Of a stretch of DNA of 64,000 bases, positions 1 to 64,000 are shown piece after piece. Numbering within the stretch: the stretch's first letter is position 1; each line of letters starts with the position of its first letter. Source of the DNA: a virus. The notes beneath the pieces are model-generated. The model was given only the letters and a program-made list of their open reading frames with translations. It was not told the DNA's origin and made no database searches. The stretch spans positions 32,001-96,000 of the IMG/VR virus record IMGVR_UViG_3300037524_002067; one strand, written 5' to 3'. A program made the translations under genes and the position numbers.

Positions 1-140
1 TCTTTCTTTTTCATGGTTAATTCTGGAAGATGAATTTCTTGATCTGACTTCTTCTTTGTTACTTCCAATAATGTTTGTCTAACGATTTTTCTAACTTCAT
101 AAAAAACATTATTTTTGTCTATGTTCGTTTTTAAACTCAT
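1..140 (-). CDS. hypothetical protein, N-terminal part (runs off window)
   Basis: ATG at 140 overlaps the TGA of the upstream gene; MSLKTNIDKNNVFYEVRKIVRQTLLE carries the recurrent LRxxIRxxLxE-type motif. Confidence 0.6.
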   Translation of the reverse strand, partial: MSLKTNIDKNNVFYEVRKIVRQTLLEVTKKKSDQEIHLPELTMKKK

Positions 141-2926
141 CTACTAATACCTTTACCTTGATTTACATAATATCCTATATTATCTGCGTTTTTAAGCTGT
201 TCTGAAACTGCTTTAAATAAGGCTTTGCCAGCGACGCTTAAATTGCCACCTGGTTTTCCATCTCGCATGTTTTGACAATAAATTCTAACTTCTTTTACTG
301 CTTTAGCTGTTTGAAATTTATCTGTTGCGTTGTTCACAATATCTCTTGCATAAACATCAAGGTATCCAAGAATTGCCGAATGAACTTGCGCACTTTGAGA
401 TTGCTCTATATTTGGTTTAACCTGATTATCTATTGGCTTATTTTGACCCATGGCAATAGAAGTCACTAAGGAGAGAGCTGCAATCAAATTCTGCGCCCAA
501 CCCTCTTCAATCTTTTTTTTCTTTTCAGGTAAAGCAACAAACGCCTCAACTTCTGTTTCTCCATTTGCAAGCCTAACCGAACATCTGTTATATCCATCGA
601 GCAATATTCCATCAACAACCACTGGCTCATTGTGTAAATCGTCTTCGTGTGGCCCCTCATTATTTTCGATATCGGAATCATATCTACCACCTTCTTTTTG
701 GTATGCCTCATAGTATTCTTTAAAACTTGCATCGCTATTTAATAAATCAATCAAAGATATTTTTTGTATTTTAAAACTTCTGTGAGCTATCAAATTTTTC
801 ATAAAATAATCTGGCAGATCATTAGAGTCTGGTGTAATATTTCTTATATGGTTATTTACATCTCTACCTGAAAAAATCCAATCGCCGTTAATTTGCTTTG
901 CTTCTCTTAAACTAACTTTATGATAATGATTAGAGTAAACATCTTCAGTAAGACCAAAATCAACTAAAACAATTGCGTCTTGTCCACCTCTTTTTACAAT
1001 TCCATATGAGTTTAATCTTTGTAAATCTCCAATTGGAAGATCATAGCCTCTTATAAAATTAAAAATAGAATATACAAACTCATCTTCCCACATTTGTTTT
1101 ACAATCTCAGGGTCAACATCCATTTCATAATTTGGTTTACCTTTTGCTTTAACCTGATTGCCATAATTATTTATTGCAGCACAATAATCCTTAAAAGAAA
1201 AACCAACAATTCTTTCGAAATCTTCTTTAGATGCTGGTCTTGCTAATTCCATTTCCACCCACAAATTATCTTCATCGTATTCAAACACTTGTGCCAAAAC
1301 ATCTTTAATGTCATAATAATTAGAATATTGTATTTCGACTTCATTTTGAGCTATACCCTTACCATTCTTTGCTAGTTTCAACACCTTATCGTTATCAATT
1401 TTATAAACTATCCTTGAAGAGCCTGCTGCTAACCTCTGTAAATTGCTTTGACAATACTGAATACGCTGCTTAAAAGTTTTAAGAGCTTTAAAATAATTCA
1501 TGTCAAAATGTTGCGGATATTCTTCGTCTATTACAATTTCGTTTACTGTATCTATTTTTTTGAGCAAATGTTTTTCAATAAAATTTATAACTCTTTTTAT
1601 ATCATTCACAGAATAAAATTCGCCAATTATATTTCCATCTGCATATAACAAGTATGAATTTTTATTCATTCCAGTTTTTGTATCTTTTCTAATTAAACCT
1701 ACGGCAACTCTTAAATCAATACCATTTAAATTTTTTCTAGCAACAGGATTATCATAATTGAACAGGTTTGTTCTTATATCTTTGTTGGCATTTCCAAAAC
1801 GTACAACACCTGGAGGAAGATAATTTGATTCTATTTCTTTTTTTAAATCCAACGCTTGTTGTTTATTTAAAAACCCACCCTCAATTCCATTCTTATTTAA
1901 AACACTATTAATTTTGTCAATATTTGCCGCAACAACATTTTGTAAAACAAAAGATTCTTTAATTGTGTTTTTTACTATATCTCTTAACTCGTTTTTGCTT
2001 TCAACATAATGCTCGTAATGTTGTATCAATTGATTGTCATTTAAATAATATTTTACATTTTCAGGAGTAAAATTTACAATTTCCCTACCCTTAATTTCTA
2101 TACCATCATAACCAAGTTTAAGCATTTCTTGTTCAATAGAAGTATTGGCTTTAAATTCTCTTGCGTCTTTGTATTTTTTAAAAATCAAATTTTGTTGAAT
2201 CCATATCTCGGCAATATTGGCATCTCTAAAAACCATAGGGTTCTTTGGTTTTCCATTAACAACATAATAAACTGTTCCATACCCTTTTGCCATTGTTTTG
2301 TTGCTAAGCGGTACCATATATAAACCTCTACCAAATCTTGCACTTGAACCGTTGGCGACATCTAGTGTAGAATCTGAAGATATGCCTCTATAAGTCACAT
2401 TTTTTCTTTTCCATTTTTTATATTCAGCCATGCTAGGATCATATTCCTCTTCTTTGAATATGTTTTTATTCGATGAATCCCACTCACCTTTATTTTTTAC
2501 AGATTTCAACTGATTTGGTTCAAACACAAAACCGTCGAAATGACCATCTTTACCTGACAATATCGCCCCATCATAACCTAAACCTTTCAATTGACCAAGA
2601 CCATACTTTTCATATTCTTCCCAGCCAGCTGGATTTTGAATTGATGCGTATAGCTCCATGATATGACCACTACCTGCAGCCCCAACTTCTCCAGCTTCAA
2701 TTGCTGACTTGTTTGATGTGAACCATATGATCGGCTGGACCGACTTTTTTATGTTAAATTTACTGAACTTTTTGCTGGTGCCATGATAAACAACAATGGG
2801 CACCCCACCAGAGGAAACCTTACTACTGCCAAACCAAGCCTTAAAATTGTCATTTAGATTATTTAATACTGGTTCAACTGCTTCTTTTAAAATTTGATTT
2901 ATGAATTTTCTAAGTTCAAATGACAT
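137..2926 (-). CDS. polyvalent multidomain protein (ART-PolyVal-like domains, kinase-like domain, ParB-like domain)
   Basis: 929 aa; VVYHGT..FSKF...WFTS (ART-like); AGSSRIVY..KVLKLAK...QNEVE...DL...LVDFG (kinase-like); PVVVDGILLDGYNR (ParB-like). Confidence 0.65.
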   Translation of the reverse strand: MSFELRKFINQILKEAVEPVLNNLNDNFKAWFGSSKVSSGGVPIVVYHGTSKKFSKFNIKKSVQPIIWFTSNKSAIEAGEVGAAGSGHIMELYASIQNPAGWEEYEKYGLGQLKGLGYDGAILSGKDGHFDGFVFEPNQLKSVKNKGEWDSSNKNIFKEEEYDPSMAEYKKWKRKNVTYRGISSDSTLDVANGSSARFGRGLYMVPLSNKTMAKGYGTVYYVVNGKPKNPMVFRDANIAEIWIQQNLIFKKYKDAREFKANTSIEQEMLKLGYDGIEIKGREIVNFTPENVKYYLNDNQLIQHYEHYVESKNELRDIVKNTIKESFVLQNVVAANIDKINSVLNKNGIEGGFLNKQQALDLKKEIESNYLPPGVVRFGNANKDIRTNLFNYDNPVARKNLNGIDLRVAVGLIRKDTKTGMNKNSYLLYADGNIIGEFYSVNDIKRVINFIEKHLLKKIDTVNEIVIDEEYPQHFDMNYFKALKTFKQRIQYCQSNLQRLAAGSSRIVYKIDNDKVLKLAKNGKGIAQNEVEIQYSNYYDIKDVLAQVFEYDEDNLWVEMELARPASKEDFERIVGFSFKDYCAAINNYGNQVKAKGKPNYEMDVDPEIVKQMWEDEFVYSIFNFIRGYDLPIGDLQRLNSYGIVKRGGQDAIVLVDFGLTEDVYSNHYHKVSLREAKQINGDWIFSGRDVNNHIRNITPDSNDLPDYFMKNLIAHRSFKIQKISLIDLLNSDASFKEYYEAYQKEGGRYDSDIENNEGPHEDDLHNEPVVVDGILLDGYNRCSVRLANGETEVEAFVALPEKKKKIEEGWAQNLIAALSLVTSIAMGQNKPIDNQVKPNIEQSQSAQVHSAILGYLDVYARDIVNNATDKFQTAKAVKEVRIYCQNMRDGKPGGNLSVAGKALFKAVSEQLKNADNIGYYVNQGKGISR

Positions 2927-2949
2927 ACCAATAAATAGTTTTTAAAAGC

Positions 2950-2977
2950 AAAAAGCCGACCATCACAGATCGGCTTT
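2950..2977 (-). terminator. intrinsic terminator
   Basis: AAAGCCGA/TCGGCTTT hairpin followed by a T-run on the minus strand. Confidence 0.6.
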
Positions 2978-2988
2978 AAGCTTCTTTT

Positions 2989-3279
2989 TTAGGACTTTTC
3001 TCTGTTCTTAACCCAGATGCCATCCTTAAGTTTGTAAACCCCTTGTTTAACCCATTTTCCATTTACCTGGAACATGTTTTCAAGGTGTATTACTGTAATT
3101 TTCCAAACTTTTGGAAAACGGCTCAATGCCGTATATTCCTTAGCCAGTTGGATGGCTTCTTGTTCTGCGATCTCTCTGTCTTTGTTACCAGGAGTACTGG
3201 TTTCAACCCAGAAAGAGGGGGCGTTAGCGCCAGTAACACTGGTTAGCTGTACCCTCCATAGGCGTGTTTTGTTGTTCAT
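2989..3279 (-). CDS. hypothetical protein
   Basis: 96 aa ORF in codirectional block. Confidence 0.6.
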   Translation of the reverse strand: MNNKTRLWRVQLTSVTGANAPSFWVETSTPGNKDREIAEQEAIQLAKEYTALSRFPKVWKITVIHLENMFQVNGKWVKQGVYKLKDGIWVKNREKS

Positions 3280-3346
3280 AAGAACATTGTTGACAATTAA
3301 TCAACAACGACCTAAGAACTATTAATATGTGTATTTCTTTTCATTA

Positions 3347-4030
3347 TTATTTCTTCAGCAATTCTAATTTACCTTTCATGAATTGTTTAAGACTTGTTTC
3401 TTTTCCAGTTTCATGATCAATAACTCTATCGTCTTTTTCACGATACGTTCTTTTTTTGTCTGACCTTTCACCACTTCCTATTTGAGAATTACGTAAATAG
3501 TTCTGATTCTTAACTCGATTATCTTCAAAAATTTTTTTCAGTTTTTCAGTTAATCTTTCCCAAGCGATTACTTCATTTTTTTCACGATCTCTAGAACCTT
3601 CAGATCTTATTACAATTCCAGAAGGGTGATGTATTAGTTGAACACATGATTCGACTTTGTTCACATTTTGTCCTCCTTTACCTCTACTTCTTACATAATT
3701 TACTGTAACTTGATTTTTATCTAAGAAAAATTTTTCTTTCTCGTCAGTTGATAAAATTGCTACACTTAAAGTAGAAGTATGAATTCTACCACCTCTTTCA
3801 TTTGGCGGAATTCTGCACCAAGAATGAACCCCGATTTCATTTTTAAAGAACTCTTTTACACCATTTCCAGTCAGTCAAATTGATACTAAACCAGGAGTTC
3901 AGTGCTCACTGCTAACAACAAAATTATTGTTTTTGGCTGCTTTAATATACATAGCCGCCATATCCTTAACTAACATTTTCGAATCGTCACCTCCCGTGCC
4001 AATGCGAATTTCAAAAACAATGGTTTCCAT
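3347..4030 (-). CDS. class I peptide chain release factor homolog (RF1-like, lacks domain 1) with two in-frame UGA codons
   Basis: ATG at 4030 is in frame with ORF 3347..3664; EIRIGTGGDD, RIPPNERGGRIHTST, catalytic GKGGQNVNK, QIGSGERSDKKRTY; TGA at codon 44 (3899-3901) and codon 52 (3875-3877). Confidence 0.85.
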
Positions 4031-4137
4031 AGCTATAAATATACATCTTTTTTAAATAAAAATCAAATTATTTATATAGTCTTTATGTTGACCATCGAGA
4101 CAATTTTTCAACTATGTATATTTAAAAAACACATAGT

Positions 4138-4884
4138 ATGAAAAAAGAACTAACCGAAGAACAAAAAGAGTTACGCAGAGCATATAAAAGAAAGTGGGAA
4201 AAAGAAAAAAAAGAAAAAATGAGTCCAGAAGAAAGGGAAGTCAGAAGAATTTATATAAACAATTGGAAAAAAGAAAAAAATAAAAAATTAACTCCAGAAG
4301 AGAAAACTAATCGTAAAGAATATCAAGAAAAATGGCGCAAAGAAAACAGGGAACATCTCGCTCAATGGCATCGTGATTATAGAAAGAAAAATCCAGAATC
4401 CAATAAGATAAACACTAAAAACTATCGAAAAAATAACCCAGAAAAATCCAAACAGAGCACTAAGAAATACAAAGATCGCAACAAAGATAAAGTAGAAGCC
4501 TATAGAAAAAAATACAAAACCAGAAAAAATGAATTGCAGAAAATAAAAAAAACAACCGATCCGCTATTCGCTCTTTCAACTAAAATTAGACAAACTATTC
4601 TAAAGTCTTTGGGGAGAAAAACAAAAGGTAGTTCCAGAACAGAAGAAATTTTAGGTTGTTCGTTCTCTGAATTTAAAAAATACATTGAGTCAAAATTTCA
4701 ACCCTGGATGTCATGGGATAATCGTGGCAAATATAATGGAGAATTAAATTACGGATGGGATCTTGATCATATTATGCCTTTAGCCTCTGCAAAAACAGAA
4801 AAAGAAATTATTGCCCTAAATCACCATACAAATTTTCAGCCACTTTGCAGCAAAATAAACCGAGATATAAAACGAAACAATTAA
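4138..4884 (+). CDS. HNH-type homing endonuclease with basic repeat N-terminus
   Basis: WDLDHIMPLAS...LNHHTNFQPLCSKIN motif; inserted against the local gene orientation. Confidence 0.7.
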   Translation: MKKELTEEQKELRRAYKRKWEKEKKEKMSPEEREVRRIYINNWKKEKNKKLTPEEKTNRKEYQEKWRKENREHLAQWHRDYRKKNPESNKINTKNYRKNNPEKSKQSTKKYKDRNKDKVEAYRKKYKTRKNELQKIKKTTDPLFALSTKIRQTILKSLGRKTKGSSRTEEILGCSFSEFKKYIESKFQPWMSWDNRGKYNGELNYGWDLDHIMPLASAKTEKEIIALNHHTNFQPLCSKINRDIKRNN

Positions 4885-5330
4885 CCAAAGACATTTTTTA
4901 AAACTTTTTCAACCAACTCCTTCTTCAGCTCTTTTTTTAAATCCTCTATAGATTTTAATAGTTTCTTTTCGGTCTCATCAAAATTTGAATCTCCATCATA
5001 TAGTTGAATACATGTGGTTAAAATATCGTAACCAACTTTTTTATATCCACCAATGCGATCTATTGCGTTTGAAAAATCACTATCCCCTGGTTTAACCAAA
5101 CGAATCATTTCCCAGTAATCATCCATTAATACTCTGGAATCTTTTACCAACGGGTTTACAGCTATAATAGCACTTTCAATTTTTTTAAAAACTTGTTTTT
5201 CTTCATCTCTCAGTCTTGTTGCTTCTTCATACTTTTGAGATCGTATAACATCGTTTTTTTTGATTTTTATATCTTCAAGTTGCTTAACAAGTTCGAAAAT
5301 TTCTTGTGGTAGATATAGATAGTGTTTCAT
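4881..5330 (-). CDS. UVR (UvrB/C) motif protein
   Basis: KKNDVIRSQKYEEATRLRDEEK. Confidence 0.55.
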   Translation of the reverse strand: MKHYLYLPQEIFELVKQLEDIKIKKNDVIRSQKYEEATRLRDEEKQVFKKIESAIIAVNPLVKDSRVLMDDYWEMIRLVKPGDSDFSNAIDRIGGYKKVGYDILTTCIQLYDGDSNFDETEKKLLKSIEDLKKELKKELVEKVLKNVFG

Positions 5331-5364
5331 GTCATTTATACGTATTAAATTAAAAAAGATTGCA

Positions 5365-5778
5365 TCAAAGCTGCCTTTTTGGGTGGACTGTTGGTAAATC
5401 TTGGGCTATAGTCTTGGCAGAAATATTTTTTATAACTGGAAATTGGATATCCTCAAATTTTATTTTTGTTGGCTCATAGACAATAACTGGTCTTTTTATA
5501 AAGACATCATTTTTATAATCGTAATCTTCCCCATTTATAACCCAATATCTAGAATATTGAGTTGCTGTAACTCCTTTTTTGGTTACATATTTATTAAAAA
5601 ATCCATGCACAAAATCATGCCCACCTCCAACGTGATAAAAATATTCATTTCCAAATTTAAAATCAGTTTTTTGCTTTTCCTTTAAATTTGCAATCGCTTC
5701 TCTTAATTCTCTTTCAGTGTCTTCTTGATATTTATAATCAAGATGAAAAGTTGGTTTATCATTTTTATTATCTTCCAT
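5365..5778 (-). CDS. hypothetical protein
   Basis: 137 aa ORF, coupled to neighbour. Confidence 0.6.
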   Translation of the reverse strand: MEDNKNDKPTFHLDYKYQEDTERELREAIANLKEKQKTDFKFGNEYFYHVGGGHDFVHGFFNKYVTKKGVTATQYSRYWVINGEDYDYKNDVFIKRPVIVYEPTKIKFEDIQFPVIKNISAKTIAQDLPTVHPKRQL

Positions 5779-6092
5779 TATACAAAATTTGCTTTGTTCT
5801 TAGTTATAATATAATGACTTTGACATCCATGTCTATGCGCTAAAGAAGGTGCCACTGTAACCCTTCCGCTATTGTCTGTTTCAATAGTCCAACCATCATT
5901 TTTTCCATCACCCACTCCATTAATAGAATTAAGATTAATATAGGTATCCATGCCGCACCCGCAAAAACACTTGTGTTTAGCCCCCATAAATTCTTTGCTA
6001 ATATAAAGTTTCCCTTCTTCGCACAAATCATTTGCTGGAAGATATTCTTCACACCACACTGGCTCTATTTCAACTTGTTTTATTGTTTTCAT
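5778..6092 (-). CDS. DUF6527-like Cys/His metal-binding protein
   Basis: HKCFCGCG...VTVAPSL...CQSHYIIT. Confidence 0.6.
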   Translation of the reverse strand: MKTIKQVEIEPVWCEEYLPANDLCEEGKLYISKEFMGAKHKCFCGCGMDTYINLNSINGVGDGKNDGWTIETDNSGRVTVAPSLAHRHGCQSHYIITKNKANFV

Positions 6093-6765
6093 TCATTATT
6101 TTTTCTAAAATATCCGTTTCTTTCAGAATCTGATCCCATTTTTCTTTTTTCATTTTCTTTCCATAATCAGATGTAAATTCTGCAGCTGCAAGAAACTTTT
6201 TTTGACCTTGTATAAAATCTTGGACGCTAATATTGAGTTCGCTTGATAACCCCATAATAGCTTGTTGGAACCAATTGTATTCTAACACTTGCATTATATC
6301 TGCGTCACGAATAATTCTTTGATATTTGTCTAAATCTTTCGATTCAATGATATAAGGATACTGAGTTGCATCAAGAAGATTGTCCACAAATTCAATGTTT
6401 TCATCTGTAACATCAATATTTTCATCTTTTATAAATTTTTTGATACCAGTTTTTGCGTCGGCCACATTTTTATCATCTTTGTGTTTACCAGCAGAATGGT
6501 TATAATCATGCATGATCGCGGCAATCATTGTCCACTTTGCATTTCTACCATCTAACAACCCTTCTGTTTTTAAGCCATAATAAACATGCCTCAATACAGT
6601 TAATAAGTGGTTTAAGTTGTGATAAGGAGCATAATTAGAGGTGTTGTTCTTCACAATATATTTTAAGGCTTTTTTTAGAAAGTCATATTTATCTATAATT
6701 TCCAAAACAGATAATTCTTGTTCTTCCAAACCAGCAAGATTTTGCATTTTATTTTTTTCGTTCAT
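6070..6765 (-). CDS. HD-domain phosphohydrolase
   Basis: PYHNLNH...AAIMHDYNHS...IIRDAD. Confidence 0.75.
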   Translation of the reverse strand: MNEKNKMQNLAGLEEQELSVLEIIDKYDFLKKALKYIVKNNTSNYAPYHNLNHLLTVLRHVYYGLKTEGLLDGRNAKWTMIAAIMHDYNHSAGKHKDDKNVADAKTGIKKFIKDENIDVTDENIEFVDNLLDATQYPYIIESKDLDKYQRIIRDADIMQVLEYNWFQQAIMGLSSELNISVQDFIQGQKKFLAAAEFTSDYGKKMKKEKWDQILKETDILEKIMNENNKTS

Positions 6766-7018
6766 TTTTTTTTAATTCAGAAATACATACTTGTAAAGGA
6801 TCCACTCCATATTCAAAAATTACTTCATATAATTTAGAATAATCAAATAACTTGTTTTTTAAAACACCTTTTTGAATTTTAGATTTATATAAACATCTTA
6901 ACAAATTATCATTTAAGGCAAATTCAAAATCTCTATTTATAATAGCTACCGATTTTTTGTGCCAACGTTCTTCCCAATTACTTTCCATTGTAACTAAACA
7001 ACCTATTTTGTGTATCAA
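6749..7018 (-). CDS. hypothetical protein
   Basis: 89 aa ORF in operon. Confidence 0.5.
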   Translation of the reverse strand: MIHKIGCLVTMESNWEERWHKKSVAIINRDFEFALNDNLLRCLYKSKIQKGVLKNKLFDYSKLYEVIFEYGVDPLQVCISELKKNERKK

Positions 7019-7305
7019 TTAAAATCTTCGTCATACTCTTTAGCTTCTTCTCCAGGTAAATAAAAACGATCTTTATCGTAATTCCAATGCCTACCATCAT
7101 ATATGCTCAAAGCAATCCAAAAGCCTAAAAGTTCTAGATTTAAATAAAAACCCGCATGATCACATTTGCGAGTTAATTTTAAAACAATAAAAAACCAACT
7201 CCAGTCCTTGTGGATTCCACCTTCAAATTCAATTGCCTTGTTTTTTCCTAACTTATTATAAAAACAAAAGTGATTATCCATAAAAGGACTCTTAAAAAAT
7301 TTCAT
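7015..7305 (-). CDS. hypothetical protein
   Basis: 96 aa ORF directly downstream of a TATCTTTG promoter element. Confidence 0.6.
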   Translation of the reverse strand: MKFFKSPFMDNHFCFYNKLGKNKAIEFEGGIHKDWSWFFIVLKLTRKCDHAGFYLNLELLGFWIALSIYDGRHWNYDKDRFYLPGEEAKEYDEDFN

Positions 7306-7342
7306 ATCACAAAGATAAGAAACCCAGACGAAATTTCAAAAT

Positions 7343-7609
7343 CTATTTTCCGTATGTATCTTTTAAAAATGTAAATAGAACTCGTTGATCAACAAGCTCT
7401 GCGCCAGCACTAATAGCTATTTGTATTTGTTCACCACGAAGATCGTAGTGAGGCTGATTTTTAGATTTGCCAGTGCGTTTATTTCGTTTATTGTTGTACC
7501 AACATTTATTTACTCCTATTTTTTCAGCGAAGGCATGCAAATTAGGAATTGTGTCGGCCACCAAATGGGACCAACCATCTGCACCAGGAGGATCAATTAA
7601 TACTTTCAT
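7343..7609 (-). CDS. DUF4031 family protein
   Basis: WSHLVADT..LHAFAEKIG...PHYDL. Confidence 0.7.
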   Translation of the reverse strand: MKVLIDPPGADGWSHLVADTIPNLHAFAEKIGVNKCWYNNKRNKRTGKSKNQPHYDLRGEQIQIAISAGAELVDQRVLFTFLKDTYGK

Positions 7610-7661
7610 AAATGTCTAAAAATAGAAAAGCCCCCAGAATTTCTTCCAGAGGCATCTAATA

Positions 7662-8488
7662 CCAGCCTGAGATTACAGCTAAGTGTCCCGATCTTTGTGT
7701 TGCAGATTACTGTCTCCTGCAGTTGTCCAGCCACCTTTCGATGCGCTATTCGGTAATTCCGATTGCTTACGGCAATCAATCTTTTCGACTCATCAACTCT
7801 GCAGCTACTCATCCTACACCTGTATGCCTACCGATATAAAACTTTGTTCTACAATACAACATTCCTTGTGGGTTTGTTGCTCCTGGTTCATCTCGCGATG
7901 CCAGGACATGAGGAACCTTTTGACTCTATCGTCCACAAGTCTTTTACTTTTTGTCTTTTTCAAAATAAAAGTGTCGGGCTATGAACCCAACCATCATTGG
8001 TTGCGCTGGAAGACGGGCTCATGGATGACAATTCCGATTTTTGCAAATCAGTATATTGTTCCGCCTCCCTGGAGGTTTTGGCAAACCTCACTATTAATCT
8101 CGACAACTCTTTCACTTGTGCGTTTCTCAACACACAGAGGTTTTTAATTACCTAAATTAATTGACTTATCGCATTTGCCTTGCCTGGCTCACACTAATTA
8201 AGTCTCGACTTTTCCTTACAGCTTTACGCTTTCAGCTACCCAAATTTTTAAGTTGGATAGCAGGCCCTGAGATATTAATCCATTGGTACCTGTACTAGTC
8301 TCGTGCCTGGGTATTCTATTTAGAGCAAGCTCTAACAAGACGGAAGTTTAGCAATCTCCCTTTATTCACCATTACTGGGTTTATTTTTTCCCAAAAACCA
8401 GGTTCCAAACCTGACTTTTGTTTAGATCATCCGCAAATGATCCAGAACTTCACCAACCTTATGGTTGGGAGCGACTCCATGCAGCCGC
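7662..8488 (-). ncRNA. large structured ncRNA, GOLLD-like candidate
   Basis: about 830 nt, GC-elevated, no credible ORF, many hairpins; preceded by TATATTTG and a boxA-like GTTCTTTAAA; ends CTGTAATCTCAGGC before a terminator; size and phage/tRNA context fit GOLLD. Confidence 0.5.
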
Positions 8489-9136
8489 AAAATTTTTCAA
8501 TAAGTTTAAAGAACGTTTTCTTTTGTGTTGCAAATATATAAACTCTTTGCGCAATTTCAAAACGTTTTTTTCAAAAAACTTAAATTTTTTTATAAGCATT
8601 TGATTATCAACCTTTGTTTTTTATCTAGACAAAATCTAGACGTTATAAATAACATGAAATGGGAAGCCAGTCTTCCTACACGGCTGGGTAAAGCAAGTAC
8701 ATTTAGACATTACTGTCGCCTTGGATTTGCCCCGCCCTGGGTTCGAACCAGAATTTAACAAACACACTTCAATATTTTATAAAATAGAACTAATGAATGG
8801 TATGGGGAGATGTTGAATCAAGACTTATGCCCACTCACCTCAGCATTACCTGTAAGTAGAGATTGGAGTTAACCAATTAACCTTTTACCTGTTCTCAATT
8901 GCGGCTCTCTAAGCATCAAACAGGAATTGCACCACTTTCAATAGTTCATTTTCAATATTCAAAGAACAAAACTAAGTGTGGGATTCGATTTTTATATCCC
9001 TACCCACATTTCTTATGTTTCATCTGACTAAAAGCAGGAAACAAATGGTCGATTAGTTTTTTACGATCTAACTTAGTTTCTAAACCCAAGGGTTATTGTT
9101 GAGTTATACGCAAAGATATTACAAAGGTTACAAAAA

Positions 9137-10048
9137 TCAAATATTTTTTTCATCCAAATCTTCATTTGAACCAAATTCATCATTGTCAATCAAATCAGAA
9201 TCCTCTAATATCATACCAATTTGTGGTTTTTCTTGTGGAACTTCAGTGGTATCTTTTTTTTCTACAACTGGTTTATCCTTTGAATCAAGTAAGATTAGGT
9301 TTTTAATGTGAGACAAAACCCTATCACCACTTTCTTTAAATCTTATATCTGCAAAACCTTTATCAACTTTTATAACAAAAGCCATATCGTCTATATATTT
9401 ACCAAGATATCTATGATCTTGCGAAGTCATTGCTTTTTCATCCAAACGTACCCAATCTCCATGTTTTAAATCTTTTAACAAAGATATTTTTTGAGTAGCC
9501 AAACGATTTTGGTAATAATTTCTAAAAAACTCTACCATAATTAGCTTACGATCATTAGAAAGAGGTTTTAATGGTTCGTCACTTTTTATTTCTTCTCTGT
9601 CCCACTTAGGACCTATCAACATAGCTGTAACACATATTTCTCCTATTGGACGAACATAATGCCATCCATCAATATGGGTCATATCATAATAAGCACCACC
9701 GTTTTCCAAAACAATTGTACATATTTTTGACGGTTCCTCAAGTCCTTTTCCATAACCAAGACCCATCTCATATTTTCCAGAAATTACATGCATAGCACTT
9801 GGCCAAGGATGCGGATGAAATAAAGCTTCTTCAGTTTTACATGCATGAATCCAATGTAAAAGCACTCTATAATTACCTATTTGAGCCCAAATGCGTTCTA
9901 CAATTGGCGGATGATAATCAATCATGATTGATTGCCAATTATTTGGGTCTTGTAAAAGCCCAAGCAAAACTTTATCTTCAATTTGTTGTAGTTTTTTTAT
10001 CATTTTTTTATTGTAACTTTGTGTCATAAATTTCGTATAAAGATACAA
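9137..10048 (-). CDS. cupin-like domain protein
   Basis: HPHPWPSAMHV...GWHYVRP. Confidence 0.5.
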   Translation of the reverse strand: MYLYTKFMTQSYNKKMIKKLQQIEDKVLLGLLQDPNNWQSIMIDYHPPIVERIWAQIGNYRVLLHWIHACKTEEALFHPHPWPSAMHVISGKYEMGLGYGKGLEEPSKICTIVLENGGAYYDMTHIDGWHYVRPIGEICVTAMLIGPKWDREEIKSDEPLKPLSNDRKLIMVEFFRNYYQNRLATQKISLLKDLKHGDWVRLDEKAMTSQDHRYLGKYIDDMAFVIKVDKGFADIRFKESGDRVLSHIKNLILLDSKDKPVVEKKDTTEVPQEKPQIGMILEDSDLIDNDEFGSNEDLDEKNI

Positions 10049-10062
10049 ATAACTGAGCTAAA

Positions 10063-10308
10063 ATGGAACAATTGCTAAATAAAAACTATGATTTTGTTAT
10101 TTTTGCTGATCAAAAATCACTAGATAGAATCAGTAAAAAAATAGCTTTTTCATGCGCTAAAATAACTCTTGTTGAAGATAATTTTTTACACATAAAAACA
10201 GTTTTTAATTTCAATGAAATACTTGATAATTTAAATGACGAAAACTGTAAAATACAGATGGTTGGAGAAAAAACTGGAATTGCTATTGATGCTCCGTGTT
10301 TAAATTAA
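10063..10308 (+). CDS. hypothetical protein
   Basis: 81 aa ORF. Confidence 0.5.
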   Translation: MEQLLNKNYDFVIFADQKSLDRISKKIAFSCAKITLVEDNFLHIKTVFNFNEILDNLNDENCKIQMVGEKTGIAIDAPCLN

Positions 10309-10944
10309 ACTCATTATTTTATCTTGAGTTTGCACATCTACAGTATCCATAAAGGATAACAAACCCATTTCAACAGATGGGTTATTTTTTTTGTAAACCC
10401 TTTCTTGTTTGGCATCAACCACCCATTGTGTGCCATTAACATTCACAGTTGGCAACACATTTTTTTCTTGAGTTGAAACTTGTTTTGGTGGTGCTGAGGT
10501 TAGCTTTTTCAAATCTTTATCAGTAAGATTAAAATCGCCATTTTTATCTTTTTCAATGTAGTCTTTTAATCTGTCTATATTCAAATGTATCTGTGTGTTT
10601 TTTGGTCTATATGTACTATCGCCAAAAACAATAGTTTCCATATCATTTGCCCTTATAACTACCCACACGAAACTACCCTCAGAATGCTCTGTTTTTCCAT
10701 TAACCTCTTGATGATAAACATATTTGTTTGGGCCTTTCATAAGTAAAATGCCAACATTATCTTGTCCAGGAAAATTAACCTTGTTAACAAATTCAATCAT
10801 TGACTTTATTTTTGATTGAATTTCTGGTTTTTCGTTATTGAAATTTGTAAACGTGCTTTGTAATCTATCATACACCCTTTCTTTAAAGTGTGGAGTTGCC
10901 ACAGCCTCTTTCAAGATGTTTCTTATGTATAAACGCAAGTTCAT
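10300..10944 (-). CDS. hypothetical protein (putative virion-associated)
   Basis: starts MNLRLYIRNILKE; TATTTATA upstream. Confidence 0.6.
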   Translation of the reverse strand: MNLRLYIRNILKEAVATPHFKERVYDRLQSTFTNFNNEKPEIQSKIKSMIEFVNKVNFPGQDNVGILLMKGPNKYVYHQEVNGKTEHSEGSFVWVVIRANDMETIVFGDSTYRPKNTQIHLNIDRLKDYIEKDKNGDFNLTDKDLKKLTSAPPKQVSTQEKNVLPTVNVNGTQWVVDAKQERVYKKNNPSVEMGLLSFMDTVDVQTQDKIMSLI

Positions 10945-10999
10945 TTTTGTTTATAAATAGGTCAAAAACAAGAAAATAACACCTATTTATAAACAAAAA
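10944..10999. promoter_or_regulatory. divergent promoter pair forming a perfect 19-bp inverted repeat
   Basis: TTTTTGTTTATAAATAGGT (10944-10962) / ACCTATTTATAAACAAAAA (10981-10999), each directly upstream of a start codon. Confidence 0.7.
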
Positions 11000-11004
11000 A
11001 GATA

Positions 11005-12780
11005 ATGGAACTTAATTTTGACCCAGAAAAAATAAAAAAACTTCTTGAAAACATGGAAACTAGGCAATTAAAAAAGCTTAGTGAAAAATTTGAAGATGAT
11101 GATGAGGAAAATCTAGGCGTTTATTCAAGTGGTTTTGATGCTTCTGAAATGGATGGCGATGCTTTAGCTGCTGCTATGGCAGATTTCAAAAAAGATAACA
11201 TAGATTTTGTACCATTAGGGAAAAGTAAATTCGAAAAAAATCTTGACATTGATCAAATGAAGTCAGATCTTTCTGCTGACAATTTAAATTTACCAAAACG
11301 TAAAGCTGAGTTATCAAAACACCAAAACACTCTAGATAAAAGATATAAACATGAAAAAAGATTTGGCGTTGGTTCTTTAAATGAGTGGGAAGGACCTCAA
11401 CCTGGAGATTCAGAATATCACAATCCAGGTCCAAATAAAAAACAACATGGCATAAGCAGATTTAACGAAATAGACTGGCAAGTACTCCACGAAACTTTGG
11501 TTGCAAATGAAGAGTTTATGAATACTGGCAAAGTAGAAGGTAATCCAAGATTCTATAAAATATACGCCAGCGATCTTACAGATTCTGATGAGGGAATGTT
11601 GACAAATGAAGACTTAAATCTTTTAGTTGCACATGATATTGTTAATGTATATAAAAACAATATAGAACTTGTTGATGATAAATTTTTAGATTACAATACA
11701 TTTTATCAAGCAGTTCAAGATGCGTGGGCTAAAGGATTTCCTCCAGTTCACAATGATAACAGTTCCGAGATGCCTTTTTTAAGAGGTAGAGAACTTGATG
11801 AGGAAGTAAGTGATGAAGAAGAAAAGGAGTTTAATTTTGATCAAAAATCTCTTTATCATTTTCTACAAGATGCATTTGATCAACTTTCCATTTACAACGA
11901 AGCTGAAGCAGCTAAAATTTTAGAAGCTGAACTTTTAAAGTATTATGATATCAAACCAAAAAAAATGTTTGAAGGTGCTGGCTTGATTAGGCCAAAAGAT
12001 GCTAACGGTATTGATATTACAAATAAAGCAAGAGTTAAACACCTAGAAAGTGGCGCTGTTGGACACGTTTTACACCCTGGATACAACAATGGAGAACAAA
12101 CAATTCATGTAGCTTGGCTAGACAATTCATTATCACAAATGCCACCAAAAGAAGTTCTTCCGTCTGAAATCGTTGTAGATGACGATACAAGAGTTGTTAG
12201 AGAAGCAACAGCTCGCACTATTTCTAATGGTAGAGCTGCAAACGCTAGACCAGAAACTTACCCAGCGTATTTTGAAAGAGATGTAAACAACAAAAATTTA
12301 GCTTACACTGGTGTACCAGAAATGTCTCTTGCAAATAAAATTTCAAACACAGAACTTGATATTATGGCAAACGTTAAAGCTATGAACGCTCAAAAAGAAG
12401 ATCCACTTATGAATCTTGTACCAAAACCAGCTGTTGAAACTATAAAATACACAATGTATGAAAAAGAAAGACTTGAAGAAGGTTATGATTTTGCAGCAGA
12501 TGAAAGACAATTTTTTAACCAATTAAATCAACAAGAGCTTGATCAATATGTTGGAAAAGAAATAAAAATTATAAATTCTGATATAGTCATAGATCTTGCT
12601 AATAATAGCGAAAAAAGATTGAACTCTATAATGGATGATCTTAAAAATGAATTAAACTCTCAAAGAATTAAAAACAACAGAGTTGTGGCTAGTGATTATT
12701 TAGATACACAGTGGGTATTTAACATAAACAAAGTTGATGACAACAGCGTGTATTTAGAATTTGAAGGTACTGCAAAATAA
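11005..12780 (+). CDS. acidic hypothetical protein (putative virion internal protein)
   Basis: 591 aa ORF, TATTTATA upstream. Confidence 0.65.
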   Translation: MELNFDPEKIKKLLENMETRQLKKLSEKFEDDDEENLGVYSSGFDASEMDGDALAAAMADFKKDNIDFVPLGKSKFEKNLDIDQMKSDLSADNLNLPKRKAELSKHQNTLDKRYKHEKRFGVGSLNEWEGPQPGDSEYHNPGPNKKQHGISRFNEIDWQVLHETLVANEEFMNTGKVEGNPRFYKIYASDLTDSDEGMLTNEDLNLLVAHDIVNVYKNNIELVDDKFLDYNTFYQAVQDAWAKGFPPVHNDNSSEMPFLRGRELDEEVSDEEEKEFNFDQKSLYHFLQDAFDQLSIYNEAEAAKILEAELLKYYDIKPKKMFEGAGLIRPKDANGIDITNKARVKHLESGAVGHVLHPGYNNGEQTIHVAWLDNSLSQMPPKEVLPSEIVVDDDTRVVREATARTISNGRAANARPETYPAYFERDVNNKNLAYTGVPEMSLANKISNTELDIMANVKAMNAQKEDPLMNLVPKPAVETIKYTMYEKERLEEGYDFAADERQFFNQLNQQELDQYVGKEIKIINSDIVIDLANNSEKRLNSIMDDLKNELNSQRIKNNRVVASDYLDTQWVFNINKVDDNSVYLEFEGTAK

Positions 12781-12792
12781 AACGATAAACAT

Positions 12793-13158
12793 ATGAAGTT
12801 TTTTAGTAACGATCCAAAAAAAACAAGAACTTACTCAGGTAAGCTCTCAAAACAATCTAGTTGGTTTAAAGTAGATAAAGATATTATCTTTGAAGATTCT
12901 TTTAAATATTGGTTTGCTCTTATGTGGCAAAACAAATATTTACATATAGGTGTTGTTGGTTTTATAGCTACAATAATTGAATTATTTAAATATAATGACC
13001 TGGTAGATACCTTTTACAAAAACATGCATGCAGATGGTTTCTTGGGTGGTTTATTTACATTTTTTGGGTGCATTATATTACCAGCAATGTTTCTTGTAGT
13101 TTTATACAAGGGATGGTGGCAATATTTTGACGACATGAAAAAGGGTATATCTAGATAA
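12793..13158 (+). CDS. membrane protein
   Basis: two hydrophobic segments. Confidence 0.6.
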   Translation: MKFFSNDPKKTRTYSGKLSKQSSWFKVDKDIIFEDSFKYWFALMWQNKYLHIGVVGFIATIIELFKYNDLVDTFYKNMHADGFLGGLFTFFGCIILPAMFLVVLYKGWWQYFDDMKKGISR

Positions 13159-13499
13159 TGGAAGTATATATAAATAGAGAATCCACAGGTCAAAAAATAG
13201 TTCTGAAAAATGGGCATGAAAAAACTTGTATTTCTCAAACAAGATCTGCTTTATTAATCGCCCCAAACAAATTAGAAATCGGACTTCTTTCACCAGATTT
13301 TATTTTACATATTGGTGAAATCGCTTATGAAGTTTATAACAGAGGTTATTTGTTAAAAGTGAACGATAACGAATATGCCTTTTTTCAATATGGAAATGTA
13401 TTATATGAGATCTTGAATTCTGAACTTAAAAAAGAACTTGAAAATGATCCAAAAATATTTCTTGAAGGTGGGGGTATAAAACCAAAAATATTGAGTTAA
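13158..13499 (+). CDS. hypothetical protein
   Basis: TAATG coupling with upstream gene. Confidence 0.6.
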   Translation: MEVYINRESTGQKIVLKNGHEKTCISQTRSALLIAPNKLEIGLLSPDFILHIGEIAYEVYNRGYLLKVNDNEYAFFQYGNVLYEILNSELKKELENDPKIFLEGGGIKPKILS

Positions 13500-13545
13500 A
13501 TGCTCAAAAAAATACGACCTAGGGCCGTGGCTAGCGAAATCTAGT

Positions 13546-13588
13546 CGAAACCTCACCTAAATCGCTATCAGGTGGGGTTTCTTTTTTT
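13546..13588 (+). terminator. intrinsic terminator
   Basis: GAAACCTCACCT/AGGTGGGGTTTC stem followed by T-run. Confidence 0.65.
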
Positions 13589-13621
13589 GTTTTTCTATTA
13601 ATATTTATATAAAAATAATTC

Positions 13622-14818
13622 ATGATAACACCATATAAAAAACCTTCTCAAACATCTACAAAACCAACATCAAAAACGCAGCCAAAAAGCAGAGATAAAG
13701 ATGTAAATGATGTTTTAAAAAGAAAAATAGATAATATGCTTTCTTTCTATACGAGAAGATACCCATATAATTTTATAGAGTCTGCTAGTGAACAATTAAA
13801 ACACTATATAGATTCTGGTCAAATAAAACAATTTCGTTTTGATCTTGGTGGAAACTCTAAATTAAACACATTGCTCACAGCTGGTTTAATGACAATTGCA
13901 ATTAATAACAATGATGATAATGCTAAAAAAATTGTTGAGAAATCTCTTTTACCTTCAGAAAATCCAATTTTTAGAGACAGAATAATAAGGAGCTACAACA
14001 GTAGTGGAAGTGCTGAATTTCCTATTGAAAAACTTACTAACGATGTAATTAAAATAGTTGATGATTCATTTCATTATGCATTTAATGATGCCTGGAAACA
14101 ATGGATCCACGATAACACCAGGGAAAACAAAATTATTCTTGGTGGTTTTATCGGAGAAATTGACAGCAGACTCACTGGAAAACAGGGAAAATTTACAGGT
14201 AGTGGATTTCCACACCGATGGAATTCTTATAATAAAAGCCCAAACAAATTCAAACAAGAGCCCGCTGGACCTCAAAAAATAGATCAATCTAAACACACAA
14301 TAAGCGATATTGTTAAATACATTTATGGTAAAAAAGATAATGAGGGTTTTGCTAGAATGGATGCATTTAATAAAGCAAATGCTGAAATATACAAGCTTTT
14401 ATTTACCAATATAAAAAACCCATTAATTGCAAAAGCATTTGATGGAGTTGTGGGTTCTAAATTAGATTATGATGAGATAGCGAGCTCAAGCAAAGATTTC
14501 AAAAAAGATCCAAAATTTGTAAAAAGTGTTTTTCAAAATTTACAAAAAAGTGCCCAAGCTGTAAACTTCATTAATAATACATACAAAAAATTTGGTCTTA
14601 AATTACCAAGTTTTAACACATGGACGGCTTCAGACTTAAATAAAGGACCTTCAGATAGAGGAGAGCTCACGCCAGAAAAACCAGAAATTGGTAGGGATCC
14701 AAAAGGAAATCTTGCAAAAATAAAATACGACAAATATGGTGAAAAATCTTATATACCACTTCAAGAATTAAGAAATATCATCAAAGAGATATTACAAAAA
14801 CTATTAATAAACAACTAA
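13622..14818 (+). CDS. hypothetical protein
   Basis: 398 aa; C-terminal LQELRNIIKEIL motif; TATTTATA upstream. Confidence 0.65.
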   Translation: MITPYKKPSQTSTKPTSKTQPKSRDKDVNDVLKRKIDNMLSFYTRRYPYNFIESASEQLKHYIDSGQIKQFRFDLGGNSKLNTLLTAGLMTIAINNNDDNAKKIVEKSLLPSENPIFRDRIIRSYNSSGSAEFPIEKLTNDVIKIVDDSFHYAFNDAWKQWIHDNTRENKIILGGFIGEIDSRLTGKQGKFTGSGFPHRWNSYNKSPNKFKQEPAGPQKIDQSKHTISDIVKYIYGKKDNEGFARMDAFNKANAEIYKLLFTNIKNPLIAKAFDGVVGSKLDYDEIASSSKDFKKDPKFVKSVFQNLQKSAQAVNFINNTYKKFGLKLPSFNTWTASDLNKGPSDRGELTPEKPEIGRDPKGNLAKIKYDKYGEKSYIPLQELRNIIKEILQKLLINN

Positions 14819-14830
14819 AAATCCAACATT

Positions 14831-14983
14831 ATGGCAGCAGCAACAGCAAAAAAACAAACCGCTTCACCAACTCTTAGAGTAAAGTCAAAGAAAAAAAGAC
14901 CTGGGGTTCATAGCAAAAAAAAGCAAGCTAATTTGAAATCTTCTAAGAATTATTCTAAGAAGTATGTTGGTCAGGGTAGATAA
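14831..14983 (+). CDS. small basic phage protein
   Basis: 50 aa MAAATAKK...KKRPGVHSK...KKYVGQGR; below the ORF track cut-off. Confidence 0.65.
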   Translation: MAAATAKKQTASPTLRVKSKKKRPGVHSKKKQANLKSSKNYSKKYVGQGR

Positions 14984-15013
14984 AAAATTAAATCATCATA
15001 AAAATAAAAGAAT

Positions 15014-15736
15014 ATGACACAAAATGAGTCAAAAGGTTTATGGGCCAACATACACGCCAAAAGAGAAAGAGGAGAGTCTCCAGCAAAACCTGGAGATAAA
15101 GATTATCCAAAAAAAGACGCTTGGGAAAAGGCTAAAAACGAAAACAACAACTATGTAGAAGATAACGAAAAAGAAGGTGGTTATTATAAAATGACTCTCT
15201 TGAATATAAAAAGCATGTCAGAAGATATTAATGATTTAGTTGGCGAAGATGATGATTTACCATCGTGGATTCAAGATAAAATTACAATAGCTGAACACAA
15301 CATGGATGCTATTTTGGGCTATCTAATTTCCAAAAACCCAGATGCTTTTGAATACGCTTCAGATGATGAAGACGAATTAGACGATGAAGAGCTGGAGGAA
15401 GCTTGCAATTATTTAAAAAAATCAAACAAATTCAAATCAAAAGATGGCAATTTTGAATTATACGAACTAGATGAGAACAGCAATTCCGACTTAAACGAAG
15501 CAGAGTATCAAGGGAGAAAAGTTAAGTTGGGAAAAATAATGAGAGGTGATGTAAAAAAATTTAAAGTATTCGTAAAAAAACCAAACGGAAAAATTGTAAA
15601 AGTTAACTTTGGTGATCCCAATATGAGAATTAAAAAAAATATTCCAGCAAGAAGAAAGTCTTTTAGAGCAAGACATCGTTGTGATAATCCAGGCCCAAGG
15701 TGGAAAGCTAAATACTGGGCATGCAGAACTTGGTAA
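15014..15736 (+). CDS. conserved phage protein (putative virion component)
   Basis: C-terminal EAEYQGRKVKLGK...VNFGDPNM...RRKSFRARHRC...YWAC domain typical of large myoviruses. Confidence 0.65.
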   Translation: MTQNESKGLWANIHAKRERGESPAKPGDKDYPKKDAWEKAKNENNNYVEDNEKEGGYYKMTLLNIKSMSEDINDLVGEDDDLPSWIQDKITIAEHNMDAILGYLISKNPDAFEYASDDEDELDDEELEEACNYLKKSNKFKSKDGNFELYELDENSNSDLNEAEYQGRKVKLGKIMRGDVKKFKVFVKKPNGKIVKVNFGDPNMRIKKNIPARRKSFRARHRCDNPGPRWKAKYWACRTW

Positions 15737-15744
15737 AATTAAAA

Positions 15745-16209
15745 ATGAAATTCTTTGTTTATATACTACTTTTTTTCAACCTCAACCTGATTGCGGCGCA
15801 AGAGTTTTGCGACTATTACGAAGACACAACAAAAATGCAATTGGTAAGAGTGGACATGAAAGAACAAATGAGAAACACTCTATTTGAGTGTTTAAAAAAT
15901 GGTGACATAAAAGATATCATGATATTTTTAGATCCTAGTCTAAACTTCATTTATGTAAAAGACACTTCAGTTATAAAAAATCAAATTGTCACCGAATATG
16001 AAGCTATAGAAATATTAAAAAATGTTGAAAAGGTTGATTACAATTTTTTTAAAATACAATATGATCTATATCATGATGGAAATTATATGATCATAGCTAG
16101 ATTATATAAATCAGATATGGAAATTATTCCACTAATGAACATTTACTTCATTTTCTCAAAATATAGCTTCGTTAAAGCCATTGCAGTGCAGTGGGGAATT
16201 ACAAAATAA
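15745..16209 (+). CDS. putative exported protein
   Basis: MKFFVYILLFFNLNLIAAQ signal-peptide-like start. Confidence 0.55.
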   Translation: MKFFVYILLFFNLNLIAAQEFCDYYEDTTKMQLVRVDMKEQMRNTLFECLKNGDIKDIMIFLDPSLNFIYVKDTSVIKNQIVTEYEAIEILKNVEKVDYNFFKIQYDLYHDGNYMIIARLYKSDMEIIPLMNIYFIFSKYSFVKAIAVQWGITK

Positions 16210-16233
16210 ACATACTGGGAAATTAAAAACTAG

Positions 16234-16318
16234 AAGCGGGGGTCAGATTCGAACTGACGTTCTCTTTCGAGTTAAAGGTTATGAGCCTTCGCTGGATCCA
16301 ACTCCAGTCGACCCCGCA
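16234..16318 (-). tRNA. tRNA-Met(CAT), initiator-like, long variable arm
   Basis: GCGGGG/CCCCGC acceptor with 1:72 mismatch, loop CTCATAA, GTTCGAATC T-loop. Confidence 0.7.
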
Positions 16319-16323
16319 ATTTG

Positions 16324-16468
16324 TTGCAATGGTTGGAATTGCACCAACTTTCTCTGACTTAGCGCCAGCGAGTTTTAGGTAGATAAATCCACAAACTACA
16401 AACACATATTACGTAATTCTATGTTTGCTAAAAGGATTCCATATAACCTTCTGTCTCTCTCCATTGCG
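16324..16468 (-). ncRNA. tRNA-like RNA with large internal insertion
   Basis: CGCAATG/CATTGCA acceptor, GTTGG-TGCAATT-CCAAC T-arm, 145 nt, no clear anticodon arm. Confidence 0.4.
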
Positions 16469-16481
16469 AGAGTTTGTTCTG

Positions 16482-16565
16482 TACCAGCGGTGGGACTCAA
16501 ACCCACAATACCACAGGGTATCCGCTTATGAGGCGGACGCAATTATCACATCTGCTCACACTGGC
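16482..16565 (-). tRNA. tRNA-Met/Ile2(CAT), long variable arm
   Basis: TCCGC-CTCATAA-GCGGA anticodon arm; GCCAGTG/CGCTGGT acceptor. Confidence 0.7.
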
Positions 16566-16606
16566 ATATTTATAGACACCATTATAATGTCTATAAATTT
16601 TTCTTG

Positions 16607-16689
16607 TTGAATAGACAGGATTTTAACCTGTGAACACGTTATGTGATCTGTGTTACACACAGACGGTTTTAACACTTACCTACTATCCA
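16607..16689 (-). tRNA. degenerate tRNA-Tyr(GTA)
   Basis: TGGATAG/CTATTCA acceptor, TCTGT-GTGTAAC-ACAGA arm, long variable arm, atypical T-loop. Confidence 0.45.
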
Positions 16690-17025
16690 TGACATGATTT
16701 CTCATTTACTAATACTGTTTCAATTAGATCGAGCGTTGCATGCCACGCCGAGAGAGTTCGTGTTTGGCGGATGTTATCTCACTCACAACTATCAACACTA
16801 TGTTTAGATGCTGGGATGTTTTGCATCCATCTTATCAATTACACTGAATGGTGAAGCACCAATTCCAGCATACTCAATATTTTCAAAACCATTTTCTTTG
16901 GTTATCAAAGACTCACTCTCGCTAATAGCTCCAGTAAATTTATCAAACCCTTTTTTGTTTTCAATCTTGCCAGTTGAAGGATTGTAATAAAATTAATTTT
17001 TACCTATTTATAATAAAACAATTTT

Positions 17026-17709
17026 ATGAAACCACTTTACACTACTAAAGAATTTAATTTAGCTAAATCTTTTGATAAATTACCTTGTGAATGCTATCAT
17101 TGTAAACAGCCATTTTTAATTTATAAAACTCGAATTGTTGATGTTTTAAGACCAAATAATAAAGTTAAAACAAAAGCAAAATATTGCTCAAAAGAATGCT
17201 CTTCAAAAGCTAGGAGTTTAAAAATAACCTATCAATGCCATCATTGCGGAAAGGAATGTGTTAAAAAAGCATCTCAAATCAAACTATCAAAATCAGGGTT
17301 TAATTTTTGTTCAAAACATTGCACATCTTCTTATCATATTAAACATAAAAACTACGGAACTAATCGTTCAAAACTAGAACAATGGATTGCTGAACAATTA
17401 ATTATAAAATATCCAGATCTTAATATTAAATACAACGATACTGAAACACTTAACGGATTAGAATTAGATATTTATATCCCATCCTTACAGATTGCTTTCG
17501 AATTAAATGGCGTTTTTCATTATGAGCCAATTTTTGGACAAGACAAACTTGACAAAACAATAAAAAAAGATAAGAACAAAATGAGCCTTTGTTTAGAAAA
17601 CAAAATTGATTTATGCATAATTGATACTACGTCACAAAAATATTTTAAAGAACATACTTCACATAAGTTTTTAGACATTATATTAAACATAATCCAACAG
17701 CGTTTATAA
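17026..17709 (+). CDS. zinc-finger plus DUF559/Vsr-like endonuclease (homing-type)
   Basis: several CxxC/YCS motifs; SKLE...LELDIYIPSLQIAFELNGVFHY. Confidence 0.7.
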   Translation: MKPLYTTKEFNLAKSFDKLPCECYHCKQPFLIYKTRIVDVLRPNNKVKTKAKYCSKECSSKARSLKITYQCHHCGKECVKKASQIKLSKSGFNFCSKHCTSSYHIKHKNYGTNRSKLEQWIAEQLIIKYPDLNIKYNDTETLNGLELDIYIPSLQIAFELNGVFHYEPIFGQDKLDKTIKKDKNKMSLCLENKIDLCIIDTTSQKYFKEHTSHKFLDIILNIIQQRL

Positions 17710-17871
17710 TTTATTGAATTGAATTCTTAAATCATGGATCTTTCTTTGATAATCTGAAACACTGATTTCTTTGGTGTTTGACGTTTTCTTCGTCAACTCA
17801 CTACGCATTTCATCTTCCAAAAATTTAATCCTCTCCTGAAGTTTTAACTTCTTCTTTTCTTGATTTACCAT
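17704..17871 (-). CDS. small coiled-coil protein
   Basis: 55 aa MVNQEKKKLKLQERIKFLEDEMRSELTKK... Confidence 0.45.
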   Translation of the reverse strand: MVNQEKKKLKLQERIKFLEDEMRSELTKKTSNTKEISVSDYQRKIHDLRIQFNKL

Positions 17872-18028
17872 CACGTTCTTTTTTTAGCTCATTAATTATT
17901 TCTTGTAACACAATTGCATGTCGAGCATACACAGTCATTTGTGCTTTTATTTTTTCTATATGATCTATGGTTGTTAATTTTGATTTTAATCTATAACCGT
18001 CTCCATCATCATTGTTTTGATTTTGCAT
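17825..18028 (-). CDS. hypothetical protein
   Basis: 67 aa ORF. Confidence 0.4.
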   Translation of the reverse strand: MQNQNNDDGDGYRLKSKLTTIDHIEKIKAQMTVYARHAIVLQEIINELKKERDGKSRKEEVKTSGED

Positions 18029-18228
18029 TTGTTTCTCTTTCTTCTTTCTACCGCATTGTTATAATCTACAACACACGTATCAATGTCATCTTCATATATA
18101 CGACATTTAATTTTTAAATTGCTTATTACATAAAACATTGACATAAACATCAAAGCTACAATAAGCGTTTTTTCCTTTTTTCAATTTCAATTTTTCATTT
18201 TTTTGTTTTTTTTTATTTGTTTTTCTTG

Positions 18229-18301
18229 AGCAGAAGAGGAGAATCGAACTCCCGTCCACGACTTGGCAAGCCATTGTAATAAGCCACTATACGACTTCTG
18301 C
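18229..18301 (-). tRNA. tRNA-Gly(GCC)
   Basis: cloverleaf, loop TTGCCAA, U73. Confidence 0.75.
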
Positions 18302-18375
18302 AGGAACAACCTCAGTCAACATTTTGCTACGAGTTACTGACGTAGTTTGGAGTTAACCTCTGGTTGCATTTTTTG

Positions 18376-18446
18376 AGCAAAGTATCGGATTCGAACCGCA
18401 CCCCGACATTGGAAGTGTCGTGCTCACCCTTCGAGCTCTACCTTGC
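18376..18446 (-). tRNA. tRNA-Gly(TCC)
   Basis: GACA-CTTCCAA-TGTC arm, GCTC/GAGC D-stem, U73; overlaps the HNH stop codon. Confidence 0.7.
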
Positions 18447-19059
18447 ATTTATTTATGTTTCTATTTCTTCCTCCGTGTGTATCTAAAGTCGCATTACAAT
18501 TTGGACATAATATTCTTAAATTTTCTAATCTATTATCGTTGTGAACGCCGTTTTCATGATCCAAAATTAAACTCATATGTGCACCATTCCATTCCTCCCC
18601 TTGCCCACACATTTCACATTTATTTTGTTTCAACCCCTCCCTATATAATCTATTTTTTAAAGATACAGTGTTGTTATAGGTTGAATTTTTAATTAATACA
18701 TTTTTTAAATCTATTTTTTTACTAAAAATAACTTGTTCTCCTTTATAATCAAAATGAGAAATATCAACCTCATATAAATTTATGTATTTTATAACTGTTT
18801 TACGATTCCCGTGCCCATCATTTAATTGTAATTTTCTAACAGCATCAGAATAACTTCTTGAATTTTTTATTATTTCAATAAATTCTTCTTTTACATATCT
18901 TTTGCTCCTCAAGTTTAATTTTAACTCTTTTGCTTTGTGTTTTACTGAATCTTTACTTCTATTAAGATTAACCATACAATAATTGACCCCGTATTCAACA
19001 TAATTAGAAATAACAAACTCAATTTCTTTTTCACTCCATTTTTTTGGTATTTTTTTCAT
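18424..19059 (-). CDS. HNH homing endonuclease
   Basis: CEMCG...LILDHENGVHNDNRLENLRILCPNCNA. Confidence 0.85.
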   Translation of the reverse strand: MKKIPKKWSEKEIEFVISNYVEYGVNYCMVNLNRSKDSVKHKAKELKLNLRSKRYVKEEFIEIIKNSRSYSDAVRKLQLNDGHGNRKTVIKYINLYEVDISHFDYKGEQVIFSKKIDLKNVLIKNSTYNNTVSLKNRLYREGLKQNKCEMCGQGEEWNGAHMSLILDHENGVHNDNRLENLRILCPNCNATLDTHGGRNRNINKCKVELEG

Positions 19060-19120
19060 TGCTCTTTACTTTTATTATAAATATTGCCAAAAAAAGCAAA
19101 GTGCAATAAAAATGTTTTTG

Positions 19121-19203
19121 AGCGAGTTGGGGTAGTCGAAACCCCATATATGCATTGGAAGTGCATCATAATACGCCTTTAAGCTCCGTTATACTAAACT
19201 CGC
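19121..19203 (-). tRNA. tRNA-Gly(TCC), expanded D-loop
   Basis: ATGCA-CTTCCAA-TGCAT arm; GCGAGTT/AACTCGC acceptor, U73. Confidence 0.7.
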
Positions 19204-19456
19204 AGTTTACACATTTTCCTTTAATTTTCAGAGGGCGGCAATGTGTTAGCCTTTCTGCTACTCTTTATAAAACACATCCTGCATATTCGTCCCTAAGGAT
19301 AATGTTATTTTGCAGTGCATCCCCTTAAAGGAATGACGGAGGATATCCGTTTCTTGTGCTTCAATTGGTATGGGCATTGTAAAAAACAAGACTACAAACC
19401 CATCTTTACAGCGTTACACATCTACCCGTAGCTAGGTCACAGACATGGCGCAGTCG

Positions 19457-19575
19457 TGGGGAGAGCTAGACTCGAACTAGCATAGCCATTTAAGGCAGCG
19501 TGGTTACGACCACACAATGCTTACCGTACCGAGCTTCGATGATCAGTCGAAAAGCGTGTACATTGCCACCTCCCC
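19457..19575 (-). tRNA. tRNA-Tyr(GTA)-like RNA with greatly expanded D-region
   Basis: GGGGAGG/TCTCCCC acceptor, A73, T-arm GCTAG-TTCGAGT-CTAGC, long variable arm, GTA in an irregular loop; 119 nt. Confidence 0.5.
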
Positions 19576-19601
19576 AAATAATTTTTTTGATTTAAATACG
19601 A

Positions 19602-20063
19602 TTAATCGTCTTTTTTGCTGTTAGCGTATTTAACGCCCATTATCGTTCCAATAATACTGAAACTGTTTGTAAGCAAGATGCTAAACATATTGCTCCATGT
19701 TGATTCTATGATTTTTACCTCATAACCTTTTACAAGAGCTAGAACATATAACCCTGTTGTAATTAATCCAACTCCAAGTATAATCCCAAGAGCAACTTTT
19801 ACAATTTGACCAACCAATTGATTTTGAGTTTTCTTTTGTAAAACTTCAAGTTCATGAAGCGCATCTTCTTTTTCTTGAGCGTTTTTTTGGCTTTGCTCCA
19901 AATGCCACTTGTTTATTCTTCCAACACTTGTGCCAAGTTCACGAGCAACAGCAAATTGATTTTCAACATCTTTACCATTAAGTTTCCCTGTTCTTAAATA
20001 CTCTTCATAAAGCTTTATTTTGTCAGGTGTAAATTCATTGCCAGATGTTTCTTCTTTTGCCAT
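19602..20063 (-). CDS. two-TM membrane protein
   Basis: start reassigned to MAKEE (TATTTATA upstream); two C-terminal hydrophobic helices. Confidence 0.65.
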   Translation of the reverse strand: MAKEETSGNEFTPDKIKLYEEYLRTGKLNGKDVENQFAVARELGTSVGRINKWHLEQSQKNAQEKEDALHELEVLQKKTQNQLVGQIVKVALGIILGVGLITTGLYVLALVKGYEVKIIESTWSNMFSILLTNSFSIIGTIMGVKYANSKKDD

Positions 20064-20135
20064 TGTTCGTTGTTTTTTTACTATTATAAATAATAACAAA
20101 AAAACTTCGGGCACAGGTTTTTAAAAAATAATTTG

Positions 20136-20221
20136 TGGAAATGACGGGACTCGAACCCGCATTAGAACTTTCGTCCGTCCTGATTGCAAATCAGGTGCCT
20201 AACCAATTAGACTACATCCCC
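20136..20221 (-). tRNA. tRNA-Ala(TGC), long variable arm
   Basis: G3:U70 pair, CCTGA-TTTGCAA-TCAGG arm. Confidence 0.75.
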
Positions 20222-20226
20222 ATTTG

Positions 20227-20300
20227 TGGAGGTAAACGGATTCGAACCGATGACCCCCTGCGTGCAAGGCAGGTGCTCTAGCCAGCTGAGCTATACCCCC
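20227..20300 (-). tRNA. tRNA-Ala(TGC)
   Basis: canonical cloverleaf, G3:U70, loop CTTGCAC. Confidence 0.92.
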
Positions 20301-20421
20301 AATTTAAAAAAATATGGCCTGGCATTGTGTTGATCAACCATGTATATCTCTTGTATACACAGCCAAGTTCGCCAATTTGTGTTACCGTAAAGAGAATGAA
20401 TAGGTAACCACCATATTTTTT

Positions 20422-20946
20422 TTATTTCCACATTCCACCTGAATTCAATCTTTCGATTTCTTTTTCAAGTTTCTTTTGTTTTTTCTTTTCAATGAAATCA
20501 TCAAATTCTTTTAAAAGAGATTCTGGAATCTCAATTCCTTTATCTGAAAATTCTTTCAAAATCTCTTCTCTTGTAAAAGTGTGCTCAACAATTCCATCTG
20601 TCCACTGATCACGCCATAAACCCCAACCTCTTTTTCCAACCAACAAAGATTTCATGATGTTTGGATGTCTTGTAATGATTGGTTTTCCACCACCATACTG
20701 ACCATTTTCAAATTTTCTGAAACAGTTTTTTACTTCTGGACCATTCACATCAAACTCTATTTCTTTATCCACTTGTGAACCACAAAACGTTATCAATCCT
20801 TTTCGATTGATATCTAAGAAAAATTTAAACATCTTGTTGAAATTATCGGAATACTTCTGAAGTTTTCTGTCTAATTGTGTTCCAATTTCTTTTTTTCTTT
20901 GCTCAATTCTTTTGAGTCTTTCATTGGTTAGCTTCTCGCTCCCCAT
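20422..20946 (-). CDS. hypothetical protein
   Basis: start reassigned to MGSEK because the track start lies inside tRNA-Tyr. Confidence 0.6.
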   Translation of the reverse strand: MGSEKLTNERLKRIEQRKKEIGTQLDRKLQKYSDNFNKMFKFFLDINRKGLITFCGSQVDKEIEFDVNGPEVKNCFRKFENGQYGGGKPIITRHPNIMKSLLVGKRGWGLWRDQWTDGIVEHTFTREEILKEFSDKGIEIPESLLKEFDDFIEKKKQKKLEKEIERLNSGGMWK

Positions 20947-20988
20947 CGCTCTTTCTCGCCTTTCATAGATTTTGTTTTTAATTGTTTG

Positions 20989-21070
20989 TTGGGGTGATCG
21001 GATTCGAACCGACTCAGCCAAGGCAACAGTTTTACAGACTGTCCTAACTCTCCAGCGTTAGCGCACCCCA
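20989..21070 (-). tRNA. tRNA-Tyr(GTA)
   Basis: ACAGT-CTGTAAA-CTGT arm, long variable arm, GGTTCGAATCC. Confidence 0.75.
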
Positions 21071-21078
21071 ATTTATTC

Positions 21079-21156
21079 TGGTGGGATAGAAGGGACTTGA
21101 ACCCTATGCGGTTGAGTTTTACAGACCCTCCGACTCTATTGCCTTGGCATTATCCC
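21079..21156 (-). tRNA. tRNA-Tyr(GTA), atypical, encoded CCA
   Basis: loop CTGTAAA, GGGATA/TATCCC acceptor, ACCA end. Confidence 0.55.
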
Positions 21157-21275
21157 AGTTGTAATTTTTGTCTAGGTTTTCTTCCTAACAATTGCTTTTA
21201 GAAGCTGACACATCCTCTGACGTGCCATCCCATGTACTTAGGGTAGCCTTTCAGCAACTTCTAAACTTTTTAATG

Positions 21276-21362
21276 CGGGACTGAAGGGAGTCGAACCCTC
21301 TACGAGATTTTCATCTGCACCACATAGACAGTGTGGCATACCAGCCGTTATACGCCAGCCCC
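21276..21362 (-). tRNA. tRNA-Asp(GTC), long variable arm
   Basis: CCACA-CTGTCTA-TGTGG arm, G73. Confidence 0.75.
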
Positions 21363-21393
21363 AATTTGATTTTTATCTAGGTTTTCTCCTAGT

Positions 21394-21469
21394 TGGCAGT
21401 GCATACGGGGGTCGAACCCGCTCCTCAACCGCAGACAACGGCGCATCTTAACCATTTGACCTATGCACT
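21394..21469 (-). tRNA. tRNA-Asp(GTC)
   Basis: loop TTGTCTG, GCCA end. Confidence 0.75.
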
Positions 21470-21480
21470 ATTTTTATTCT

Positions 21481-21551
21481 TGTCATCAAGGCTGGATTTC
21501 CACCAACAACCTCCCTGTGCACGGGACTCTTAGATGTTGAGCTACTTGATG
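21481..21551 (-). tRNA. degenerate tRNA-like RNA (anticodon uncertain)
   Basis: CATCAAG/CTTGATG acceptor, TAGCTCA D-start, TCCC-GTGCACA-GGGA arm. Confidence 0.4.
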
Positions 21552-21645
21552 AAGTATGATGGTAATTGTGAAGCTATGTTTTTCGATTGGAAGTCAAATG
21601 CCCTAACGGGCTAGAAGTAAGCAAACACATGGCCATCAATAAGTA

Positions 21646-21723
21646 CGCTGCAGTGGGATTTTCACCCTCGGTTACATCTCATTCCTCACGTGGAATGTAT
21701 CTTAAAAGTTAGACGACACAGCG
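21646..21723 (-). tRNA. degenerate tRNA-like RNA (anticodon uncertain)
   Basis: CGCTGTG/TGCAGCG acceptor, CATTCC/GGAATG arm, GGGTGAAAATCCC T-arm. Confidence 0.35.
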
Positions 21724-21802
21724 ATTTAATTTCCTACGGGGTTGAAACTTGCGTATGAAGAGCGACTTCACAGAGACAAATAACAACTCACCCGTTTATG
21801 TG

Positions 21803-21876
21803 TCGAGTAGACTGGAATCGAACCAGCTAACTGATGCTTCCAGGGCACCCGTGCTTATAACCTTAGTCACTACTCG
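21803..21876 (-). tRNA. tRNA-Pro(TGG)
   Basis: C1:G72, A73, GGTGC-CCTGGAA-GCATC arm (C at position 33). Confidence 0.65.
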
Positions 21877-22508
21877 TTTTTTTTATTATTTTTACCAGCA
21901 TAAGTTTTTGTTTGACTGTGACAATTAGGACAAAGAAATCTTAAATTTTCTATTCTATTATCGTTATTCACCCCATTCTTATGATCAAGTTGTAATACTA
22001 TTTTTTCATTCATCCACTCTCCTCTATTTTTGCATTTTTCACATGCATATTCTAATAATTCTTCTTTTAACAATCTTCTTTTTAAAGCGTGTTGACTGTA
22101 ACTTGAATTTATGATTAATATCTCATTTATATCTTTTCCTTTTTGTCCAGTTCTTTCTCTTCTAATGCCTTTAAATTTTTGACCTTCAAAATGAGAATTA
22201 TCTAAGTTGTTTTCAACAATTCTTTTTTTTATAGTTCTTATATTAGAACCTGTTGTTTTAATTTTAAATCCTCTACATATTTCAGAATATGTTGTTGATG
22301 TTTTTACCAATTCTTTTAATTTAGTTACATCATATTCTCTTCCAAGTCTTATTTTAAAATGTTTTAAATTTAAATTTAATTCTAATGCTATTTCTTTTAT
22401 TTTATTAAAAGTATAACCATTGTTTTTTAAACTCATTTTAGAACATACCTCACTCAAAGAAGTACTATTTTTTATTGCACGTTTTAATTTATCTTTATCT
22501 ATTTTCAT
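21870..22508 (-). CDS. HNH homing endonuclease
   Basis: LQLDHKNGVNNDNRIENLRFLCPNCHSQT. Confidence 0.85.
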   Translation of the reverse strand: MKIDKDKLKRAIKNSTSLSEVCSKMSLKNNGYTFNKIKEIALELNLNLKHFKIRLGREYDVTKLKELVKTSTTYSEICRGFKIKTTGSNIRTIKKRIVENNLDNSHFEGQKFKGIRRERTGQKGKDINEILIINSSYSQHALKRRLLKEELLEYACEKCKNRGEWMNEKIVLQLDHKNGVNNDNRIENLRFLCPNCHSQTKTYAGKNNKKNE

Positions 22509-22634
22509 ATATTTTATTTATAAAAAAATACGAAAAATAAAAGTATTAAACAAATTATTTCAATCAATTAGACCAACTCACGCAACTCCTGATATGAAGT
22601 TTTTGATTTAAAACAAAAGCAACAAAACAAATCG

Positions 22635-22707
22635 TCAGGGTGACAGGGGTTGAACCTGCGACCTCCTGGTCCCAAACCAGGCGCTCTCCCAACTGAGCTA
22701 CACCCTG
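22635..22707 (-). tRNA. tRNA-Pro(TGG)
   Basis: canonical cloverleaf CAGGGTGTAGCTCAG...TTTGGGA. Confidence 0.92.
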
Positions 22708-22789
22708 AAGTGCTGTGGGTTTTGGAGTACCCACAGCTAAATTTCCCAATATGTCAAAGATCTCATGTTATTTTTTAACTGAAATAACC

Positions 22790-22828
22790 AAAACAAAAAA
22801 CCCGCTCTTTTTAGGGAGCGGGTTTGTT
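22790..22828 (-). terminator. attenuator terminator of tRNA array 1
   Basis: AAACCCGCTC-loop-GAGCGGGTTTTTT between the leader ORF and the first tRNA. Confidence 0.85.
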
Positions 22829-22855
22829 AATTCCTTTTGTTTGTATCACTTGTTT

Positions 22856-22984
22856 TTATCCAAGCTTTCTAAAAGTCAAAACATATCCGCTCCCATAGCT
22901 ATAATCATAAGCTGGGGCATACCCTGCACCGCCCATCATCGGGGCTGCTGGAGTAGTTGCTGAATATGTAGTTACTGTTTTCAC
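22856..22984 (-). CDS. attenuator leader peptide for the Pro/Asp/Tyr/Ala/Gly/Met tRNA array
   Basis: GTG start; MKTVTTYSATTPAAPMMGGAGYAPAYDYSYGSGYVLTFRKLG; contains GGGAGCGGATATGTT complementary to the terminator 5' arm. Confidence 0.8.
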   Translation of the reverse strand: MKTVTTYSATTPAAPMMGGAGYAPAYDYSYGSGYVLTFRKLG

Positions 22985-22994
22985 CTGTATTGTT

Positions 22995-23062
22995 TCTTTT
23001 AAATAGTTAGAAAAAATGTTTTTCTGAAAATTTATACGTACAAAGATATGTTAAGTTTCAAG
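22995..23062 (-). promoter_or_regulatory. compound promoter of tRNA array 1
   Basis: TGAAAC-N16-CGTATAA, overlapping TATCTTTG, and downstream TATTTA; near-identical layout at 45435-45500. Confidence 0.65.
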
Positions 23063-23115
23063 AATACGCAAGTTTTTTTTGAAAAAATCTTCTAAGTGAT
23101 TAAAAATCAGCTGAA

Positions 23116-23661
23116 TTAATTTTTTGTACTCAACATTAAATCCTTCACGTTCTGTACACAAAATCCATGACCTTCCCTTCTGATCAGCTCATAAATCACA
23201 CCTGTAAGCTCAGATGGTTTTGTGAATACCTGCTCTAATCCTGGGCATTTCAATGGTTCTTTAGAAAGAAATTCTCCATATCCTTTATCGGCCCACTCTT
23301 GCATTGTAGCTGCCACATCATCCACCTGGAAGGCCATGTGATGAATTCCTCCTACACCATCTCTAGCTTTAACCCAGTCTCCAACAATAGAACCTTCTTC
23401 GCCATCAGATATAAATATCTCTGGTGCCACATGATAAACCTGGTTAATATCACCGAATGGAAAGTTTATTGCCCAAGGCAAATTCTCGCTCACCTTTTCA
23501 GATGGCACAAGCACAAGACAATTGGCCTCTGTACCATCATCAAATTGCAATTTAAAGCCATCTGGAAGATCTTCAGCAATTCTATACCCAAGGCAATCAA
23601 TAAAGAACTGAGCTGTTTTATGACGGTTTTTGACCCTATAGGCCACATGGTCTAATCTCAT
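23116..23661 (-). CDS. VOC/glyoxalase superfamily protein
   Basis: RLDHVAYRV...GGIHHMAFQVDDV...YELIRR. Confidence 0.8.
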   Translation of the reverse strand: MRLDHVAYRVKNRHKTAQFFIDCLGYRIAEDLPDGFKLQFDDGTEANCLVLVPSEKVSENLPWAINFPFGDINQVYHVAPEIFISDGEEGSIVGDWVKARDGVGGIHHMAFQVDDVAATMQEWADKGYGEFLSKEPLKCPGLEQVFTKPSELTGVIYELIRREGHGFCVQNVKDLMLSTKN

Positions 23662-23735
23662 TTTTTGCGTTTTTTGAATAAATAGGAATAAAAAAACCCC
23701 AGACAAGTCTGAGGTTTAAATTTCTAAAAGTGGTC

Positions 23736-23927
23736 TTACCAACCCTCTTTTTTTACTCCTGCTGCAACAGCTGCTTCTGCAGTTTCTTTAGACATTATAA
23801 GGGACATTTTATGACCATCTTTCGACGCGCCCTTACAAATGTATCCACCTTTTGATGTTAAGCTAATAATGGGATCTACCATTGCTTCTTTTTGTTTAGT
23901 CTTAAGACAATACGCTTCAATAATCAT
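23736..23927 (-). CDS. small protein (DUF5679-like)
   Basis: EAYCLKTK...KG...GHKMS. Confidence 0.55.
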   Translation of the reverse strand: MIIEAYCLKTKQKEAMVDPIISLTSKGGYICKGASKDGHKMSLIMSKETAEAAVAAGVKKEGW

Positions 23928-24010
23928 AATTTATAGTTTTAATTGGTTTAGTATAAATATAGTCACTTTTTATATAAGTACACAATATTTAAAAAGAAAA
24001 ACGTTGATAG

Positions 24011-24889
24011 TCAGGTGTTTTCTTTGTAGAACTTAAAATAATACGCTTCCATTGGGTTTTTACTCATTGTTTCAAAATTACCTTTTCCTAAAAAAAGCTC
24101 GTCTTTTCTAATACCAGTACCAATAATATTAATCATTTTTTTATTTTTAAACCACTTCATATCGTTTGGATTTCTAATCCATCTAACCAAAAAATCGTTA
24201 TAATAAATTTTAATAAATTTTTCAGAATATATACATTTTATATTTAATGTTTTATCTTGATCGACTATTTTGCCGTGTTTGCCAGCTTTTAAATCATAAT
24301 GTAAACCTGGTTTTATTTTAGAATCCCCTAGGTGTATATTTGTCTCTATTCTTTCTTCGTATCGACCATATTCATTTGACAAACCCTCCATTGGATCTAT
24401 TTCTGGTGGCCAAGAATCTTCGGCAGATAACCATGTAGCTGGCCACAAAATAGCGCCACCTGGCATTTTTATACTCCACTCATAAAGACCATATCCATAA
24501 GAATTTCGTGAAGCTATTAAACCTATACCAAAAGGAATTGTGACTGGTGTCAAATTATCTTTTGGTTGTTCTCCAGGATTTACAATATAAGTGGTAACTG
24601 TTTTTGTGTTATTGGTAACTTTACAAAACAAACCATTTTGATTAATTTCTATTGCTTCTGGGTCATACCACTGTTGTAAATCCCCAGGATGATAATCTCC
24701 CCAAGCTTGATTTTTTCTGTAATGATTTTCAAGTTCAACCATAGTCATGTTTTTAAAATCATGGTGTGTGTCAAGTTTAAATTTTTCACAACTTATTTTA
24801 AAAAATCCTTTTTTGATTTTAAAAATATTATAAAGAACAAAATTTTTAAAACCTAGTATTTTGTTACACAATTTATCACTTATAATCAT
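24011..24889 (-). CDS. glycoside hydrolase family 16
   Basis: YGLYE...WPATWL...WPPEIDPMEG catalytic motif. Confidence 0.8.
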   Translation of the reverse strand: MIISDKLCNKILGFKNFVLYNIFKIKKGFFKISCEKFKLDTHHDFKNMTMVELENHYRKNQAWGDYHPGDLQQWYDPEAIEINQNGLFCKVTNNTKTVTTYIVNPGEQPKDNLTPVTIPFGIGLIASRNSYGYGLYEWSIKMPGGAILWPATWLSAEDSWPPEIDPMEGLSNEYGRYEERIETNIHLGDSKIKPGLHYDLKAGKHGKIVDQDKTLNIKCIYSEKFIKIYYNDFLVRWIRNPNDMKWFKNKKMINIIGTGIRKDELFLGKGNFETMSKNPMEAYYFKFYKENT

Positions 24890-24938
24890 ATTTTTTTCTT
24901 ATAAATAGATTGTGTTTTTAAAATCAAGTGTTTACTAA

Positions 24939-25394
24939 TTATTTCTTATTTTTAAAACTAGGTTCCATCACATTCTCAACCACAACAAATGGTAAACGTT
25001 TACCATCAATAAGATAATCTCTTTTATCGTGTATTGTACTTTTAGTATGTGTTTTATCAACTTTAGTAACAGTTATTTTAAGACGCGGACCTTTTGCTGA
25101 TTTAATCCTATGAATTTGAAGGTCGCCAGGTCCACCGCCATACCAAATATCTTGACTTCCCCAACCATGCTTTTTTCTATACCATTCTCTACCACCATTC
25201 TCTTCGATAAGATATTTGAATGTTTCATCAAAAAATGGGTTTGGAATTCCTAAAATATCGCAATCCCCCCCAACGGTTGCAGTCATTAAATCAACATTGT
25301 ATTGACCTCCACATGATTTACACTCACACATTCTCCATTTTGTATGAATTAGTCTAACAACATCGTGACATTTTTTACAATGAATGAGTTTCAT
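24939..25394 (-). CDS. hypothetical Zn-binding protein
   Basis: CKKC and CECKSC motifs. Confidence 0.6.
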   Translation of the reverse strand: MKLIHCKKCHDVVRLIHTKWRMCECKSCGGQYNVDLMTATVGGDCDILGIPNPFFDETFKYLIEENGGREWYRKKHGWGSQDIWYGGGPGDLQIHRIKSAKGPRLKITVTKVDKTHTKSTIHDKRDYLIDGKRLPFVVVENVMEPSFKNKK

Positions 25395-25396
25395 AT

Positions 25397-25840
25397 TTAT
25401 TTATTTCCAGTGCTGCCAAATCCGCCAGTTCCGCGATCCGTAGACCCCAATTCTTCTACGGTTTCAACCACTTCAAATTCGGCTACTTCATGTTTAGCAA
25501 AAACCATTTGAGCAATACGCTCACCATGTTCAATTTTTTGATGATCCGTTGATGAGTTGAATAAAATAACTTTTATCTCACCTCTATAATCGGCATCTAT
25601 CGTGCCTGGTGTGTTAAGTACCGTAATTCCTCTTTTTGCTGCCAAACCGCTACGAGGTCTTACTTGTCCTTCGAAACCCAAAGGAATTTCCATAAAAAGA
25701 CCTGTGGGTATAATTTCTCTTCCGCCTGGGGTTATCATTATTGACTCTTCAAGGTTTGCTTTTAAGTCAAATCCAGCAGCACCAGCAGTTGCATAAGCTG
25801 GTAATTCATTTTTTGATTTGTTTACAATTTTTATTTTCAT
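25397..25840 (-). CDS. dut: dUTPase
   Basis: [32 protein letters not shown]. Confidence 0.97.
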
Positions 25841-25855
25841 ATGCAGTATTTATTT

Positions 25856-27298
25856 TTAAAAAGGTAAATCTTTATTTGGGCCATTTCCACTTTTGGATGT
25901 TTTTGGATTCATAATTTCATTCCAATCTAATCCTTGCGAGCTTTTTCTCGAATTGTTGTTGATTTCAAATCCAACTGGGGTCATTCTTTCTTTTGATATG
26001 CTTTCTTCATCAGCCATATCATATACTTCTTGCAAATCTTTGTTAAGTGTTTCTACAACTGATTTAAGAGTATCAACAGTTATTTTTTCAACTTTTTTTG
26101 AAACGGCGTAAGACATTATTGCTTCAGATAAGTTTTTTATTTGGGCACCAGTCATTGTGCCACCATCTTTATCGAGAATAATTTTATCATAGACCTGCTT
26201 CAAAACTTCTTCAACTACTTTTGGTTTATCTTTTTTTGAATCGAATAATATTCCATCAAAATAATGCTTCACACATAAAATTGAATTTATTTCATCGAGC
26301 GCTCCAAATTTTACAACTTTATCAATACGCCCTGGACGTTTTAGAATACGTGGTTCAATTCTTTTTGGGTGATTTGTTGTAAAAATAGAATAACAACCCT
26401 TCTCTGTTTTTGGCTGATTTATTCCATCAAGATAATTAAGAATTCCAGAATCGCTCCATGGAATTGTGCTTTCAGCGTCTTCTAGTATTATAAGTGTTGG
26501 CATTTTAGCTTTAGATACATTATATGTGTGCATCATAACAGCTTTTAAATCTGTTGCAATTACAACACACATTCTTTTAGAATACTCCTGAGCAATCAAC
26601 ATTGCAGCGCTTGTTTTTCCTCCACCAGGCTCACCAACAAGAAGCATTCTCCTTGATCCTGGTTGAGAAAATCTTGTATAATAATCGACGTTATCAAAAA
26701 ACTGTTTTATATCTTCTTCTACCAACTTTATATTTTGATGAAAGACCACATTTTTTTTAAAATCTTTTGGTTTAATTTCTTCATAATTCAACACAGCACC
26801 AATTGATGGTGCTATGGTTACATGTATTTTATAAAGACCTATTTTTGGTTTAGAATTTATTTTGGCTTGTTGATGTAGGTACCTATAATAGTTATTTATT
26901 GTTTCTTTAGATCCAACTCCATAAGTTTCAACTATAGAGTTTCTACCAAAACCAACAACTCGTTGCGAGTAAATTAAAAAACTCTCATCGCTAAAACTCA
27001 ATTTAAATATACCAGATTCTGCATCGAATTTAACAGCTCTTGTTTTTTGATCAAAGCTGTGAGATAAAACCATATTTGGCAACACATCGTTTTTTATTGA
27101 CTCTATTTTTATAGGTTTAAAAACTTTTGAGTCTTTGTTTTTTGATTTGGAGTTTTTATAAATTTCTTCTCTTATTTTAGAAGGGCTTATTGCAAAGTCT
27201 AAAACAGCAACAGCAAACTCATCTTGTTTGCTCATTTCTTTAAAATTTGATCTAAGAACTTTGATTATTTGATCTCTTTGGTTTTTCGATTCAGCCAT
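25856..27298 (-). CDS. AAA+ ATPase
   Basis: GEPGGGKT, IILEDAE, TTNHP..I..RPGRID. Confidence 0.85.
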   Translation of the reverse strand: MAESKNQRDQIIKVLRSNFKEMSKQDEFAVAVLDFAISPSKIREEIYKNSKSKNKDSKVFKPIKIESIKNDVLPNMVLSHSFDQKTRAVKFDAESGIFKLSFSDESFLIYSQRVVGFGRNSIVETYGVGSKETINNYYRYLHQQAKINSKPKIGLYKIHVTIAPSIGAVLNYEEIKPKDFKKNVVFHQNIKLVEEDIKQFFDNVDYYTRFSQPGSRRMLLVGEPGGGKTSAAMLIAQEYSKRMCVVIATDLKAVMMHTYNVSKAKMPTLIILEDAESTIPWSDSGILNYLDGINQPKTEKGCYSIFTTNHPKRIEPRILKRPGRIDKVVKFGALDEINSILCVKHYFDGILFDSKKDKPKVVEEVLKQVYDKIILDKDGGTMTGAQIKNLSEAIMSYAVSKKVEKITVDTLKSVVETLNKDLQEVYDMADEESISKERMTPVGFEINNNSRKSSQGLDWNEIMNPKTSKSGNGPNKDLPF

Positions 27299-27370
27299 GT
27301 GAAAATATTTGGTTTATGCGAATATACGAAAAAAAATAAAAACCCAGACTTTTTTATTAACCTGAGTGTG

Positions 27371-28183
27371 TTATTTATTTTCAACTATGTGTTTTTTAAG
27401 CTCTTTAACGCAGTCTTTAAGCTCTAAAATCTGTTGTTTCAATCCCTTAACCTCTTCATTTAAATTATCATTATTATCACTAACCATTGCATCTACAAAT
27501 ATTGAATTGGTTATAGAAAGACCTATTATACCGCCAAAAAACATTAACAAGGAAAAATATAGCTTTGAAAATAGCCCAACAATATGACTACTTCTACTAG
27601 CAATAAGATCTGGGATTGTATTCCAACCTTCAACAGAAAAAACTTGAAATGTTGAAAATATTGCATCTATTGGCGTTGAAAAATACTCTGGGGCAAGATT
27701 TTTAAAAATTGCACAAGATAACATTGAAAATATAAATAGAAGAGTAAAGAAGCCAAAGAACACCAAATAAGAAGAGTTAATAGCTCTTCTTAAACCTGGT
27801 AAAATACTGTCAACTTGTGGAAAATATTTAAGCAATCTAAAAAACTTAAACACTCTAAAGACCCTAAAGATAAGCAAAATCTCAAGATCAAAAACAAAAA
27901 CTGAAAACAAAGATGGAATAGAAACCAAAATAAGAACAAAATCCATCTTATTCCAACCAGTACTAATATAGACTTTAAAACTTCTAGTCTTAATCTTTAA
28001 ATACATTTCGCAAATAAATGCAATCGTAAACAGTGTTTCAAAAAAATTCAGAGCTGGTATTTCAACTCTGAATTCTTGTATAAATATTACAATTGCATTT
28101 AACACGATCATTGCCAAAATAATATTGTTATTTAGCAATAATGTCTCAATATGTTTTTTAAATTTTTTGAGTTTTTTTAGCAT
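27371..28183 (-). CDS. voltage-gated cation channel (BacNav-like)
   Basis: six TM segments, S4 FRVFRVFKFFRLLK, pore FQVFSVEGW, C-terminal coiled coil. Confidence 0.85.
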   Translation of the reverse strand: MLKKLKKFKKHIETLLLNNNIILAMIVLNAIVIFIQEFRVEIPALNFFETLFTIAFICEMYLKIKTRSFKVYISTGWNKMDFVLILVSIPSLFSVFVFDLEILLIFRVFRVFKFFRLLKYFPQVDSILPGLRRAINSSYLVFFGFFTLLFIFSMLSCAIFKNLAPEYFSTPIDAIFSTFQVFSVEGWNTIPDLIASRSSHIVGLFSKLYFSLLMFFGGIIGLSITNSIFVDAMVSDNNDNLNEEVKGLKQQILELKDCVKELKKHIVENK

Positions 28184-28202
28184 TAAATTTCATGTGGATT
28201 AT

Positions 28203-28682
28203 TTAAAAAGTTTTAGTGAGCCCTAAACTCACATAGTTGGTTCTTGACCAATTGCTATATTGGACAAAATATCCCAGGTTGTTTGGCATATAACAAAAAC
28301 CTGCGCCGTATTCAATAAACATCGGCAATCCACTTTCTCCATAAACGCCAACACCAAATAAACCATATAAACTAACAACATCAGTTATAGATTTTGACAC
28401 AGATGTTTTAAATTCAAAGAATGACCTGGTAGAAGAAGTTACAAGAAAATTTTCATATCCTAGAACAAGACCAAGATTTACGTTTTTGCCCACGACACCA
28501 ACTTCAACTGAGGGGTATGAAGCCTTGCTAAAATTGTTTATGGATTCATCATTTGGATCCACATGTCCAATAGATACTCCAATTGAAGCATAGGGTTTCA
28601 ACTTTGTTTTTGTTGAGTCTGTTTGTGCATATGAGCACAGGCTGATCAGAATAGCCACCATGATTGTAATTGTTTTTTTCAT
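28203..28682 (-). CDS. outer-membrane beta-barrel protein
   Basis: signal peptide, alternating beta strands, terminal Phe. Confidence 0.6.
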   Translation of the reverse strand: MKKTITIMVAILISLCSYAQTDSTKTKLKPYASIGVSIGHVDPNDESINNFSKASYPSVEVGVVGKNVNLGLVLGYENFLVTSSTRSFFEFKTSVSKSITDVVSLYGLFGVGVYGESGLPMFIEYGAGFCYMPNNLGYFVQYSNWSRTNYVSLGLTKTF

Positions 28683-28694
28683 TTGTTGTTTTTT

Positions 28695-29252
28695 TTATTT
28701 GTTTTTATTTTCTTCAAATTCTGTAAGTATTTTAGCAAATTCTAATAAACCAATTTGATCATCTATGTGATAACAATCCACATATCTATCAACTTTTAAT
28801 TTGCCAGACTTACAAAGCTCGGCCATTTCTCCACGATTGATTGGAATATACTCTTTTTTTAATATTTCAGAATATTCTTTTTTATAACCAAGTTCAATTA
28901 ATTTTTCGTCCAATTCTTCGTTATACACTGGTTGAGATACATAATCATCTGGAGAAATACCGCCACCATCTCCACCAGCTCTTACAGTTACACCAAGCTT
29001 TTGTACACGTGTAGGATGCGGTTTGTTATATAGTTCAAGAGCAACATCCAAAGGTAAACCATTTTGATCTTCTTCTACTCTAGCGCTCCAATAATACCAA
29101 CGCCTTGAAAATGTCCAGCGACCAATTTTGCCAACATAAGAATAAGGTACCTCAGTGTTGCCTTTATTTATTTTTATTGCTGGTATACCAGCTAAATACA
29201 ATTCTTCTAAAATTGTTTTATCGGCTGTTGGTTCTCCTGCTAAATTTATCAT
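28695..29252 (-). CDS. hypothetical protein
   Basis: 185 aa ORF in operon. Confidence 0.6.
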   Translation of the reverse strand: MINLAGEPTADKTILEELYLAGIPAIKINKGNTEVPYSYVGKIGRWTFSRRWYYWSARVEEDQNGLPLDVALELYNKPHPTRVQKLGVTVRAGGDGGGISPDDYVSQPVYNEELDEKLIELGYKKEYSEILKKEYIPINRGEMAELCKSGKLKVDRYVDCYHIDDQIGLLEFAKILTEFEENKNK

Positions 29253-29254
29253 TG

Positions 29255-29488
29255 TTATTTTATTAAGCTATATCTACGAACACCTGAAGCTATAGTTTTT
29301 GGAACCCCAGATTTCCCCACAATCAAATCACCTTCAAGCAACACAATAGTCGAATCATCACATTCAACATTATAGAAGGTATCAACGTCTCCATTGTTAT
29401 ATGTAACTGTAATGTTTAAAACCGTGTTGTTTCTGTTGCAAGATACTAACAAAAACACAAACAATATAATCAGTATTTTTTTCATCAT
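29255..29488 (-). CDS. putative lipoprotein
   Basis: LLVSC lipobox. Confidence 0.6.
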   Translation of the reverse strand: MMKKILIILFVFLLVSCNRNNTVLNITVTYNNGDVDTFYNVECDDSTIVLLEGDLIVGKSGVPKTIASGVRRYSLIK

Positions 29489-29497
29489 TATTATTTA

Positions 29498-29806
29498 TTA
29501 AGACAAGCCAACATGCGCCAATTCATCCATGCTTTTATACCTTGATTTATTTTGCCAGGTTGGTGCGTAAAAATCTTTTTTTCTTTGTAACATAGCATCT
29601 GGTATTAAATTTGGGTGTCCACCATTTATTAAGTGATAATAAAAACTCAATCTATGAACATCAAATGCACCAACGGTAAGATGATTTCTGTTGTCCATAT
29701 ACCATGTTTCATACAATTTTCTATTAGGAAATTTATAATGAAAAGAAACTTGATAGAAATATTTTTCTACCCATTGTTGAAAACCTATTGGATCATCTTT
29801 TTTCAT
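29498..29806 (-). CDS. hypothetical protein
   Basis: 102 aa ORF in operon. Confidence 0.55.
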   Translation of the reverse strand: MKKDDPIGFQQWVEKYFYQVSFHYKFPNRKLYETWYMDNRNHLTVGAFDVHRLSFYYHLINGGHPNLIPDAMLQRKKDFYAPTWQNKSRYKSMDELAHVGLS

Positions 29807-29808
29807 TT

Positions 29809-30693
29809 TTAAAGTGTTGGGAATAAACCATAAATTTCATCTACCAGAGACCTAAAAGCTTGCGACAAATGAATATCTGGTCTCCAAGCCAAACCTCTTT
29901 CCATTAGATCATATTCTCTTACGATGTTTGCTCCTGGGATTATATCACCATTACTTGCGCGTTGTCTACCCATAACCCAAATGGTATCTGATACAACACA
30001 AGTTGCAAAAATATCATGCGATACAATAATGATCGTATTCAACTCGTGCATATTAGCAACTTTAAGAATAAAATTAGAAACTTTTTTGATCATGACTGGA
30101 TCCAAACCAGAAAATGGTTCATCCATCAACAAAAAGTTGTTTGAACACAATATCTGTTGAGCGATTGCCACTCTTTGTTTTTGTCCACCAGATAATTGAG
30201 CTGGGTAAAAATTTTTTCTTTTATCCATGTCAAACTCTTTAAGAATGTGTGTGATTCGATCTTCTCTTTCAGTTTTGTTTTTAAACTTAATTGCTGCTGC
30301 AACTTGCAAATTACCATAAACTGTTCTGTGTTCAAACAGTGGATAAGACTGTTGAATCACTCCGACCCTTCCAAGTTTAACTGGTTCCTGTTCTTCGCCA
30401 ACAAGAATTTTTCCAAAGGCGTGTTCTTTGTTGTCAAGCGGCAATATACCAGAGAGCAATTCAAAAAATTTAGTTTTTCCAACGCCTGATGGTCCTAACA
30501 TACCAACAATTTGCCCTTGTGTCATGTCAGGTCTAACAATGTTTTTTATTTCAATGTTTACGTTTTTCAAAATGTTGGTTCCACCAACAGATTCAATTTC
30601 TCCAGTCTCTTTATTTTTTCTCATTGTGTTTCCAAGAGTGAGAGAAACATTTTCCACCTTTAATATGGTGCCTTCTTTTTTATAGCTATACAT
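29809..30693 (-). CDS. ABC transporter ATP-binding protein (NitT/TauT-like)
   Basis: GPSGVGKT, LSGGQKQRVAIA, LLMDEPFSGLD. Confidence 0.92.
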   Translation of the reverse strand: MYSYKKEGTILKVENVSLTLGNTMRKNKETGEIESVGGTNILKNVNIEIKNIVRPDMTQGQIVGMLGPSGVGKTKFFELLSGILPLDNKEHAFGKILVGEEQEPVKLGRVGVIQQSYPLFEHRTVYGNLQVAAAIKFKNKTEREDRITHILKEFDMDKRKNFYPAQLSGGQKQRVAIAQQILCSNNFLLMDEPFSGLDPVMIKKVSNFILKVANMHELNTIIIVSHDIFATCVVSDTIWVMGRQRASNGDIIPGANIVREYDLMERGLAWRPDIHLSQAFRSLVDEIYGLFPTL

Positions 30694-30695
30694 AA

Positions 30696-31514
30696 TTAAG
30701 ATTTTTTGGTTTGAAGGTTGCCGTATGGGAAAAATATATTGTACAATACCCCAAACATGTAATCAATTAAAATTCCAAAAATAAACAAACTCAATTGAGC
30801 GGCGAATAAACCATCTAATTTTAAATGTTTACTGGCGTTTAGCATCATTACTCCAATACCGCCTTCTGAGCGAACAAGACCCTCAACAAATGTAAGCATA
30901 GTCCAAACTATTGCAAAATTTGATTTTACAGCTATCCACATTTCATGTGCCTTACCAAGTATCACCCTTTCATAAAATATTCTCCACTCGAAACCAAATA
31001 TAGTTCCTGCGTGGTTATATTCAACTTTCGTGACACTGTTAACAACATTAACCATAGAATTTACAATAAAAGATGTCATACCAAAAACCAATAGCTTTAC
31101 TTTGAGGTCATGACCAGTGGTTGACATTAATGTAAAAATAAAAGAAAGTCCTATCATTGGAAGAAATCTTGTTTTTTCAGCAACAAAAGAAAATGATTTG
31201 AAAAAATTAAGACTACTGGCATAAGCCAAAATTAAAGAAATTAATACAGATATCCCAAGAGCTTTAAAACATAATGCTGCGCTAATAAAAAGGTCTTGCA
31301 TAAGACCTTGTGTTCTAACCATCTCAACCCAAGCAGAAAGAATTTCGCCTGGTCTTGGAATAATAGGTGTAGATATATAAATCCAATACCAACAAACAAT
31401 TAATAATTGAGAAACAACCATCATTGTCATAGCACTCTTACTAATTGCTCTGTAAGGTGTAAACATGTTTATAAAAGTTTGAGTGATGTTATTTTTTTGT
31501 GCTAAAGATTCCAT
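30696..31514 (-). CDS. ABC transporter permease (NitT/TauT-like)
   Basis: multiple TM segments, E..VRSEGGIG motif. Confidence 0.85.
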   Translation of the reverse strand: MESLAQKNNITQTFINMFTPYRAISKSAMTMMVVSQLLIVCWYWIYISTPIIPRPGEILSAWVEMVRTQGLMQDLFISAALCFKALGISVLISLILAYASSLNFFKSFSFVAEKTRFLPMIGLSFIFTLMSTTGHDLKVKLLVFGMTSFIVNSMVNVVNSVTKVEYNHAGTIFGFEWRIFYERVILGKAHEMWIAVKSNFAIVWTMLTFVEGLVRSEGGIGVMMLNASKHLKLDGLFAAQLSLFIFGILIDYMFGVLYNIFFPYGNLQTKKS

Positions 31515-31616
31515 TATTTTTTTGTGTTATATAATTTATACGCATTACAATATAAAAGGTTACAAATAAAAAAGGAGAGATAATATTACCTCTCCTTTTA
31601 AAAAATTATATACCCA

Positions 31617-33428
31617 TCATTTTACCATAAGGATCTCAACCCTACGGTTTTTTGCTTTTCCAGCACTTGTGTTGTTATCAGCTATAGGTTCACTTGGACC
31701 TTTACCAACAACTTGAACGAAGCGGTTATTTGGATAATTTTCGTATGATTTATTTTGCAACCATTTTTTTACAGCATCAGCTCTAGCTTGAGAAAGCTCT
31801 CTATTTACGTCAGCACTTCCAGTGTTATCTGTGTGGCCAAAAATTTCTACTTGTAAACCACTTGCAATATTCAACTCATCGAACAATTGATTTAGTGTTT
31901 GTTCAGCCGCAGGAGTAAAGTTTGCGCTGCCAGTTTCAAATTCAATTTTCCACACACGCTTAGCGATTGTTTCTTTGTTCTCGCTGGTATTCGAGTACTC
32001 AATTTTATCAGCAGAAGTTATGTTTGTAGCTCTATTTCTAGCGCCTTGCAAATAACTCAAATCGAGAACCTCTGAAATATCAGGATATGTTGCAACATAT
32101 TCAGGGTAAAGACTGCTCACTACATCGCCAAACTTTTTATAGACTGAAGCGTACACATTTGTTTTGCTTTGACCAATACCAAACAACTCAAGGTTGTCAG
32201 AGAGGTTATGAACACGAGACCCACCAAGCTCAACAATGTTGTTGTTCGAATTATCAATTTGTTTAGCGCCTTTGTAATATTTTACCCAATAGTTGGCATC
32301 GCCTTCGTTGTATACTTTAGCACTAAGCTCACCAGCTTTGTTAAGCGCTTCAGGGTAAGTTTTTACCTGATCACCTGCGGCAGAAACAGCAAGAATAAAA
32401 TTCTCTACAGTTTTGCGATTGTCTTGCAACCATTTTTTTACACCAATTACCACATTTGGCATTTGTGAACGATATTCAGCAGTAGATACAATGCGTACAA
32501 GACCACCTTTTTTCTCAACAACATTAACGTCACCAGGAGTCCATGTAGTAGTACAATCTACAGTAATACGCTTCTTATCTCCTGTTTTTACAGTCTTTCC
32601 AGTTTGTGGATCTACTTTTACAACAGGTCTTTCTTCGGAATAACCAGTGATATATTTCTCAGCAGCTTCCAAAAAACCTGAACAACCAACAAAATTCATT
32701 GCATCAGGATTGTAAGTTTTTTCGTCAGTGTTCACAGGAATTCCGTTGTCACCACACCATTTAATTACAATGTTCCAATCACCATCGCGTAAAACCGCTG
32801 AGCAAACTGCGCCTCTAGCTTTTTGTGGGTTGGCTTTAATTTCGGGGGAAGCCATAAACGCATCTTCACCTTGAGATTTACCGCAAGAGAAAACAATTTG
32901 CGCAACATAATCATCACCCAACTTCTTCAACTCATTATTAATGCCAGCGAGTAAAGCGGGAGCGCCATCACCCATGATAGCAAAAAGATTAGTGCCCACT
33001 GCTGTAGCTGGATTGTTTTTATAATCATTGGCAAACTTAATCAAATTTTGCCCCATTTGATTACAATCATCTTGACGATTTATTGTAAGGTTTACACCAT
33101 TAAGAGCCATTAAACTGCCCTCTGTGGTGTTTGGACCACCATTAGAATAAATTAACCCCATTTGAGAATTCCAAGCCATTATATCCATGTTAATTTTTGG
33201 TGAATTAACAGTGGCAATCTGGTCGGATGGAAGTGGAATAAATTTAACCGCTCCACCAGCGATATCTTTTGGCGCATCAGGAAGTACTACTGAAGCCACC
33301 TGCACCGTTTGTTTTAGTTCTTTCGGGAAGAACAACTCTGTGTTCACAACTAAGTGGAATAAGCCAACTACTACAGCTACAACCACTCCAATTAAGATAA
33401 GTTTGAACGATTTTTTTACTTGTGCCAT
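31617..33428 (-). CDS. ABC substrate-binding protein fused to OmpA-like peptidoglycan-binding domain
   Basis: C-terminal FETGSA...GHTDNTG...LSQARADAV...NRRVEI. Confidence 0.85.
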   Translation of the reverse strand: MAQVKKSFKLILIGVVVAVVVGLFHLVVNTELFFPKELKQTVQVASVVLPDAPKDIAGGAVKFIPLPSDQIATVNSPKINMDIMAWNSQMGLIYSNGGPNTTEGSLMALNGVNLTINRQDDCNQMGQNLIKFANDYKNNPATAVGTNLFAIMGDGAPALLAGINNELKKLGDDYVAQIVFSCGKSQGEDAFMASPEIKANPQKARGAVCSAVLRDGDWNIVIKWCGDNGIPVNTDEKTYNPDAMNFVGCSGFLEAAEKYITGYSEERPVVKVDPQTGKTVKTGDKKRITVDCTTTWTPGDVNVVEKKGGLVRIVSTAEYRSQMPNVVIGVKKWLQDNRKTVENFILAVSAAGDQVKTYPEALNKAGELSAKVYNEGDANYWVKYYKGAKQIDNSNNNIVELGGSRVHNLSDNLELFGIGQSKTNVYASVYKKFGDVVSSLYPEYVATYPDISEVLDLSYLQGARNRATNITSADKIEYSNTSENKETIAKRVWKIEFETGSANFTPAAEQTLNQLFDELNIASGLQVEIFGHTDNTGSADVNRELSQARADAVKKWLQNKSYENYPNNRFVQVVGKGPSEPIADNNTSAGKAKNRRVEILMVK

Positions 33429-33491
33429 TTTTCTTTTTTTTATTTGTTTGTTTTTATTTGTTTATACGCATTGAAGATAAAAAAGTTGCAG

Positions 33492-34532
33492 CTATTTTGT
33501 GAAATACTTGCTTGTTTTTTTATCAACATTTTTTACAGCCTCAACTTTATCTGCTTGGACTGAGCCAGCTAATTTGTCAAGGTTTGCATAAACACTACCA
33601 GTGTTTAAACTTTTTTGATTAGAAGAATCTCCAAAAATTGTATCAAGGCCTTTTCTGTCAAATTCTTCAAGCATCTTCATGCCTCTTTCTTCAAATATTG
33701 CATTGTCAAGATCAACACTGTTGATAAAGTCGGTAGATGCCTCAAGCATTCTTTCCATCTCTCCAACCTTAAAGGCGTTATCGTCCACTACATATTGCAT
33801 AGCTTGATCAAAAAGAGCCTTTTTATCTCCATCGCCTCTAATAATATCCATAGCGGCGCTCATAGCTGAATAACCTTTAGTGATAGATTCACGTTCATCT
33901 TTTTTAATTTCAACTATGTTTTTTGTTCTTTCAATCATAATTCCAGAATAGTATTTCATCTTTTTCAAAACTTCATACAAAACGGTGATTTTATTATGCA
34001 ACACCTCAAGCTTCTTAATGTATTCCATAGAACTTTCAGCGTTTTGAGCATAAAGCCTAACTTCAACCTCTGGTTTTCCAAGTTTTCTAGCGGTACTGGC
34101 TCTCTCAAGATCTCTCTGATATCTTTCTTTTCTCTCGTCAATTTTAGAAGACAACTTAGATAATTGACCTTTAAGAGCGGTTATTTGCACTTCTACCTTG
34201 CCTTGTTTTTTATTTAAATCTTCAATATGGCCTTCTAATATAGCAATTGGATTTAACTCAACAGCAATGCTTGCAAAACCACGACAAAGAGCTTGAAACA
34301 TGTATGAAATTGTAGCTTGCACTTTTCCATTGGTAATAAACGCAATAAGAAAAAACAAAACTGCTCCAGCAATTATTAAATTGACAGTGTTCCAGGCAAT
34401 TGTAGTTAGTATTGGAAAAAGCTTATAAGCCGCCCATCCAAAAAAACCAATTAATATTGGCATAACCACCCATTTTCCAGCTTTTCCTTCTGGCCTTTGC
34501 CAAAAGGTTTTTACTTTCGTTTCTATAGACAT
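33492..34532 (-). CDS. membrane-anchored coiled-coil protein (PspA-like)
   Basis: two N-terminal TM segments and long heptad region. Confidence 0.6.
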   Translation of the reverse strand: MSIETKVKTFWQRPEGKAGKWVVMPILIGFFGWAAYKLFPILTTIAWNTVNLIIAGAVLFFLIAFITNGKVQATISYMFQALCRGFASIAVELNPIAILEGHIEDLNKKQGKVEVQITALKGQLSKLSSKIDERKERYQRDLERASTARKLGKPEVEVRLYAQNAESSMEYIKKLEVLHNKITVLYEVLKKMKYYSGIMIERTKNIVEIKKDERESITKGYSAMSAAMDIIRGDGDKKALFDQAMQYVVDDNAFKVGEMERMLEASTDFINSVDLDNAIFEERGMKMLEEFDRKGLDTIFGDSSNQKSLNTGSVYANLDKLAGSVQADKVEAVKNVDKKTSKYFTK

Positions 34533-34544
34533 TGTTTTGTTTTT

Positions 34545-35249
34545 TTAGTTAATGAAATTTTTGATGTTTTCTTTGTCTTGCAAAATTTGAGATTTAACAA
34601 CTTCAATAGTGATATTAAAATTGTTTTCTGTCGCTTTAATGTTTTGTTCTGCTAAAGCTGCTGCTGAGTTTAACTCAGAAATTTCCAAATTAAGTTCGTT
34701 AATTTGATTTTGGAGTTTTAGAATCTCTGCAGTCTTTTGCTCAACTTCTTTGATTCTGTTAGTGACTTCATTTTCAATCTCAATTCGCATCTCTTCTTCA
34801 AAATGAAGTTTTTGAGAATCAAGCTCTTTAATGTAAAAGTCTGCAGTTGTAAGAAGGTGATCTTTTGTGATATCACTATTTGCTTTTAATGAAGCAAAAG
34901 CAGATTGATATTTTAACGGCTCATTCATCCCAGGAATATTGTCCATGTTTTTCTTAGCTTTAGAAAATTCAAGATAATCAATTCCTTCCAAATTTTTTTC
35001 TTCCATGTGTTGAATAAATCCAGAAAAAAGTTTTTCATCAAACTGACCTTTTGAAAAAGGTGGAATTTTTTGATCTGAATACACAAACTTTGAAGGGGTG
35101 TGCGTGGCGCTTTGAGCTGTTGAACTAGTTGTTGTTTCACTCGAAGGATTATTTACAACCTCTTCTTCTAAAGCGATTGATTTAACTCTGTCCCAAAAAC
35201 TTTTTTTATTTGTTGTTTTAAGGGTAGCTTCTGTTTTTTTATCTGACAT
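34545..35249 (-). CDS. coiled-coil protein of the ABC/OmpA module
   Basis: 234 aa, first gene after a TGCAAC/CGTATAA promoter. Confidence 0.6.
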   Translation of the reverse strand: MSDKKTEATLKTTNKKSFWDRVKSIALEEEVVNNPSSETTTSSTAQSATHTPSKFVYSDQKIPPFSKGQFDEKLFSGFIQHMEEKNLEGIDYLEFSKAKKNMDNIPGMNEPLKYQSAFASLKANSDITKDHLLTTADFYIKELDSQKLHFEEEMRIEIENEVTNRIKEVEQKTAEILKLQNQINELNLEISELNSAAALAEQNIKATENNFNITIEVVKSQILQDKENIKNFIN

Positions 35250-35326
35250 GTTTTTATAGTTTAGTGTAAGTTATACGAGCAAAAATAAGAAAAGTTGCAG
35301 AATCCTGCAACTTTTTTTAAAAATAA

Positions 35327-35767
35327 TTATTCCCCCCCAAAGATTTCAATTTTTTTAGAAAGAATCACCTTGCAAGTGTCATTTTCTCTAACAAACTTCA
35401 TTGTTTTAAACTTGCCTGTGGCAAATTCATTTGTGGAAAATTTTAATAATGAACCAGCCTCATCAATTGATGTCAGTTTCAAAGTGTAATTGTAATCATA
35501 CTTTTTAAAACTGGATAAAATAGCGTCTTTTCCATATCTTATAATAGACTCATTGGCCACAAATTTCATTGCCATGTCATAATTTTGAGTCTTTAACATA
35601 GATAAGAAAAATGTTCCAAAATCAGAACCTGCCATAATAGCTGGATTTGAATATTCTGCCATAGCTTTTGTGGTAATTTGTGGAGTGGAAACAACATTAC
35701 TTGTTTTTTTGGTATCACAAGAGAATGCCAACAAAAGTAAAATTAAAGATAAGGTTATTTTTTTCAT
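35327..35767 (-). CDS. putative lipoprotein
   Basis: LAFSC lipobox. Confidence 0.65.
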   Translation of the reverse strand: MKKITLSLILLLLAFSCDTKKTSNVVSTPQITTKAMAEYSNPAIMAGSDFGTFFLSMLKTQNYDMAMKFVANESIIRYGKDAILSSFKKYDYNYTLKLTSIDEAGSLLKFSTNEFATGKFKTMKFVRENDTCKVILSKKIEIFGGE

Positions 35768-35821
35768 TTATCGTATTTTATGCAGTTATACGACACACAG
35801 CGCAAAAAGGTTACAAAAAAA

Positions 35822-36487
35822 TCAACTTTTCACTATGGCGTGTTCAGACCAGAAAGTGACTGATTTTGCATATGCCTCTCTATCAATAGGAACACCAGAC
35901 CCACCTTCTGACATGCCAAGAGCATTTCTAAGCATGGTTGCTGGCGGCATGGGCTCTTCATTAGGGTGAGATTGTCCCAAAATAGCCACAACACCCCAAT
36001 CAGCTTCAAATGGTGGATCTACATGTTCTGGAATAATAGCTGTAGATTCACTTTCTTTGTCAATTTGCTCTTTTGAATAAACGACAACAATAAGCCACTC
36101 CGCCACAGGCGCAGCCAAAGGTAGTTCAAACCAACGCGAAAACACAGGGAGTTCATTTGGGGTTCTTGCAGAATAACCAGATCGCAAATATTGATAATTG
36201 GCCATGTCAATTTTCATGGTGCCAACCCTGGCGTTTGTAAAATTCGGAATAGCAATAAGCTTACAGAATGGCGCATAACCATTCATTATTTGTACGTTTG
36301 CTTGATCTTGTTCAATCACGTCATCATATGCCTCTATATATTCACCCATTTTTTCTTCAAACTCCTCTGGAGTTACATCGGTAATCTTGGTTCCTGAAAA
36401 TTTTTTGTCGAAATGACGAAGGCTGAACGGGGTAAGTTTTATTTTTCCAAACATGCAATATAATTTTATACAATGGTTATACGCCAA
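35822..36487 (-). CDS. DUF3228 family protein
   Basis: GYAPFCK, LRSGYSART..ELPV..RWF, RNALG..EGGSGVP.DR; true start is probably 36454. Confidence 0.8.
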   Translation of the reverse strand: MAYNHCIKLYCMFGKIKLTPFSLRHFDKKFSGTKITDVTPEEFEEKMGEYIEAYDDVIEQDQANVQIMNGYAPFCKLIAIPNFTNARVGTMKIDMANYQYLRSGYSARTPNELPVFSRWFELPLAAPVAEWLIVVVYSKEQIDKESESTAIIPEHVDPPFEADWGVVAILGQSHPNEEPMPPATMLRNALGMSEGGSGVPIDREAYAKSVTFWSEHAIVKS

Positions 36488-36517
36488 AGTTATAAAATAG
36501 TTGCGTGAATTTCGTGT

Positions 36518-36844
36518 TTATTTTACCACGTAAACATATTTCCCATTTTCAAGCTGGGTTAAATGTTGAGGAGCGCGGTATAAGTTTGGCCCTGAATGAG
36601 TTGTAGCTGACACATAAAAGGTCAATATTTCTCCATCTGTCTTTTGAACTTTGCAGGCCCACCCACCATTTTTTGTCCTCTGAGCATCTTCAACTGCTTT
36701 TAGCTCATAGTTTTCATTATATCTTGAAATGCACTCATAAAACACATCTCCTTTTTTTAAACTTTTTAATTCCAAATAATAATCCGAAAAATTCTCTCCG
36801 AAGTTAAATAGCTCTGGAGAAAACATTTTTGTTGCTTGTTTCAT
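36518..36844 (-). CDS. hypothetical protein
   Basis: 108 aa ORF. Confidence 0.55.
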   Translation of the reverse strand: MKQATKMFSPELFNFGENFSDYYLELKSLKKGDVFYECISRYNENYELKAVEDAQRTKNGGWACKVQKTDGEILTFYVSATTHSGPNLYRAPQHLTQLENGKYVYVVK

Positions 36845-37086
36845 ACTTGTTATATTTTTAAAGAACTTTGTTGTCCTTTATAAATATTATCAAGTTTACA
36901 AAAACCCTGTCAACATTGACAAAAGTAGCATTTTTATTAAAAAATTTTAGTTTTGATAATCAGCATTTTACACTTCAACACTTAAAGAAAATAATTGTTC
37001 TAAATACACCCAAAGATCATGACGCTATAATAAGTCAATTTAAGAAATTCATATGGTAAATAAAAAAATTAATACTATTTATTTAT

Positions 37087-37827
37087 ATGAATTATAAAAA
37101 ACACTATGACTTATTAATTAATAGCAGAAAAGATAGATTGCTAGAAAAAAACATGTATTACGAAAAACACCATATTGTTCCAAAAAGTATGGGTGGTACA
37201 AATAAGAAAGAAAACACATTTTTTTTAACAGCAAAAGAACATTTTATAGCACACCTTCTTTTGTGGAAAATTCACAACAACAAACAAATGGCTTTTGCTT
37301 ATTATGCTTTAGCCTATATGGGTAGAGGATATAAAATAAAATCAAGCAAAACATATGAAGATTGCAAACTAGCAAGAAGAAGCTATATTGTAGAAAATAA
37401 TAAAAAATTTCACACTGGAAAAAAACTTTCAAAAAAACTAAAATCAGATATATCAAAAAGATTTAAAAATATGATCAGAACAAAAGAGCATTGTAATAAT
37501 ATTTCAAAATCTCTAAAAGGAAAACCAAAAACAGAAACACACAAAAAAAAACTATCTAAATCGCTAAAAAAATTTGATTGGAGTAGTCATTTTGAAAGGA
37601 ACTTAAAAATATCCAAAGCAAATTCTGGAAAAAACAACCCCAGAGCTAAAGAGGTATATATGTTTGATAAAGACAAAAAACTAATTAAAGCTTTTAACAC
37701 AATGAAAGATGCTTTGGAATATGTATCAAAAAAAAACACAATATCTAAAACCACCTTCTATAGAAGAATTGTTAAAAATAAAATGGTTAATAATTTTTAT
37801 TTTTCTTTTGAACTAAGGGTAAAATAG
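37087..37827 (+). CDS. HNH homing endonuclease with NUMOD3-like repeats
   Basis: YEKHHIVPKSMGG...LTAKEHFIAHLLL; repeated EHxxKxSKSLKG. Confidence 0.85.
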   Translation: MNYKKHYDLLINSRKDRLLEKNMYYEKHHIVPKSMGGTNKKENTFFLTAKEHFIAHLLLWKIHNNKQMAFAYYALAYMGRGYKIKSSKTYEDCKLARRSYIVENNKKFHTGKKLSKKLKSDISKRFKNMIRTKEHCNNISKSLKGKPKTETHKKKLSKSLKKFDWSSHFERNLKISKANSGKNNPRAKEVYMFDKDKKLIKAFNTMKDALEYVSKKNTISKTTFYRRIVKNKMVNNFYFSFELRVK

Positions 37828-37852
37828 GTGCTTTTGTGTTTTTTGATAAAAA

Positions 37853-38458
37853 TTACTTTTCGTGAATAGCTTCATACAACTGAATTTGTTTGAACAGACT
37901 ATATTTAATGTTTTCATAAATAGACTCTTGTTCTGGAAAAAGTTTTCGAGCCATTTTTAACATCACAACGGTTTTTTCTTTGGATTCCTTAATATATTCC
38001 TTTTGCTTCTCTAATTTCATACCTTTAAGCATGGTGGAAATATTATGATCTCTATCAAGACCTTTACACACAGATACAACATGACACATACCCATTTCTT
38101 TATAGTAAATTTCGTCTGGCACTCTAACTCCTTCTCTTACTTTGCTTATTTTCCAAACATAACCCGCAACAGTCTTACCAAACATCTCTTCAATCGTTTG
38201 AATTGTTACACCTTTGTCTTCTACAATATCATGCAAGAAAATAACTACAAATGTATCTTCTGGAGAAATCAGTTGATCACATATTGTCCTACAATAAAGA
38301 GCCTGTGTCACCTGATGTGAAAACTCATGTTGACCATCCTTTCGAAGGCCGCTATGAAGTTGCTCAGCAAAATTCATAGCTTTTACGGCTCTGTAAAAAC
38401 ATTTTCCAATAAGCCAATACCTAATGGCAATTTTATTTTTTTCGTAATTTGGTCTCAT
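37853..38458 (-). CDS. SpoT/Mesh1-like HD hydrolase (small alarmone hydrolase)
   Basis: FAEQLHSGLRKDG...H...LHDIVED...K..DR.HN. Confidence 0.75.
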   Translation of the reverse strand: MRPNYEKNKIAIRYWLIGKCFYRAVKAMNFAEQLHSGLRKDGQHEFSHQVTQALYCRTICDQLISPEDTFVVIFLHDIVEDKGVTIQTIEEMFGKTVAGYVWKISKVREGVRVPDEIYYKEMGMCHVVSVCKGLDRDHNISTMLKGMKLEKQKEYIKESKEKTVVMLKMARKLFPEQESIYENIKYSLFKQIQLYEAIHEK

Positions 38459-38494
38459 ATCTATTATACGAAGATACGAAAAAAAAGTTTCAAA

Positions 38495-38956
38495 TTATTT
38501 TAAAATTGTATCTCCTGGACCAACCTCTCTTATAACACCTTTGACAATCACTTTGTCAATAGGTGTCCAATCAATAATATTTTTGCTGTCCGCAGGAACC
38601 CCTCCATTTTTGTTAAAAGCCAATGTAATATGCGGCATTTCATTTTTAGAATAATACCCAAAAGTTCCAAGAGCAATAGCTTTTTCAGAAACTCCAATTG
38701 AAACAATGGTAAGTTCCACTTCTTTGTTTAGATCACCTCTTAGTTGCAAAGATTGTGGTATATCCCCAAGCGAAATTGTCATATGATAATTTGCAGGCTT
38801 ATTCCAACCCTCTTTTGGAACATATTCATTGACTAACTGTTCTATTTTTTGAACTTCTATAGAATCCTCAATCACCACAGCGGTATAAACCACACGTGGC
38901 TCATATTCTTCTTTAAGTGTTTTCCTTATAAATTTTCTCAATTCCATTAATCGCAC
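38495..38956 (-). CDS. 2H phosphoesterase
   Basis: two HxT motifs (YHMTI, PHITL). Confidence 0.8.
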   Translation of the reverse strand: MRLMELRKFIRKTLKEEYEPRVVYTAVVIEDSIEVQKIEQLVNEYVPKEGWNKPANYHMTISLGDIPQSLQLRGDLNKEVELTIVSIGVSEKAIALGTFGYYSKNEMPHITLAFNKNGGVPADSKNIIDWTPIDKVIVKGVIREVGPGDTILK

Positions 38957-40005
38957 ATTGCCTTTGCCGCATTAAACGCTGCTTGTCTTTTTTCATCAGT
39001 AAATGCCATATCAATCTTCTTTTTATTTACAACCTTTTTGCCATCGGTTGTTTGATTGTTCTCTATTACAATTACCAAATTACCTTTTTTATTTGTAAAC
39101 TGTGTTTCTATAATAAAGTTTGTTTCAAAGTTAGCGTTAAAATCTTTTAATAACTCTTCCAATTGCAAAGTTTCTTTTAATTTTCTTCCACTCGCAAAAT
39201 CCAGAAACCCATCGGTGATCTTTTCTTCTGAATTCATTTCAACAACAATTGCTTTCTTTCTTTTTTCTACAAATGAATGTTCCATCACCTTCGTTTCGTG
39301 TATTTTAAACTTTTCTGATCCCTCTATAAAATACATGACCCATTCATACATAAACTCTGGGAGATCTCTTTCGTGCACTCTATTTATTGTGCTGCCATCA
39401 TTAAAATTGAGTTCGCCCAAAGATTTTCCTCTAAATTTAGGATCTTGATTCATCGTCGCAGTTTTATCTGATCTTTTAGGAAGAGTTGAAGTGTTGCCAA
39501 GACCAATCTCAATAGCTGTTGGACCTTTATGACCAACATCAAATTTTGATCCTTTTATAACGTCTTGTTTATGATAAGAGTTGATATTTTTATCGGCATA
39601 TGTGTTTTGTATTGATTTTATATTGGTAAGTGGTATGCCAGTAAACTTTGAGGCGTACTTATAATCTTCCTCCCTTAAATTTTCACTTGGTATTGAAATG
39701 AATTCATCAAGAAAAGATTTTTGATAATCATTCAACTTCCACTTTAAATTATCGAACTTCTTTGGAACACCTTTAATAGCAATGTTTCCTGGCACACTAG
39801 CGGCTTCACTAACAATATCTGGGACAGAAACTGCAGCATCCATATAAAACATAGATCCCATAGGTCTTCTAATTGGCGCAACGGCCACTGGTGAAAACTT
39901 TTTCTTCTTTTTTATTTTTCTTGCCTCAAAAGCTAGAATTTCAAAAATAGCGTCTATTGTTTTTTTCTTATCCATTTTTTCTTTTTTCTGCATGTTTATG
40001 AGCAT
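38947..40005 (-). CDS. hypothetical protein
   Basis: 352 aa ORF. Confidence 0.6.
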   Translation of the reverse strand: MLINMQKKEKMDKKKTIDAIFEILAFEARKIKKKKKFSPVAVAPIRRPMGSMFYMDAAVSVPDIVSEAASVPGNIAIKGVPKKFDNLKWKLNDYQKSFLDEFISIPSENLREEDYKYASKFTGIPLTNIKSIQNTYADKNINSYHKQDVIKGSKFDVGHKGPTAIEIGLGNTSTLPKRSDKTATMNQDPKFRGKSLGELNFNDGSTINRVHERDLPEFMYEWVMYFIEGSEKFKIHETKVMEHSFVEKRKKAIVVEMNSEEKITDGFLDFASGRKLKETLQLEELLKDFNANFETNFIIETQFTNKKGNLVIVIENNQTTDGKKVVNKKKIDMAFTDEKRQAAFNAAKAMCD

Positions 40006-40498
40006 GTCCAGCCATTGGTATTAGATATCCGTGAAGAAATTTTTGAGTATACATCTTAATATAATCTTTCACATCATCAACTGTTTCAAACAACTTATCT
40101 TCTGGAATATTGTATTTTAATCTTCTAAAAAAATAAGTAAACACTCTTTCTTTTATCTCTTTCTTGGTATACGGTATTTTGTTTACTCTTAAAATATAAT
40201 CTAACTCATCTTCATTTTCGCCACGTGGTTCTGCGTTTTTAAACACAGTAGTCCCTGGAACAACATTTCCAACAGAAATATGCCAATTAGAGCCATCTTC
40301 TACAGTTAAAAAATCCAATATAGTTTTTATACCAGCTTGATCAATTAATTCTTGGGGCGCTTCGTCAACAAGAAGATCTTTAAATTCGCTTACACGCTCA
40401 GCCATAAATTTCTGATTAGCTATTTTTATTGGACTGTTATAATCAAATTCCTTAATTAAATTGCCAATAGACTCTCTTATAATTTTTCGAATATTCAT
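39968..40498 (-). CDS. hypothetical protein (putative virion-associated)
   Basis: MNIRKIIRESI start; TATTTAT upstream. Confidence 0.6.
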   Translation of the reverse strand: MNIRKIIRESIGNLIKEFDYNSPIKIANQKFMAERVSEFKDLLVDEAPQELIDQAGIKTILDFLTVEDGSNWHISVGNVVPGTTVFKNAEPRGENEDELDYILRVNKIPYTKKEIKERVFTYFFRRLKYNIPEDKLFETVDDVKDYIKMYTQKFLHGYLIPMAGHAHKHAEKRKNG

Positions 40499-40528
40499 AT
40501 CAATAAATATCCCAAAAAAGGCTTAATT

Positions 40529-41233
40529 CTACCACCACATCCAAGTTGCTCCATGGCGATGATTATAGCGGAGGTCTTCGTTTCCAGATTCAAAATCACC
40601 AGATTCAATCATTTTTTTCAACTCTTGTTTATTATGTCTTCTATCGGCACGGTTAAAAGTTGCACAATACCAAGAAGGAGCTGAACCCCAATAACTCCAC
40701 ACTTTATAAAATTTTTGACTTCTTAATTCAGTGTTTTTTTCAGCAAGTTCTTTTGAGACATCCACATCACAAACAAGTTCATGAGTAATCCAACGAGGTT
40801 TAATTTTTTCGACAAAATAATACTCAGGAACAGTAGATGTATATTGAACTTCCCATGGATTGTAGTATTTATCAAAATGATCTACAAGTCTGAAATATTT
40901 TTTTACCTGAGGTTTAAGAGAAAAATAGATTTTTTCGCTAATATAGCGGCGAGCAGGGCGCACAACTTCATAATGTCCTTTTCTGTATTTAACACGAAAT
41001 TTTTTGTTTTTACTAAAAATTCTCCCAAAAGAAAGTGAAAGAATTTCTTCAAAAACCCAAGCATCATCGCGATTTTTTATATCGGATCTAAGTTCATAGG
41101 TTTTGTAGTACCCATTACGATAAGGCACATCAAGCTTAACCCAACGAGTATTTTTTCGTTGAATTTCTTCAAGTTCATAAATTTCTCTTTCGAGTTTAAG
41201 CTTTTCTTTGTAGAGGTCTGTTTTTGTATTCAT
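40529..41233 (-). CDS. basic hypothetical protein
   Basis: 234 aa ending WMWW; start codon lies inside a hairpin. Confidence 0.65.
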   Translation of the reverse strand: MNTKTDLYKEKLKLEREIYELEEIQRKNTRWVKLDVPYRNGYYKTYELRSDIKNRDDAWVFEEILSLSFGRIFSKNKKFRVKYRKGHYEVVRPARRYISEKIYFSLKPQVKKYFRLVDHFDKYYNPWEVQYTSTVPEYYFVEKIKPRWITHELVCDVDVSKELAEKNTELRSQKFYKVWSYWGSAPSWYCATFNRADRRHNKQELKKMIESGDFESGNEDLRYNHRHGATWMWW

Positions 41234-41248
41234 GACGATTTAGTTTAC

Positions 41249-41296
41249 TTACCAAAATCGCCATACGCCTCCTACGCTATTTTTTATATTCATCAT
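41249..41296 (-). CDS. upstream leader peptide (MMNIKNSVGGVWRFW)
   Basis: follows TATTTATA; its Trp-Arg-Phe codons pair with the start region of the next gene. Confidence 0.55.
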   Translation of the reverse strand: MMNIKNSVGGVWRFW

Positions 41297-41361
41297 TTTA
41301 TTGACTTATTTTTTATAAATATACAAATTTTATTCCAAATATAAAACCAATTTGTTAAAAT

Positions 41362-41565
41362 TTACATCTCACGATCTGTCATATCTCTCCAATATTCCCA
41401 ATCGACAGAAACAACTTTACCCTTTAATGATGGTCTGAAATTATCTATAAAACCAATTATTTCATCTTTTGATGGTTCGGAGTTAATATAGGGCATATTG
41501 TATTCCTCTTTTTGTCCACCCTGAAGAGTTAGTTTGATTTTATAATATTTCCCAATCAATTTCAT
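41362..41565 (-). CDS. hypothetical protein
   Basis: 67 aa ORF. Confidence 0.5.
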   Translation of the reverse strand: MKLIGKYYKIKLTLQGGQKEEYNMPYINSEPSKDEIIGFIDNFRPSLKGKVVSVDWEYWRDMTDREM

Positions 41566-41842
41566 CCCAAATCTGTTTGTTTAATTTCCCTTTCGATGGT
41601 CGCTCATATTTTGGATATGAACACATCGAACAATTACAAGGACAACTAGTAGTTCTTAAAAAGGTATAACACTTTCCTTGTAACGCTTCTTTGATCACAT
41701 CTACTCTTGATTTAATCAAAGGATAGCCAAATTCGTCTCTATCAATATACCTGGTTGCGCCAGGCTTAATCCACATTTTAAGTCTTCTCAAAAACTTAAC
41801 GTGTTGCTTCCAGCGTCTATACGCTCTGCTATGATTTTCCAT
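41540..41842 (-). CDS. basic Cys-motif protein
   Basis: TSCPCNCSMCS. Confidence 0.6.
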   Translation of the reverse strand: MENHSRAYRRWKQHVKFLRRLKMWIKPGATRYIDRDEFGYPLIKSRVDVIKEALQGKCYTFLRTTSCPCNCSMCSYPKYERPSKGKLNKQIWDEIDWEIL

Positions 41843-41896
41843 TTTGCTTCAATGTAGTCATAGCCAGGGTTGTTAAAGCTTAAAGCCCCTGGCTTG

Positions 41897-41929
41897 CTAC
41901 TTGAGCAAATATCGAATTGAGAATTTCAT
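41897..41929 (-). CDS. upstream leader peptide ending in UAG (MKFSIRYLLK)
   Basis: follows TATTTATA; the stop lies in the 5' arm of a long hairpin reaching the next start codon. Confidence 0.45.
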   Translation of the reverse strand: MKFSIRYLLK

Positions 41930-41944
41930 GTATATAAATAATGT

Positions 41945-42682
41945 TTATTTTTTTAAAAATAACTCCCCCATTTTACGTGCAAGAGCTTCCTTTAGTTGCA
42001 AATTTAATGAAAATTCTTGAATATCCAAACCCAACTCTCTGGCAATCATCTGGATGTTTTTCAACCCTTCTTCATTCATGTTTGCTTTCCTAAGTTTTAC
42101 CATGTAATCTTCATCAAAAAGATATAACACATGTTTTTCACCATCTGATTTTGACATTTTCTTCGTGGGGTCAATCAACGACATTACCTTATCCACATGC
42201 CCAAATTCATATGCATAATCATCTCTACCACCAACACGCTTACAAATATCGTTTGCAAGCTCTATGTGAGCAACCTGATCCCTGCCAACAATAATTACGT
42301 CTGGGTCATTGATCATAATATCAGCTGCCATTAAAACGGGATATAAAAGCAAACCCATATCGTACTCAACCTTGTCTTTTTTATCTTTATACTGAGGCAT
42401 CTTTAACAGTGTGGCAATATTTACCTTACAGCAAATTTTGAAAAAAAGTTCTGTATACAAAGGTGTTTGGTGCACAATTTTTTTGCACCCCAAACGAATA
42501 AGCTCTTGCTCAGTTTTATCTGAATAACTATCGGTTGTCAAAGAATGGTAATTGGCAATCAAAAAAGTCACATCATGACCTTGCTCTTGCAAATCAATAC
42601 CTTTCTTAAGACAACCAAGATAGTTGCCTATGTGAAGTTTGTTAGTCGGTTGAATGCCGATTAATATTTTTTTTGTTTTCAT
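41945..42682 (-). CDS. trpS: tryptophanyl-tRNA synthetase (compact)
   Basis: GIQPT..LHIGNYLG, YPVLMAADI, VGRDQ..H.EL, KMSKS; start reassigned to MKTKK. Confidence 0.92.
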   Translation of the reverse strand: MKTKKILIGIQPTNKLHIGNYLGCLKKGIDLQEQGHDVTFLIANYHSLTTDSYSDKTEQELIRLGCKKIVHQTPLYTELFFKICCKVNIATLLKMPQYKDKKDKVEYDMGLLLYPVLMAADIMINDPDVIIVGRDQVAHIELANDICKRVGGRDDYAYEFGHVDKVMSLIDPTKKMSKSDGEKHVLYLFDEDYMVKLRKANMNEEGLKNIQMIARELGLDIQEFSLNLQLKEALARKMGELFLKK

Positions 42683-42684
42683 CG

Positions 42685-42769
42685 CACGTCGAAGAGGATT
42701 CGAACCCCTGTGAGACCTAAGTCTGCTGGTTTTGGAGACCAGTGCTATCAACCACTCTGCCATCGACGT
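42685..42769 (-). tRNA. tRNA-Trp(CCA) with long variable arm
   Basis: CTGGT-CTCCAAA-ACCAG arm, A1:U72, G73, variable stem AGAC/GTCT. Confidence 0.8.
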
Positions 42770-42847
42770 ATATAGATGTTTAAAATTACGGATTAGAATT
42801 TTTAAAGCCTCGGTCTTGTCGCCGCTTCCTTAATCTATCACATCTTG

Positions 42848-43071
42848 TTACCAGTACGGGAATCGAACCCGCATAATTGTTGTGCACGTGCTTTGGAAAA
42901 CTCGCTTCCTTACTTTGTCGTAGACATTTCAGTGCATCCGTAACCATGCAGCACGTTACTCACACCATATTTGCTCAGACTATGCCTTCAACGCTTTCTG
43001 TAGCAAGTCAACAATTTCTCTTTCGAGAACCCTTCGTTTTAGGTTTGTCTTTCCATTTAGACGAACTGGTA
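42848..43071 (-). ncRNA. tRNA-like RNA with about 165-nt insertion in place of the anticodon arm
   Basis: TACCAGT/ACTGGTA acceptor, GTCT/AGAC D-arm, GCGGG-TTCGATT-CCCGT T-arm, AATTGTTG/CAACAATT closing stem. Confidence 0.6.
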
Positions 43072-43077
43072 ATTTTG

Positions 43078-43150
43078 CACGAGTGGCAGGCATCGAACCC
43101 GCAACCTTTGGTTTTGGAGACCACTACTCTACCAATTGAGCTACACTCGT
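43078..43150 (-). tRNA. tRNA-Trp(CCA)
   Basis: canonical cloverleaf, loop CTCCAAA, G73. Confidence 0.92.
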
Positions 43151-43153
43151 GTA

Positions 43154-43747
43154 TTATTTGTTTTTGCTTTTTAAATATCTTGTTTTTCTACTTGAGTTTT
43201 TGTTTTTAGACTTATATGTATCAAGTTGAGAATCACAATTAGGACAAACCAGCCTCAAATTTATTCTAAAATTATTGTAAGCGTTACCATCTATATGATC
43301 GAGAATAAAAACCAATCTAATGTTATTCCACTCGTTTTTTATACCACACACAGCGCATTTACAATTCTGTTCTAATAAAATGTGCTTTTTAATAAAGCTC
43401 ATATTCCTATCATGACAATACTCGTGTTGGTTATTTAAATATTTGGCATATATTTCTTTAGATTGATTTTCATAATAACAATCACGACTGCAAAAAGTTT
43501 GATCTGGGTGGGTGGTTAACTTTATATTTTTATCACACTCCTTACACTTAATTATTTTAGCTGTTCCTTTATTAGCTGGAACAAAATTATCTTTAAAATT
43601 CGCTCTTTTAGGAAGAATTATACCTAATTTTTTAGCCGCTTTTTTTATAGTTTCATCAGTAACTCCATACATTTTACCTATCTTTATATAAGATAGTTTT
43701 TTATCAAAAATTAATGTTGACAACTCTTCTTTGTTATAATTTTTCAT
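43154..43747 (-). CDS. HNH homing endonuclease
   Basis: CAVCG...ILDHIDGNAYNN...NLRLVCPNCDSQ. Confidence 0.85.
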   Translation of the reverse strand: MKNYNKEELSTLIFDKKLSYIKIGKMYGVTDETIKKAAKKLGIILPKRANFKDNFVPANKGTAKIIKCKECDKNIKLTTHPDQTFCSRDCYYENQSKEIYAKYLNNQHEYCHDRNMSFIKKHILLEQNCKCAVCGIKNEWNNIRLVFILDHIDGNAYNNFRINLRLVCPNCDSQLDTYKSKNKNSSRKTRYLKSKNK

Positions 43748-43844
43748 ATTCTTTTATTTAAATATAAAGAAAAATAACTCCAATTACTAATCAATTTAAA
43801 AAATAATCTATTAGTAATTTAAATAACTATTTCAAAGAACTTTG

Positions 43845-43921
43845 TGATCGCCACGGGAGTCGAACCCGTATGTGTCCAATTACTCTTTCAACTGCTTAGA
43901 AGGCAGAGGAGTTATGCGACC
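43845..43921 (-). tRNA. non-canonical tRNA-Arg(TCT) lacking a D-arm
   Basis: CTGC-CTTCTAA-GCAG arm only about 8 nt after the acceptor strand; normal T-arm. Confidence 0.6.
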
Positions 43922-43928
43922 TTTTTTG

Positions 43929-44005
43929 TGACCACCACGGGATTCGAACCCATATGCATCCACTTACTCTTTCAACGGTTTAGGAAACCGAGGAGATATG
44001 CGGCC
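43929..44005 (-). tRNA. non-canonical tRNA-Arg(CCT) lacking a D-arm
   Basis: CGGT-TTCCTAA-ACCG arm; same architecture as its neighbour. Confidence 0.6.
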
Positions 44006-44009
44006 ATTT

Positions 44010-44086
44010 GTGATTGATAATTGTGGAATCGAACCACTGAGTTTTTACACTCCGACACCTTGAGCTCAAGTCAATTTACCAATCAC
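44010..44086 (-). ncRNA. tRNA-like RNA with extended terminal stem
   Basis: GTGATTGGTAA/TTATCAATCAC stem, GTGG-TTCGATT-CCAC T-arm. Confidence 0.4.
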
Positions 44087-44090
44087 TTTG

Positions 44091-44162
44091 TAGTCCCACT
44101 AGGAATCGAACCTAGATAATTGGTTTAGAAAACCAAGGCTTTATCCATTAAGCTATGGGACC
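44091..44162 (-). tRNA. tRNA-Arg(TCT)
   Basis: canonical cloverleaf, TTGGT-TTTCTAA-ACCAA arm. Confidence 0.88.
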
Positions 44163-44240
44163 AAATTCTAATTAGTTAAAGTGGTTTTATGATGCCAATT
44201 AGTAATGCATCCTCATAACGGATTACCACAATCCTATTCG

Positions 44241-44322
44241 TGTTGAGGGGAGGATTCGAACCACCAGATGATCAGTACGTACTTAATCACCTTTTCCAAA
44301 CGCATGCTTATTTGACCTCAAC
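44241..44322 (-). tRNA. degenerate tRNA, possibly Arg(ACG)
   Basis: GTTGAGG/CCTCAAC acceptor, GGTTCGAATCC, GTACGTA in an irregular arm. Confidence 0.4.
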
Positions 44323-44326
44323 ATTG

Positions 44327-44417
44327 CAGAAGTGACGAGATTCGAACTCGTGCGCCGATTTTCACCGACCTATCAACTTTCCAGGCTGACCCCTTTCATC
44401 CACTTGGGTACACTTCT
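44327..44417 (-). tRNA. tRNA-Ser(GGA)
   Basis: loop CTGGAAA, long variable arm, G73. Confidence 0.88.
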
Positions 44418-44425
44418 ATGTTTTG

Positions 44426-44514
44426 CGGAGGCGGTGAGGATCGAACTCACGCAGCGGATTTCTCCGCCCTAACGGTTTAGCAAACCGTCCCCTTCACCAC
44501 TTGGGTACGCCTCC
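44426..44514 (-). tRNA. tRNA-Ser(GCT)
   Basis: loop TTGCTAA, long variable arm, G73. Confidence 0.9.
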
Positions 44515-44519
44515 AATTG

Positions 44520-44608
44520 AGGAGAGCATAGGATTCGAACCTAATGCGGGTCTTCCCCGCACCCTTTGTTTAGCAAACAAGGACTAGCCCAAGCCAGCAT
44601 TACTCTCC
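44520..44608 (-). tRNA. tRNA-Ser(GCT)
   Basis: loop TTGCTAA, long variable arm. Confidence 0.8.
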
Positions 44609-44688
44609 AATTTTATCTCCGCATTTTTGCGGAGATTACGATGTTTATTCACCGCACAAAAATAAAAAACAATACGTCAAAAAACTTT

Positions 44689-44774
44689 TGGCGGAAGATA
44701 TAGGAATCGAACCCTGCCCTTGCGGACCGCCCCATGCTTCAAACATGGTTGACCACCGATGGTCGCTACCTTCC
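44689..44774 (-). tRNA. atypical tRNA-Ser(TGA) with 8-bp acceptor stem
   Basis: GGAAGGTA/TATCTTCC, GACCA-TCGG-TGGTC D-arm, loop TTTGAAG, GCCA end. Confidence 0.7.
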
Positions 44775-44779
44775 AGTTG

Positions 44780-44864
44780 AGGAGAGTGTGAGATTCGAAC
44801 TCACGGACCCCGAAGGGCCTCCAGTTTTCAAGACTGGTGCAATAGACCACTCTGCCAACTCTCC
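44780..44864 (-). tRNA. tRNA-Ser(TGA)
   Basis: canonical, CCAGT-CTTGAAA-ACTGG arm. Confidence 0.92.
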
Positions 44865-44869
44865 TTATT

Positions 44870-45250
44870 TTAATTCAATTTTGCCCAAGGCTCATAACTC
44901 AAAACAAAAGCTGTTCCCCAACCATTAGAACCTTGTCCGCCCAACTCACCCTTCTCACGCATATCTGCAAAAATTTCTTTCATACATTTTTTTACATTGA
45001 AATTATCGCAAAGTATTTGAAAATCATTGTGGCCAAATTTAAACCCATCAAACTCAATCACAATTTCTTTTGGTTTTTCTTTTTCATCTTCAATCAAAAG
45101 ATAAGTTGTTCCCTGCAAATCGTACATCTTAGAAAAAAGCTTTAAACCATTTTCTTTCATGATAGTGATTTGTTCATCAGTGTATTCAGTTACACCTTTG
45201 CACCATTCAATCTTGTTGATCATTCCTTGTATTAATTCTTCTTTGTTCAT
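44870..45250 (-). CDS. hypothetical protein, first gene of the attenuated Ser/Arg/Trp tRNA operon
   Basis: 126 aa ORF between terminator and tRNAs. Confidence 0.65.
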   Translation of the reverse strand: MNKEELIQGMINKIEWCKGVTEYTDEQITIMKENGLKLFSKMYDLQGTTYLLIEDEKEKPKEIVIEFDGFKFGHNDFQILCDNFNVKKCMKEIFADMREKGELGGQGSNGWGTAFVLSYEPWAKLN

Positions 45251-45271
45251 TTTTCTTAATTTACTTTAAAT

Positions 45272-45303
45272 AAAAAACCCTGGCTTTTTGTGAGCCAGGG
45301 TTT
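45272..45303 (-). terminator. attenuator terminator of tRNA array 2
   Basis: AAACCCTGGCT-loop-AGCCAGGGTTTTTT. Confidence 0.85.
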
Positions 45304-45341
45304 AGAGTCCGTTGAATTAAGGGTTAAATATCTTTCTTCAG

Positions 45342-45431
45342 TTATGACAATAAATGGCCTGGCTCGGTTGCTCTACTTGAGCTCGAACTCCTTCTCCAAG
45401 ACCATGATCTATTGTTTGTAACTGTTTTCAT
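45342..45431 (-). CDS. attenuator leader peptide for the Ser/Arg/Trp tRNA array
   Basis: MKTVTNNRSWSWRRSSSSSRATEPGHLLS; contains GAGCCAGG complementary to the terminator 5' arm. Confidence 0.85.
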   Translation of the reverse strand: MKTVTNNRSWSWRRSSSSSRATEPGHLLS

Positions 45432-45434
45432 TTG

Positions 45435-45500
45435 TTATAAATATGCTAAAAATTCTTTTTTCTGAAATTTTATACGTACAAAGATAGAATAAGTTTCAAC
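45435..45500 (-). promoter_or_regulatory. compound promoter of tRNA array 2
   Basis: TGAAAC-N16-CGTATAA plus TATCTTTG plus TATTTATA; paralogous to 22995-23062. Confidence 0.65.
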
Positions 45501-45565
45501 AAGAAACAAGTTTTTTTACAAAATTTTTTGTTTGTTGCTGATTTTTAGGTAGATAAAATTTTTAA

Positions 45566-46864
45566 TTACTCTGCCACATTTCCTAAATTTACTGTACCAC
45601 TCGCTATTTCTTCGTCGATTTTTTTAATAATAAATTCAGATACCTTAGAAATTACTTCCAGGTTTTTTTGGATTTGCTCTTTATTCGCTTTCCATAATGC
45701 CAAATATGTTGCATGATGAGATACTGGTAAATCATAATGTTTTAAAACCACATATGAAACACTCTCAGCTTGCAATTCCATAATAGCATTATTTCTTCTC
45801 ACATCATCTCCTTGATAATAAATAGAAGAAGACCTGTGGTGCATTAATTCATGTGCTATCTCGTGAATCATTGTTGATAATCTTCCAGCCCCAGACACTC
45901 CAGTAGAAATATTTATGTGATCTCCAGCACTATACCCTTTCTCTCCTCTTTTTGCGTCGTTTTGAGTAACATTTATATGCATATCTTTTGCAACTTCTAC
46001 AACAGCTGCATATAATTTATCAGCTGTTTCTGAAGGAGTGTTTTCACCCCACCATTTTGGTTCTTCTGGAATTTCACCCCTTTCATCTATCGGCTTGGTA
46101 TCAGAAATATCAAAAACATTTACCGCCTTAAATCCTCTAATTTCTTTTTCATTACCAAGAGTACTTCCATCAACTGAACTATCAACATCTTCCACGCCCT
46201 TTTGTTTGCTAATTAAAGGAGCAAGTATTGTAATACCCTTAGCACCTTTTTGAACTTGTCTAAACTTAGACTTCCAAGTATTAAAAGATGCAACACGTGT
46301 CGCATCTGGTTTTTGAATATAAATTAAAATTTTATTGAAGAAACTGTAATTATGGAACTTAGAAAAGAACGTTAAATACCTTCTTATTTCAGCAGAAAGA
46401 GCGGCTTCATCAGTTGCGTTTGCTAAATCGCTTATATATTGATCTAGTTTTGTTTTTAACAAGCTTTTATTATCTGCATCAGCAGCCATTACAGCCTCTT
46501 CAACATCTTCGAGTGAATTAATAATGTACTCCACCTTGTTTGCTGTTGAGAGTGTTTTTTTAGCCATTTCAAATTTGTCTACTGGGATGGCCCAATGATT
46601 TCCAGTCCAAATAAATCCATTTTGTTTTAAAAGCGCCTTGTTTTTAAAGGTCTCTTGATTTGCTGCTTTCCCATCAAGATCAGATACCACGATTAACCTA
46701 TTTTGTTCTTTGTCGTGTTGCAATTTTAGCGCTTCACGCATTATACCCTCATTAAGCTCTTGTGTTATGTGTTGCTTTTCTTCTTTTAAAAGTTCTATTT
46801 TGTAAAGCCTTTTGGCCTCAGAAATGATATACTTCTTTAGATCTGAAATGGTGATTTTTGCCAT
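45566..46864 (-). CDS. ArdC-like ssDNA-binding/antirestriction protein with zincin-like domain
   Basis: FHNYSFFN.ILI..Q.P.AT.VASF..WK...V.KG.KGI.I.AP; HEIAHELMH; E.QAES. Confidence 0.8.
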   Translation of the reverse strand: MAKITISDLKKYIISEAKRLYKIELLKEEKQHITQELNEGIMREALKLQHDKEQNRLIVVSDLDGKAANQETFKNKALLKQNGFIWTGNHWAIPVDKFEMAKKTLSTANKVEYIINSLEDVEEAVMAADADNKSLLKTKLDQYISDLANATDEAALSAEIRRYLTFFSKFHNYSFFNKILIYIQKPDATRVASFNTWKSKFRQVQKGAKGITILAPLISKQKGVEDVDSSVDGSTLGNEKEIRGFKAVNVFDISDTKPIDERGEIPEEPKWWGENTPSETADKLYAAVVEVAKDMHINVTQNDAKRGEKGYSAGDHINISTGVSGAGRLSTMIHEIAHELMHHRSSSIYYQGDDVRRNNAIMELQAESVSYVVLKHYDLPVSHHATYLALWKANKEQIQKNLEVISKVSEFIIKKIDEEIASGTVNLGNVAE

Positions 46865-46904
46865 ATGAAATTAACTTTCATATAAATATGACGTTTTTTT
46901 TGGT

Positions 46905-47156
46905 TTACTTGGTATTAAACCATTCTTCTCTGGAAGAATTTATAACATATGATTGGTGGACCTGGAAAAACCTTTTAATACTTGCGCAGACTTCGTATTT
47001 TTCTTTACCACAGAAATACCCAAGAGCCTCTTCGATAGCAAATGTTGGTATCAACCACTCAGACTCTGTTTTGGAAATTTTATTTTCTGCAAGCGCTGCT
47101 ATTCCATAGTAAATTTTTACATCTAATTTATCATTTATTTGTCTGCTTATTTTCAT
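46905..47156 (-). CDS. hypothetical protein
   Basis: 83 aa ORF. Confidence 0.5.
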   Translation of the reverse strand: MKISRQINDKLDVKIYYGIAALAENKISKTESEWLIPTFAIEEALGYFCGKEKYEVCASIKRFFQVHQSYVINSSREEWFNTK

Positions 47157-47286
47157 AACATATTACTCGACGTGGTCGCAAACCTTTGATATGTGTGGTA
47201 TTTATTCATTGTGTTGTATATAAATAACCAAGTAATTTGTGTAATCAAGAAGAAAAAAAATTTTTAAAAATAAAGTTTGTTTCTCT

Positions 47287-47550
47287 TTATTTTATGAATT
47301 TTTCTATATATTTAAGAGGCTCTTCATAAGCAACCATTATCTTTAAATGTTCTAGAAAATACATGCTAGACTTGGTACCTGGGACGACCCAAAACGCCTC
47401 AGCAAACTTTAAATCAAAGATAATAGAGTAATAATGTTTTCTATCCAATACATAACCCAATTCATAATCAATTTCTGGATCTTTATATCCGTTATTTACC
47501 GCTTGCCTTATAGCTGCTATTAAAATATCTTTTGTTTTCATGGTATTCAT
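47287..47550 (-). CDS. hypothetical protein
   Basis: 87 aa ORF. Confidence 0.55.
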   Translation of the reverse strand: MNTMKTKDILIAAIRQAVNNGYKDPEIDYELGYVLDRKHYYSIIFDLKFAEAFWVVPGTKSSMYFLEHLKIMVAYEEPLKYIEKFIK

Positions 47551-48023
47551 TACTCTATGACCAATTTAGCTTTAACTCCAATTGATTTTAATTTTTCAAC
47601 TGCCTTTTCTGCTTCTTTAGTAAATTTTTTTATTTCCTTTTCTTCGTTTGCGAATGTTAAATAATAATGATCATCATGACCACACCCTTCATAATCCCAT
47701 TCATCATACAAATATTTTAAACCAAGTGGACCAACAGGATTTGATGGTTCTTGACCTATAATATCAGATATCATTGATAAAATGACTTTCTTTTTTTCTG
47801 AAACATATTCACCCTCTATACTAACACTGTCAAAACCCTTTAATTCTTTAATAAAAAAATTGAAGAAATTTTTATCAAATTTTTCTGTGCAATAGGCATC
47901 TTTTATTTTTTGAACATCTTCTTCATCGAAGAAATCAAAAATCATTTTTTGTAAAAGTGGTAAATTTTTTAAGTTTAATTCAACATCTTTGTTAAATGTA
48001 AAGTACATTTCTCTTGCTGGCAT
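47550..48023 (-). CDS. hypothetical protein
   Basis: 157 aa ORF. Confidence 0.6.
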   Translation of the reverse strand: MPAREMYFTFNKDVELNLKNLPLLQKMIFDFFDEEDVQKIKDAYCTEKFDKNFFNFFIKELKGFDSVSIEGEYVSEKKKVILSMISDIIGQEPSNPVGPLGLKYLYDEWDYEGCGHDDHYYLTFANEEKEIKKFTKEAEKAVEKLKSIGVKAKLVIE

Positions 48024-48174
48024 AATATTTAAGTTTTATAATACTAAATATAATAAATCCAAGATAAAAAACAAAACCCCCAATTATAAAACTGAGGGTT
48101 TTTTTAAAGACGTGGGTAGGTCTATGTAAATAGCGTCTTTTTAAGGTTATACGAAAATTTTCAACAAAGGTTGC

Positions 48175-48825
48175 TTATTCTAACAACTTATATTCATAAT
48201 AATCCCCCATTAACCACTTATCGCATTGTACCTGCTCAAACTTGCCACTGTTTAATATGGGATAAGTGTGTGCTAAATTTGCACTTCCAACTTTCTTTGG
48301 ATCCTTTTTATTAACAAATTTCCATCCATCATAGTAAATCATTTTTCCAACTTCTTTTTTTCTATAGAATCTGCAACCATCTTTGTAAAGTTGTATTACG
48401 TCTTCCAGGTATTTTTTCCAGGTATCAATCTCATATTGATAATACCACTCGAAATGTTCTCTCACTGATTTTAAAAAACTCTCCTCTCTTTGATTTCTTT
48501 GTTCAGCTATAGCATAACCGCCAATTTCAAACACAAACATTTCTCTTACTTTTTTCCATAATTCTTCTTTATCTTGTGGCTCATACCATAAAACTCCATG
48601 TAAAGCATCTTCCACCATCTCTTCTGGTTCCATACAATATATGTCAACTTTACTATTTGCAATGGTGTATACCCATTGACCTTTTTCATTGATATAGCTA
48701 TATGGTCCATCCCAATAACCAGCTTTCATCTCTGCAAATCGTGGAATGCCGCCAGATAATCTCATGTGCGATGTGCCTTCTGGATCTTCTTTTTGCAAAA
48801 TCTTTATAAACTCACCTGTTGTCAT
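48175..48825 (-). CDS. hypothetical protein
   Basis: 216 aa ORF. Confidence 0.6.
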   Translation of the reverse strand: MTTGEFIKILQKEDPEGTSHMRLSGGIPRFAEMKAGYWDGPYSYINEKGQWVYTIANSKVDIYCMEPEEMVEDALHGVLWYEPQDKEELWKKVREMFVFEIGGYAIAEQRNQREESFLKSVREHFEWYYQYEIDTWKKYLEDVIQLYKDGCRFYRKKEVGKMIYYDGWKFVNKKDPKKVGSANLAHTYPILNSGKFEQVQCDKWLMGDYYEYKLLE

Positions 48826-49270
48826 ATGCTGATTTTTTTTGATTAAACAATATTTTTGCTTCTTTAAGTTTTAACCTAGCTTCTTCAGTTTCAGAACGAA
48901 GAGTCTTGTATTTAGATCTCAATACGTCAATTTGTTGTTCAAGCGCAGATGGTTTAACTGAAACTTTAAACTCGTCTCCAGTGAATCTCCTGCGAATAAA
49001 CGATAATAGTGTTCTAATGGTTCGAAGATTTTGTTTCTTCTCGAAGTAATAGATTTTTCTGGCAAGCTTCTTTCTTGATGAAAGTGTAGATGGGTTAAAG
49101 TACACGTTCTCAAAAATTAAGTTGAGATCGCCTTCGACAACATATTCGCGTTGCGTACAGATTGTTTTTATTTTTTCTATTGCTGATTTTAAATTTTGAG
49201 ACACAGCTTCCTCTGTAAAGGTTTCTTTAATTAATTTTAAAGAATCACCTATTTGATCTTTTGTTTCCAT
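48812..49270 (-). CDS. hypothetical protein
   Basis: 152 aa ORF. Confidence 0.6.
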   Translation of the reverse strand: METKDQIGDSLKLIKETFTEEAVSQNLKSAIEKIKTICTQREYVVEGDLNLIFENVYFNPSTLSSRKKLARKIYYFEKKQNLRTIRTLLSFIRRRFTGDEFKVSVKPSALEQQIDVLRSKYKTLRSETEEARLKLKEAKILFNQKKSAYDNR

Positions 49271-49378
49271 AATGGTTAAAAATTTAATTGTTTGATTAAT
49301 AATTTAATTTGTCACTGATTGTATCAGCCTACATTATGGCGGATTTTCATTTATCTATTTCATAATTTTTATTTTTTG

Positions 49379-49471
49379 TGGGAACGTAGTCATCGAAGAC
49401 CTTGGACATATTTCATCCCGTTCCCTGGTGGAGAGCAACTCACTTAAGAATCTAACCTTTCGGCACTCTCC
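49379..49471 (-). ncRNA. two abutting mini-tRNA-like RNAs (49426-49471, 49379-49425)
   Basis: GGAGAGT/GCTCTCC-ACCA and GGGAACG/CGTTCCC-A acceptor stems, 46-47 nt each. Confidence 0.55.
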
Positions 49472-49480
49472 TTATTTTTG

Positions 49481-49552
49481 TGATCCATGTCGGGATCGAA
49501 CCGACGACCTTGGTTTTTAGAGAACCTCGCTCTGCCGCTGAGCTAATGGATC
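49481..49552 (-). tRNA. amber suppressor tRNA (CTA anticodon)
   Basis: canonical cloverleaf: GATCCAT/ATGGATC, GCTC/GAGC, GGTT-CTCTAAA-AACC, GTCGG-TTCGATC-CCGAC, A73. Confidence 0.9.
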
Positions 49553-49557
49553 ATTTG

Positions 49558-49652
49558 TGGGAGTGTGGTTATCGAAAACCTAGACTCATTACAGCCCACT
49601 CCCTGGTGGGAAATGTAGGATTTTAACCTACTACATCACTAAAGAATTTCCC
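49558..49652 (-). ncRNA. two abutting mini-tRNA-like RNAs (49604-49652, 49558-49603)
   Basis: GGGAAAT/ATTTCCC-ACCA with GTAGG-TTAAAAT-CCTAC T-arm; GGGAGTG/CACTCCC-A with GGTT-TTCGAT-AACC. Confidence 0.55.
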
Positions 49653-49659
49653 TTGTTTT

Positions 49660-50028
49660 TTATTCTTCAAACTCTTTTTTTAATTTGAGGTATTGCTGTT
49701 TTCTCTGTTCTTTTTCACGTTGCTCTCTAATTTTTCTTTGTTCTTCTTCATATATTTCTCTCTTTTTTCTTTCTTCTTCCTCTGCTTTTTTTCGTTCTTC
49801 ATAAACACTGTCCAAATCTTGTGTTAAGCAACTTTCTTCAAAATATTCCTCTTCTGTGTATTCACCTCTGCAATATTTGTGATAAACAACCTTGAATGAA
49901 CCGTCTTCAAGCAAGTGTAATTCGCTTGGTTCTCCTCCATATTTAACAACACAATATTGCATTGCTCTTTTATAGATAGATCTTAAATCTGTTGTGATAT
50001 TATTTTCCACCAACAACCTCCTTTCCAT
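49660..50028 (-). CDS. hypothetical protein with charged coiled-coil tail
   Basis: ORF 49660..50118; start uncertain, probably near the end of the upstream gene. Confidence 0.55.
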   Translation of the reverse strand: MERRLLVENNITTDLRSIYKRAMQYCVVKYGGEPSELHLLEDGSFKVVYHKYCRGEYTEEEYFEESCLTQDLDSVYEERKKAEEEERKKREIYEEEQRKIREQREKEQRKQQYLKLKKEFEE

Positions 50029-50392
50029 GATATTGTTGAAACGCTGTGGTATATTCCCTGAAGGCGAGTGGAAGATTTGATACAAGTCTATTTGATTCCT
50101 CAGATGGTTCCAAGGCAATAGCTGTTAACTCGTGATCAAAATCTGGTTCAACAAATGATGAACATAAAATTCCTCTCGTGTGGGCTTTTAGTAAAAATTC
50201 GTTTAATGATTTTTCGTTATCGCAGGATAGGATAACAATGTGTCTGGACTTAAAGTACCATTCACTTTGAACAGCGTCGTGTTCTTTTTGAAATTGTTCA
50301 GCTGCATGCAAAGATTGTGCAGCTTGAGCGCCTGGGGCGATATCACGTCTTACGACTATGATTAGTTTCGATTTGTTATTAATCTACTTCAT
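50000..50392 (-). CDS. peptidyl-tRNA hydrolase type 2-like protein with in-frame UAG at codon 3
   Basis: ATG AAG TAG ATT...: MK*INNKSKLIIVVRRDIAPGAQAAQSLHAA...W...IVIL...EPD...LTAIALEP...LPL. Confidence 0.8.
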
Positions 50393-50541
50393 GGTTTCTT
50401 TTTTTTTGTTTTTTTTAATCTTACTCAGAGTTTATAAATATGAATAAAATTTGTTTTACAGAATCTTATACACACAAATGTAATATAAAGTTTCACCAAA
50501 ATGCAAATATTTTTGAAATTTATTTATCAATTATCTGATTT

Positions 50542-50886
50542 TCAACTAGAAAAAATTTTATTTAAAATTTTTATCCAAACAAAAACAAGACCTAAAAATA
50601 GTAAAATTTCAACATTCAACCCAAATTTATAAATGTAATAAAATATACCGATCCAAACTGTGTTGCATGTAACACACATGCCAAGTGGTTTAAGCAGCCA
50701 TCTTTTCCAGCGATCCTTCTTTCTCCAATTGTGAATCCAGTGATAAGTCAACCAAAGATAATATCTTCGAAAAATCATTCCTGGTTCCATGCATTCTTGA
50801 AAAAACAACCCTAAGCTTGCTATCATGAGGCAGAGTAACACCAATGTCACACCCCCTACGCTTTCCACAATTGTTGTTGATATCAT
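50542..50886 (-). CDS. membrane protein (DUF1360-like)
   Basis: KPLGMCVTCNTVW between TM segments. Confidence 0.55.
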   Translation of the reverse strand: MISTTIVESVGGVTLVLLCLMIASLGLFFQECMEPGMIFRRYYLWLTYHWIHNWRKKDRWKRWLLKPLGMCVTCNTVWIGIFYYIYKFGLNVEILLFLGLVFVWIKILNKIFSS

Positions 50887-50928
50887 AAGTAGTTTTCATA
50901 CTTATAAATATGAACAAAATAAGCATTA

Positions 50929-51876
50929 TCATACTTTTTTCAACCACAAATAATCATGACTGTTTTTTGTATCATAAAGGCAAAATTCAACTTCGTGTTT
51001 TGCAATTCTAAACCCAAAAGATTCTAATCTCAATATTTCATTTTTTATCTTTTGTTCAAAAAATAATTTATAGGTGTTATATTCCCGAAAAGTCAACATT
51101 TGAATATACTGATCATCAGATGACTTTTTAAACACATTTTTAGATAAGTGACCATCTGACAAAATATTTCTAAGTTGATTTTGTTTTCTCAATGAACCAT
51201 CCATTTCTATTGCTAAATGAGATTCAAAATAACAACCTTTTGGCATAACATCTATTGGTTTTCTTGGTGAACCAGGGTGCCATGGCACTGTTTCTATTTT
51301 TTGTCTCACAACAACAAAACCAAACTTAAAAAGCTCTCCATTAATTCTTTGACACTCTTCATAAACACTTCTGTTGTCTCCATAATGTTTTGAAGATGTC
51401 ATAAGATCTTTCATAACAGAAATATCGTTGTTTTCAAGATCCAACATTATTGGTTTTACACCAACTATAACACACACTTCTTTAAACTCTCTTATATAGT
51501 TTTCCACCTCTTCTTTCTTTGTTGGTAATTCTACGGTAAGATGTATTTCAAACGGAAGAGGAAACTGAGCCGCATCCTCTTTATTTTGGAGCTCTTGCCA
51601 ATATCTGGATTTTTTATCCATCATCTCTTCTATTTCTTCATGCGAAAAACCAAGATCATATGCAATGGAAATAGCTGACAATATTGTGTCAGATACTTCT
51701 TCTAAAATTTTATATTTATCTACAAAACGGTGATTGGTGGCGTATGCCGACACAAAAGGCAACACGGCCTTAGAAAGCTCACCTTGTTCTTCAGATACTT
51801 TTAGTGTTTTTTCTGCAAGACTTTTTTTATCACGAAGAGACAATGTCTGGATATAATCTAACAATTCTTTATTCAT
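50929..51876 (-). CDS. MazG-like nucleotide pyrophosphohydrolase domain protein
   Basis: LKVSEEQGELSKAV...EEVSD; start reassigned to MNKEL. Confidence 0.7.
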   Translation of the reverse strand: MNKELLDYIQTLSLRDKKSLAEKTLKVSEEQGELSKAVLPFVSAYATNHRFVDKYKILEEVSDTILSAISIAYDLGFSHEEIEEMMDKKSRYWQELQNKEDAAQFPLPFEIHLTVELPTKKEEVENYIREFKEVCVIVGVKPIMLDLENNDISVMKDLMTSSKHYGDNRSVYEECQRINGELFKFGFVVVRQKIETVPWHPGSPRKPIDVMPKGCYFESHLAIEMDGSLRKQNQLRNILSDGHLSKNVFKKSSDDQYIQMLTFREYNTYKLFFEQKIKNEILRLESFGFRIAKHEVEFCLYDTKNSHDYLWLKKV

Positions 51877-51937
51877 ATAACAAAGATAATAAAAAAAGGG
51901 GCATAAGCCCCTTTCGATAATAAAATTCAACTCTTAA

Positions 51938-52285
51938 TTAACGAGATGATTTTTCGTAGCGATTAGACAAACTTTTAAAAGTTGTGTAAAGGCTTTTGGT
52001 GATGTTTCCACTTTTGTAGTTCTCTTCGATTCTTGCTTTAATGTCAGAAACGTAATTTCTACCAAAGTTTTTAGCTTTAGAAGCGGCTGACACAGAAAGA
52101 CCATTATCAATCGCATATCTCAAAACGCTGATTCCATTTGTAAGACTTGTGATTGAACTTTCTTTTCTTCTGTTTTCAGAGTTGCTTGTTTTGCTTTTAG
52201 AAGCATTTTTAACCGATCTTGTGCTTCTTGTTGTTGACCTTCTTGAGTTAGACTTTGAAGGTTTTGTTGCGCTTTTTGTTGGCAT
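51938..52285 (-). CDS. basic Ser/Lys/Arg-rich protein, putative DNA-binding
   Basis: low-complexity basic N-terminus with HTH-like C-terminus. Confidence 0.55.
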   Translation of the reverse strand: MPTKSATKPSKSNSRRSTTRSTRSVKNASKSKTSNSENRRKESSITSLTNGISVLRYAIDNGLSVSAASKAKNFGRNYVSDIKARIEENYKSGNITKSLYTTFKSLSNRYEKSSR

Positions 52286-52438
52286 GTTTTTAGGTTTTAA
52301 GTTTATAAATTGAGTTTAAATTTACAAAAATTTAATTAAACATCCAAATTTTTAATAATTTTTTTTACAATCTAGACAAAATAAAAATAAAAAACTAGAC
52401 ATAACCTAGACCAAAAAAACAATCTAAAGTGTTGATTT

Positions 52439-52975
52439 TTAATGCTTTAAAACATGGTTGTTAATTAAATATTTAGACACTGATTCCCACGTTGGAAAAG
52501 ACTCGCTTCCATACATAATATGCTCTCCAATACCATCTCCTGCGCCATACTTTAACCTATCATCAATCAAAAAATGACATAAAAAATTATCTTTTCTAAA
52601 GGTAAGATCCATTCTTTTTTCCCCCCACTCACCAAAATACCTTTCTATCCAAAGTCTTTTTTCTGTAAAAGAGTCTGGGTTTCCCCAAGAAGGAGCTGAT
52701 AAAAATCTGATATAGAAATACTTATCCAATTCCATTATTGACTCTATAGCTCCAGGTATTGGCTCAAGATCAAGATAAAATTTTGGTTTTCTATATAATT
52801 TTTGACTTATAAATTCATCTGGGCTAATCCCTAGTTCAAGCGCCCCTCTTTCAGCGCTCTTGTCAAAATCAGCCACAACACCATCAAGATCAATTGATAC
52901 ACTCTTTCTGCCCTCTTTTATTTCTATAGCATCAAGAATTATCTTCCTCTGCGATTCTGTAAGTAATTGTTTCAT
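52439..52975 (-). CDS. 5'(3')-deoxyribonucleotidase (HAD)
   Basis: IDLDGVVADF, LEPIPGA, EKRLW, LIDD. Confidence 0.85.
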   Translation of the reverse strand: MKQLLTESQRKIILDAIEIKEGRKSVSIDLDGVVADFDKSAERGALELGISPDEFISQKLYRKPKFYLDLEPIPGAIESIMELDKYFYIRFLSAPSWGNPDSFTEKRLWIERYFGEWGEKRMDLTFRKDNFLCHFLIDDRLKYGAGDGIGEHIMYGSESFPTWESVSKYLINNHVLKH

Positions 52976-53972
52976 TTTTATCTATTGTTAAGTATTTTAC
53001 AATTGTATTCCAGTCTGGAAATTTTTCGCTTCCAAAGTGTATAAACTCACCCTCAAAATCTAATTGACCAGCTTGGAGTGTATCATCTATTAAAATGTGC
53101 CCCTTGCCGTTTACAATAGATTTATCACATGCCATTATTAAATTTTCAAGCACATGAAAACCAAGATGTTTTTTTATCCAAAAAGCTTTTTCGGTAAAAC
53201 AGTGTAAATTATAATTTGATGGGCGTGTCAGCACATACACCTCATAGTGATTCTCCAATGTTTTAAAAGATTCAATAGCTCCAGGAATCGGATCTAATTC
53301 TGCGAAAAACGCATATTGAGATTGCGGAAACTCTATTTCTGGTCTTTCTTGTTTGTATTTTAAGTATGCTGCTAAAAAATTACAAAGCACACCATCCATA
53401 TCTACAAATATCTTTTGTTTTTGTCTAATACCAAGGCGCTTAAAAACCTCTTCTCGCGTTTGAGTTTTTTCTCCAGACAGATCTTTGATAAGATAATTTT
53501 TTGGATAAAGAGCGACGGTGTCAATTTTTAATTTTATTGCGGCTTTTAAACCAGCCTCATCAAAGCCAGTTTGACCACCACTTCTAACACCTTTGACTCT
53601 TGTTTTTAGCTCAGGGCTATTTACAATTTTATATAAAAGTTTAAAAGTGAAATCATCGCATTGAGCCTGTGTCATAGAGCCCTTCATAGTGTATAATCCA
53701 TTTCCAGCTATGTTTATAACAATAGCGTGTTTCATTTCATGGAAAACCCTGTTTATTAATGAGACAATTTTTTGTGCTTTTTCTTTGTGATCACCCTGAG
53801 GGGAAACTGGAATGTACAACTTGTTGTGTTTTTTGGCCATGCTTTTTGTCAGTTTTTCACCAGGCGAATCAAAATTTAAAGCTATCGCTATGGTAACATC
53901 TGCTTTTTTGGCATTAATCTCTGTTCTGTGTTGATATCCGTTTTCTGGACTTTCCTCTAGAATAAACTGCAT
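52932..53972 (-). CDS. SLOG/MoCo-carrier-like domain fused to 5'(3')-deoxyribonucleotidase
   Basis: RTEINA..AD.T, INIAGN, SGGQTGFDEAGL; then VDMDGVL...LIDD. Confidence 0.75.
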   Translation of the reverse strand: MQFILEESPENGYQHRTEINAKKADVTIAIALNFDSPGEKLTKSMAKKHNKLYIPVSPQGDHKEKAQKIVSLINRVFHEMKHAIVINIAGNGLYTMKGSMTQAQCDDFTFKLLYKIVNSPELKTRVKGVRSGGQTGFDEAGLKAAIKLKIDTVALYPKNYLIKDLSGEKTQTREEVFKRLGIRQKQKIFVDMDGVLCNFLAAYLKYKQERPEIEFPQSQYAFFAELDPIPGAIESFKTLENHYEVYVLTRPSNYNLHCFTEKAFWIKKHLGFHVLENLIMACDKSIVNGKGHILIDDTLQAGQLDFEGEFIHFGSEKFPDWNTIVKYLTIDKNETITYRIAEEDNS

Positions 53973-54070
53973 TAATTTTAAATTTTAAAAACACAAATAT
54001 AGTCATTTTCTATAATTTATCAAAAAGGTTAGGTTTTATTAATTAGCTCACTATTTATATTAAAAAAACT

Positions 54071-54304
54071 ATGAAAGCTATACTAGATTTTTTCAAAAAA
54101 CTATTCAAAAAACTATTCTCCAAAGATAGCGCCGAAAGTGTTAATATGGTTGAAGAAAAAACCCAAGAGGTAAAAGTTGGAGAGGTTAAAGAAACAACTC
54201 CAATCACAACTCCTGTGTTAGAAGTTGAAAAAGATAAGAGTAAAATCAAGAAGAATAAAACTATTAAAAAAGTAGTTAAAAAAACAACAAATAGAAAAAA
54301 ATAA
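54071..54304 (+). CDS. small basic protein
   Basis: 77 aa after TATTTATA. Confidence 0.55.
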   Translation: MKAILDFFKKLFKKLFSKDSAESVNMVEEKTQEVKVGEVKETTPITTPVLEVEKDKSKIKKNKTIKKVVKKTTNRKK

Positions 54305-54307
54305 GCA

Positions 54308-54640
54308 ATGAAAAAAAAGTATTTTTTTGGCTGGACAAACATAAAGTGGTTTATAAAAGAGTTTTTGGCTATGTACAGTAACTCTAAAAGTTATTTTAGT
54401 AAAAAAAGATTTGAGAGTTCTATTGCTTTTATAGCTGCAATGTTAATTATATGTGGACATGTATACCATGACAGATACACAATTACAAACTCTGAAATTT
54501 TAGCTGACGCAGCATTACTTTTTGCAATAGCTGGGTATACAGTCAAAGAAATACAAAAAGAAAAAAATGTTTTAGCTAAAAAAACTGATCCTAAAAAAAC
54601 AGATCAAGAAGATTATAGCAAAGACGAAGATGCAGTTTAA
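54308..54640 (+). CDS. two-TM membrane protein (holin-like)
   Basis: SYFSKKRFES, two TM segments, charged tail. Confidence 0.55.
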   Translation: MKKKYFFGWTNIKWFIKEFLAMYSNSKSYFSKKRFESSIAFIAAMLIICGHVYHDRYTITNSEILADAALLFAIAGYTVKEIQKEKNVLAKKTDPKKTDQEDYSKDEDAV

Positions 54641-54658
54641 ATTTAAAATTTATAAAAA

Positions 54659-55345
54659 ATGATTCAAATTTCTAATTGTCCTAACACTGGACTTGTACGT
54701 AAACTCGACTATCAGTTTTTTTGGTTAAAATTAACTAGAAGAATAATAGTTCAATGTATGATTACTCACTTCAAAAGAGATGAAGATTTATATCAAGACT
54801 ATTTGGTTGCTTTATCTGCTCATACAGCAAACCCAACTGGAACCACTATGCCAGTTGAAAACTATGATACAAAAATAGACAATTTAGCAATTAGAACATT
54901 TACAAAAGAATTAACAGCTAGCGACACTTTGGTAAACCCAACAAACGGCGCTATACTAACACAAGAACAAATAAGCGATTATAACAATGCAGCTTCCGCT
55001 TACGAACAATATCCAGCGCAATATGCTTTGTATCAATCTAATCTAACAAATTATAACAACTACCTTTCAGATTTAGCTATATACCAAAGTGCTTATACAG
55101 CTTACACAATTGCTTATAGCGCTTGGACAGCAAACCCAACTGGCAGCACTATGCCAATAGCACCAATAGCTCCAATTCAAGTTCAAGAGCCAATTGAGCC
55201 TGTTCAACCACCTGCGCCAGGTCCTGCTCCAATACAGGAATATGATTATTATGCCAATGTTCTCGGTGTAACCCCTATTATATTACCTAACCTAATAGAA
55301 AGTATAATAGCAATTAGAGATTTAGAAGGTAAATTTAATATATAG
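54659..55345 (+). CDS. hypothetical protein with Pro-rich segment
   Basis: 228 aa; repeated TANPTGxTMP. Confidence 0.6.
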   Translation: MIQISNCPNTGLVRKLDYQFFWLKLTRRIIVQCMITHFKRDEDLYQDYLVALSAHTANPTGTTMPVENYDTKIDNLAIRTFTKELTASDTLVNPTNGAILTQEQISDYNNAASAYEQYPAQYALYQSNLTNYNNYLSDLAIYQSAYTAYTIAYSAWTANPTGSTMPIAPIAPIQVQEPIEPVQPPAPGPAPIQEYDYYANVLGVTPIILPNLIESIIAIRDLEGKFNI

Positions 55346-56159
55346 AGGATTCTATATATTTTTTCTTTAAATCGTTTGAGGCTAAATAAGCTAAAAAAAC
55401 ATATACAAGCAACAACATAATTGTTGGCGTGTATACATACATATTTTTACCAAGAAAAAACATGTCTTTTTGATCTTTGACTAGCATAAGCATAAAATCG
55501 TAAATGCCATGCGCAATTGTTGCTGCTATTATACCAATCAAACTATAAAGTGTTTTCATATAAAAATTTTTACCTTTAGATAGCGCTATAAAATAACCCA
55601 TAAAAAGACCGCAAACCATATGCAAAATAACGGAGGTAAAAGATCTTACAAACAAAACCTCTTTTGGTGTTATAAAAAGGCCAAATTCTCCAGCCATTGT
55701 TCTTTGCGCATAATTTAAACTTTCCATTATAGCAAAAGAGGCAGAAACTATAGCACAATAAAACATAATAGAATAGTGGCTATCAATATCTTTTTTTCTT
55801 TTTCCCCTACCATAATCGCTCAATTTTAATGAAGCAAATTTACAAAGCTCTTCAATAAAAGCCACCTGCAAAAAAGCCATCATAAATATTGTTTCAGTTG
55901 TTCTAATATAGACATCACTCATAATTCCATTTATATACATTTTTCCTATATATAAATTGAACATTTCTTGTCTTATATTTGGAAATAACAAAAAAACAAA
56001 AGATAGTATAGTAGTTGACAACAGACCAGTATACAAATAAGTTATACTAGCTTTTGTTTTTATTGCACCATGAGGTGCGTGAAAATAAATTATCATTGAA
56101 TATAATACAGCTGGTATTATACACATCAATAAAAGCAATAAATTATTTTCAGAAAACAT
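55335..56159 (-). CDS. PrsW family intramembrane protease
   Basis: EELCK, FAIMES, HMVC, HGIYD motifs in TM segments. Confidence 0.85.
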   Translation of the reverse strand: MFSENNLLLLLMCIIPAVLYSMIIYFHAPHGAIKTKASITYLYTGLLSTTILSFVFLLFPNIRQEMFNLYIGKMYINGIMSDVYIRTTETIFMMAFLQVAFIEELCKFASLKLSDYGRGKRKKDIDSHYSIMFYCAIVSASFAIMESLNYAQRTMAGEFGLFITPKEVLFVRSFTSVILHMVCGLFMGYFIALSKGKNFYMKTLYSLIGIIAATIAHGIYDFMLMLVKDQKDMFFLGKNMYVYTPTIMLLLVYVFLAYLASNDLKKKYIESSIY

Positions 56160-56398
56160 TATTTTATAAACTTTTTCAGCTGTGATTTAAAAGCTTGTTT
56201 TACAACAGAATCTAAATCTTCTGGAATTCTGTTGCTGCTTTGATGAACAGTTCCCCTTTTCCATTCTTCGCCTGGTTCTTCTTCGGCACCAGCCTCTAAA
56301 TAATAATCTAAAATTGTGTTTATTAAAAAATTAAGAGAGTAAACTTCTAAATCTTTTATTTCTTCATTGTTCAAATTTTTTGTTTTAGCTTCTTCCAT
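56159..56398 (-). CDS. hypothetical protein
   Basis: 79 aa after TATTTATA. Confidence 0.55.
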   Translation of the reverse strand: MEEAKTKNLNNEEIKDLEVYSLNFLINTILDYYLEAGAEEEPGEEWKRGTVHQSSNRIPEDLDSVVKQAFKSQLKKFIK

Positions 56399-56516
56399 AA
56401 CACCTTGTTTTTTATAAATATTGAGCTTTTTATCATTTTAATAGGCTAATTTATTTTTATGAAAATAATTGTGTTTTGTTAATATTTTGATTTTTTTAAA
56501 AATTATTTATTATTGT

Positions 56517-56864
56517 ATGGATATCATAAAACAACTTGCTGAGTCCAAATCTAGAGACGTAATAATATCTCTTCCTAAAAACAAAACATGGATAGAGTAT
56601 TTAATGCATTTTACTGATTTACAACACACTAACGGAACAATACATGTTTTTGTACAAGAAATACCAAAAACTGAACCAGGCAATAAGTGCTATATCGTTT
56701 TTGATGGTATTTTAAGAGGTTGGATGAAAATATCTAAGCTAACGGAGACTCAACATAATGAGGTTTACCTAGAGTTATTGCCAAATTTGAATGAAGTGGG
56801 TAAAAACGTTCCAATGAGTGAAATAGATGGTTTTAAGTACTACTTTCACCTTGATGCAAATTGA
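56517..56864 (+). CDS. hypothetical protein
   Basis: likely start MDIIKQ. Confidence 0.55.
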   Translation: MDIIKQLAESKSRDVIISLPKNKTWIEYLMHFTDLQHTNGTIHVFVQEIPKTEPGNKCYIVFDGILRGWMKISKLTETQHNEVYLELLPNLNEVGKNVPMSEIDGFKYYFHLDAN

Positions 56865-56916
56865 TGTTTTTTTAAAAATAGGTTTATAATTTAACGATTC
56901 TTTGCTATATTAATGC

Positions 56917-57255
56917 GTGAAGTATATATACCTAATACAAATAGAAGAAACTGGTGTTTGTAAAATAGGATACACAAAAAACGATCCAGTTAAAAGATTA
57001 AAAAGCTTGCAAGTTGGTAGCCCATACAAGTTAATACTTACATCTTTTTTTTTAAGCAAGTGGGCATCTAAAATAGAAAGAGTTCTACACAAAAGCTACA
57101 AAAGCTGTAAAGCTGATGAAAACGAATATAAACTACATGGTGAGTTTTTTAAACTAGACATAAAAGCAATAAATAATTTTAAAGAAACTTGTGAAAAAAT
57201 AGAAAAAAACTTTGACGTTATTTATAAAAATACAACGCTAAAAAAACCTTTTTAA
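56917..57255 (+). CDS. GIY-YIG (T5orf172-like) nuclease
   Basis: YIYLI...KIGYTK..P.KRLKSLQ.G.P...IE..LH...GEFF. Confidence 0.8.
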   Translation: MKYIYLIQIEETGVCKIGYTKNDPVKRLKSLQVGSPYKLILTSFFLSKWASKIERVLHKSYKSCKADENEYKLHGEFFKLDIKAINNFKETCEKIEKNFDVIYKNTTLKKPF

Positions 57256-57803
57256 TTTGTGGTTTGAATTTCGCCGCTTTTCATATAAAAACTCAACTCT
57301 TCAAATACACATGTTAGTATATCTAAAAAAGTGAATTTTGTTTTTAAATTCAACTCTATTTCATTATGTGTTAAAGTCATTTTTTCATCAATAAAAACAG
57401 GCAAACTTCCCAATCTATCAAACCCTTCTTCACCATCTTTTGGTTCTATAAATTTTATTTCTGGCAAAACATATAAATAATCTTCCTCGTCGCTAGAAAA
57501 ATCATCACTTTCTATTTTAAAAGATTTATAAAAAGTTATGCTTTTATATTTTTTATCCAATTTTGAAGTTGCGGTGAAAGCCCTTATTGTTTCATACTCT
57601 TCTGAGAAGTAGCCAGAAATAAAACTTTTTAAACCATAAAAACAATGCATTAAATCATCAACGGTAACACTTTTATCAATTGTTGTATAAAAACCCAACA
57701 CTTGCATTAAATAAGTGTTTATATCTTCTATTTCATCTGTGGTAATTAAATTTCCATCCAAATAAAGATTGCCGTTTTTTGCTATTTTTAAAAAGCTGCT
57801 CAT
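57252..57803 (-). CDS. hypothetical protein
   Basis: 183 aa, coupled to the Clp gene. Confidence 0.6.
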   Translation of the reverse strand: MSSFLKIAKNGNLYLDGNLITTDEIEDINTYLMQVLGFYTTIDKSVTVDDLMHCFYGLKSFISGYFSEEYETIRAFTATSKLDKKYKSITFYKSFKIESDDFSSDEEDYLYVLPEIKFIEPKDGEEGFDRLGSLPVFIDEKMTLTHNEIELNLKTKFTFLDILTCVFEELSFYMKSGEIQTTN

Positions 57804-59824
57804 TTTACAGTAATTACATTTTCTTTTTCATCATATTTTAACTTTATAGTTGATCCTGGTTTTATTTTTTTGGACAACAAAAACTTAGCTATAGGCGTTT
57901 CAATATGAGTGGTTATTGTTCTTTTTAGAGGTCTTGCTCCATAATCTTTATCATAACCATTGTCAGCTATAAATTTTTTAACAGCCTGATCAATGTTTAT
58001 TTTATAACCTTTTTGTTCTATTCTTTCAATTGTTTTTTGCAATTCAATATCTACTATTTTAATTATGTTTTCTTCTGATAAAACATTAAAAACTATTTTT
58101 TCGTCAATTCTATTTATAAGTTCTGGTTTAAAAACTTTTTTAAGTTCTCCCAAAACTTTGTCATTAATATCTTCTTTTTGAGCACTTGATGATAAACTTA
58201 CAAAACCCAACTTTTTATCTGATACAATTTTTTCTGTACCTATATTTGAAGTCATTATTATAATTGTATTTTTAAAATTTACTTCTTTTCCATGTGAATC
58301 TGTCAACCTGCCATCGTCAAGCACTTGCAATAAAATATTAAAAATATCTGGATGAGCTTTTTCTATTTCATCAAACAATAAAATACAATATGGTCTATTT
58401 TTAACTTTCTCTGTAAGTTGCCCTTTATCTTCATGTCCAACATAACCAGGCGGTGAACCGATCAATTTATTTACAGAAAATTTTTCACCATATTCAGACA
58501 TATCAAACCTCACAAAAGAATCATCAGTGTCAAACAAATATTTTGACAAGACTTTTGCCAATTGTGTTTTACCAGTACCAGTTGGACCTAAAAAAAGAAA
58601 AGATATTGGTTTGTTTGGGTCTTGAATACCGAGCCTGGATCTTTGTATTGCGTCTGTAATTTTATTTACAGCCCCATCTTGTCCAACAACTCTTTCTTTT
58701 ATATAATTATCAAGATGCAACAATTTTTCGTTTTCTGAATCTGTAATTTTGTTTAGCGGTATACCCATTTGTTTAGATACAATACTTGCAACATCCTCTA
58801 TTTTTACATTAATTTTTGTTTGCTTTATTTTTTTCTGCCAAGCAATATTCTCTTCTTCTATTTGTATTGTTAAATCTCTCACTAAATCTCTATATTTTGC
58901 TGCGCCTTCATAATCTTGTGTTCCAGCAGCTTCTCTTTTTTTTGCTTCAGCCTCTTTTAATTCATTTTCTAATCGCTTTATTTCTTCTGATACTGTTGCG
59001 TTTGTAAGTTTAACCCTTGAACCGACTTCGTCCATTAAATCAATAGCTTTATCTGGAAAATTTCTCATTGTAATATACCTGTCAGATAATTCAACGCATT
59101 TTTCAATAACTTCATCAGAATAAGAAACACCATGATATTCTTCGTATTTGTGTCTTATTTGTTTTAAAATTTCAACAGTCTCTTGAGTTGTAGGTATTTT
59201 AATATGTACTTTTTGAAATCTCCTATCTAAAGCACTATCGTTTTCTATAACTTTTTTATATTCATCAGTTGTAGTTGCGCCTATGCACCTCATTTCACCT
59301 CTTGATAAAGCTGGTTTAATTATGTTTGCAGCGTCCATTGTACCTGATGCTCCACCAGCACCTATAACATTGTGAATCTCATCTATAAAAACAATAACAT
59401 CAGGGTTTTTCTGAATCTCTTTTATGATTTCCTCCATCCTTTGTTCAAATTCCCCTCTATACTTAGTCCCAGACACAATAGATGTTATGTTGAGTTCAAT
59501 TATTCTTTTGTTAAACAACATCCTATCAACTTGTTTATTGTATATTCTCAAGGCGAGCCCTTCTACTATTGCTGTTTTTCCAACGCCAGGCTCTCCAACA
59601 AGTATTGCGTTATTCTTTTTCTTTTTGCTTAAAATTTGTATCGTTTGATCTATTTCTTCATCTCTTCCTATTACCAAATCAAGCTTACCAAGAGAAGCCA
59701 ATTTTGTTAGATCTTTTCCAAAATTATCCAACACTGGAGTGTTAGATTTGCTTTTGCTTTTTAATCTATCCAACTTTTGGCTATCATCTTCCTCTTCGTT
59801 AAATGCCTTATTTTTGTTGTCCAT
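57800..59824 (-). CDS. clpC: ClpC-like AAA+ chaperone lacking the N-terminal Clp repeat domain
   Basis: GEPGVGKT, FIDEIH, UVR middle motif, GPTGTGKT, GSPPGYVG, YGARPLKR. Confidence 0.9.
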   Translation of the reverse strand: MDNKNKAFNEEEDDSQKLDRLKSKSKSNTPVLDNFGKDLTKLASLGKLDLVIGRDEEIDQTIQILSKKKKNNAILVGEPGVGKTAIVEGLALRIYNKQVDRMLFNKRIIELNITSIVSGTKYRGEFEQRMEEIIKEIQKNPDVIVFIDEIHNVIGAGGASGTMDAANIIKPALSRGEMRCIGATTTDEYKKVIENDSALDRRFQKVHIKIPTTQETVEILKQIRHKYEEYHGVSYSDEVIEKCVELSDRYITMRNFPDKAIDLMDEVGSRVKLTNATVSEEIKRLENELKEAEAKKREAAGTQDYEGAAKYRDLVRDLTIQIEEENIAWQKKIKQTKINVKIEDVASIVSKQMGIPLNKITDSENEKLLHLDNYIKERVVGQDGAVNKITDAIQRSRLGIQDPNKPISFLFLGPTGTGKTQLAKVLSKYLFDTDDSFVRFDMSEYGEKFSVNKLIGSPPGYVGHEDKGQLTEKVKNRPYCILLFDEIEKAHPDIFNILLQVLDDGRLTDSHGKEVNFKNTIIIMTSNIGTEKIVSDKKLGFVSLSSSAQKEDINDKVLGELKKVFKPELINRIDEKIVFNVLSEENIIKIVDIELQKTIERIEQKGYKINIDQAVKKFIADNGYDKDYGARPLKRTITTHIETPIAKFLLSKKIKPGSTIKLKYDEKENVITVK

Positions 59825-59840
59825 ATTTTTTTATTTAAAT

Positions 59841-60044
59841 TTAGTTGTTTTTTGGTGATAACTCAATAAAATAAATATTGTTGTTATTTTTATCAGCGGA
59901 AATTGAAAGTATGTCAAACTTATTTGCTCCATGCAAATTTCTAATCTCATCCCACAAATCGTCAAAACCTCGCCTTTCAATCTCGTTGGAAGTAACAGAA
60001 TACACTATCTTTTCCAATGTCTCCTGTATTAACTCCATAACCAT
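59841..60044 (-). CDS. hypothetical protein
   Basis: likely start MVMEL after TATTTAT. Confidence 0.5.
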   Translation of the reverse strand: MVMELIQETLEKIVYSVTSNEIERRGFDDLWDEIRNLHGANKFDILSISADKNNNNIYFIELSPKNN

Positions 60045-60149
60045 ATTTATTTTTAATAAATAATAGTATATTTTTTTCAAATAACAAAGTGTAACAATAA
60101 AAAACTCGACCTTTTTGGGGTCGAGTTTAAATTTTTTTAAAAAACACAA

Positions 60150-61052
60150 TTATAATTTGTATTTTTTATCTACTTTATCAATTAATTTTATAACCTCAAT
60201 ATTCATCTCCAATTCATTTAACTTCTTCTTAGACAGATTTGTTAAACCTTGGTTTATTTCGGTTTTTATTGATTTAAAACTTGAATGCTCTTTGTTTATT
60301 CCATTTATAAAAGAACTTAGAGTGTTTGCTAAACAATAATTTAAACTTTGCTTTACGCCCCTATCTGACCATTCTTGTTCAGTGTAAAACTTTATAACCT
60401 CATCACTTTCCACAAATTCATAAAAAAGTTTACATGTCCCATTGTCTCGATTTTTTGTTGTGTAAATAAATCGAGTGTTTTTCTTTTCTTGAAAAACCAT
60501 GTGCATATGACAATCAGCTAAGTGTTTTATTCTGTTTACACCTGAAAAATCACCATCTTTATTTACCATACCAATAAGAATAGCTGTTCCACCAGTCTCA
60601 TCCTTCCATTTTTTTAACTCACTTAACACGCGAAGTTCTGCAGCGTCATCTCCCAACCCATGAGAAGCAACAAAATCTGTGGCTGCAGTTTGAAGTGAAT
60701 CTATGATAATGAATTTATAGTTACGTTTTTTTATTTCAGCCATAAAATCCAAAAAATGAGGGTATTCTTTTTCGTCAGTTATATAAGCGTTTTTGTGGTC
60801 AATGCTTACTCTGCGAGTCTGTTTTGCAGCTGATTCACTCGATGTTTCTCTCTCATATAAGGCTGTTGGGATATTTTTAAGACTTTTTTGAATAACTTTT
60901 GCCAAGGTTGTCTTACCAGCCCCAGAGGTACCTGTAAAAAATATAACAGAACTCTGGAAACCACCATCAACAGACAACATGTTGTCAAGTTTTTCTATTC
61001 CAGTGAGTACGCCTGGTGTTGAATTTACGCTGATTGTGCTGTAATTTTTCAT
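60150..61052 (-). CDS. RecA-superfamily (RadA/Sms-like) ATPase
   Basis: TGIEKLD..L...GG, GTSGAGKTT, IIIDSLQ, KDGDFSG...HLAD, KNR. Confidence 0.8.
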   Translation of the reverse strand: MKNYSTISVNSTPGVLTGIEKLDNMLSVDGGFQSSVIFFTGTSGAGKTTLAKVIQKSLKNIPTALYERETSSESAAKQTRRVSIDHKNAYITDEKEYPHFLDFMAEIKKRNYKFIIIDSLQTAATDFVASHGLGDDAAELRVLSELKKWKDETGGTAILIGMVNKDGDFSGVNRIKHLADCHMHMVFQEKKNTRFIYTTKNRDNGTCKLFYEFVESDEVIKFYTEQEWSDRGVKQSLNYCLANTLSSFINGINKEHSSFKSIKTEINQGLTNLSKKKLNELEMNIEVIKLIDKVDKKYKL

Positions 61053-61116
61053 TTTCTTTTTGTTTTATAACTTGTTATACGTGTGTAAAAACAAAAAGGT
61101 TTCAAAAAAGCTTTTT

Positions 61117-62496
61117 TTAACAAAGAGGGGCAATTATTTTTTTAGCAGATTCATAGTCTTTTAATATAAAAGCCTTTTTATTCACTAAAAAATTGGACAT
61201 ATCTGTTATTTTAAACAAATTACATATAGTTAAAAAATCAGTTACTTGTTTTTCGGTGCAATTTAAACCATAATCCTGTATAGACTTTAAAAAGTCTCTA
61301 TATTTTGGCATCATATCACCAACACTAACTGATCCATATTTAAAAAGAACATCTAAAAAACTCATATAACTAGCATCTTTTAAAACAACACCTTGCGATT
61401 TTAAATCTTCTAAAATTTTTTGCTTTTCATTATAGTCTGACTTAATTTCTTCTGTTTTTAAAGGCTGAAATTCACCTTCTTGGTTTGCTACATAACTCAT
61501 AACGACATCTGTTTTTTCTGGTTCATTCGTTGTGTGTTGATTTTTGTTTTCTTCTTTTAGTTCAAAATTTTCTGGAGCAATATTTGCTCCCTCATTTGCT
61601 CCCTCATTTGCTCCCTCATTTACAGTATCATTTACACCATCATTTACAACATCATTTACAGGAGGTCCTTCTTTTTTTATTTTTTCTTTGTCTTCTCCAA
61701 ACTCCCTTTCCAAAGCTATATTTGTTGCAACTATTAAAAAAACAGCCATTGGATCAAAAACAAATATTAATAAAAGTATAAAAAAATTAACTACTTGATC
61801 CATGTCTCTACCAGTGAGTTTAGCTATATATTTAAGTGGTCCAACTTCACCATTTACATCGTTGTTTTTAAGATTTAAAACCTCAAGATCTAAAGCTGTT
61901 GTTTCATTATACTTTCTTTGTGTTCTAGCGTTTAGTGAATCAATTTCAACATTAACACTAAAAATCTCTTTGTTAGCTTGCTCTATTTGAGCCTCGACTC
62001 TTTTTGCAACACCAATCTGTCTTCTCCCGTATAAGCTATCCAGTCTTGATTCTTGTTGGCTTCTAAGATTTGTCAAAGATTTTATTCTATCAGACTTTAA
62101 ATTTTTGCTTTCTTCTAATCTTTTTATTTCAGAAATTATAATTTCTTTTTTCTGGTTAACCATTTCAATTTGAGCGTCTATATTCTGAAGCTTTCCAGAT
62201 GTTGTAGAGTATGCGTTTGATAAAAAGCCGTATATACCAGCACTTGTTATTATCATAACAACTGCAACACCAATTACGAGATATGTTTTAAGGTGCCATT
62301 TTATTTTTTTCCAATACCTGTGTAAAAATGAAGCTGTAACTATTTTTGCAAATTCCAAGGCGGATGCCATTATTATAACTTCTACTTTGGCACCACCAAA
62401 TAATTTCGACAAACCAGTTACGGAAAAAAATGCAGCTGCTCCAGCTAATGACAAAGCTGCTAACGCAACTAAAAATGGGAATATATACTTTTTCAT
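61117..62496 (-). CDS. membrane protein with coiled coil
   Basis: three N-terminal TM segments, coiled coil, EVGPLKYIA, IFVFDPMAV. Confidence 0.7.
   Translation of the reverse strand: MKKYIFPFLVALAALSLAGAAAFFSVTGLSKLFGGAKVEVIIMASALEFAKIVTASFLHRYWKKIKWHLKTYLVIGVAVVMIITSAGIYGFLSNAYSTTSGKLQNIDAQIEMVNQKKEIIISEIKRLEESKNLKSDRIKSLTNLRSQQESRLDSLYGRRQIGVAKRVEAQIEQANKEIFSVNVEIDSLNARTQRKYNETTALDLEVLNLKNNDVNGEVGPLKYIAKLTGRDMDQVVNFFILLLIFVFDPMAVFLIVATNIALEREFGEDKEKIKKEGPPVNDVVNDGVNDTVNEGANEGANEGANIAPENFELKEENKNQHTTNEPEKTDVVMSYVANQEGEFQPLKTEEIKSDYNEKQKILEDLKSQGVVLKDASYMSFLDVLFKYGSVSVGDMMPKYRDFLKSIQDYGLNCTEKQVTDFLTICNLFKITDMSNFLVNKKAFILKDYESAKKIIAPLC
61582..61660. repeat. 12-bp coding tandem repeat (VNDx / ANEG tetrapeptides)
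   Basis: ATTTGCTCCCTC x3 followed by ATTTACAnnATC-type units. Confidence 0.75.
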
Positions 62497-62533
62497 TAAG
62501 TTGAAAAATAATAATTTTTAAATGAAAAACCAA

Positions 62534-62965
62534 TTATTTTTCACCAGGTTGTAAATCTGTGTGTGTGTTATCGCCCAAACCATGTTTTATTTTAAAATCT
62601 GATATCATTTTTTGCAAAAAAGATGTTGGTCTTCCATGAGTTTCGTTGTTTGGTCTTAAATCTTCCAGGTGTTTTTTTGTCCACTTATTAACTTCACCCT
62701 CTGGGGTAATATAATCTTCGTAATTATGATACCAAGTATCTTCATACCAAACATAAAGTGGATGGACTTCACCATATGAATAAGCAACATACATCTTTCC
62801 TAAATCACCCAAATCTTCACCATAAGTGTGAGATCCAACGAAATTTCTGCGATTAGCAACCTCTTGGGAAGCTTGTTTATTCGTTATTCTCTCTTCGTCT
62901 AAATATGCCTCCATTGGAATATTAAGCAAAGATTCTCTTATTATTTTTCTAATTAGATCTTTCAC
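62534..62965 (-). CDS. hypothetical protein (putative virion-associated)
   Basis: MKDLIRKIIRESL start; TATTTATA upstream. Confidence 0.6.
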   Translation of the reverse strand: MKDLIRKIIRESLLNIPMEAYLDEERITNKQASQEVANRRNFVGSHTYGEDLGDLGKMYVAYSYGEVHPLYVWYEDTWYHNYEDYITPEGEVNKWTKKHLEDLRPNNETHGRPTSFLQKMISDFKIKHGLGDNTHTDLQPGEK

Positions 62966-63045
62966 TCAAGTTTTTGTTTTATATAAATATCTTAAAAAAA
63001 ACCCCCAAAACATAATTTTGAGGGTTTTAAATATAGAGAATTTAA

Positions 63046-63510
63046 TTAAAAAGGTAGGTCTTCTTCATCTTGTGAATTAAATGCTTCATTTCCATTTGTA
63101 TATGCGTTTGCTTGTTGAGCTGCCTGTGCAACACTATTGCTAACACTCTCTGTTGGAGCATTGTTAGCACTAGAAGATCCTGGTCCTTTTGGAAACAATT
63201 TAATTTCATCAACTTTAATTTTTGTCCAATAGCTCACTTTTTCATCTTTTTCACTTTTTCCATAAGTAATATATCCTTCGATATACACAAGCATTCCTTT
63301 TTTAACGAATTCAGATGCAAATTTTGATTTGCCATTCCAAAGCTCTATTGTATGCCACTCTACTTTTGTTTGTTTGTTACCATCTTTGTCTTTGTAAGAA
63401 GAATTGGTAGCCAACGAAAAAGTTGTTACCTGATTTTCACCTTGAAAAACTTTTGTTTTAGGGTCTTGACCCACTGATCCGATTAGGATTACTTTGTTTA
63501 CTCCGTCCAT
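63046..63510 (-). CDS. ssb: single-stranded DNA-binding protein
   Basis: VNKVILIG.VGQDP, FSLAT, EWH, KGMLVYIEG, acidic DLPF tail. Confidence 0.95.
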   Translation of the reverse strand: MDGVNKVILIGSVGQDPKTKVFQGENQVTTFSLATNSSYKDKDGNKQTKVEWHTIELWNGKSKFASEFVKKGMLVYIEGYITYGKSEKDEKVSYWTKIKVDEIKLFPKGPGSSSANNAPTESVSNSVAQAAQQANAYTNGNEAFNSQDEEDLPF

Positions 63511-63616
63511 AATAGTGTAATTTTTATTTGTTTATAATGCTATAATTTAAACACTAACACGTATAAAATAAAGTTTTTTTGGATATTTATTAAAAACACA
63601 GACAATTTTGTATCTT

Positions 63617-64000
63617 ATGCAAAAAAATTTAAAATCAATAATCAGAGAAGCTTTTAACGCGGCTTATCAACAATATAAAAAAAGCATTGTTAAAGAGGAT
63701 ACTTCAGCTGAAATGGCTGCAAGATTTGAACAAACCCCTGAAGGTAGAGCGCAAAAGGCAAAAGCTGATCAAGTTATTGATGTTCTAGATAATCAAAAAA
63801 GAGGTTGGGAAAAATACCACTGGGATCCTTCTGGAACTTCATCTTATGACAATTTAAACCACGCACAGTGGAACTATATAATAGAAACACTTTCAGAAAG
63901 AGCTAGATTAACAAAGGATCCAAAATACGCTCAAATATTTTCTAATATATATTCTGTGCTTCCAGTAAGAACTATTGATAGTGATGGCAACTCTATTTCT
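63617..64000 (+). CDS. hypothetical protein, partial (runs off window)
   Basis: MQKNLKSIIREAF start after TATTTAT. Confidence 0.6.
   Translation, partial: MQKNLKSIIREAFNAAYQQYKKSIVKEDTSAEMAARFEQTPEGRAQKAKADQVIDVLDNQKRGWEKYHWDPSGTSSYDNLNHAQWNYIIETLSERARLTKDPKYAQIFSNIYSVLPVRTIDSDGNSIS

What the first reader, a model, noticed from the sequence alone, without database searches (positions are those of the whole stretch)
49481..50392. Pth2-like gene with UAG at codon 3 upstream of an amber-suppressor tRNA
Seen: ATG AAG TAG ATT AAT... (TAG at 50384-50386) continues in frame into the conserved Pth2-type N-terminal motif KLIIVVRRD...QAAQ..HAA, with no ATG between the stop and that motif. A canonical tRNA with CUA anticodon lies about 450 nt past the end of the gene in the same apparent transcript. 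The upstream region (50430-50495) has the same three-part promoter layout as the two tRNA attenuator operons. Long ORFs in the window contain no internal TAG, so this is not genome-wide recoding. Inference: an amber-gated switch linking RF1 activity or suppressor level to peptidyl-tRNA recycling.
Basis: partly seen in the sequence, partly recalled or inferred. Interest (0 to 1): 0.82.

Follow-up and report, generated by a model that had tools for sequence, protein, structure and literature searches.

The report
Stop-codon-gated phage Pth2-like gene
A large phage that otherwise uses the normal genetic code starts a small tRNA-hydrolase-like gene with ATG-AAG-TAG and carries its own UAG-reading tRNA 447 bases downstream; over a hundred distant phage loci keep this layout, and the stop codon changes together with the tRNA's anticodon, so the protein is probably made only when that tRNA overrides the stop.

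Summary
Observation confirmed. ATG(50392) AAG TAG(50386-50384) runs in frame into a 127-codon Pth2-fold ORF. The first canonical start after the TAG (TTG 50311) lies inside the conserved core. tRNA-CUA sits 447 nt downstream on the same strand.

The refutation test failed the other way: homologs keep the stop. Of 127 related loci, 105 have a start codon (ATG; GTG in Myrna), 0-8 further codons, then a stop (98 TAG, 6 TAA, 1 TGA), 0-15 codons before the core. These same genes end in TAA 74, TGA 38, TAG 14.

Gate codon and suppressor anticodon covary:
- TAG with CUA in 58 loci.
- TAA with UUA in L047, L132 and genome G001.
- TGA with UCA in L098.
- All 68 matching tRNAs are co-oriented with the gene.

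Exceptions: one complete 519-kb genome has a TAG gate but no detectable suppressor tRNA, and contig L063 shows only tRNA-UUA.

The window's record and a complete 405-kb relative are standard-code, so this is a single-gene gate, not recoding.

Best reading: expression of the Pth2-like protein depends on suppression. What the protein does, and in which direction any loop runs, is inference.

I found no paper describing the gate. This scan has reported the same layout before on other genomes (for example e1-933198, e1-6022007). Nothing here is experimental.

The parts
50475..50507 (-). Promoter-like element of Bacteroidota type: TTTG (50507-50504), 21-nt spacer, TAcaTTTG (50482-50475)
   Evidence: Sequence. 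Three other copies in the same record. The alignment of the four copies has invariant TTTG, TGAAAC and TAnnTTTG. That this is the Bacteroidota -33/-7 consensus rests on my own knowledge.
50387..50392 (-). Leader: start codon ATG plus AAG (Met-Lys), preceded by an A-rich, Shine-Dalgarno-less stretch
   Evidence: Across gated loci the 20 nt before the leader ATG are 57% A. In 14 loci an AGGAG-like Shine-Dalgarno lies 5-9 nt before this ATG.
50384..50386 (-). Gate: in-frame TAG at codon 3, followed by A (ATT)
   Evidence: A stop is conserved at the equivalent place in 105 of 127 loci. The base after the gate is A in 75, G in 29 and C in 1.
50000..50383 (-). Body of the Pth2-like ORF (127 codons) with its TAA stop at 50002-50000
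   Evidence: Pfam PTH2. phrog_1866 at E 2.7e-18. AlphaFold2 model with pLDDT 94.5. Foldseek top hits are archaeal Pth2 and human Bit1, TM 0.65-0.76. The family profile hits PDB chain 2zv3 at E 5.8e-10.
49660..50028 (-). Small Lys/Glu-rich ORF between the gene and the tRNA; function unknown; not conserved in the related loci
   Evidence: Searches give no family match. tblastn finds no relative in the loci.
49553..49652 (-). Two tRNA-like minihelices (acceptor stem plus T arm) directly upstream of tRNA-CUA, the first ending in ACCA
   Evidence: Sequence. Partial Rfam tRNA match of 24.4 bits at 49607-49652. Not studied further.
49480..49552 (-). tRNA with anticodon CUA (amber suppressor): standard cloverleaf, loop CUCUAAA, discriminator A, no encoded CCA
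   Evidence: ARAGORN. Rfam tRNA 61.1 bits with alignment. It is the only suppressor among the 37 tRNAs of the held record.
49379..49479 (-). Two more tRNA-like minihelices after the tRNA
Evidence: Sequence. Not tested.
49334..49363 (-). Mini-ORF ATG AAA TAG ATA AAT GAA AAT CCG CCA TAA (MK*INENPP*)
   Evidence: Not found in the closest relatives L056 and L057. My estimate from base composition is about 0.6 such 12-mers by chance in the whole record. Possibly chance.

Best explanation
**Proposed mechanism.** Ribosomes start at the leader ATG (50392), make Met-Lys and meet UAG at codon 3. If release factor 1 wins, a dipeptide is released and no enzyme is made. If the phage's own tRNA-CUA decodes the UAG, translation continues into the 127-codon Pth2-fold protein. 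The tRNA lies 447 nt downstream and is probably on the same transcript. The yield of the protein therefore follows the efficiency of amber suppression in the infected cell.

**Shown**
- The anatomy of the locus.
- Conservation of the early stop.
- Covariation of the stop with the suppressor's anticodon.
- The standard code of the rest of the genome.
- The Pth2 fold.

**Inferred**
- That the tRNA is made, charged and reads the gate.
- That this coupling is the selected function.

**Most likely purpose (weakly supported).** Suppression produces read-through, stalled ribosomes and dropped-off peptidyl-tRNA. The gate would make a tRNA-ester hydrolase in proportion to that load, or only once suppression is running. 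A closed feedback loop on the suppressor itself is the bolder alternative.
For: 1. **Conserved gate.** 105 of 127 loci have a start codon, 0-8 further codons, a stop, then 0-15 codons before the core. They span phage homologs 29-73% identical to the window's protein and at least 65 of 83 clusters at 80% identity. The leaders differ (MK, MT, MKET, MKH, MKDT, MSL, MKKPFYY...) while the stop stays.
2. **Wrong stop for chance.** The upstream bounding stop is TAG 103, TAA 11, TGA 10. The same genes end in TAA 74, TGA 38, TAG 14. Neighbouring long ORFs end in TAG in under 10% of cases.
3. **Covariation.** A TAG gate has tRNA-CUA in the locus 58 times. TAA gates in L047 and L132 have tRNA-UUA, and the TGA gate in L098 has tRNA-UCA.
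4. **Prediction tests in complete genomes.**
   - G001 (675 kb, TAA gate): its only suppressor among 40 tRNAs is UUA.
   - G007 (452 kb, TAG gate): its only clear suppressor is CUA, 126 kb from the gene.
   - G002 (405 kb, TAG gate): its only suppressor is CUA, about 1 kb from the gene.
5. **Linkage.** All 68 matching suppressors are on the gene's strand: 50 downstream (median 887 nt) and 18 upstream (median 50 nt). Suppressors make up 86 of 344 tRNAs in these loci.
6. **Initiation at the leader ATG.** An AGGAG-like site lies 5-9 nt before it in 14 loci. The other loci have A-rich upstream regions.
7. **Context.** The base after the gate is a purine in 104 of 105 loci. By my own knowledge this favours tRNA suppression.
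8. **Gate specific to this gene.** In about 800 kb of loci the same pattern finds 75 Pth2-like ORFs. The other 35 hits are scattered and show no TAG excess. The own record has no other clear case.
9. **Standard code elsewhere**.
Against: - Nothing is experimental. Expression, processing, CCA addition and charging of the tRNA are unknown, and its amino-acid identity could not be inferred.
- One complete genome (G006, 519 kb) has a TAG gate but no suppressor tRNA among 55 Rfam tRNA hits. One 3.1-kb contig (L063) shows a TAG gate with only tRNA-UUA.
- The codon after the gate is ATT, ATA or ATC in 64 of 105 loci and GTG in 2. Low-level initiation there is not excluded.
- In the cluster C mycobacteriophages a GGAGG-like site lies 7 nt before the post-gate GTG. 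Ordinary initiation at the annotated GTG is possible there.
- Fourteen homologs, mostly GC-rich, have no gate yet often sit beside a suppressor. The gene-tRNA link does not require the gate.
- Phages with a TAA gate still end most genes in TAA (24 of 33). Suppression must therefore be weak or brief.
- The protein lacks the GKGK loop of canonical Pth2 and scores far below NCBIfam's Pth2 cut-off (28.7 against 126 bits). Its substrate is uncertain.
Confidence: 0.7

Rival explanations
1. The ATG-AAG-TAG is a two-codon upstream mini-ORF. The real protein starts by reinitiation or non-AUG initiation at the ATT right after the stop, or at the annotated GTG in mycobacteriophages. The nearby suppressor tRNA plays no part.
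For: The codon after the gate is ATT, ATA or ATC in 64 and GTG in 2 of 105 loci. In Bxz1, Cane17, Myrna and ScoobyDoobyDoo a GGAGG- or GAAGG-like site lies 7 nt before the post-gate GTG. Genome G006 has the gate but no detectable suppressor.
Against: Reinitiation does not care which stop codon is used. Yet TAG, the rarest stop in these genomes, is used in 98 of 105 gates, and the rare TAA and TGA gates come with UUA and UCA suppressors. In 14 loci the next codon cannot initiate, and in 25 it is GTA or GTT. Where present, the Shine-Dalgarno is spaced for the leader ATG. The ungated homolog L106 starts M-IKEGDKL, and gated ones read Mx*IKEGDKL, so the Ile looks like an internal residue.
Confidence: 0.12
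2. The gate is read mainly by host factors: near-cognate tRNAs against release factor 1. It would sense the cell's termination capacity rather than the phage suppressor. The suppressor is linked for another reason.
For: G006 keeps the gate without a suppressor. The window's phage also encodes an RF1-like protein, so termination capacity may be manipulated. Ungated homologs are still linked to suppressors.
Against: This does not explain why the gate codon follows the anticodon of the linked suppressor across all three stop codons. By my own knowledge, near-cognate read-through of UAG or UAA in bacteria is usually well under 1%.
Confidence: 0.1
3. The phage uses an alternative code (TAG as a sense codon, code 15) and this TAG is an ordinary sense codon.
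For: tRNA-CUA is present. The record is only 59% complete. Database proteins P0006 and P0007 read MKQIN at this place. Lak phages, which by the literature recode TAG, carry a homolog.
Against: Standard-code coverage is 72-99% per 10-kb bin and gains no more from reading TAG than from reading TGA. No long ORF pair is split by TAG. TerL, a virion protein and DNA polymerase are uninterrupted. The complete relative G002 is 93.7% covered under the standard code, with 26 genes ending in TAG. The TAG always sits at the same early place and nowhere else in the ORF. The Q in database proteins may come from code-15 gene calling.
Confidence: 0.04
4. A nonsense mutation, pseudogene or assembly error.
For: Gene callers truncate the gene to 103 aa from TTG (P0003 and P0004).
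Against: The same feature appears in over 100 independent assemblies, including isolate genomes, with intact downstream ORFs of 100-130 aa.
Confidence: 0.01

Closest known systems
Stop-codon-recoded phages with phage-encoded suppressor tRNAs (Borges et al., preprint 10.1101/2021.08.26.457843; crAss-like and Lak phages, code 15 or code 4)
   Same: A phage-encoded suppressor tRNA lets ribosomes pass in-frame stops in phage genes inside a standard-code host. Those authors propose the stops act as a timing or regulatory device, and they note suppressor acquisition by standard-code relatives.
   Different: There, 26-71% of genes carry in-frame stops, mostly late and lysis genes. Here the genome is standard-code and one small gene carries one stop at codons 2-10. 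The preprint's text contains neither 'peptidyl' nor 'hydrolase'.
prfB (release factor 2) autoregulation through an early in-frame UGA (my own knowledge)
   Same: An early in-frame stop in a translation-termination-related gene makes its expression depend on how efficiently that stop is read as a stop.
   Different: prfB escapes by a +1 frameshift and its product acts on the stop directly. Here the frame is unchanged, escape needs a dedicated tRNA, and whether the product affects read-through is unknown.
Archaeal and eukaryotic peptidyl-tRNA hydrolase Pth2 (PDB 2zv3, 3erj, 1wn2, 1xty; human Bit1 1q7s); PTH2 noted in jumbo phages by Iyer et al. 2021 (PMC7824862) and in cluster C mycobacteriophage tRNA arrays by Morgado and Vicente 2018 (PMC5966550)
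   Same: Same fold and Pfam family. The phage gene was already catalogued and a role in ribosome rescue was suggested.
   Different: The phage family replaces the GKGK loop with PG(A/Y)Q and the D-x-G-x-T motif with E-P-D. It scores below NCBIfam's equivalog cut-off. Neither paper mentions a gate or suppressor tRNAs: the word 'suppressor' occurs 0 times in both.
Suppressor tRNAs of standard-code jumbo phages with no known target (XacN1, PMC5852040; Atu_ph07, PMC6102473)
   Same: Large phages carry a tRNA-CUA or tRNA-UCA and, separately listed, peptidyl-tRNA hydrolase genes.
   Different: The XacN1 authors read through the amber stops at gene ends and could not identify a target. The target proposed here is at the start of a gene. 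I did not examine those two genomes.

Membership tests
Pth2 (PF01981) peptidyl-tRNA hydrolase family | Sequence match above the curated Pfam threshold over the whole domain | tested here: met
   34.9 bits against a cut-off of 23; residues 9-100 on profile positions 2-103 of 115. The profile of 60 phage members hits PDB Pth2 chains at E 5.8e-10 to 1e-3.
Pth2 (PF01981) peptidyl-tRNA hydrolase family | Pth2 alpha/beta fold | tested here: met
   AlphaFold2 model with pLDDT 94.5. The top 14 Foldseek PDB hits are all Pth2 or Bit1, TM 0.54-0.76.
Pth2 (PF01981) peptidyl-tRNA hydrolase family | Orthology-level match (NCBIfam equivalog models NF003314 and TIGR00283) | tested here: not met
   28.7 and 26 bits against cut-offs of 126 and 82. 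PHROGs files the family as phrog_1866, function unknown.
Pth2 (PF01981) peptidyl-tRNA hydrolase family | Conserved catalytic residues. As I recall them for the Sulfolobus enzyme: the Lys of the GKGK loop and the Asp of the D-x-G-x-T motif. | tested here: inconclusive
   In the alignment to 2zv3 the Lys position is Ala or Tyr and the loop is two residues shorter. The Asp aligns with an invariant Glu of the E-P-D motif. Which residues are catalytic rests on my memory, not on a tool.
Pth2 (PF01981) peptidyl-tRNA hydrolase family | Hydrolysis of peptidyl- or N-blocked aminoacyl-tRNA | not testable with these tools
   Needs an enzyme assay.
Alternatively coded (stop-recoded) phage | Many genes, especially late ones, interrupted by the reassigned stop; low standard-code coding density | tested here: not met
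   for the held 59% of the genome. for the complete relative G002.
Alternatively coded (stop-recoded) phage | Phage-encoded suppressor tRNA matching the in-frame stop | tested here: met
prfB-type autoregulatory recoding | Early in-frame stop in the coding sequence, conserved across homologs | tested here: met
prfB-type autoregulatory recoding | Escape by +1 frameshift with an internal Shine-Dalgarno stimulator | tested here: not met
   The ORF continues in the same frame directly after the stop.
prfB-type autoregulatory recoding | The gene product acts on its own recoding site, closing the loop | not testable with these tools
   Needs experiments.
Pyrrolysine system (ARAGORN labels the tRNA 'Pyl') | The distinctive pylT shape and pylS/pylBCD genes | not tested
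   ARAGORN's label follows from the anticodon alone. The tRNA fits the general tRNA model at 61 bits with an ordinary cloverleaf. I did not search for pyl genes.

The most novel reading that the evidence does not exclude
The gate, the suppressor tRNA and the Pth2-like enzyme form a closed, portable feedback circuit. The enzyme would act on the suppressor tRNA's own ester, either aminoacyl- or peptidyl-tRNA(CUA/UUA/UCA), or on the direct products of read-through. Its synthesis needs read-through, so the phage would hold stop-codon suppression at a set level or fire it as a pulse. This would be a tRNA-based analogue of RF2 autoregulation. It would also explain why standard-code phages, including cultured cluster C mycobacteriophages, carry suppressor tRNAs.
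Probability: 0.25. Interest if true: 0.9.

Novelty: new variant of a known kind. Interest (0 to 1): 0.8.

Why it matters
- **A target for puzzling tRNAs.** Suppressor tRNAs in standard-code phages have had no known target. The XacN1 authors looked for one and could not identify it. A conserved, codon-matched target at the start of a linked gene gives a concrete and testable answer.
- **An unusual control principle.** One gene's translation is keyed to a dedicated tRNA encoded beside it. All three stop codons are used interchangeably, provided the tRNA matches.
- **A possible first step towards recoding.** It could be an early foothold for the code changes seen in crAss-like and Lak phages.
- **Annotation.** Gene callers truncate this gene to 103 aa from TTG, start it after the stop, or read the stop as Q.
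- **Testability.** Cultured phages (Bxz1, Myrna and about 200 relatives on M. smegmatis) carry the same start-TAG arrangement with tRNA-CUA 130-300 nt downstream. The idea can be tested at the bench now.
- **Tools.** Natural gate and tRNA pairs may be useful as orthogonal switches.

Tried and rejected
- **Close relatives by DNA.** megablast of 6 kb against INPHARED phages found nothing.
- **Single-protein scan of viral contigs.** No confirmed relative. The alignment-based scan then worked.
I could not see the DNA behind database proteins P0002-P0010. So I cannot tell whether the Q at the gate position in P0002, P0006 and P0007 is a real CAG/CAA or a code-15 gene call. I do not count it as evidence.
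- **Amino-acid identity of the suppressor.** Pairwise similarity of 76 distinct suppressors to 191 ordinary tRNAs gave no consistent isotype. No tRNA-Gln is present in the held part of the genome.
- **Known ribozyme or RNA family around the tRNA.** I suspected theta or HDV-like ribozymes. Rfam gave only a partial tRNA-like hit.
- **Conserved partner gene.** The ORF between gene and tRNA is not conserved. Two downstream ORFs (48812-49270 and 48175-48825) recur in 9 and 8 loci but match no family.
- **Cellular homologs.** Only 8 hits in 185,579 species genomes. At least one is a jumbo-phage contig binned as an archaeon, so the family looks phage-specific.
- **Second MK*IN mini-ORF (49334-49363).** Absent from the closest relatives and near chance expectation, so not counted.
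- **tmRNA in the record.** No hit over threshold.
- **Recoding, pseudogene and plain reinitiation.** Considered and rejected or down-weighted, as set out under the rival explanations.
Full report
**1. The observation**

The window is bases 32001-96000 of a 154,343-bp IMG/VR virus record. CheckV estimates it as 59% complete, and its G+C content is 32.5%. Most genes lie on the minus strand.

At the given place the minus strand reads ATG(50392-50390) AAG TAG(50386-50384) ATT AAT AAC AAA TCG AAA CTA ATC ATA GTC GTA AGA CGT GAT. The frame then stays open to TAA at 50002-50000. With the TAG read as a residue, the 130-aa product matches Pfam PTH2 over nearly the whole domain (E 2e-8, 34.9 bits against a cut-off of 23).

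The first ATG, GTG or TTG after the TAG is TTG at 50311. That is 24 codons in and lies inside the conserved core.

A tRNA with anticodon CUA lies at 49480-49552 on the same strand, 447 nt after the gene. It has a normal cloverleaf (Rfam 61.1 bits). No terminator-like site lies between gene and tRNA on that strand.

The region upstream of the gene is one of four copies of a promoter-like element in the record. The copies share TTTG-N21-TAnnTTTG and downstream blocks. By my own knowledge this is the Bacteroidota -33/-7 layout. One of the other copies heads a tRNA array.

**2. Not genome-wide recoding**

- Standard-code ORFs cover 72-99% of each 10-kb bin of the record. Reading TAG as sense adds no more than reading TGA as sense.
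- No pair of ORFs of 80 codons or more is split by a TAG.
- Long ORFs end in TAA 78, TGA 18 and TAG 9.
- The terminase large subunit, a virion structural protein, DNA polymerase and ribonucleotide reductase are uninterrupted.
- Because 41% of this genome is missing, I read 400 kb of a complete 405-kb relative that has the same gate (G002). It has 93.7% standard-code coverage (95.3% with TAG read through, 96.0% with TGA read through). Its long ORFs end in TAA 238, TGA 57 and TAG 26. It has 39 tRNAs and a single suppressor, a tRNA-CUA about 1 kb from the gated gene.

**3. Homologs keep the stop**

The opposite is true.

- Scans with a family alignment gave 44 loci from viral contigs and 80 of at least 326 from metagenomes.
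- tblastn against cultured and deposited phages found 228 records: 206 Mycobacterium phages of cluster C, 12 Lak phages, 7 huge uncultured phages, 2 Acinetobacter phages and 1 Mycolicibacterium phage.

Over 127 loci analysed the same way:

| Class | Loci |
|---|---|
| Gated, TAG | 98 |
| Gated, TAA | 6 |
| Gated, TGA | 1 |
| Ungated (mostly GC-rich) | 14 |
| Cut or unclear | 8 |

- "Gated" means a start codon (ATG; GTG in Myrna), 0-8 further codons (most often one), a stop, then 0-15 codons before the KL(I/Y)xVTRxD core.
- The two mycobacteriophages in this set (Bxz1, Myrna) have a GTG right after the stop.
- The gated loci span at least 65 of 83 clusters at 80% identity and at least 23 of 37 at 60%.
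- The leaders differ freely (MK, MT, MKET, MKH, MTH, MKDT, MSL, MG, MCS, MKLD, MKKPFYY) while the stop stays.

An internal control makes the same point. The stop that bounds the ORF upstream is TAG 103, TAA 11, TGA 10. The same genes terminate with TAA 74, TGA 38, TAG 14. Neighbouring long ORFs end in TAG in under 10% of cases.

The same layout is present in the huge phages LR756500-LR756504 and in contigs binned into MAGs.

**4. The stop and the tRNA change together**

- Of the TAG-gated loci, 58 hold a tRNA-CUA.
- The TAA-gated loci L047 and L132 hold a tRNA-UUA. In L047 it lies about 60 nt upstream of the leader ATG.
- The single TGA-gated locus, L098, holds a tRNA-UCA 1.2 kb downstream.
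- All 68 matching suppressors lie on the gene's strand: 50 downstream (median 887 nt) and 18 upstream (median 50 nt).
- Of 47 gated loci with enough flanking DNA, 37 hold the matching tRNA. Suppressors are 86 of 344 tRNAs in these loci.

I then tested the prediction in complete genomes whose locus lacked a suppressor:

| Genome | Size | Gate | Result |
|---|---|---|---|
| G001 | 675 kb | TAA | One suppressor among 40 tRNAs, and it is UUA |
| G007 | 452 kb | TAG | One clear suppressor, CUA, 126 kb from the gene |
| G006 | 519 kb | TAG | None found among 55 Rfam tRNA hits, including those ARAGORN missed |

G006 is a real exception. So is the 3.1-kb contig L063, which has a TAG gate but shows only a UUA tRNA.

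**5. Where translation starts**

- In 14 loci from hosts that evidently use Shine-Dalgarno sites, an AGGAG-like motif lies 5-9 nt before the leader ATG. That is too far from the codon after the stop.
- In the other loci, this window included, the 20 nt before the ATG are A-rich (57% A on average). This fits Shine-Dalgarno-less initiation.
- The codon after the stop is ATT 56, GTA 17, GTT 8, AAC 6, ATA 5, ATC 3, GTG 2, ACA 2, and GGC, GGA, ACT, CTT, AAG and AGT once each. At least 14 cannot initiate and 25 are poor candidates.
- Its first base is a purine in 104 of 105 loci. By my own knowledge this context favours tRNA suppression over release.
- The ungated homolog L106 begins M-IKEGDKL where gated relatives read Mx*IKEGDKL. 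The Ile therefore looks like an internal residue.

In the mycobacteriophages the picture is ambiguous. TTGACA-17/18-TAnnnT lies 6-7 nt before [A/G]TG TAG GTG, which suggests a leaderless mRNA beginning at the start-stop. A GGAGG- or GAAGG-like site 7 nt before the second GTG would equally serve ordinary initiation.

**6. The gate is specific to this gene**

A scan of about 800 kb of loci looked for ATG, up to 8 codons, a stop, then a long ORF without an early start.
- It found 75 Pth2-like ORFs.
- The other 35 hits were scattered and showed no TAG excess.
- The window's own record has no other clear case.
- In G002 one more candidate turned up: a Radical_SAM ORF directly behind ATG AAC ATT TAG. 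I did not follow it further.

**7. The protein**

- A model built from 60 family members has pLDDT 94.5.
- Its best structural matches are archaeal Pth2 enzymes and human Bit1, with TM 0.65-0.76.
- The family profile finds the same PDB chains by sequence (E 5.8e-10).
- It is nonetheless a divergent branch. PHROGs files it as phrog_1866, function unknown. It scores 28.7 bits against NCBIfam's Pth2 cut-off of 126.
- In the alignment to 2zv3, the GKGK loop is shortened to PG(A/Y)Q and D-x-G-x-T is replaced by an invariant E-P-D.
- Whether it hydrolyses ordinary peptidyl-tRNA is therefore open.
- Only 8 hits occur in 185,579 species genomes, at least one on a mis-binned phage contig. The family looks phage-specific.

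**8. Mechanism**

Shown:
- The anatomy of the locus.
- Conservation of the early stop.
- Codon-anticodon covariation.
- Co-orientation of tRNA and gene.
- The standard code elsewhere.
- The Pth2 fold.

Inferred:
- Ribosomes start at the leader ATG.
- Only those at which the phage suppressor beats the release factor go on to make the protein.
- Its yield therefore reports suppression efficiency.

Why a phage wants this is speculation. I think the likeliest reason is to match a tRNA-ester hydrolase to the load created by suppression: read-through, stalled ribosomes and dropped peptidyl-tRNA. Iyer et al. already proposed a ribosome-rescue role for phage PTH2.

The bolder alternative is a closed loop in which the enzyme acts on the suppressor itself, as in RF2 autoregulation. 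One fact bears on strength. Phages with a TAA gate and a UUA suppressor still end 24 of 33 long neighbouring ORFs in TAA. Suppression must therefore be weak or brief.

Fourteen ungated homologs, 12 of 19 ungated or unclear loci with a suppressor next door, show that the gene-tRNA partnership is older or broader than the gate.

**9. Context in this phage**

The same record encodes an RF1-like protein that lacks domain 1 (171 bits to prfA against 102 to prfB). It carries two in-frame TGA codons (window 3347-4030). Its 54%-identical homolog in the nearest relative also has two TGAs. The held record has no tRNA-UCA. Four other jumbo phages with the Pth2 gate lack this gene, so it is not part of the module. 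It does suggest that this phage tunes termination in more than one way.

**10. Literature and earlier scan notes**

- Six full-text searches found no description of the gate or of a Pth2-suppressor link.
- The XacN1 and Atu_ph07 papers list suppressor tRNAs and Pth genes separately. The XacN1 authors could not identify a target for their tRNA-CUA.
- The text of the Borges et al. preprint contains neither 'peptidyl' nor 'hydrolase'.
- Iyer et al. and Morgado and Vicente mention phage PTH2, but the word 'suppressor' does not occur in either paper.
- The library covers open-access papers only.
- This scan has reported the same layout on other genomes several times (e1-933198, e1-5815015, e1-5821679, e1-6022007 and others). 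A later check of one of them kept the observation but priced the bold reading low. My result was reached on this window's data and agrees with them.

**11. Limits**

- No experiment exists.
- The inserted amino acid is unknown.
- One complete genome breaks the tRNA rule.
- The mycobacteriophage case is ambiguous.

Noticed in passing
window 3347-4030 (-); L156 (G005:15086-18730): RF1-like gene with a GGQ motif that lacks domain 1 (171 bits to NCBIfam prfA against 102 to prfB). It has two in-frame TGA codons (SSEH*TPGLVSI*LTGNG). The 54%-identical homolog in the closest relative also has two TGAs. No tRNA-UCA is present in the held record, and the gene is absent from four other jumbo phages that have the Pth2 gate.
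   Followed up: partly
window 49379-49479 and 49553-49652 (-): Four 46-55-nt tRNA-like minihelices (acceptor stem plus T arm; two end in ACCA) flank the tRNA-CUA. One gives a partial Rfam tRNA hit of 24 bits. They may be processing signals or decoys.
   Followed up: partly
window 49334-49363 (-): Mini-ORF ATG AAA TAG ATA AAT GAA AAT CCG CCA TAA (MK*INENPP*) just after the tRNA cluster, echoing the gene's MK*IN. It is not present in the closest relatives L056 and L057 and could be chance.
   Followed up: partly
whole record G000, for example window 16233-16318, 20135-20221, 21275-21363, 42684-42769: Many tRNAs come in pairs with the same anticodon: one ordinary copy of about 74 nt and one of 85-89 nt with a long variable arm (Cys, Ile, Lys, Thr, Asn, Met, Ala, Asp, Trp).
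   Followed up: no
L174:3342-3653 (-) (G002 about 343,345-343,665): In a complete 405-kb relative, a Radical_SAM-domain ORF (Pfam 34.5 bits, 104 aa) begins right after ATG AAC ATT TAG, about 10 kb from that genome's only tRNA-CUA. It may be a second gated gene.
   Followed up: partly
L182, L183, L184, L185 (G006): A 519-kb phage with a TAG gate but no suppressor tRNA carries odd tRNAs. Two have an 8-nt anticodon loop (ARAGORN anticodon 'agaa'). Others carry 30-40-nt inserts in the anticodon arm.
   Followed up: no
L041:1905-2158: Group I intron (Rfam RF00028, 91.6 bits) about 4 kb upstream of the Pth2-like gene in a related phage contig.
   Followed up: no
window 48175-48825 and 48812-49270 (-): Two ORFs downstream of the tRNA-CUA recur downstream of the Pth2-like gene in 8 and 9 related loci. 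They match no Pfam, PHROG or NCBIfam family.
   Followed up: partly
database proteins P0002-P0007: Public gene calls treat this gene inconsistently. P0003 and P0004 are cut to 103 aa from an internal TTG. P0002, P0006 and P0007 carry Q at the gate position, possibly from code-15 calling. Mycobacteriophage annotations start at the GTG after the TAG and label the tRNA 'tRNA-OTHER'.
   Followed up: no
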